From contig CALIBN010000047.1 in NCBI GenBank assembly GCA_938045545.1, positions 1 to 29,128 of the forward strand: a stretch of DNA of 29,128 nucleotides, written 5' to 3'. Both the position numbers and the translations under genes were made by a program. Shown here one piece after another: positions 1-29,128 of this stretch. Numbering within the stretch: the first letter of the stretch is position 1; every line of letters starts with the position of its first letter. The notes beneath the pieces are model-generated. The model made no database searches, was not told the origin of the DNA, and worked only from the letters and a program-made list of their open reading frames with translations. Source of the DNA: an uncultured archaeon (GTDB lineage: Archaea; Thermoproteota; EX4484-205; JAAOZP01).

Positions 1-1111
1 CCATCTCCTGTTCCTGCGTCCGGGCTTGTGTTGAAACCTGTTTCCCCTTTCCTTTCGCACCCATGCTTGAGATCGTTGTCTCCATCTTCTCTATGAGCTC
101 CTGCGCTTGAGCTATGAGCTGGTCGGCGGTCTCATCGTCTATGTGCTTGCCCTTCTGCGCTTCAACATGGTGGATTAACGCCCTCAGGTTGTTCACGGCC
201 GCGTTAAGCATGTTTGCCGCAGTATTGTTCTTATCCTCTTCAACCCATTTCATGAACTGCTCTATCTTCTTCGTGACCACGTTCACCTTCTGAGTCAGGC
301 TGACGTTTATCCCAACGACATCCGCGTTGATCGTAGAATTCAGAGCCTCAAGCTCACGGAAGATTGCTTCAGCCCTGGCCGCCATGGAGGCGTTCACCCG
401 GAATTCTGTTAAGGCTAGCAGGACGCCTTTTTCAGGCTCAGTATCATTATAGGCTTTCGCAACGTATGTTCCATCCGGAGCGTCGAAGGGTATTGTCCAG
501 TTTACCTCGTCCACTCCCACGGGTATCGAGCCGTCCTCCGATGAGGAGAAAGACAGCTCAGCCAGGACCTGCTCCCCGAACACTATCCTTATCACGTAGC
601 TCGTCCCACCCGGCGTGTATCCGGCTCCTGTGAAAACCACCGTCTCCTCAACCATGTACTCATCCTTATCAGTGTGCAGGGTTGCAGCGTTCACAGTGAA
701 CTCTACACTGGCCACTTCCCCCCAAGTTTCAGGGTCTTCAGGGTCAGGGGCATTGTAGAGAATTGCCGTGTATAGGCCGCTGGGCACGCCCTCCTCTATG
801 TTCCATTCCACTTCCTCCGGTATTTTCCCCTCTCCCGTGGCTTCAAAACCTATTGTTTCATAGGTTTCACCGTCCTTCGTTATAATTAGCTGGTAGGATC
901 CTCCGGGTGTATAGCCTTCTCCGGAGAAAACGACTGTTTCCCCTACTACGTAGCTTCCCTTATCCGTGGAGAGGGTTGGCTCTGTATTCTCCACGGGCGG
1001 CTCCTGGCTCTGCTGCGGGAAGAATAATCCTGCTGGGTTGGCCTGCGCTAATGCGAGTATTGTTAGCACGGCCAGGAGAAGGCTTAACGTTACGATTCTC
1101 ATTCTCCTCAT
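1..1111 (-). CDS. Secreted/surface protein with signal peptide, two tandem ~98-aa beta-rich (Ig-like) repeats and a FIMAH-like helical domain; runs off the left edge
   Basis: Not in the ORF track because there is no stop in the window. Manual translation from ATG 1111: MRRMRIVTLSLLLAVLTILALAQA...; repeats LSTDKGSYVVGETVVFSGEGYTPGG (899-973) and LHTDKDEYMVEETVVFTGAGYTPGG (605-679); later AANMLNAAVNNLRALIHHVEAQKGKHIDDETADQLI. Confidence 0.85.
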   Translation of the reverse strand, partial: MRRMRIVTLSLLLAVLTILALAQANPAGLFFPQQSQEPPVENTEPTLSTDKGSYVVGETVVFSGEGYTPGGSYQLIITKDGETYETIGFEATGEGKIPEEVEWNIEEGVPSGLYTAILYNAPDPEDPETWGEVASVEFTVNAATLHTDKDEYMVEETVVFTGAGYTPGGTSYVIRIVFGEQVLAELSFSSSEDGSIPVGVDEVNWTIPFDAPDGTYVAKAYNDTEPEKGVLLALTEFRVNASMAARAEAIFRELEALNSTINADVVGINVSLTQKVNVVTKKIEQFMKWVEEDKNNTAANMLNAAVNNLRALIHHVEAQKGKHIDDETADQLIAQAQELIEKMETTISSMGAKGKGKQVSTQARTQEQEM

Positions 1112-1502
1112 GGTGTTCGCAGGAAAAGTACGTAAGGGGCTTCTAATAAGCGTTTTAAAGTTTTTTCAAAGAAATCTCTTGGAAAAGGATTTATTCCAGT
1201 TTAGAAAGGTTCATAATGGTTCTTTTCTTCGAAAGGGCCTCTGGGAACCCCCTGATCTTAGAGAGAAACGCATGTCAGCTTTCCCGGTTAACCTGCTTCT
1301 CCGGGCGGCTGACCACGGGGAAGACGTGAAGCCATGGTTCCATCTGGTGGGCGAGACCCTTTTTACCGGCTTTTAAAAAGAGTTTTCGAGGAGGTCGACG
1401 CAGCTTAACGGCTGAACCCGCATGCCTGAGGCTTATTATTTCCAAGCCTGTTTACGATAATCTGGAGGAAGACTTATCTTTAGCCGTGCTTCAGGCTGCG
1501 TG

Positions 1503-2234
1503 ATGAGGCCCATGAGAAGGATACGCGTCACTGTCTGGAACGAGTTTCTACATGAGAGGCAGGACCCCAGGATTGCTGAGATCTACCCGGACGGTATGCA
1601 CAGTGTTATAGCGAGCTACCTTCGAAGCCAAGGTTTTGAAACCAGAACCGCGACGCTGAGCGAGCCTGAGCACGGTTTAACCCAGGATGTTTTAAGCAAT
1701 ACTGATGTCCTAGTGTGGTGGGGCCACATGGCTCACGACAGGGTTGACGACGGTGTTGTCGAAAGGGTTTACCGGAGGATTGTTAACGAGGGCATGGGGC
1801 TTATCGCCCTGCATTCAGCGCACCTCTCCAAGGTTTTCAGGCGTCTAATGGGTACTCCGTGCAACGTAAAGTGGAGGGAGGCGGGGGAGAGGGAGAGGAT
1901 ATGGGTTGTCGGAGGAGGCCACCCTATTGCCGAGGGCTTGGGCGACTACTTTGAGATTGAGCATGAGGAGATGTACGGCGAGCCTTTTGAAATACCTCAG
2001 CCGGATGAGCTTGTCTTCATAAGCTGGTTTAAGGGCGGGGAGGTTTTCAGGAGCGGCTGCTGCTTCCACAGGGGTCTTGGCAAAGTATTCTACTTTAGGC
2101 CGGGCCACGAGACTTATCCTACGTATTATGATTCTAATGTTCTCAGGGTTATTGGGAACGCTGTGAAATGGTGCGCCCCGGTTGAGAGGCCTAGGCCTGT
2201 TCACGGCAACGTTAAGCCGCTGGAGCCTCTTTAA
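1503..2234 (+). CDS. thuA: ThuA-like trehalose utilization protein (class I GATase-like fold)
   Basis: [45 protein letters not shown] and [10 protein letters not shown] are typical of ThuA. Start could be 1500, 1503 or 1512. Confidence 0.88.
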
Positions 2235-2256
2235 CAGTAGTCTCCGCATGCGAGAG

Positions 2257-2589
2257 CTAGGGTTGTTTCTCCAAGTATTGCCTGAGGCATGCTTGCGCCG
2301 CTGGGCTTCGTGAACGCTTCCCCGCTAGAGTGTAGAATCTTCTCGCCAATGAGATTCTCGTCGCCCTGTGCTGCACCCCTTCTAGGCCGAGCTCCAAGAC
2401 TAGAAAGTCTTGCAGAAGCTGTTGGACCGCGACGCCTTCACTCCTCCTAGTTTCAACATATTTCAAGAAGGCTTTGAAAAGCGTTTTCGAGCATTCCCTC
2501 ATCCTCCTGATGTTCTCCTCCGCCTGGAGCCTGAGCTCCCCGTAGGTTTCAGCAACGCGTCTAACATTTTCACGAGGCTCCCTGTTCAC
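2257..2589 (-). CDS. Hypothetical helical protein
   Basis: 110-aa ORF filling the gap downstream of psmB on the same strand; no motif recognised. Confidence 0.6.
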   Translation of the reverse strand: MNREPRENVRRVAETYGELRLQAEENIRRMRECSKTLFKAFLKYVETRRSEGVAVQQLLQDFLVLELGLEGVQHRATRISLARRFYTLAGKRSRSPAAQACLRQYLEKQP

Positions 2590-2643
2590 CCTGTTTAGAA
2601 TGCTTTTAAAACGGTTTTAAGCCCCAACCGGTGAGCCGGGTTT

Positions 2644-3240
2644 TCAACCAGGGTAGTTTTCCTCAGAGGGCCCAGCCTTATCCAATATCAGAAGGTCTAT
2701 CCCGTTTCCGCTTGCTGAGTCTCTCTGCAGCGCAGTCCTTATGGCTTTCAAAACAAGCTGTTTAGCATCGTCCTTGCTCAACCCATCCCTGTACTCGGCC
2801 TCCAGTATTCCCAGCGCCACCTCGGTTCCACTTCCGGCTGCAGCATACTTGTCCTCTATTACTGAGCCCAGCGCGTCCAGCGCGTAGATCCCGTGCGTGT
2901 TGAACGTGAAGCCTCCGATAATGGTCTGAGTTATCAACGGGTAGAGCCTGTTCGCGAAAAGAATGTTGGACAATAGTTTTGAAAGGGCTTTCGCAGTTAT
3001 CTCTCTCGAAGTGTTGTACTGGAACATTCTGGCATAGTAGTTAAGCTCCCTGACTATCGTCTGAACATCTGATATTAAGCCTGCTGACGCTAGGCCTATT
3101 TTCGGGGTTATCCGGAATATTTTCTTAACGGATTTCCCTATTATGAAGGTCCCGTATGCCGCTCTCCTATCAGCTCCCAGAATAACCCCGTCCCCGTAGA
3201 CGAGCCCCACGACAGTGGCGCCGGGCACGTATTCACCCAT
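2644..3240 (-). CDS. psmB: Proteasome beta subunit, non-catalytic type (Ala at the Thr1 position)
   Basis: PGATVVGLVYGDGVILGADRR, GLISDVQ, GSG and RDSASGNG. Start moved to ATG 3240, which follows a GGTGG SD-like motif. Confidence 0.92.
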   Translation of the reverse strand: MGEYVPGATVVGLVYGDGVILGADRRAAYGTFIIGKSVKKIFRITPKIGLASAGLISDVQTIVRELNYYARMFQYNTSREITAKALSKLLSNILFANRLYPLITQTIIGGFTFNTHGIYALDALGSVIEDKYAAAGSGTEVALGILEAEYRDGLSKDDAKQLVLKAIRTALQRDSASGNGIDLLILDKAGPSEENYPG

Positions 3241-3332
3241 GTTTACTAACCACCTTTCTCCACTGTTCAACCAGCCCGGGTGGAAAATAAGCTTTTATAG
3301 AAAAGCCTTCCGCGTAAGCCTAACGCTGAGCG

Positions 3333-4415
3333 ATGGTTGAGACTCTTGAGATAGACGGCTCAATGGGCGAGGGCGGGGGCCAGGTTTTAAGAACCGCAGT
3401 AGCTCTTTCAGCCATTCTCAGAAGGCCGATCAGGGTTTTCAACATTAGGGCTAGGCGGTCAAACCCTGGTTTGAGGCCTCAGCACTTAGCCGCTGTGAAC
3501 GCCGTCGCCCGCTTAACCGGGGCTAGGGTTGAGGGCCTTAAGGTCGGCTCAAGAGAGATAGTTTTCACACCCGGCGGGGCTGAGGTTACTGAGGCTACGC
3601 TTGACGTTGGAACCGCTGGAAGCGTTCCCCTAGTACTTCAGGCTCTCATGCCTGTTTTAGCTTTTTCAAGCCGGGGGGCCAGCCTGATTCTCAAGGGTGG
3701 GACGAACAATCCTAGGGCGCCCCCGATAGACTATGTTAAGGAGGTTTTCGCCAGGGTTCTCGCTGAAATGGGCTACCATGTGGATATTGTTGTTGAAAAG
3801 AGGGGTTTCTACCCTAGGGGCGGGGGCATCGTAAGGTTCAGGTCTAAGCCGGTTGAGGTTCTCAAGCCTTTCAACCTAACCGGGTTCCCGGGGCTGCGGA
3901 GTGTTAGGATCCTGGTTTACAGCGCCAGGCTCCCAAGGCATGTGGCTGACAGGATTGCCCGTTCAGCCTCGCTGGAGATAGTCAGGAGGCTCGGGGTTGA
4001 GCCGAGCGTTGAGGTTGAGTTCATGACTGGCGGGGAGAGTAATGCTCCGCTCGACCCTGGCTGCGGCATCATGATTCTGGGGACGCTTGAAAACAACGTT
4101 GTTTTCGCATCCAGCAGCCTTGGAGAAAGGGGTAAGCCTTCTGAAAGGGTTGGGCTTGAAGCGGCTTCAGAGTTCGTCAAGCAGGTTGAAACAGGGGCGC
4201 CGGTTGACAGGAATCTCGCCGACCAGCTTGTGGCTTACGCCGCGCTAGCCAGGGGGGTTTCAAAGCTTAGGACCAGCGAGATTACTCTCCACACTTTGAC
4301 GACGATAAGGCTTGTCGAGCTCTTTCTCCCGGTCAGGTTTCAGGTTGAGGGAGATGCCGGTGCTCCAGGTGGCTACGCTGTCGAGGGCGTGGGCTTCAAG
4401 CGTACGGCGGCCTAA
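3333..4415 (+). CDS. rtcA: RNA 3'-terminal phosphate cyclase
   Basis: IDGSMGEGGGQVLRTA, RSNPGLRPQH, RGFYPRGGG, DRNLADQL and the catalytic His in TLHTLT. Confidence 0.96.
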   Translation: MVETLEIDGSMGEGGGQVLRTAVALSAILRRPIRVFNIRARRSNPGLRPQHLAAVNAVARLTGARVEGLKVGSREIVFTPGGAEVTEATLDVGTAGSVPLVLQALMPVLAFSSRGASLILKGGTNNPRAPPIDYVKEVFARVLAEMGYHVDIVVEKRGFYPRGGGIVRFRSKPVEVLKPFNLTGFPGLRSVRILVYSARLPRHVADRIARSASLEIVRRLGVEPSVEVEFMTGGESNAPLDPGCGIMILGTLENNVVFASSSLGERGKPSERVGLEAASEFVKQVETGAPVDRNLADQLVAYAALARGVSKLRTSEITLHTLTTIRLVELFLPVRFQVEGDAGAPGGYAVEGVGFKRTAA

Positions 4416-4448
4416 GGTTTATCAATATGGTTGCGCCGGATTGGGCGT

Positions 4449-4985
4449 ATGAGGAGCAAGCAGTACCCGCTTTACGTGGGTCGTTTCCAGCCTGTGCACA
4501 ACGGCCACATACATGCTATAAGGCATGTTGTCTCCATCCATGACGGTATTATTATTGCTGTGGGCAGCTCGCTGACGAGCCACGATAAGGATAACCCGTT
4601 CACATTCGGCGAGAGGCTTCAAATGCTCCACCTGGCGCTGGCTGAAGCCGGAATAGGGCTTGAGAAAACCGTTATAACCGGGGTTCCGGATATTCCTTAC
4701 GCGCACTTCCTCTGGGTACGGCTTGTCGAAGCCATGTGCCCGCCTTTCAAACTAGTCTACACCAACCAGCCTTTCACCGGGAGGCTTTTCAAGGAGGCTG
4801 GCTACGAGGTTAGGCCAATACCGTTCCTGGAGAGGGAGAGGTACTCGGGTGCGGAGATAAGGAGGAGGATCATCCTGGGTGTTGACTGGAGCCAGCTTGT
4901 CCCGGCTAGTGTCTACGAGTATCTGGTGAGCATCGGCGGGGCTGAGAGAATAAGGTCTCTAGCATCCTCAGACGAGGCTGTCTGA
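4449..4985 (+). CDS. nadM: Nicotinamide-nucleotide adenylyltransferase (NMNAT)
   Basis: GRFQPVHNGH, SHDKDNPFTFGER, YSGAEIRRRI and WSQLVP. Confidence 0.93.
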   Translation: MRSKQYPLYVGRFQPVHNGHIHAIRHVVSIHDGIIIAVGSSLTSHDKDNPFTFGERLQMLHLALAEAGIGLEKTVITGVPDIPYAHFLWVRLVEAMCPPFKLVYTNQPFTGRLFKEAGYEVRPIPFLERERYSGAEIRRRIILGVDWSQLVPASVYEYLVSIGGAERIRSLASSDEAV

Positions 4986-5030
4986 AAAACGGGAGTGTTT
5001 ATAAACATCCTTTTCAAAGGGGTTTGAAGC

Positions 5031-5759
5031 ATGGAGCCTGGTTCACTAGTGCTCGTCGACTACACTCTCTCCGTGAAGGAGACAGGAAGCGTTATAGAGA
5101 CCACTGTAGAGGAGGAGGCTAAGAAGGCTTCAATATACAGGGAGGGTGAGAAGTATTCTCCCAGGCTGATATACCTGGGTGGGAAATGGGTTTTGGAAAG
5201 CTGGGAGGAGGAGCTTCTTAAGAGCGAGATCGGTGTCGAGAGGACTGTTGAAATACCCCCTGAAAAAGCCTATGGCTTCAGGGATCCGAGCAAGGTTAAG
5301 ACGTATGCTGCCAGAAGGTTCTCGAAGCCCCAGGAGCTTGCACCAGGAGCCCTGGTTGAAATGGATAATAGGATCGGTGTTGTTAGAACTGTCAGCGGCG
5401 GTAGGGTTCAGGTTGACTTCAACCCGCCTCTCGCGGGCAGAACCTTGGTCTACAGGTTTAAAATACTGAGGGTTCTTGAGGATGATGCGGAGAAGATTAA
5501 GCATCTTGTGAACAGGCGTCTGCCCGAGGTTGCTGTCGACGAGGTTGCTGTGGAGCTTGACGGAGCTAGGGCTGCGATAAGGCTTCCCCAAAGGGTTCTC
5601 CTTTCAGAGGGTATTCAATACGTTAAGAAGGCCGTTTCAGATGACGTTTTAACCATTGTTAAAAACGTTAAGACCGTTGAGTTCATAGATGTTTTCACAC
5701 AGCCCGAGGCTGCGCCAGGCGGTGAAGCCCAGCCTACTCCTCAACAATCTCAGCCTTAA
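5031..5759 (+). CDS. slyD: Long-type FKBP peptidyl-prolyl cis-trans isomerase
   Basis: VLVDYT, IETT, IPPEKAYG and GGRVQVDFNPPLAGRTL, plus the archaeal C-terminal extension. Confidence 0.9.
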   Translation: MEPGSLVLVDYTLSVKETGSVIETTVEEEAKKASIYREGEKYSPRLIYLGGKWVLESWEEELLKSEIGVERTVEIPPEKAYGFRDPSKVKTYAARRFSKPQELAPGALVEMDNRIGVVRTVSGGRVQVDFNPPLAGRTLVYRFKILRVLEDDAEKIKHLVNRRLPEVAVDEVAVELDGARAAIRLPQRVLLSEGIQYVKKAVSDDVLTIVKNVKTVEFIDVFTQPEAAPGGEAQPTPQQSQP

Positions 5760-6177
5760 CAAGAATGAGCTTCTTCACAGGGCAGTCGAACGCCCCAAGC
5801 TTCTCGAGAACCCTGACCCTCCGGTTTAAAACAAGCATGTTGAAGACCACGGGGCATTCAAGGATCCTGCTGCACCCGGCTCTGCAGAAGCTGTTTTCAA
5901 TCATCGTGACAGCACCCTCCTTCACCCTGCCCGGTGCGAGAAGAGTAAGAGGCTCCATGCTGATTTCAAAGGGCGCGGCCTCGCCTCCTCTCAAAGGGCA
6001 GTAAACCTTCTCTCCACCAGTCTTCCTAAGAATCCTGTATGAGAAGCCTGTGGTGAGCGAGCCGTGGCACCTCTCCCTTGCTGCGCACTCCTCGCACTCG
6101 TATGCTTCACCCATGTAGGTGAAGACGAGGCCCTTTTTCGCAGATGGGTCGAGGTAGCTGTACTTGCCCACGGCCAT
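5734..6177 (-). CDS. UPF0179 family Cys-rich protein
   Basis: AKKGLVFTYMG, ECEECxxxxxC, CPLR and C-terminal FDCP; lies next to egsA, a common archaeal context. Confidence 0.75.
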   Translation of the reverse strand: MAVGKYSYLDPSAKKGLVFTYMGEAYECEECAARERCHGSLTTGFSYRILRKTGGEKVYCPLRGGEAAPFEISMEPLTLLAPGRVKEGAVTMIENSFCRAGCSRILECPVVFNMLVLNRRVRVLEKLGAFDCPVKKLILVKAEIVEE

Positions 6178-6184
6178 TCACCGG

Positions 6185-7255
6185 CTATATCACCATCGTG
6201 CTTCGAGCAAGCTCCTCCGCAGCCTTTCTCGTCAAACCCTTGTCTCCAAGTATAGTGTATCTTTCAGGCCTTATAGTGTGGGCGAGGGTCAATGCTTTAA
6301 CAACCTGTTTCTCAGACACGTTTATCTCCCTGGCTGAGACGGGTGCGCCGACTTTCGAGAGCGCGCTCCTGATTCTGAACCAGTCCCCGTCGTGAAGCTT
6401 GCTCATCATTATCGTCCCTATTCCAACCTGCTCCCCGTGGAGAGCAGGGTAGCCTGCGACATGGTCGAGCGCGTGGCTGAAAAGATGCTCGGAGCCGCTG
6501 CACGGCCTGCTGCTTCCAGCTATGCCTATGAGGACCCCCGCGTGTATCAATGCCTCAACTAGTATGCTGGCTCCTTCAAGCCTGTCCCCCGCGATTTTTT
6601 CAGCGCATCTAACTATTCTCTCCGCGATTGTTTCAGCAAGGCTTGCAGCATACTCGCCGTAATATTCTCCGCGAAGCGTGTGGGAGAGACGCCAGTCTTT
6701 CACCGCAGTATGCTTCGCCACGAGGTCTCCAACTCCGGCGCCGAAATACCTTGGTGGAGCGGTTGCGAGAATCGAGACATCCCCTATTATCACTGAGGGC
6801 ATTATCGCGTTGAAAGAGTATCTTTTCCCCCGCCTGGGCGCTGAGGCCAGGGGGCTTGCAATCCCGTCGTGAGAAGGCACTGTTGGGACGCTTATGAACT
6901 CAAGGCTGCTCCTCCATGCGAGGATCTTGCCCGCGTCGATCACTCTTCCGCCGCCGAAGCCTACGACAACGCTTTCCCCCGGCTTTCGGTCAAGCCTGGC
7001 TAGACGCTTCTCAAGCTTCAACGCCTCGGTGAAAGCATCCCCCTCGCCTATGAGGCTGAGCGTGAAGTAGAGCCTGCTCTCCGACAGGATTCTCCTAATC
7101 TTCTCCCCGAAGAGCTTCAACGGCGTCTTGCTTGTTAAAACAACGACCCTTTTAGCCCCCAGCTCCTTTACGCTGGAGCCAAGCTCCTCAACAGCATCCC
7201 TTCCGAGTATTATTCGTCTAGGAAGCCTAACCGTGTGCCTACTCTTGTCTTTCAA
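6185..7255 (-). CDS. egsA: NAD(P)-dependent glycerol-1-phosphate dehydrogenase
   Basis: GFGGGRVIDAGK, PSHDGIASP, SSRPCSGSEHLFSHALD, LHGEQVG and RPERYTILG. Confidence 0.97.
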   Translation of the reverse strand: MKDKSRHTVRLPRRIILGRDAVEELGSSVKELGAKRVVVLTSKTPLKLFGEKIRRILSESRLYFTLSLIGEGDAFTEALKLEKRLARLDRKPGESVVVGFGGGRVIDAGKILAWRSSLEFISVPTVPSHDGIASPLASAPRRGKRYSFNAIMPSVIIGDVSILATAPPRYFGAGVGDLVAKHTAVKDWRLSHTLRGEYYGEYAASLAETIAERIVRCAEKIAGDRLEGASILVEALIHAGVLIGIAGSSRPCSGSEHLFSHALDHVAGYPALHGEQVGIGTIMMSKLHDGDWFRIRSALSKVGAPVSAREINVSEKQVVKALTLAHTIRPERYTILGDKGLTRKAAEELARSTMVI

Positions 7256-7338
7256 GGTGTTAAGACGGATAGGGGAAAGATTTATCTTTAAGCCTTTCCC
7301 TAATTGGGATGGTTCGGGTTCTAGAGGTGTTTAGAAGG

Positions 7339-7998
7339 TTGGCAAGCATTAATACGAGAACAGGCAGAATGGGGGTAGTCGACCCCCTATGGGGAACTAC
7401 TACGGTTGGAATATCCTGCACGGACGGCGTCGTCCTAGCTTCAGACACCAGGGTTGTCCAGGGATACTATTTCATCGCTCATAAACGCGGCAAGAAGATT
7501 CTTAAGATAGACGACTATATTGCTGCAACCATTTCCGGCGGGGTTGCTGACGCGCAGGCCCTCATAAGCTCGCTGCAATGGGAGGCGAGGTCGTACAAGC
7601 TTGAAAGGGGTGTCAACATGCCTGTTAAGGCAGCGGCGAACATTGCTTCAATAATCCTCTCTTCGACCCGCATGGCGCCCCTCTACATTCAGCTGATAAT
7701 AGGGGGCTACGACAGGGAGGGGGCGAGCCTATACGTGCTGGACCCGCTGGGAGGCTTCTCGAAAGAGGTTTTCGTAGGGTCAGGGTCAGGCTCCCCTGTC
7801 GCGCTGGGTTATCTTGAGGCTGAGCTCAAGCCGCCGGTTAGCGTCCAAGACGCGATACCGATCGCGGTTAAATCTATTCTCGCAGCCATGCAGAGGGACA
7901 CTGCCACCGGGAACGATTTTGAAGTCATGGTTGTCGACTCGAAAGGGTGCAGGGAGCTCTCGCTTGAGGAGAAGACAAGGCTGACTGGTTTAAGATGA
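7339..7998 (+). CDS. psmB: Proteasome beta subunit, catalytic type with propeptide
   Basis: G/TTTVG autoprocessing site, DGVVLASDTR, KKI, GSGS and RDTATG. Probable TTG start at 7339 after GAGGTG (alternatives 7309 and 7369). Confidence 0.95.
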   Translation: MASINTRTGRMGVVDPLWGTTTVGISCTDGVVLASDTRVVQGYYFIAHKRGKKILKIDDYIAATISGGVADAQALISSLQWEARSYKLERGVNMPVKAAANIASIILSSTRMAPLYIQLIIGGYDREGASLYVLDPLGGFSKEVFVGSGSGSPVALGYLEAELKPPVSVQDAIPIAVKSILAAMQRDTATGNDFEVMVVDSKGCRELSLEEKTRLTGLR

Positions 7999-9896
7999 GT
8001 GCCGAGCAGGACATAAGGGAAGTAATCTTCGAGAAAATACCTAGGGAAGCGCAGATAGTCAGCATAGAGATGGAGGGGCCTGCGATAGCCGTCTACGTTG
8101 AGAACCCGGGATTCCTGGTAGGTGGGCAACAGGTTCTGGCCGAGGTTGCGAAACAGCTTAGGAAGAGGATTATCGTAAGGCCAGCCGTTAAAGCAAGAAA
8201 GACTAAAGACGAGGCTGAGAAAATCATTAAGCAGCTGGTTCCCAAGAAGGCTGGCGTGGAGGCTGTTGTTTTCAACGATGTTTTCGGCGAGGTTCTTGTT
8301 TCCGTCAGACACCCGGATGCCGTTGAAGAACTTGGGGAGAAGATCCTGAACGACATAATGGTTGAAACAGGCTGGAAGCCCAGCATCATAAGAATACCCC
8401 CGCTCAGCACAACAGTCATACCGCAGGTAATGTACGTTTTCAACCAGAACGCTGAGGAGAGGTTTAAGATCCTCAGGGAGATCGGTGAAAGAATATTCAG
8501 GAAACCCCTGTTTAAGACTGAGAACATTACCCTGACTTTCCTGGGCGGTGCTGAACAGGTCGGGAGGTCAAGCATACTTGTTTCAACAGACGAGAGCAAC
8601 ATACTCATGGATTTCGGGATTAACCCTGCTGCAAGCTCCTATTCTGACTCTTTTCCAAGGATCGACAGGATACCCGTCTCCGTTGAAAACATTGACGCTG
8701 TCATCATTTCCCACGCCCACTTGGATCACATGGGCGGGCTCCCTCTGCTCTTCAAATACGGCTACCGTGGCCCGGTGTACATGACTGAGCCCACAGTACA
8801 CTTAATGTTCCTCCTGCTTAACGATCTCCACGATGTTCTTCAGAAGAACGGCGTCACACCCTTTTTCGAGCTTAAGGATCTCAGGACTATTCTGCAACAC
8901 ACGATTCCGGTGAAGTTCGGCGTCGTCGTCGACGTCGCCCCGGATATTAAGCTGACCTTCAGGAACGCTGGCCACATACTGGGTTCCGCGGTAATTCATC
9001 TTCACATCGGCGAGGGGCTTCACAACATTGTCTTCACGGGAGACTTGAAGTATGACCGCTCCATACTGCTCGAGCATGCTTCAACAATGTTCCCCAGGGT
9101 TGAGACGCTGATAACGGAGTGCACCTACGGCGGTGTTAACGACACGATGCCGCCTAGGGAGGAGGTTGAGAACAGGCTTGTCTCCCTGGTTAACTCCACG
9201 CTGGAGAGGAATGGGAACGTTCTCATCCCTACGCTCGCCGTTGGAAGAGCCCAAGAGATAATGCTTGTTCTAGACAACGCTATAAGGAGCAAGAAGATCC
9301 CTGAAGTTCCAATATATGTGGACGGCATGATCTCGGAGGTTACTGCGATACACGCCTCATTCCCCAACTACCTGTCTAAGGAACTCAGGGAGATGATGAA
9401 CAACGGCGTCAACCCGTTTAAATCGGAATACGTTATTCCGGTTAAAAACTCGATTCCAAGAGAGGAGATAACGGAGGCGAGGCGCAACATAATTCTCTCC
9501 CCCTCAGGCATGCTTGAAGGAGGCCCAGTGATAGAATATTTCAAGCTGATAGCCCCGCAGGAGAACTCGATGGTGATATTCGTAAACTACCAGATAGAGG
9601 GGACGCTTGGAAACAGGGTTTTAAACGGGCTTAAGGAGCTTACGATGCAGAACGCTAACGGCAGGGTTGAAGCAATAACCATAAAAAGCGCTGTTGAAAG
9701 GGTTGACGGTTTCTCCGGCCACTCCGACAGGAACCAGATACTGAACTACGTTAGAAGAGTCTACACTAAAAGGGGACCCCTCTTTCTAGTCCACGGGGAG
9801 GCTAAGAAGATCCAGAACATGAAGAGGCTTTTAAGCAGGATGTATGGGGAGAACGTTTACTCGCCTAGGCTCCTGGAAACCTACAGGGCGCTTTAA
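7995..9896 (+). CDS. fttA: aCPSF1/FttA KH-domain beta-CASP ribonuclease (transcription termination factor)
   Basis: N-terminal KH region (EGPAIAVY), QVGRS, SHAHLDH, NAGHILGS, GFSGHSDR and VHGE; ATGA overlap with psmB. Confidence 0.96.
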   Translation: MSAEQDIREVIFEKIPREAQIVSIEMEGPAIAVYVENPGFLVGGQQVLAEVAKQLRKRIIVRPAVKARKTKDEAEKIIKQLVPKKAGVEAVVFNDVFGEVLVSVRHPDAVEELGEKILNDIMVETGWKPSIIRIPPLSTTVIPQVMYVFNQNAEERFKILREIGERIFRKPLFKTENITLTFLGGAEQVGRSSILVSTDESNILMDFGINPAASSYSDSFPRIDRIPVSVENIDAVIISHAHLDHMGGLPLLFKYGYRGPVYMTEPTVHLMFLLLNDLHDVLQKNGVTPFFELKDLRTILQHTIPVKFGVVVDVAPDIKLTFRNAGHILGSAVIHLHIGEGLHNIVFTGDLKYDRSILLEHASTMFPRVETLITECTYGGVNDTMPPREEVENRLVSLVNSTLERNGNVLIPTLAVGRAQEIMLVLDNAIRSKKIPEVPIYVDGMISEVTAIHASFPNYLSKELREMMNNGVNPFKSEYVIPVKNSIPREEITEARRNIILSPSGMLEGGPVIEYFKLIAPQENSMVIFVNYQIEGTLGNRVLNGLKELTMQNANGRVEAITIKSAVERVDGFSGHSDRNQILNYVRRVYTKRGPLFLVHGEAKKIQNMKRLLSRMYGENVYSPRLLETYRAL

Positions 9897-9937
9897 CATT
9901 CTCCGCTTGAATACGGGGAAACCTGTCCGCTGCTATT

Positions 9938-10098
9938 ATGGGGGCATAAGCCCGCGTCGCATTCTAATTATGAGCCGCCTCCACTATTTTCCTTCGGAAA
10001 CACCCTTAAAGCCTGGAGCAGCCCTCGGCTAACGCATTCCGATGGCATCGGACAACGCGGGCTGACCCCACGCACGTTTAAGGAGGCGGTGGGAGGGG
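9938..10098 (-). ncRNA. Candidate structured ncRNA (family unassigned)
   Basis: GC-rich intergenic segment with two crossing helices and three small hairpins. G-U pairs favour the minus strand, and a TATA/BRE-like element lies just upstream on that strand. Confidence 0.45.
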
Positions 10099-10118
10099 AA
10101 GGCGCTGAATTCCACGCG

Positions 10119-10136
10119 TTTAAAACCTGTTTTTCC
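10119..10136 (-). promoter_or_regulatory. BRE/TATA-like promoter pointing into the fttA-lsm intergenic region
   Basis: Minus strand reads GGAAAAACAGG-TTTTAAA; no credible minus-strand CDS follows. Confidence 0.45.
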
Positions 10137-10159
10137 ACCAGTTTCTACCGCCGGGCTGG

Positions 10160-10176
10160 AAAAGTATTTATTTAAG
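10160..10176 (+). promoter_or_regulatory. BRE/TATA promoter of the lsm-rpl37e operon
   Basis: AAAAGTA-TTTATTTAAG about 25-30 nt upstream of the lsm start. Confidence 0.55.
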
Positions 10177-10198
10177 CGTTCAGCGGAATCCTTGAGGA

Positions 10199-10447
10199 TT
10201 GTCCGCAGACACTACGATGGAGCTGCTTCAAGCATCCCTTGGGAAGAGCATAATCGTGAAGCTTAGAGGAGGAGCAAAGATACGTGGAATCCTAGACGGG
10301 TATGATCCTCATCTGAACATTGTGCTCTCCGACGCTGAGGAGCTTAAAGGGAACGAGACGACTAGGCTTGGGCTGATCGTGATAAGGGGGGACAACGTCA
10401 TCCTGATTTCCCCACCGATAGAGTATAGGCCTGAGGAAAAGGAGTAG
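10199..10447 (+). CDS. Sm-like (Lsm/SmAP) RNA-binding protein
   Basis: Sm1 motif VKLRGG..IRGILDGYDPHLNIVL and Sm2 motif IVIRGDNV; upstream of rpl37e. Confidence 0.95.
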   Translation: MSADTTMELLQASLGKSIIVKLRGGAKIRGILDGYDPHLNIVLSDAEELKGNETTRLGLIVIRGDNVILISPPIEYRPEEKE

Positions 10448-10453
10448 AGGGAA

Positions 10454-10654
10454 ATGGGCAAGACCTCGGCTGGGACAACAGCCTTCGGAAGGCTCCATAA
10501 GAAGTCAACCCACAAGGTATGCAGGAGATGCGGGAGAAGATCCTTCAACATTAGGAAGAAGTATTGCGCGGCATGCGGCTTCGGAAGGAGCCCGAGGATA
10601 AGAAGATACTCTTGGCAGAACAAGAAGCTGCAGAGAACCGTGAGAGTTGTCTAG
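10454..10654 (+). CDS. rpl37e: 50S ribosomal protein L37e
   Basis: [26 protein letters not shown] and RRYSWQ. Confidence 0.97.
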
Positions 10655-10657
10655 GCT

Positions 10658-11296
10658 TTGACGTCTGATTTGAACAGCAGAGTAAGCCTTCTCATCAGAG
10701 AATCCTACGAGTATTTGAAGAGGCAGGAGGATGTTAAGTATGACCTGCTTAGAAGCATAAGCAGCGTTGTGAAGAAGTGCAGGAGCTCCGTTAAAGCATC
10801 CTACGCGCATGACTTTAAGGCTTCGAGAAGAATACTGGACAGCGTGCAGCACGACATAACGAGGCTCGTTAAGACTGCTTACAGGGAGGGAGTCTGGGAA
10901 ACATGGCCCCCTATAGTGCAGACATACCAGGAGTTTCTTGAGGCTGTTCTAGTATACTGGTTCACATCCGGCAGGGAGTATAGGTTTAGGGTGAAGCCTC
11001 CACCGGCTTCAATACTCTACGCGGTCTCAGACTTCATAGGAGAGTTAAAGAGAGTTATGCTTGAGCACCTTAGGAAGGGCCAGTTGAAGGAGGCTGAGGA
11101 AACCTATAGGATTATGGCTCAGCTCTACGAGAATGTTTCAACTATCGCGCTCGGCGACTCGGCGCTCCCTGGCTTCAAGAGGAAGATAGATGTCAACAGG
11201 TCCTCTGTTGAATCAGCCTTCTCAATTCTGAACGAGGAGCTCCGTAGAAGAGCATTCCTGTCTTCAATGGAAGAATACTTTGAGAAGCTCCGCTGA
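10658..11296 (+). CDS. Translin/TRAX family protein (archaeal C3PO-like)
   Basis: All-helical protein with YQEFLEA, AVSDFIGELKR and FKRKIDVNR motifs. Confidence 0.85.
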   Translation: MTSDLNSRVSLLIRESYEYLKRQEDVKYDLLRSISSVVKKCRSSVKASYAHDFKASRRILDSVQHDITRLVKTAYREGVWETWPPIVQTYQEFLEAVLVYWFTSGREYRFRVKPPPASILYAVSDFIGELKRVMLEHLRKGQLKEAEETYRIMAQLYENVSTIALGDSALPGFKRKIDVNRSSVESAFSILNEELRRRAFLSSMEEYFEKLR

Positions 11297-11942
11297 AACG
11301 CTTAAAGCGGGTGAAAACCTGAGACTGGATCAGGCTCTGTACGAGAGGCTTTGTGAAACGCAGAGACGCATCTCTAAAAGGGTCGTCATACCGGAGGAGC
11401 ATTGTGGAAGCTTTGAAAGGATTGCTGGCGTCGATGCCTCCTACTTTGGAGACTTGGCCTTCGTAGGCTTCACGGTTTTCAGCATCTCGGAGAACAGGAT
11501 AATCCTTGTAAGCGTTTCAACCACCCGTTCGAGAATACCCTATTTTTCCTCGCTCCTATGCTTCAGAGAGGGGCCGGTTGTCCTCCCTATTCTCAGAAGG
11601 TTCCTCCCGGAGTATGATGTTCTACTGGTTAACGGCCATGGGCTCGCCCACCCGAGGAAATGCGGCCTAGCCACATATCTTGGAGTATTGCTTAAGAAGC
11701 CCACCATAGGGGTTGCGAGAAAACCCCTGGGGAGGCTTGACGAGGAGCATAACGTTAACCATTTAAGAGCGTTTGAAGACAGGTTCTACTACAGCGTGGG
11801 AAACATGATGACTCTGGAGGGGGCGTTCAACGTGCTTAGGAGAACCACTTTGAGAGACAGGGGGCTCCCGCTGCCTCTTGAAACAGCGCACTCTTTCTCA
11901 AAGAGGGCGTTAAAGCTGGTGGCTGGTGATGAAAGAGTATAG
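11280..11942 (+). CDS. nfi: Endonuclease V family
   Basis: IAGVDASY, PY....CFREGP, GHGLAHPRKCGLATYLG and PTIGVA. Confidence 0.92.
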   Translation: MRSSAETLKAGENLRLDQALYERLCETQRRISKRVVIPEEHCGSFERIAGVDASYFGDLAFVGFTVFSISENRIILVSVSTTRSRIPYFSSLLCFREGPVVLPILRRFLPEYDVLLVNGHGLAHPRKCGLATYLGVLLKKPTIGVARKPLGRLDEEHNVNHLRAFEDRFYYSVGNMMTLEGAFNVLRRTTLRDRGLPLPLETAHSFSKRALKLVAGDERV

Positions 11943-12615
11943 AAAGATGTTCATGCTGATCGCGATCGCGAAGCTCGCAGTGGGGGAGAAGACGCCTGTT
12001 TCAACGAGAAGGCTCTCTAAGGCCACTGGGGTTTCACACCAATCCGTCTCCAGGTATCTCAAGCAGCTTGAGGAAGAAGGCCTTGTTGAAACCGTGATGA
12101 CGCCGAGGGGGCGGGTGATAAAGCTGTCAAGCAGAGGGTTAAACCAGATTAAGCTTCACGCGGGCACAATCCTATCCCTGATAAACAGGGTTGACAAGAC
12201 CTATGTTTTCACCGGGAAGGTTTTCACCGGGCTAGGCGAGGGAGCATACTATGTTTCCAGGAAGCCTTATCTCGAACAGTTCTACTCTAAGCTGGGCTTC
12301 TACCCTTACCCCGGCACGCTTAACCTGAGAATAGAACAGTACATGGATCAGCTTCTGCTAATCGAGAAAATGGCTAAGCCGCCGATATTCATCCAGGGTT
12401 TCACGAACCGCGAGAGAACTTTCGGAGATGGTTACTGCTACCCGGTTATCGTGTGCAACAGTTACGAGGGCGCCATAGTTAAGGCTTTGAGAACAGTTTA
12501 CGACAGCTCCGTGGTTGAAATAATCTCGCCCCACAACCTCAGGAAGAAGCTGAAGCTTAAAGACGGGGACACTGTAACCTTCTCTTTCAAAAACGTGGAA
12601 ACAGGGAGAGAGTAG
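11926..12615 (+). CDS. ribK: CTP-dependent riboflavin kinase with N-terminal winged HTH (RbkR type)
   Basis: HTH segment GVSHQSVSRYLKQLEEEG; kinase motifs GKVFTGLGEGAYY, PYPGTLN and EIISPHNLR. Confidence 0.94.
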   Translation: MMKEYRKMFMLIAIAKLAVGEKTPVSTRRLSKATGVSHQSVSRYLKQLEEEGLVETVMTPRGRVIKLSSRGLNQIKLHAGTILSLINRVDKTYVFTGKVFTGLGEGAYYVSRKPYLEQFYSKLGFYPYPGTLNLRIEQYMDQLLLIEKMAKPPIFIQGFTNRERTFGDGYCYPVIVCNSYEGAIVKALRTVYDSSVVEIISPHNLRKKLKLKDGDTVTFSFKNVETGRE

Positions 12616-12635
12616 GAAGCGGAGAAAAGCCCAAA

Positions 12636-13097
12636 CTATGTTCTCCTAATCTTCTCAATAATCTTGCTCGTGCTCGTGTCGAAAAACTTCCTCATTCTAA
12701 CAGTCTTGATCTCGAGCCCAAGCCTTTTCAAAACCTTTTGAGTCATCCTCATGATGCTTGCCTGATCGTAGCCGAAGACAATAACATCCGGCCTAAGCCT
12801 CTTCAGAAACCACTCAATGTTCTTCTCAATATCACCCCTCCTTCCAACGTAAACCCTGTCAACCGGCTTAAGCTTGGAAACCATGAAAGCCCGGTCCCTA
12901 GCCCTGAACATAGGGCTCCTACCCTTATTGCCCTTAACCACGCTGTCACACGCAACAATAACAAGAAGCCTGCCGTCCTCTCCCGCCAGACGCTTAGCCT
13001 CCTCCAGAAACCTTATGTGACCCGGGTGAATAATGTCGAACACACCCGTAGTAAGCACGACCCTGCCTCCTCCGCTCATATCCCGGTCTCCACCCAT
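12636..13097 (-). CDS. ribL: FAD synthase (cytidylyltransferase family)
   Basis: GVFDIIHPGH, VIVACD, PDVIVFGYDQ and STSKII; adjacent to the riboflavin kinase. Confidence 0.85.
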   Translation of the reverse strand: MGGDRDMSGGGRVVLTTGVFDIIHPGHIRFLEEAKRLAGEDGRLLVIVACDSVVKGNKGRSPMFRARDRAFMVSKLKPVDRVYVGRRGDIEKNIEWFLKRLRPDVIVFGYDQASIMRMTQKVLKRLGLEIKTVRMRKFFDTSTSKIIEKIRRT

Positions 13098-13584
13098 ACT
13101 GGGTTCATACAGTCACTATAAAAGCCCTCCGGTTAAAAAAGCATCAGCCTACTGCCGCAAACAAAACGAGGATAATAATCCCTCCAACAATGCAGAAATC
13201 AAGCCGTCCTAATAGGAGGAGAAAATTGTTTTACTGCTATTCTCTTCAAGATAAGGAGCACTGAGACACCTGTTATCACGCATCAGAGCCTCGATTGGAA
13301 TTTCAGAGACCCGGGTTTGATCGTAAGCTTCCTAGGCTCAGGATAATAGTGTCCACGTAAACAAAACTGATAACTGATTAACCGGATAGAGTAATACGGC
13401 TGCAGAATCCGCATGTAGCCTTTTCACGGCTTGAGCGGGTTTTTCTCTTTGCTATTACATATGTGAGTGGCGAATTCTGAGCCTGAAAGAAAGGCTTAGG
13501 AAACCGATTCAAGGCGTCTGCAGCTATGCTGTTAACAAAACTCCGCAACCCGCGTTTTTCCATGCATGGTTAAACACTGAAAGG

Positions 13585-13599
13585 GAAAAACTTTTATTA
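13585..13599 (+). promoter_or_regulatory. BRE/TATA promoter of tRNA-Lys
   Basis: GAAAAACT-TTTATTA ending 26 nt before tRNA position 1. Confidence 0.65.
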
Positions 13600-13625
13600 C
13601 CCTCTTACGCAAGAAAAAGCACGGC

Positions 13626-13761
13626 GGGCCCGTAGCTCAGACGAGAAACATTTAAAAACGTCTCGGAGCAGCATGGTAGAGCAGCAGGCTCTTAAACAAG
13701 ACGGCAACATGGCACACGTGGAGACACCTGAGGGTCGAGGGTTCAAATCCCTCCGGGCCCG
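13626..13761 (+). tRNA. tRNA-Lys(CTT) with two introns: 13641-13671 (D-loop, 15/16) and 13695-13725 (37/38)
   Basis: Spliced sequence GGGCCCG TA GCTC AGCATGGTA GAGC A GCAGG CTCTTAA CCTGA GGGTC GAGGG TTCAAAT CCCTC CGGGCCC G. Both inserts fit BHB-type geometry. No encoded CCA. Confidence 0.92.
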
Positions 13762-13947
13762 CTCTAACCACATCCTATACTTAAGGTGAACACGAAACGC
13801 AATGGAGCGCTATTAATCAGCTTCCTTCCTCAAGCCTCACCGCCGGCGTATTTTCAGAGGCAGCGTCGAGGAAGGAAGAATCCTCTTCCCATGAGCCATG
13901 GAATGTTGCGTGAAGTCTCAAATTAAGGCGTTAGGGAAATAGCTGCA

Positions 13948-14353
13948 CCCGAGAAAGCAATACTCTTTGGGCTAATATCCTCTGACGGAAGTAACGCTTA
14001 TCATCAAAAAACTCAAAAGGAAGACGACATACGGATTATTCGACGAGATTTTACTCCAAAGATGGAGTACTTATAGAGTTATTTGATGAGCTATCTGGGA
14101 AGATGTATGATATGACACCACATCATTATGAAAGAAGAGATGTTTTATTACTGCGGCAGTATATTCCAAAGGCGTATTCTATGATTTAAGCAATTACGAT
14201 GTTAAGAAAGGGGTTTATGAATTTAGAGTTCCTCAAGAACATCTAGATTATGAGGGGAAGAGAGCATATTTGAAGGGTTTCTTATCTGGAGACTGAAGCG
14301 CACATATAGTTCATGGAAAGCGATTTCAAGTACGATTTAAGAGTGTGGCGTAG
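13948..14353 (+). pseudogene. Degraded two-motif LAGLIDADG endonuclease-like gene
   Basis: Motif 1 EKAILFGLISSDGS (13951-13992) and motif 2 RAYLKGFLSGD*S (14261-14299). Joining them needs two frameshifts, and TGA stands at the conserved Gly. Confidence 0.75.
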
Positions 14354-14358
14354 AAATA

Positions 14359-14610
14359 ATGGCCAGGGAGAGGAACGAAGGAATTCGTTATTACATAACT
14401 GCATATACGGGTGACAAAAAGATGGTTGGAAAATTGGCAGAAGGTCTGTTCCATGTGACACTTAACGAGGGAGATTCTAAGATAGTATTCGTCATGATTA
14501 AGATGTTTGATGAAATGTTCTCTGAGAAATTGGAATCTCGTGACTCGATGGAGAAGGTAGAGAATGAATTCAGGGAATACAGGAAGACTGTTGCTTATAA
14601 TTGCTTATAA
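14359..14610 (+). CDS. Hypothetical protein or gene fragment
   Basis: 83-aa ORF in an AT-rich inter-tRNA island; overlaps the next ORF and may be part of one frameshifted gene. Confidence 0.35.
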   Translation: MARERNEGIRYYITAYTGDKKMVGKLAEGLFHVTLNEGDSKIVFVMIKMFDEMFSEKLESRDSMEKVENEFREYRKTVAYNCL

Positions 14611-14890
14611 ATTCATATGTGAACCGAGGGTTAAATCTGTAGTTCAGGGAAGGAAGGTGGTGTTCATTCCAAAGGTTAATCTGCTCTGTGAGCTAGAATC
14701 CAGGATAGAGAATAAGATAATGGTGAGGGCGATTTATGAGGATTTCCATCCTGTAAAAAGCCTGCTTTACTCCTTAAATAACAGGATGATTAGCAGGGGC
14801 TTAGCAAAACGAGACGTAGACTATAAGTTGAATAAAAATCTCGATGATTTCAAGATCGGCGATATAGATGTCCGGGAGATGAGGTTCTAG
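14564..14890 (+). CDS. Hypothetical protein or gene fragment
   Basis: 108-aa ORF in the same island; no motif recognised. Confidence 0.35.
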   Translation: MNSGNTGRLLLIIAYKFICEPRVKSVVQGRKVVFIPKVNLLCELESRIENKIMVRAIYEDFHPVKSLLYSLNNRMISRGLAKRDVDYKLNKNLDDFKIGDIDVREMRF

Positions 14891-14908
14891 TGTGGCTTAT
14901 CTGAGAAG

Positions 14909-15007
14909 TGCGGAGGGTGGGATTTGAACCCACGAACCCCTGCGGGAAGAGGTCTATCCCCCGAGGTCTTGAGCCTCCCGCCTTTGGCCTGGCTTGGCGA
15001 CCTCCGC
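14909..15007 (-). tRNA. tRNA-Leu(CAA) with a 14-nt intron (nominally 37/38; 14954-14967)
   Basis: GCGGAGG TC GCC AAGCCAGGCCAAA GGC G GGAGG CTCAAG[ACCTCGGGGGATAG]A CCTCT, long variable arm, GTGGG TTCAAAT CCCAC CCTCCGC A. Confidence 0.92.
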
Positions 15008-15146
15008 GGTAGAGATTCTACAGTTTCTTAAACGTGTTTTGTTCCAGATCCTAATAAATTTTGTCGTTCAAAGTTTTCTGTTACCAAGTCTATCGGGGCT
15101 TCCCCGTAGTAAGACATATTATTTCGGATTGTTTTTAAGTTTTAGG

Positions 15147-15431
15147 ATGAGGCTGAGTGAGGTTTTCGCCAGCAGGGTTCAGGCCAGGGTTTTAGAGGAG
15201 CTTTTAAACGCTCCTCACACTATTTTCACGCAGGTTGAGCTTGCTAGGAGGGCTGGCTGCTCCTCCTCCAGCGTGGACAGGGCTCTGAGGAATCTTCATA
15301 GGCTCGGCTTAATCAGGATTGAGAGGCTTTCAGCCAATAAGATTGTCGCGTTAAATCTTAATAGCAGGGTTGCGTCCCTCCTCATTCAGTTTAACAGGGA
15401 TGTGAAGAGGGCTGATAGAGATACTGCTTAG
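15147..15431 (+). CDS. Winged helix-turn-helix DNA-binding protein
   Basis: FTQVELARRAGCSSSSVDRALRNLHRLGLI. Start moved to ATG 15147 because the track start overlaps the tRNA; TTTTTAA lies upstream. Confidence 0.8.
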   Translation: MRLSEVFASRVQARVLEELLNAPHTIFTQVELARRAGCSSSSVDRALRNLHRLGLIRIERLSANKIVALNLNSRVASLLIQFNRDVKRADRDTA

Positions 15432-15453
15432 GGAGAGGATAAGCGGCCGGGGG

Positions 15454-16068
15454 TTGACGTTTCTCGGCTTAGAGGGCTCCAGCGGAATGGGTGTTATTCA
15501 GGCGGGGAACCTTGTTAGGCTTTTCAACATGAGGCCTATTGGCGAGATTGTTTTCTACGGTTTCCCCGACAACCTGATCGTTGACTCTATGGGTGTCGGG
15601 AAGATTCCAACGGTGGACGTTTACCATGCTAGGACTGGGGACTTCAACATAAGTGTTTTCACGACGATGGTTAGGCAACAATATATTGATTCTCTCGGCA
15701 ACAGGGAGCGCAACATGTTTTTCTCCTCGCTTCTCTACGCTATGAGGCTAGTCGGGTCCAGTTTCCTCTTAACCATTGACTGCGTGAACGCTCCAAGCAA
15801 GAATAGGAAGGCGTATCTCATAGTTAACTCTTCAAAGCTTGCTGAGAGGTTTAAAGACAGGGAGGAATACATTCTCGTAAAAGGGAGGCGTTTAAGGAGC
15901 TCGCTGACGCTCGCAGTCGCCATGGCGAGGTTTCAAAAGATCCCTGCCCTACAAATAGTTCTCCCGATTAGAGAGCTTACTGAAAGCAGGGTTCAGCATG
16001 GTTTTCAAAGCCTAGTCAGCATTATTAACGATGCGCTGGCTTTCATAGCTGAGTCTGGAAACCGTTGA
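15454..16068 (+). CDS. Divergent PAC2/PbaA-like proteasome assembly chaperone family protein
   Basis: GLEGSSGMG...L...FNMRPIGEI...FP...IVDSMGVGKIP.VDVY resembles the PAC2 N-terminal pattern. Confidence 0.55.
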   Translation: MTFLGLEGSSGMGVIQAGNLVRLFNMRPIGEIVFYGFPDNLIVDSMGVGKIPTVDVYHARTGDFNISVFTTMVRQQYIDSLGNRERNMFFSSLLYAMRLVGSSFLLTIDCVNAPSKNRKAYLIVNSSKLAERFKDREEYILVKGRRLRSSLTLAVAMARFQKIPALQIVLPIRELTESRVQHGFQSLVSIINDALAFIAESGNR

Positions 16069-16075
16069 ACTGTTC

Positions 16076-17407
16076 CTACGGATAGTGCCAGGGGCTTATG
16101 AAACCGTGGGTCTCATTAAGCCTGTTCTTCTCAAGACCATATCTTTTCAACGGCTTGGTTAAATGCCTATGGGATCTTTCAGGCGGTAGATAGGGGCGGT
16201 TCACCGTTAAACGCCGTTCCATTACGATTGTCTGAGGCTCCTCAACTATCTCGCCGCATTTCTCGCAGGCGAAACCTTGGCGTAGCCCAAGGCTCTTGCA
16301 TTTTCTCCCGCATTTTGGACATGCTGGCGGTGTTCTCCTGATTTTTTCGCACAGCTTTAAAACCTCCATTTTCTCAGCGTTAACAACCAGTTTTCCCAAA
16401 TGCTCTTTAACCCCGCCGTACACACTTACGTGGTCGCCGGGCTCAAGCATGGACGCTGCTTTCTTCAAGCCTCCTGTTGGAGAGTAGAACGCGCATGAAA
16501 TCTTTCCCCCGTCTTCAATAGTCACTATAACGTGCCCACCTCGAATAATCTTCCTGTCGACCACGCGTCCCTCAACCCATGTCGAATCATATTTCCTAAC
16601 TTGGCTGATAGGAACAGGCTCGTCTGGAAAATGCGCGTCAGTACCCTGGTTGGTTTTGAAAATACACCAGCCTTCAATCTCCTCCTCGGCCTTCACAAGC
16701 CTGAACGCGTTGTAGACTGCCTCAGGCGTCTCCCCCCTTATTCCGAAGAGCACCGGGTCCCTGCCGTGGGGAGTTATCAGGATGCGTTTCGTCTCCGGGT
16801 CAATGTTGTTAAAAGTATGCTTTGAAGTCAGTTCATCCATAAGGATAACGCTGTCCCAATCTATTCTACGGGGCTTCCCATAGTTCTCCCTTACCCTGTA
16901 TGAGAGAAGCTCGAAAGTATAATCGTCGAAGACAGCTCCAACCGCTGCGAGCGCCCCCACAACTCCAACCCTAGAAGTCTTAAGGAACCTGCAGGACGCG
17001 CCTGCTTCCTCAGCGATCTTCAACGCTTCAACCGGCGGGACCATGCTCCTCAACACTCTCAGGTAGAACTGGTGGAGCACATCTCCCTTCTGGGGCAGAC
17101 TGTTGCTGAAGACGATCGCGGGCTCAGACCTGGGGCTGCTTAAATCCGAAAGCTTTTCCACAATTCTTACGACGGCCTCCGCGACCTCCTCGTAAACCTT
17201 CTGGCTTTCAACTCTTATCCTTATGCTTACCGCCCCGTTACCCCTTGTCTTCCAAGGGATGTTCGGGTTAAGCCTGACGAGAAGAGGATAATCCATAAAC
17301 TGTACTCCTCCCATACCGTCTAGCTGGGACACTATTTTCGCAGCAACATGCGTAGTGCAACCGAATACCTCTGAGTCCGTGTCGTCTATGCCTATGTTAA
17401 GCAACAT
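16076..17407 (-). CDS. tiaS: tRNA(Ile2) 2-agmatinylcytidine synthetase
   Basis: IGIDDTDS..GCTT, LVRLNPNIPWKTRGNGA, PVLFGIRG, TNQGTDAH, OB fold, Zn ribbon and RHLTKPLKR. Confidence 0.97.
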   Translation of the reverse strand: MLLNIGIDDTDSEVFGCTTHVAAKIVSQLDGMGGVQFMDYPLLVRLNPNIPWKTRGNGAVSIRIRVESQKVYEEVAEAVVRIVEKLSDLSSPRSEPAIVFSNSLPQKGDVLHQFYLRVLRSMVPPVEALKIAEEAGASCRFLKTSRVGVVGALAAVGAVFDDYTFELLSYRVRENYGKPRRIDWDSVILMDELTSKHTFNNIDPETKRILITPHGRDPVLFGIRGETPEAVYNAFRLVKAEEEIEGWCIFKTNQGTDAHFPDEPVPISQVRKYDSTWVEGRVVDRKIIRGGHVIVTIEDGGKISCAFYSPTGGLKKAASMLEPGDHVSVYGGVKEHLGKLVVNAEKMEVLKLCEKIRRTPPACPKCGRKCKSLGLRQGFACEKCGEIVEEPQTIVMERRLTVNRPYLPPERSHRHLTKPLKRYGLEKNRLNETHGFISPWHYP

Positions 17408-17516
17408 TTCGACTCAACGCTGAACAAGCCTTAAACAAGGGACCTGGCTTTTAAGCATAGCCTTCAATGCTCAACCGATAAACTGGGAGGCTGTTTTCAG
17501 TAACAGCCTTATAGAA

Positions 17517-17605
17517 AGCCTCGGGAGGGATTCGAACCCTCGACATGCAGCTGGCTCGGCTTTCACCTACGAGGCTGCCACTCTACCAGGCTGAGTTACC
17601 GAGGC
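17517..17605 (-). tRNA. tRNA-Thr(CGT) with a 15-nt canonical intron (17553-17567)
   Basis: GCCTCGG TA ACTC AGCCTGGTA GAGT G GCAGC CTCGTA[GGTGAAAGCCGAGCC]A GCTGC ATGTC GAGGG TTCGAAT CCCTC CCGAGGC T; clean BHB with CTCG/CGAG central helix. Confidence 0.95.
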
Positions 17606-17698
17606 TCAACCCTAAAATTTCTCCGAGGCTTAAAACGTTTTCGCTCCTTAAAAAACAGGATAAAAAGGTTAAACTAGCTTGAACAGCTCTTTAGAAGC

Positions 17699-18673
17699 AT
17701 GGTGAAGCGCAGCGCGTTCAGCGAGTATTCGGTGATAGATTTCATAAAAAAGAGGTTCCCGCAGTCTGGAAACATTCTTCCTCTTTACGATGATGCTTGG
17801 GGATGCGTGCTTAAAAAGAAGCATCTTGTTTTCGCAGGGGATATGCTTGTTGAAACAACCGATGTTCCGCCTTTCATGACGATTAGGCAAATGGGTTTTA
17901 AGAGCTTCACAATAAGCGTGAGCGACATCGCCTCTAAAGGGTTACTTCCAACCTACTATTATTTAATCATCGGGCTTCCGCGAGGATTCGGCTGGAGAAG
18001 GTTTAGGGAACTGGCAGCGGGGTGGAGGCAGGCTGTCAGCCTTTACGGGGGGACACTTATGGGTGGGGACACGAATGAGTCTTCCTGTGTTACTATCAGC
18101 GTTGTCGCTTTGTCTCTTTCAAACAGGCTGCCGATCCCTCGAACAGGAGGTAAGCCTGGAGATATTGTCGCTGTAACCGGGACGTTCGGAGAAACATACG
18201 TGGGCTTCAAGATGATGAGAAACCTCGACAGGCTGCCTAAATCCCTGAGGAAAAGAGTATTGAGGAAAATATGCAGACCCGTAGCGCGGCTTAAAGAAGG
18301 CGTGGCGCTTAACGGTGTTGCGACAGCATGCACCGATTCAAGTGACGGCCTTGCAATATCCCTGTACAATATTATTCACGGAACGGGGAATGGAATCCTG
18401 GTGGAGAGGCTGCCGGTCAGCAAGGGCCTTGAAGAAGCGTCTAGAATCCTTGGAGCATCGCTTTGCCAAATGGTTTTTCACGGGGGCGAGGAGTTTGAGC
18501 TTGTGGCGGTGATACCTAGAGGGAAATGGAGAACGGCTGTTAAAAGGGTTGAACGCGCCGGAGGATCATTGATATCTATTGGGAGGATCATTGATCGTAA
18601 GGGGGTCTGGTACCGTAGGGAGGATGGCAAGACTGTTAGAGTTTTAAGAAGCGGATGGGAGCATTTAAAGTAG
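17699..18673 (+). CDS. thiL: Thiamine-monophosphate kinase
   Basis: DDA, DMLVETTD, SVSDIASKG, GGDTNE, DSSDGL, GGEEFEL and GWEH. Confidence 0.94.
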   Translation: MVKRSAFSEYSVIDFIKKRFPQSGNILPLYDDAWGCVLKKKHLVFAGDMLVETTDVPPFMTIRQMGFKSFTISVSDIASKGLLPTYYYLIIGLPRGFGWRRFRELAAGWRQAVSLYGGTLMGGDTNESSCVTISVVALSLSNRLPIPRTGGKPGDIVAVTGTFGETYVGFKMMRNLDRLPKSLRKRVLRKICRPVARLKEGVALNGVATACTDSSDGLAISLYNIIHGTGNGILVERLPVSKGLEEASRILGASLCQMVFHGGEEFELVAVIPRGKWRTAVKRVERAGGSLISIGRIIDRKGVWYRREDGKTVRVLRSGWEHLK

Positions 18674-18680
18674 CCTGTCT

Positions 18681-18905
18681 TCAGCTTGCAACCAGGGTCT
18701 CTGTTTTCTCAACGCCTTCAATCGAGTTTATCTCCGCAGTTAGCAGAGCCAGTTCCGATATGTCATTCGCCTGAAGAATGGCGACAATGTCAAACCTGCC
18801 GAAGCATTCGAAAGCATCAATCACGCCATCGATCTTCCTGATTCTTTCGAGAACCTGAGCCATTTTCCCATCGTCAACACTGATAAGTACACAGCTGTAA
18901 GTCAA
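18681..18905 (-). CDS. Stand-alone Lrp/AsnC ligand-binding (RAM) domain protein
   Basis: VLISV, IDGV, FGRFDIVA and IEGVEKTETL; no HTH. Confidence 0.85.
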   Translation of the reverse strand: MTYSCVLISVDDGKMAQVLERIRKIDGVIDAFECFGRFDIVAILQANDISELALLTAEINSIEGVEKTETLVAS

Positions 18906-19151
18906 TTATGATCCCTTCCTTTCAACCTCGATAAGGGTTTCAGTGGCGCTGACGTTTTCAAAAGACCTTATTATGCGAACCGCCTTGGCTATCTCAGCCA
19001 GGCTTCCCGCCTCTATCTTGGAGACAACATCGTATGCGCCTAGGCTTGAAAAAACCAGCTTAACATTCTCTAACTCTCTAAGCCTTCTGACAACATCCTT
19101 ATAGGTTCCCGCCCTGCACCTTATTAACACCACGGCTTTAACCATCGCCAT
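18906..19151 (-). CDS. Stand-alone Lrp/AsnC ligand-binding (RAM) domain protein
   Basis: VKAVVLI, LGAYDVV and ENVSATETLI; no HTH. Confidence 0.85.
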   Translation of the reverse strand: MAMVKAVVLIRCRAGTYKDVVRRLRELENVKLVFSSLGAYDVVSKIEAGSLAEIAKAVRIIRSFENVSATETLIEVERKGS

Positions 19152-20883
19152 GGGAATCGTTACCGCTGCGATTTAACTTTTTCCACGGAGAGAGCATGTA
19201 GATTGCACCGTTCTGAACATCCTCAAGCCTATCTAAGCCCGGAGAGTTATTAAGATAATCGACGGCTTCCCCCCCAAGGGCGCCTGAGGGCTTGGTTATC
19301 AGGTTGACAACTCTGCCGCCATATGCTTCTCTCATAGCATCGGAGGCGACTATTAAAACACCTTTTTCAACCGGATACGGCTTTCCAGTGACCGACACGT
19401 TTACAAGCCAGGAGTTTGAAGGTAAGAACCATGATGTCAAGTTGCCCGTCCAGAAAGCGTTTCTGCGCGATACAAACATTAGTAGAGCGCCAAGCCGAGT
19501 ATCAGTATCGATTTTAGAGTTGAAAAGCAGCGAGTAGCAGTAAGCGTCCTCAGCAAGCTTAAGATCTGAATAGCTGATGGACTCTTTAATGCCGTACGTG
19601 AATTCCGGCTTAGGATAGGATGTGAAAGCAAGTGAAAACATGAAGTAGGCGACCATCATTCCCGCCAGATACTCTTTCTCCACGCTTCTCAACTCGATGC
19701 TGAAGCAGCTCAGCCCGTAGCCGGCTAACGGGACTGCAAAATATATGATGAAGGTTGGGATCCTGTGAATGAGCACACGGTAGCCTTCTAATGAAAGAAG
19801 GGAGAAGGCCTCAACCATGAAAACCATTAACGGAGCCATGAAGAACAGCGCGTCGTAAAGTGAACTTTTATCACAGTACTGTATTAAGCCGTGTATTGCG
19901 AACGGCGTGAAGCCGAGTGAAATAGGTACGGTGAACCAAAGGATTGTTGGCAAAGCCTCAGGGTGAAGCATGACTGTTAACGCGACGGGGATTATTACGC
20001 TGACCAGCAGCACCGAAGTAAAAATCTTCATGAAACTGTATTTCCGACGTTTTTTCAAGAATCTCACTGTTTCGTCTGTGATTACTGGAAATAGAAGCAT
20101 CACGGCTGCTGCCGGAAGCAGGAGAAAAGGTTTTTCAAGGATCATGGTTAAGACTAGCCTCAGCATGTTTTCCTCCTCCCCAGCCAGGCTCCAGATGAAT
20201 GCAGATGAAGCAAATAGGAGAACTATGGTTGCGAACATTAAGACGATTAGACTAAACAGGCTATTGTTTTTCTCATGCTTCAAATAGTAGTACAGGTAGG
20301 AGAGGAACAGCGAGGAGAAAAACAGGATGAGTTGAAAAGCGGAAAGATGATGGCTTATGACGGTCAAAAGCCCGGAGAGCATTGCGGGCAGCATCCATTT
20401 CCAGCTCCCGGTTAGGGCCCTCATTGAGAAAAGTATAGATAACCCGTAGAACAGTATCCCAAGCCCCTCCGGTATTACCACTCCCCCGATCTGATGCACA
20501 AGCAGGCTGGTCACCGCAAGATAAAGAAGCGTGTAAACAGGCTCGTTTCCTCCAGTTTTAAACTGTTTTGAAACAAAGTAGGGCGGGAGGATGAAGAAAG
20601 TGAAGACTATTGGCTCAAAGAAGGTGAGGATTTTCATGAACATGTCGTAGCCCGCAGCCCTGAGAACCGCTAGTTGAAGATAATAGAAGAGCGGGCCGTG
20701 GGGCAAAGACACGGATCCCCCCTCGTTAAGCACGAACACTCTTGAAACAAACTCGTAAATATCGAACCCGTATGGCAGGCCATGTTTCACCGAAGGAATC
20801 ATCCTTAACAGTAATGCGATTGAAAACACTGCGACCGAGTACCAGTCTCGCCGCTGTTTCAACCTATCCATGTTTGAACCCAT
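19138..20883 (-). CDS. Polytopic membrane protein, GT-C-like architecture
   Basis: About 12-14 hydrophobic segments, first-loop PYGFDIYE, an SHHLS motif, and a soluble C-terminal domain; in a glycosylation locus. Confidence 0.65.
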   Translation of the reverse strand: MGSNMDRLKQRRDWYSVAVFSIALLLRMIPSVKHGLPYGFDIYEFVSRVFVLNEGGSVSLPHGPLFYYLQLAVLRAAGYDMFMKILTFFEPIVFTFFILPPYFVSKQFKTGGNEPVYTLLYLAVTSLLVHQIGGVVIPEGLGILFYGLSILFSMRALTGSWKWMLPAMLSGLLTVISHHLSAFQLILFFSSLFLSYLYYYLKHEKNNSLFSLIVLMFATIVLLFASSAFIWSLAGEEENMLRLVLTMILEKPFLLLPAAAVMLLFPVITDETVRFLKKRRKYSFMKIFTSVLLVSVIIPVALTVMLHPEALPTILWFTVPISLGFTPFAIHGLIQYCDKSSLYDALFFMAPLMVFMVEAFSLLSLEGYRVLIHRIPTFIIYFAVPLAGYGLSCFSIELRSVEKEYLAGMMVAYFMFSLAFTSYPKPEFTYGIKESISYSDLKLAEDAYCYSLLFNSKIDTDTRLGALLMFVSRRNAFWTGNLTSWFLPSNSWLVNVSVTGKPYPVEKGVLIVASDAMREAYGGRVVNLITKPSGALGGEAVDYLNNSPGLDRLEDVQNGAIYMLSPWKKLNRSGNDSHGDG

Positions 20884-21347
20884 ACGGTGCCATCCCTCCT
20901 CAGCAACACAGGGCTATGATATCCTGTTTGAACAATACTACCTGGATCATAACAATAGGCCACGATGATTCTTTCAGCCCCGGGATCAGAGGGCAGCTTT
21001 ACGTCAAGCCTTTTACTCTCGCCAGGGTTAAGCGTAATGATGCTGAAGTTTAACGTTTTGAAACCTGTAAAACAGTAGAGAGTAGTGTTCTCCGAAACCC
21101 TACTGCCCCCGTACCCGATTAAGAATATTAGACGCCCCTCGTGTTTCTCGCTCGAATTATTTCTTAGAAAAAGCACTAGGGAAAAACCATTATCTTCCTG
21201 CTTGAAACCAATTATTTTAATCACCAAGAAGCCTTTCGGCGTCTCCAGAAGCTCGTAGGCTGCGAAGAGAAGAATTAGGGATAGACTCATCAGCAACACG
21301 GTTCTCTGGAAAAATATGCCGTTTCCACCGCCTCCGTTCTGGCTCAA
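20859..21347 (-). CDS. Membrane-anchored hypothetical protein with beta-rich domain
   Basis: N-terminal TM segment and a TLNPGESKR motif; overlaps the start of the downstream gene. Confidence 0.65.
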   Translation of the reverse strand: MSQNGGGGNGIFFQRTVLLMSLSLILLFAAYELLETPKGFLVIKIIGFKQEDNGFSLVLFLRNNSSEKHEGRLIFLIGYGGSRVSENTTLYCFTGFKTLNFSIITLNPGESKRLDVKLPSDPGAERIIVAYCYDPGSIVQTGYHSPVLLRRDGTVWVQTWIG

Positions 21348-21440
21348 AGGACACGGTAGCCATGGAAAAAGGCTTAATTAAACTATCGTCCCACTCTTGG
21401 AAAACTTATTAAACAACGTTAATCCCCGTCTCGAGAGAAT

Positions 21441-22454
21441 ATGCTGGAAAACCCTGCACTCATCGCAGCCATTTCAGCAGCGATTGGCCTCGCCTCATCC
21501 CTGTTAACCTTAAGATACATAACTAAGAGCTTCGTTAAACTCGGCATTTCCGGGTTAGACCACCATAAGCCTGGGAAGCCGCGGATCCCGGAGATGGGTG
21601 GCTTAGCGTTCATCATAGGGGTTGCAGCAGCCTCAATCCCAGGGGTTCTGCTAAACTTCCACGTTTCCGAAGTAATGGGCATGATGCTTACGGTGCTTGC
21701 AACAGGGGTTGTAGGACTCATAGATGATTTGAGGAAGCTGGGTGCGGTGGAGAAGCCTCTTCTCACAGCCGCAGCCGGGTTTCCGTTAATCCTTTTACAC
21801 CCTTACTCCGGCAGCCTAGTTTTAACCTTCGGGATAGTTTTCCGAATTCCCTTAATATACATGGTGATTATCCCAGGGTTGCTCGCAGTAGTGTCTAACT
21901 CAATTAACATGTTTGACACTATGAATGGGACTGCAACCGGTTCCTCTCTAATGGTTTTAACAACGCTGTTCCTTGCGGCTGCTTTGAAACACTTTACCGG
22001 AGGAGGCTTCGACATACTGCTGGCAGGCCTATTGTTCAGCATTGTTTTCCCCCCTATGCTGGCATTGTTCGCCTATAACAAGTATCCGGCCAAGGTTTTC
22101 GTCGGCGATACTGGCACTCTCTCTATAGGGGGGGCGCTCCTAGCTTTTTCAGTCATCCAGGGCTGCGAAATACCTTTGATAATAAGTCTGCTGCCTCATT
22201 TGACCAACGGCTTCTTCAACCTTTCAAGCGTCGGAAGGCTTTTCGAACGATCAGAGTTAAAGGAGAGGCCCATAGTGGTTACAGAGAACGGCACTATATA
22301 TGCCAACAGGGATTTGAAAGCACCGATAACCCTTACAAGATTCATCGCTGCACTAGGCTTCAGGAATGAGAAGGAGATCATTAAAGCAATCATGACCCTT
22401 TGTGCCATATCAAACGGGTTAACTATTTTAACGGTTGCGCTGGGATTATGGTGA
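21441..22454 (+). CDS. aglH: UDP-GlcNAc:dolichyl-phosphate GlcNAc-1-P transferase (MraY/GPT family)
   Basis: GLDHHKP, IPEMGG, GLIDD, NSINMFDTMNG and NKYPAKVFVGDTG. Confidence 0.88.
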   Translation: MLENPALIAAISAAIGLASSLLTLRYITKSFVKLGISGLDHHKPGKPRIPEMGGLAFIIGVAAASIPGVLLNFHVSEVMGMMLTVLATGVVGLIDDLRKLGAVEKPLLTAAAGFPLILLHPYSGSLVLTFGIVFRIPLIYMVIIPGLLAVVSNSINMFDTMNGTATGSSLMVLTTLFLAAALKHFTGGGFDILLAGLLFSIVFPPMLALFAYNKYPAKVFVGDTGTLSIGGALLAFSVIQGCEIPLIISLLPHLTNGFFNLSSVGRLFERSELKERPIVVTENGTIYANRDLKAPITLTRFIAALGFRNEKEIIKAIMTLCAISNGLTILTVALGLW

Positions 22455-22458
22455 GAAC

Positions 22459-22734
22459 ATGAGTAAGCTTCTCAGCCTTAAACCGTTGATTATCCTAATC
22501 CTGTTTAACTATGTCGTGATCGTATTCGGCTCATACGTCTTTTACACTATTCAAGTAAACATAGAGAGAACCCTAAGGCCTTTGCCAAGACTGCTCGTAG
22601 GATTTGTTCAAGCAGCCCTCGGATTCCTATTAATATTGCTATGGATATTTGTCTGGCTTAGTATATACAAGCACCTGTTCATAATGGAGATACGTAAAGA
22701 TACTGTAGAGCAGGCTTTTTCAAAGCAGGCTTAA
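22459..22734 (+). CDS. Small two-TM membrane protein
   Basis: Two hydrophobic segments; ATG 22459 follows GGTGA just after aglH. Confidence 0.65.
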   Translation: MSKLLSLKPLIILILFNYVVIVFGSYVFYTIQVNIERTLRPLPRLLVGFVQAALGFLLILLWIFVWLSIYKHLFIMEIRKDTVEQAFSKQA

Positions 22735-23778
22735 ACAGGTTTCAGAGATCGTTTCAGCAGGATCCTCCATTTTTCTGAGCTTCCTTAAAGACGAAAACCT
22801 TCCATGCTCATCTAATTCCTGTGAAACAGTTTTCCTCAACCAGCTATGCAAATCTTTCTCACCGGTTGATTTAGCCAGCAACCCTTTTTTCACGAGGAAC
22901 TTTTCAACGATTGTGGAGGAAGGATAGATTGATATCGCCGGAACCCCCAGGAGCACGGCTTCAGTGCTCATCGTCCCCCCTGCGCCGATGAAGCCCTTTG
23001 AATAGAACAAGATTGAACGCGTATCCTCACCATGCTCAAGCACAACCACATTCTGTTTTTTAAAAAAACTCCTATATGTCTCCTTCTCATACCTGGGTAC
23101 AATGACGATTTTTAATCCCGCTAGACGCTTATCTTTTCGGAAAACCTTTGAAACAGTTTCAAGCGTCAGCCGTTTAACGTTTAGATAAGACGCCCTGTAC
23201 TCTTCAGGCCTGTATACAATGTATTCTCCTTCAGCCAAGCCGTATTTCCTGAGAACGCTTTTCGAAGGATTAAAGTCTCTCAGCCACGCGACAGGGTCTA
23301 GCGATCCATAGGTAACTATATCTTTTCCACTAATGCCGTATTTCAACCAGGCTTTTTTCCCAACAACCCTGGGGGTTAGGAGCTTACGGCTGAGTGGAAC
23401 AGTTAGTCTTGCAACGTGCGTTGAATGTGGAGAATCGTTTACAGAGACGTGTGGAATACTCAGCCCGAACGCAACCCTAGCTGCCTCCGGTGAGCTGAAG
23501 CTTAAAACAAGGTCTGGAGCATTCTTCCTCATAAGTTTTAAGAGACGAATCATCCTGTCGAGCGATGAGGCGAGCTTCCCGTAGAGGCCTCCACCCCCAT
23601 GCCTACCTATGACAACCGGTTTAATGCGTGACAATTTGAAAATATTGGTCAACTCAACATACTTGCGTGAAGTAACGAGCACTCTGCATCCTTTCTCCTC
23701 AAGCTTCTCCTTAACCTTGCCGAATAAAAGAGCCTGCTTTGGCGTGAGCACGTCTATCATGAACGTTTTTTCAGGCAA
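22720..23778 (-). CDS. DUF354 family putative GT-B glycosyltransferase
   Basis: IDVLTPKQALLF, IGRHGG, SFSSPEAARVAFGL, NDSPH and GGTMSTEAVLLGVP. Confidence 0.85.
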   Translation of the reverse strand: MPEKTFMIDVLTPKQALLFGKVKEKLEEKGCRVLVTSRKYVELTNIFKLSRIKPVVIGRHGGGGLYGKLASSLDRMIRLLKLMRKNAPDLVLSFSSPEAARVAFGLSIPHVSVNDSPHSTHVARLTVPLSRKLLTPRVVGKKAWLKYGISGKDIVTYGSLDPVAWLRDFNPSKSVLRKYGLAEGEYIVYRPEEYRASYLNVKRLTLETVSKVFRKDKRLAGLKIVIVPRYEKETYRSFFKKQNVVVLEHGEDTRSILFYSKGFIGAGGTMSTEAVLLGVPAISIYPSSTIVEKFLVKKGLLAKSTGEKDLHSWLRKTVSQELDEHGRFSSLRKLRKMEDPAETISETCLSLL

Positions 23779-23867
23779 CTTCCAGGTTTAACACGCCTTA
23801 GCGGCTATTAATCCTTTTAACTTCCAGCTCAGTTAATCTTAAAAAAAGCGTTCGTCGAACTATTCGG

Positions 23868-25283
23868 ATGAAGCCGTTCCTAGTGGTGCCTGAAGAAGCC
23901 GTTGAAAACCTGAGGAAAAGCAGGTATAGGGTTGGGGTATTCGGCTTTGGCCATGTTGGATTGACCATCGGAGTCGGATGGGGGTTAGCCGGAGCCAGAG
24001 TGATAGGAATGACGCTTGACAAGCAGGCGATAAGGCTGGTTGAATCGGGCTTATCCCCTTTCCCTGAAGAAGCCTACTTATCCGAACACATAAAGAAATT
24101 GAGAAGCAGAGGGCTGCTTGAGGTTACGGACGATTACTCCCACGGGGCGCGTGAGACAGACATAAAAATAATCGCGGTCCCAGTATACCTTTCAAGCGAC
24201 AAGAAGCCGGATTTAACTCCGATTCTTACAGTGTCTGAGGAAATAGGTAGAAGCCTAGCTAAGGGGGATGTGGTTATCATAGAGACGTCGATACCCCCTG
24301 GAACGACGCGCAACGTGGTTAAACCCATTCTGGAGAAGGCCAGCGGTTTAAAGGCGGATGAGGATTTCGCCTTGGCCTACAGTCCTGAAAGAATCTCTGC
24401 TGGAACAGTGTTAGCAGACTATTTAGAGAAGTATCCTAAGATAATTGGCTGCGATTCCCCGAGAAGCCTGAATCTGGTCGCCAACCTGTATTCGGCAGTC
24501 GTCAAGAGGGGCGTGATCACGATGTCCAGCACTATTGCAGCTGAGACTGAGAAACTTTTTGAAGGAGTCTACCGCGACGTAAACATAGCGTTAGCCAACG
24601 AGCTCGCCAGCCTCTGTGAGAAGATCGGCGTGTCGTACGACGAAGTAAGGGCAGCAGCCAACTCCCAGCCCTTCTCACACCTGCATAGTCCTGGGATTGG
24701 CGTAGGGGGAGCCTGCATACCTGTATACCCTTATTTCATAATTGATACGGGGCTTAAACAAGGGTTGCAGCTTCAAATCACGCAGCTGGCGAGAAACATT
24801 AATGAAACAGCAACGCAGCTATTCATCGAAAAGATTGTCAGGTCAATCAGGTTTCTAAACATGAACCCGTCTGAATGCAGCTTCGCACTCCTCGGATTAT
24901 CCTTCCGAGGAGGCACATCAGACACTAGGCTTTCCCCAGCTCTGAGAATACTTGAGTTCATTGAAAAAACTGGGGCGAGGGTTAAGGTCTGCGACCCGCT
25001 TGTAGAAAAAGCCGAGGGCAAGAGCATTGAGATCCTCAGGGACTGGAGGTGGGCAGTTCAAGACGCTAATGTAATCGTAATAGCGAGCGACCATAAGGAG
25101 TTTTACCAGATGGGAATAGAGGAGATATCTAGCTTGGCTGGAGGGGAAACTGCAATACTCGATGGAAAAAACGTCATCGGCAATCTAAATGTTAAACCCA
25201 AGTATCGTGTTCTTTACGCAGGAGTAGGAAGACCGGTGTTCCTAATAGAACCAGACGGTTGCAGAAAGCGTGTGGAAATATAG
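23868..25283 (+). CDS. Nucleotide-sugar (UDP-N-acetylhexosamine) dehydrogenase, WecC/WbpA family
   Basis: GFGHVG Rossmann motif, YSPERI, EKLFEGVYRDVNIALANE, PGIGVGGACIPVYP (catalytic Cys) and DTRLSP. Confidence 0.92.
   Translation: MKPFLVVPEEAVENLRKSRYRVGVFGFGHVGLTIGVGWGLAGARVIGMTLDKQAIRLVESGLSPFPEEAYLSEHIKKLRSRGLLEVTDDYSHGARETDIKIIAVPVYLSSDKKPDLTPILTVSEEIGRSLAKGDVVIIETSIPPGTTRNVVKPILEKASGLKADEDFALAYSPERISAGTVLADYLEKYPKIIGCDSPRSLNLVANLYSAVVKRGVITMSSTIAAETEKLFEGVYRDVNIALANELASLCEKIGVSYDEVRAAANSQPFSHLHSPGIGVGGACIPVYPYFIIDTGLKQGLQLQITQLARNINETATQLFIEKIVRSIRFLNMNPSECSFALLGLSFRGGTSDTRLSPALRILEFIEKTGARVKVCDPLVEKAEGKSIEILRDWRWAVQDANVIVIASDHKEFYQMGIEEISSLAGGETAILDGKNVIGNLNVKPKYRVLYAGVGRPVFLIEPDGCRKRVEI
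25206..25225 (+). repeat. 20-bp direct repeat, copy 1 (CGTGTTCTTTACGCAGGAGT)
   Basis: Identical to 26801-26820. Confidence 0.9.
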
Positions 25284-25596
25284 GGTTGAAAGAAGACATA
25301 TTCTGACGGTTGAGGAGTATTGCTGTTTCCAGCTTCACTTTTACCGTTAAGCAATCCTTTAGTAAGCGTATTCGGCTATGTTTAAGCCGTTATAATGTGT
25401 ATTTTGTACATCGTATTTAATGTATGTTTAATGAGGAGGAAAGGTAGAAAACCCTCTAGCCCCAATAGCCCTTATCTGGACGTTTAGTAACCAAAATTAG
25501 TTTATCAATGAGCTATTAGTGCACTATCAAATATCTTTATAGTCGAAAACTACACTTTTCTGAACAATATATATACCTCCGATATTTATTTATCAA

Positions 25597-26775
25597 ATGG
25601 CGATGGCCGCGAGCAAACCTAAACCCGATATGGCTTCTGTAGTAATCATGCTTTTCCTCATACTCGTTCTAGTACTACCTTTGGCATATGTGGCTGTAAA
25701 GCCTTTAACAGACCCGAATGTTCAACATGTCAACATACTCATCAGAGTGAAGATGAGAAACGGTAGCGAGGCACCCTATCCTATTATCCAAGTATTCCAT
25801 CTGACTGACCGGGGACCGATTCTCATAGCAAAGGGCTCAGGCGGGAAAAACGGCGTTTACGCGTTTTTGTTCGCGATTCCAAGGGTGAAGGTGAATAGGC
25901 TCTACTTGCCAAGCTTGGGCAAGGAGGTGGACGTTTATCCCGCAACTAATATCTGGATACTTGCGTACGATGAGAAAACCGGTCTCCTGGGAAGCCTAAC
26001 TACGGCTCTCGACCCTACCTTCATGAACTGGCCGATAGACACCTTCTCCGCCGAGGTTGTTCTAGAGGAACTCCTAGGGCGCGAGGCTCCATCGTCAGTC
26101 GGTGTTTTAAGTGTTCCTCCGGACAGTGAAACATGGAAGGATACAATCGTGGTAGAGTATGCTGTGTGGGACCAGATCTGGGCATATTCAGTATGGCCTA
26201 TTGGTGCGAAGGTGGATGTAGAAACAAAGGAGAGAACATGGGACTCATATCTAAACAGGTATGTAACTGACTGGAGCTCTCCCGGGAGCACGGTGGTAAC
26301 GCTCGAGAGTGGCGTCACAACCCCGACATGCACTGGTAAACTGAAAGGTATGGGGATATTTCAATTCAAATACATACTATGCCATATTTCCATTCCCAAC
26401 ACTAGATTCTACAGGGAGAAAGTTTACGCGGCCGATACTTCTATGGATCCGATATACGCGGGTTATTCCACCTCATCCTGGGACGGCTCAGCCTCAGGAT
26501 CTGACCCATACATCACCGACCAAAACATTCCTGATAGAAGCATTCCCCTAACTCAAAGATCTGATTTGGCGTGGACTTTCAGCGTGGGTCTAAGCTTCAA
26601 CCTAGGTGGAAACTGGCCCTCGGTGTCCGTAGGGTTGGGCGTGAGCAGAACCAGCCTGCCGTATGCAACGCTTCACATTAAGACTGGCACATGGACTTCG
26701 GGATATAAGGTGTACACCTATGGACGAGAGCACGGCTTCAGGAAATCTTACTCTATATGGAAGCCCTACCCATAG
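25597..26775 (+). CDS. Secreted/membrane-anchored beta-rich hypothetical protein
   Basis: N-terminal hydrophobic segment and a Ser/Thr/Trp/Tyr-rich body; preceded by an AT-rich spacer with TATA-like TATATATA. Confidence 0.8.
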   Translation: MAMAASKPKPDMASVVIMLFLILVLVLPLAYVAVKPLTDPNVQHVNILIRVKMRNGSEAPYPIIQVFHLTDRGPILIAKGSGGKNGVYAFLFAIPRVKVNRLYLPSLGKEVDVYPATNIWILAYDEKTGLLGSLTTALDPTFMNWPIDTFSAEVVLEELLGREAPSSVGVLSVPPDSETWKDTIVVEYAVWDQIWAYSVWPIGAKVDVETKERTWDSYLNRYVTDWSSPGSTVVTLESGVTTPTCTGKLKGMGIFQFKYILCHISIPNTRFYREKVYAADTSMDPIYAGYSTSSWDGSASGSDPYITDQNIPDRSIPLTQRSDLAWTFSVGLSFNLGGNWPSVSVGLGVSRTSLPYATLHIKTGTWTSGYKVYTYGREHGFRKSYSIWKPYP

Positions 26776-26788
26776 GAATTGGCACGGT

Positions 26789-26890
26789 AAGCCTAAATAG
26801 CGTGTTCTTTACGCAGGAGTTGAGAGACCAGCATACCTGCTTGAGCTGACGGGTCTAAAAAGAGGGCTAAGCTGAAGCTTCTCGAGATAA
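26789..26890 (+). pseudogene. Diverged relic of the dehydrogenase 3' end; contains repeat copy 2 (26801-26820)
   Basis: Reads KPK*RVLYAGVERPAYLLE/DGSKKR versus KPKYRVLYAGVGRPVFLIEPDGCRKR in the intact gene. Confidence 0.8.
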
Positions 26891-27468
26891 AAATACGATT
26901 CCTAGGAGCAGGTTTTCATCAGACCAAAGAAGCCTGTGGAGCCAGCGCACGCAACAAACTTCGTATGCCCGTTTTCTCTCATTTCACTTTATTCGTTCAC
27001 AGGCTTTTTACTGTACCTTGGGGCACCTCAATCCCCTATTTTTAAAAACTCGTTAACCATGTCTTCGCCAGAAGCATCTCTCTGGCCCCAGCGATTGCAC
27101 CACCCTCTTTAGAGCTTCATTGATCGCCTGCTCATCACTAATCCCGGTGAAGTTAAAGCTAGGAAAAATCCGGATTCAAAATCTATCTAAACTTAACCTT
27201 GAAGCCATGCTTACTACTCCATTTCATCCTTTGTTTTAACGAACCAGCAGAGAAAGGAGATCTCCAATGGTACTATTCACAGAACATATACTTCCAATAG
27301 ACTTCTTTTCACGGCATAATTTAAATCTTCTTCAGCTGCGCGTGGTGTTTTTGTATGGAGAAAGATTGAAACTGGAAACGGTAAATGATTAAATATCTTA
27401 TTGATCTGCTATTATGGTGAATATTAATGCAAGGCTGGCGTGCAAACCCTGATTTGGTTAGGAGGCCG

Positions 27469-28704
27469 GTGAAAAACAGCCGGGCGTAATCTACGACGAG
27501 GCTAGGGTTCCACCGTATTCTCTGCCAGACCCGCTTGTTTCCTCAGATGGGTTGAGGATCGTTACCTCGGAGCTTTGGATGAAGAGGAGGAGGCTGGAAA
27601 TACTTGAGCTTTTCCGCAGCCAAGTTTATGCCAGAACGCCGATTGATAAGCCTGAGGGAATGTTCTTCGAAATGTGGGATCTGGATCATGAAGCGTTGGG
27701 AGGCGAGGCAACTAGGAAGCAGGTTGCGATCAACTTAACTGGAAGCCCCGATGGGCCGATTATGGATCTACTCATCTATCTTCCGAATGGCCCACCGCGC
27801 CCCTGCCCGTTTTCCTGATGCTCAACTTCACGGGGAACCATACTTTTTACAACGACCCAGCGATAAGGCTTAGGGTGAGACCCGTGCAAGTGTTTAATAC
27901 TCTGGAGGAGAAGGATTTCTTTTCGAGCGATAGGCTCCGCGGCTGGGGGGATTTGCCTAAACTGGTTGATAAGACGCTTGAAAGAGGATATGGGTTTGCC
28001 ACGGTCTGTTACAACGATATTGATCCTGACTTCCACGACGGCTTCAGGAACGGTGTTCACGGTGTTTTTGACAGTTTATTCGGAGCAAGTCGCCCGCCGG
28101 ATGTCTGGGGCGCGATAGGCGCTGGGCGTGGGGGTTAAGCAGGGCTATGGATTACCTTGAGAAAGATGATGAGGTTGATGAGAAACGCGTCGTCATTGTT
28201 GGTCATTCGAGGCTTGGGAAGACAGCCCTGTGGGCCGGTGCGCAGGACGAGCGCTTCGCAATCGTAGTATCCAACAACTCCGGCTGCGGCGGGGCTGCTT
28301 TAAGCCGCCGAAGGTTCGGGGAAATCGTCAGAATCATTAACACTGTTTTTCCACACCGGTTCTGCGCGAACTTTAAGAACTATAATGATCGTGAGGATGG
28401 ACTGCCAGTGGACCAGCACATGCTTATAGCGTTGATAGCACCCCGCCCGGTTTACGTAGCCAGCGCCGACGAAGACCTTTGGGCTGACCCTCGTGGAGAA
28501 TTCCTAGCAACTAAGGCTGCAGACCAGGTTTACAGGCTACTTGGCACGGATGGGTTGCCGGCGGAGGAGATGCCGCCTTTAAACCATCCTGTAATGGGGA
28601 CAATTGGTTATCATGTTCGCTCTGGTGGACATGCCTTAACCCTATATGATTGGGAGAGGTACATAGATTTCGCGGATAAACATTTCAGCCGTAAACCGAA
28701 ATAA
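27469..28704 (+). pseudogene. CE15-type glucuronoyl esterase (4-O-methyl-glucuronoyl methylesterase-like), frameshifted
   Basis: YDEARVPPYSLPDPL, WGAIGA(W)[39 protein letters not shown] and DLWADP across three ORF pieces; apparent 1-nt deletions near 27472-27476, 27809 and 28123. Confidence 0.88.
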
Positions 28705-28885
28705 GCTTGAAAGCCTATGAGTTGCGAAACAATGTCCATTAGGTCTTTGAATAAATTCTGATCTGCCCATCCAGCCAAGAACTACTCAAAATCAGCCATT
28801 TGAAAACAGCCTCTTATGAACTACTCTATACAGTCTGCCTTAACATAGCGCACGCTAACTTGCACACTAAAATAAATGGAAAAGA

Positions 28886-28931
28886 TGCGGGGGGTGGGAT
28901 TTGAACCCACGAACCCCTGCGGGACTGGAGC
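28886..28931 (-). tRNA. Isolated 3' half of a tRNA-Leu (about positions 37-73)
   Basis: GC TCCAG TCCCGCAGGGGTTC GTGGG TTCAAAT CCCAC CCCCCGC A. Variable and T arms are identical to tRNA-Leu(CAA) at 14909; no matching 5' half in the window. Confidence 0.85.
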
Positions 28932-28996
28932 GAGAGAATAATCCGGGAAGCTTTTTAATTCAAATAAGGGTAATAATTTAGGGTAGTGATCCCGCT

Positions 28997-29128
28997 GTGA
29001 GGAAAGGGTGGTGTGGCTTTGACGGCTGCAAGGATTGTTACTATTTCTTTTTAAGGCTTTGCCGCGGTTGCTCTTTTAAGATGTGTCTCGTGGCCCAGTG
29101 CCAGAGGGGTTTTCAATACACCGGGATA
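28997..29128 (+). CDS. Cys-rich protein N-terminus (DUF3795-like spacing); runs off the right edge
   Basis: Manual translation from GTG: MRKGWCGFDGCKDCYYFFLRLCRGCSFKMCLVAQCQRGFQYTGI. Confidence 0.55.
   Translation, partial: MRKGWCGFDGCKDCYYFFLRLCRGCSFKMCLVAQCQRGFQYTGI

Follow-up and report, generated by a model that had tools for sequence, protein, structure and literature searches.

The window, by which we mean the whole stretch of DNA from an uncultured archaeon analysed here (29,128 nt), carries close to its right-hand end a 44-nt piece of a tRNA-Leu gene on the minus strand (28886..28929), followed to the right by the beginning of a divergent gene on the plus strand (28997..29128); 199 nt separate the tRNA fragment from the right-hand end of the window. 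The 29 kb to its left represent core chromosome and encode proteasome subunits, RtcA, FttA, an Sm protein, endonuclease V, TiaS, a ThiL-like protein and a glycosylation cluster. No integrase, transposase or other mobile-element gene was found in the 29-kb window. The TiaS protein encoded here is 92-72% identical to proteins named 'Thermoproteota archaeon' or 'Candidatus Brockarchaeota archaeon'. A glucuronoyl esterase (CE15-like) gene seems to be broken into two adjacent open reading frames in different frames (27818-28138 and 28147-28704, plus strand), the second of which alone matches the Pfam GCE_fung profile (positions 92-231 of 231).

Each of the three complete tRNA genes in the window is interrupted. 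The tRNA-Thr(CGT) gene contains a textbook hBHBh' intron at position 37/38. The tRNA-Lys(CTT) gene (13626-13763, plus strand, 138 nt) contains two or more intervening sequences, one of them located in the D-loop region and another 3' of the anticodon, and was missed both by ARAGORN and by Rfam at the gathering score. In the tRNA-Leu(CAA) gene (15007..14909, minus strand), a 14-nt intron lies inside a 6-nt repeat, GACCTC, and its position is ambiguous, from 36/37 to 42/43; at none of the possible positions did inspection by hand reveal a strict bulge-helix-bulge (BHB) motif with a 4-bp central helix, which suggests a splicing endonuclease of relaxed specificity. Between the tRNA-Lys and tRNA-Leu(CAA) genes lies the remnant of a LAGLIDADG homing endonuclease (14216-14293, plus strand), 69% identical over 26 amino acids to the LAGLIDADG part of P0122, a relative of the divergent gene. 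This lineage clearly processes many tRNA introns, noncanonical ones included.

The fragment itself reads as a perfect 3' part of tRNA-Leu, from position 39 to position 73. On the minus strand it comprises the 3' strand of the anticodon stem, TCCAG (28929..28925, positions 39-43), a 14-nt variable arm with a CCC/GGG stem (28924..28911), the T arm GTGGG-TTCAAAT-CCCAC (28910..28894), the 3' strand of the acceptor stem, CCCCCGC (28893..28887), and the discriminator A (28886). Like the window's other tRNA genes, it does not encode the CCA end. A T-rich stretch, which could be a terminator or the old downstream flank of a tRNA gene, follows immediately 3' of the discriminator (28868..28885); T runs of this sort are lacking at the three intact tRNA genes of the window. 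On its other side the fragment abuts the dinucleotide GC (28930..28931), which may represent positions 37-38 or may already be foreign sequence; read as tRNA, G37 fits and C38 is unusual. Further upstream the sequence is not tRNA (tcccggattattctctcgc, 28948..28930). The original prediction of an undecayed tRNA-Leu 3' half, preceded by non-tRNA sequence and followed by a T-rich tract, was thus borne out by direct reading and, for the 3' half, by alignment as well: the fragment is 97.8% identical over 45 nt to the intact tRNA-Leu(TAG) of locus L070 and 100% identical over 40 nt to locus L028. Shuffling gave a chance expectation of 0.00 for a 36-letter pattern covering the fragment. ARAGORN and Rfam at the gathering score did not call the fragment, and at E<=10 Rfam detected the T arm alone (14.5 bits, E=4.7). 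The heptamer CTCTCGC, which precedes TCCAG and resembles an anticodon loop at four positions, was considered as such a loop and rejected: it would place a Glu anticodon on a Leu body, and no 5' stem strand precedes it. We treated this likeness as accidental or as a remnant.

From the variable arm to the T arm the fragment is identical to the tRNA-Leu(CAA) gene of the window, whereas the acceptor strand differs by one base; the tRNA-Leu genes here share an identical block of 33 nt. As to the tRNA from which the fragment came, an NAG anticodon was present in all 16 intact tRNAs with a CTGGA/TCCAG stem among the fetched loci (CAG in 12, TAG in 3, GAG in 1), a sample drawn with a pattern that itself demanded this stem. 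The same 16 tRNAs all carry G at position 37, and at position 38 they carry G, A or T, never C. Since the sampled tRNAs with this stem have NAG anticodons, the fragment is the back part of a CUN-reading class II tRNA-Leu gene.

No 5' half was found anywhere in the 29-kb window, either through its acceptor strand or through an anticodon stem with an NAR loop, and Rfam at E<=10 revealed no further partial tRNA there; hence the 3' part is encoded apart from any 5' half within 29 kb. The original prediction had noted that, with no 5' half following it, the gene is not permuted. The 5' half of tRNA-Leu(CAA) cannot pair with the fragment: reading the two together gives one mismatch in the acceptor stem and mismatches at three of the five anticodon-stem positions, in line with the earlier statement that the two do not match. 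The non-tRNA sequence 5' of the fragment (28932..28948, minus strand) would be a leader if transcription started at about G28944. This predicted leader, GGAUUAUUCUCUCG, is approximately 14-15 nt long, and the region is AU-rich apart from CCCGG at its 5' end. Its complement was found neither in the 29-kb window nor in the 119 fetched loci. When the pairs of a BHB central helix with the predicted NAG loop were counted by hand, we obtained 0-1 of 4 at position 37/38, at most 2 of 4 at 38/39 and at most 3 of 4 at 39/40, compared with 4 of 4 for the tRNA-Thr intron of the window under the same geometry. This count arrived at the same best value, 3 of 4 at 39/40, that had first been given for the failure to build a perfect BHB. 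The computed fold of the leader plus the fragment consisted of the T arm and the variable arm only and was uninformative on leader pairing, and folds of the three tRNA precursors added nothing.

Upstream of the fragment lies an AT-rich, TATA-like box, TTATTACCCT (28967..28976, minus strand), that is identical to the box before the tRNA-Lys gene. Exactly two copies of it occur in the window, at 13594..13603 (plus strand) and 28976..28967 (minus strand), each at a distance of 26 nt from the sequence that follows: G1 of tRNA-Lys in the first case, the GG at 28944/28943 in the second. A TTATTA box at the same 26-nt spacing as that of tRNA-Lys had been noticed originally, and the identity extends over all 10 nt of TTATTACCCT. 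Over a longer range, 21 of 34 positions are identical between the two upstream regions, and this value was matched somewhere in the window by 6 of 20 shuffles; the overall likeness to the tRNA-Lys promoter is thus not above window-wide chance. A different motif, AAAAC-N0-3-TTTWA, precedes all three intact tRNA genes. It has 11 matches in the window (sites 13587, 15028, 17630, 2606 and 1155 among them) against 0.82 expected, an approximately 13-fold enrichment that was reached in 0 of 100 shuffles, and it is likely to be the BRE plus TATA consensus of this organism. It is absent from both strands upstream of the fragment. On the plus strand, the AT-rich box is situated 20 nt before the GTG start codon (28997) of the divergent gene and is equally well placed as the promoter of that gene, just as the original prediction had cautioned when it noted that the TATA element may serve the divergent Cys-rich gene.

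The first 44 codons of the divergent gene (28997..29128, plus strand) are present before it is cut by the window end, and they encode the Cys-rich N terminus of a protein of approximately 366 amino acids. Seven homologues are 86-93% identical to it. Full-length relatives score 27.8 bits with the Pfam TGT profile, the family profile matches the archaeal ArcTGT structure 1iq8 with an E value of 4e-6, and a structure model (pLDDT of 82.7) has 1iq8_A as its best fold match (E=1e-12); the family is therefore predicted by these models to combine a TGT fold with a Cys-rich N terminus. The family (P0121-P0229, approximately 360 amino acids) comprises 107 clusters, all of them from this lineage or without a named source, and recurring locus-tag prefixes point to 2-3 paralogues per metagenome-assembled genome (MAG), with many copies truncated or frameshifted. 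Because the family is confined to the lineage and its identities resemble those of the housekeeping protein TiaS, the TGT-like gene looks vertically inherited, and no match to it was found in the PHROG, phage or plasmid collections. In P0122 the gene is interrupted by a LAGLIDADG open reading frame 5 codons beyond the point at which the window ends, and a similar insertion may be the cause of the contig break. Longer open reading frame calls in four relatives showed conservation upstream of the TGT-like gene as far as approximately position 28946, a stretch that takes in the promoter region and excludes the leader and the fragment.

Genome contigs were scanned with one degenerate pattern for copies of the 3' part and for the predicted 5' half, which yielded at least 118 loci. 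Among the matches listed, neither the lineage of the window nor any locus related to the window beyond the tRNA itself was represented. The 18 listed matches to the 5' arm all stem from other lineages and all run into a tRNA-Leu gene as far as displayed, one of them being cut by the locus end and another running past the printed stretch. Through the 3' arm, 100 of the listed loci were matched. In 94 of these a 5' acceptor strand lies no more than 400 nt away (a single case, at 227 nt, is doubtful); contig ends truncate 4 others, and the remaining 2 (L012 and L046) are orphans. Both orphans come from Bathyarchaeia MAGs, and each is read through by an open reading frame for an 'Archaeal phage integrase' (L012, 1137-2072, minus strand; L046, 87-998, plus strand) with matches to PF16795 (E=3e-4 and 5e-9) and phrog_5127. 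In both, a tRNA-Leu(GAG) 3' part lies within the integrase frame and begins at the anticodon loop. Since an SSV-type integrase frame reads through each of them, the two orphans are integration junctions. Elements of this type are little described in Bathyarchaeia. A junction of this kind at the fragment of the window is excluded because no open reading frame reads through it: the longest ones across the fragment on the plus strand have 21-36 amino acids, and an 84-aa stop-to-stop frame on the minus strand has no relatives among 1.84 billion representatives. The sole match of that frame, to a repetitive protein of 7545 amino acids, was dismissed as meaningless.

Collectively, we give an even chance to the interpretation that DNA integration or rearrangement left the fragment behind as a relic, and we consider a relic more likely than one half of a two-piece tRNA. 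A DNA event in the anticodon region would have separated this 3' part of a CUN-reading tRNA-Leu gene from the 5' part; site-specific integration of a mobile element is the most likely event. Such an integration would regenerate the tRNA at one end of the element and leave a displaced 3' copy at the other, which would put the element past the right-hand end of the window; alternatively, an insertion or a rearrangement would have broken the gene. The fragment would then have no function; the AT-rich box would serve as promoter for the divergent TGT-like gene, and the T-rich tract would be what once flanked the tRNA gene downstream. Both the DNA event and the fragment's lack of function are what we infer from the layout of the locus.

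Several observations argue for a relic. The fragment runs from the anticodon region to the tRNA 3' end, as an att duplicate requires, and this extent is what archaeal integrases duplicate. In a phage collection, a 44-nt tRNA-Leu 3' part closes the record of Archaeoglobus profundus pleomorphic provirus 1, where it lies beside the integrase gene of that provirus, and it is 90.9% identical to 28885..28928 of the window; the integrase gene of an Aeropyrum virus in that collection shares 26 identical nucleotides with the fragment. Together with L012 and L046, both of which are integrase-linked and were the only orphans among the listed 3'-arm loci, the provirus bears out the caveat, attached to the original prediction, that anticodon-to-3' fragments are the classic scar of an att site. 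The features expected of a split half are weak here (an AU-rich leader, a central helix of at most 3 of 4 pairs and no AAAAC-N0-3-TTTWA motif), the box stands 20 nt before the GTG of a gene with which the upstream DNA is conserved, and mobile DNA is active around the TGT-like family, as the LAGLIDADG insertion in P0122 demonstrates. Against a relic stand the lack of any integrase or mobile-element gene in the 29 kb to the left or the 199 nt to the right and a right-hand gene that has no PHROG, phage or plasmid match and looks native to the lineage. Moreover, the anticodon loop is missing here, whereas L012, L046 and the provirus att site retain it entire, Leu anticodon included; the intact twin tRNA that this explanation calls for was not encountered; no decay is visible in the fragment; and its TATA-like box agrees with that of the tRNA-Lys promoter at 10 of 10 positions and at the same 26-nt spacing.

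Split tRNA genes are known from Nanoarchaeum equitans, Caldivirga maquilingensis and four Desulfurococcales. It is possible, if on balance unlikely, that the fragment represents a tRNA-Leu(NAG) 3' half that is joined by trans-splicing and has a promoter of its own, with transcription starting at approximately 28944. [quoted passage not shown] The leader of approximately 14-15 nt is only slightly shorter than the leaders plus trailers of about 17-22 nt in Table 1 of PMC3218864. Split sites other than 37/38 are known (30/31 and 32/33), the lineage handles many tRNA introns, unusual ones included, with three of three tRNA genes of the window interrupted, and no integrase or other mobile hallmark lies beside the fragment.

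Nothing complementary to the leader is present in the window or in the 119 fetched loci, however, and a leader rich in A and U stands against the G/C-rich leaders of known halves, which typically form a stem of approximately 12-14 bp with the partner's trailer. The best central helix forms 3 of 4 pairs and not a canonical BHB, the BRE/TATA motif that precedes the window's three tRNA genes is missing, the promoter likeness of 21 in 34 was reached by 6 of 20 shuffles, and the AT-rich box fits the divergent gene too. The evidence leans against a working split gene because the leader is short and AU-rich, no canonical BHB can be formed, the motif is absent and the box suits the neighbouring gene. 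A working tRNA-Leu(NAG) 3' half with a short AU-rich leader and a noncanonical junction at about positions 38-40, which perhaps arose when the TGT-like gene was inserted into the anticodon loop, is slightly more doubtful still. Among the papers that literature searches listed, a preprint on Asgard introns included, we found no report of split tRNAs in the Brockarchaeota lineage.

We regard as improbable, a little more so than the trans-spliced half, that the tRNA gene was broken by an event involving no integrase, such as the insertion of a TGT-like copy or an inversion with its breakpoint in the anticodon loop. It is just as improbable, in our judgement, that the other piece then lies elsewhere and is not rejoined, with the remaining tRNA-Leu(NAG) genes covering decoding. 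The TGT-like family, with several paralogues per MAG and many truncated or frameshifted copies, is compatible with such a break, the esterase gene on the left is also broken, and tRNA genes are common points of rearrangement according to PMC3218864. A dead fragment should decay, though, and this one has not, and the window shows neither a repeat nor a second breakpoint. An assembly artefact, that is, a chimeric join at the contig end, is highly improbable even though the window ends only 199 nt away inside a multicopy gene family and the tRNA-Leu genes have a 33-nt identical block in common, given that the junction at 28930 lies outside this block, that a join within the block would leave a whole tRNA and that relatives share the sequence upstream of the TGT-like gene to approximately 28946.

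Under either reading the fragment belongs to a known kind of feature and would be of more than modest interest only with a complementary 5' half. As a relic, it would show where a tRNA-Leu gene recombined in an archaeal lineage about which little is known, and its interest would be purely local. As a split half, it would be without precedent among class II tRNAs and in a Brockarchaeota-like lineage, and it would extend split tRNAs beyond a few hyperthermophiles and to a tRNA with a long variable arm. It would also mean that halves can be joined through no more than a weak AU-rich leader and a relaxed junction, and it would bear on the origin of split tRNA genes from insertions into tRNA genes.

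With the split tRNAs of Nanoarchaeum equitans, Caldivirga maquilingensis and the Desulfurococcales, the fragment shares a lone 3' part that starts near the anticodon loop, an AT-rich box approximately 40 nt upstream and a non-tRNA leader, and the host lineage here is rich in introns. It differs from them in that its leader is AU-rich and not G/C-rich, it forms no canonical BHB and it lacks the local BRE/TATA motif. In PMC3218864, known split halves are described with G/C-rich leaders that form a stem of approximately 14 bp beside a canonical BHB and with a BRE/TATA promoter like that of other tRNAs, and no split tRNA in its Table 1 is a tRNA-Leu, unlike the fragment.

Partial tRNA fragments, ascribed to integration or rearrangement, are a second known class. 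Chan et al. 2011 (PMC3218864) count six of them in A. pernix against one split tRNA, and Sugahara et al. 2012 (PMC3293823) describe an uncultured archaeal (Caldiarchaeum) population in which a mobile element has dispersed tRNA fragments. Like the fragments of A. pernix (PMC3218864) and the Caldiarchaeum tRNA-Thr (PMC3293823), ours is an orphan piece in an archaeal chromosome. The Caldiarchaeum fragment also stems from an uncultured population; ours lies at a contig break, and the recombinase-bearing 1.8-kb element that adjoins the former in that account (PMC3293823) has no visible counterpart in the window.

The att duplicates of Archaeoglobus profundus pleomorphic provirus 1, L012 and L046 have an integrase beside or through them and keep the anticodon loop, whereas the fragment described here has no integrase in either place, has lost the loop and adjoins a gene without viral or plasmid relatives. 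It resembles them in belonging to the same tRNA family, in its nearly identical extent (approximately 44 nt), and in combining an original-looking downstream flank with foreign sequence on the 5' side.
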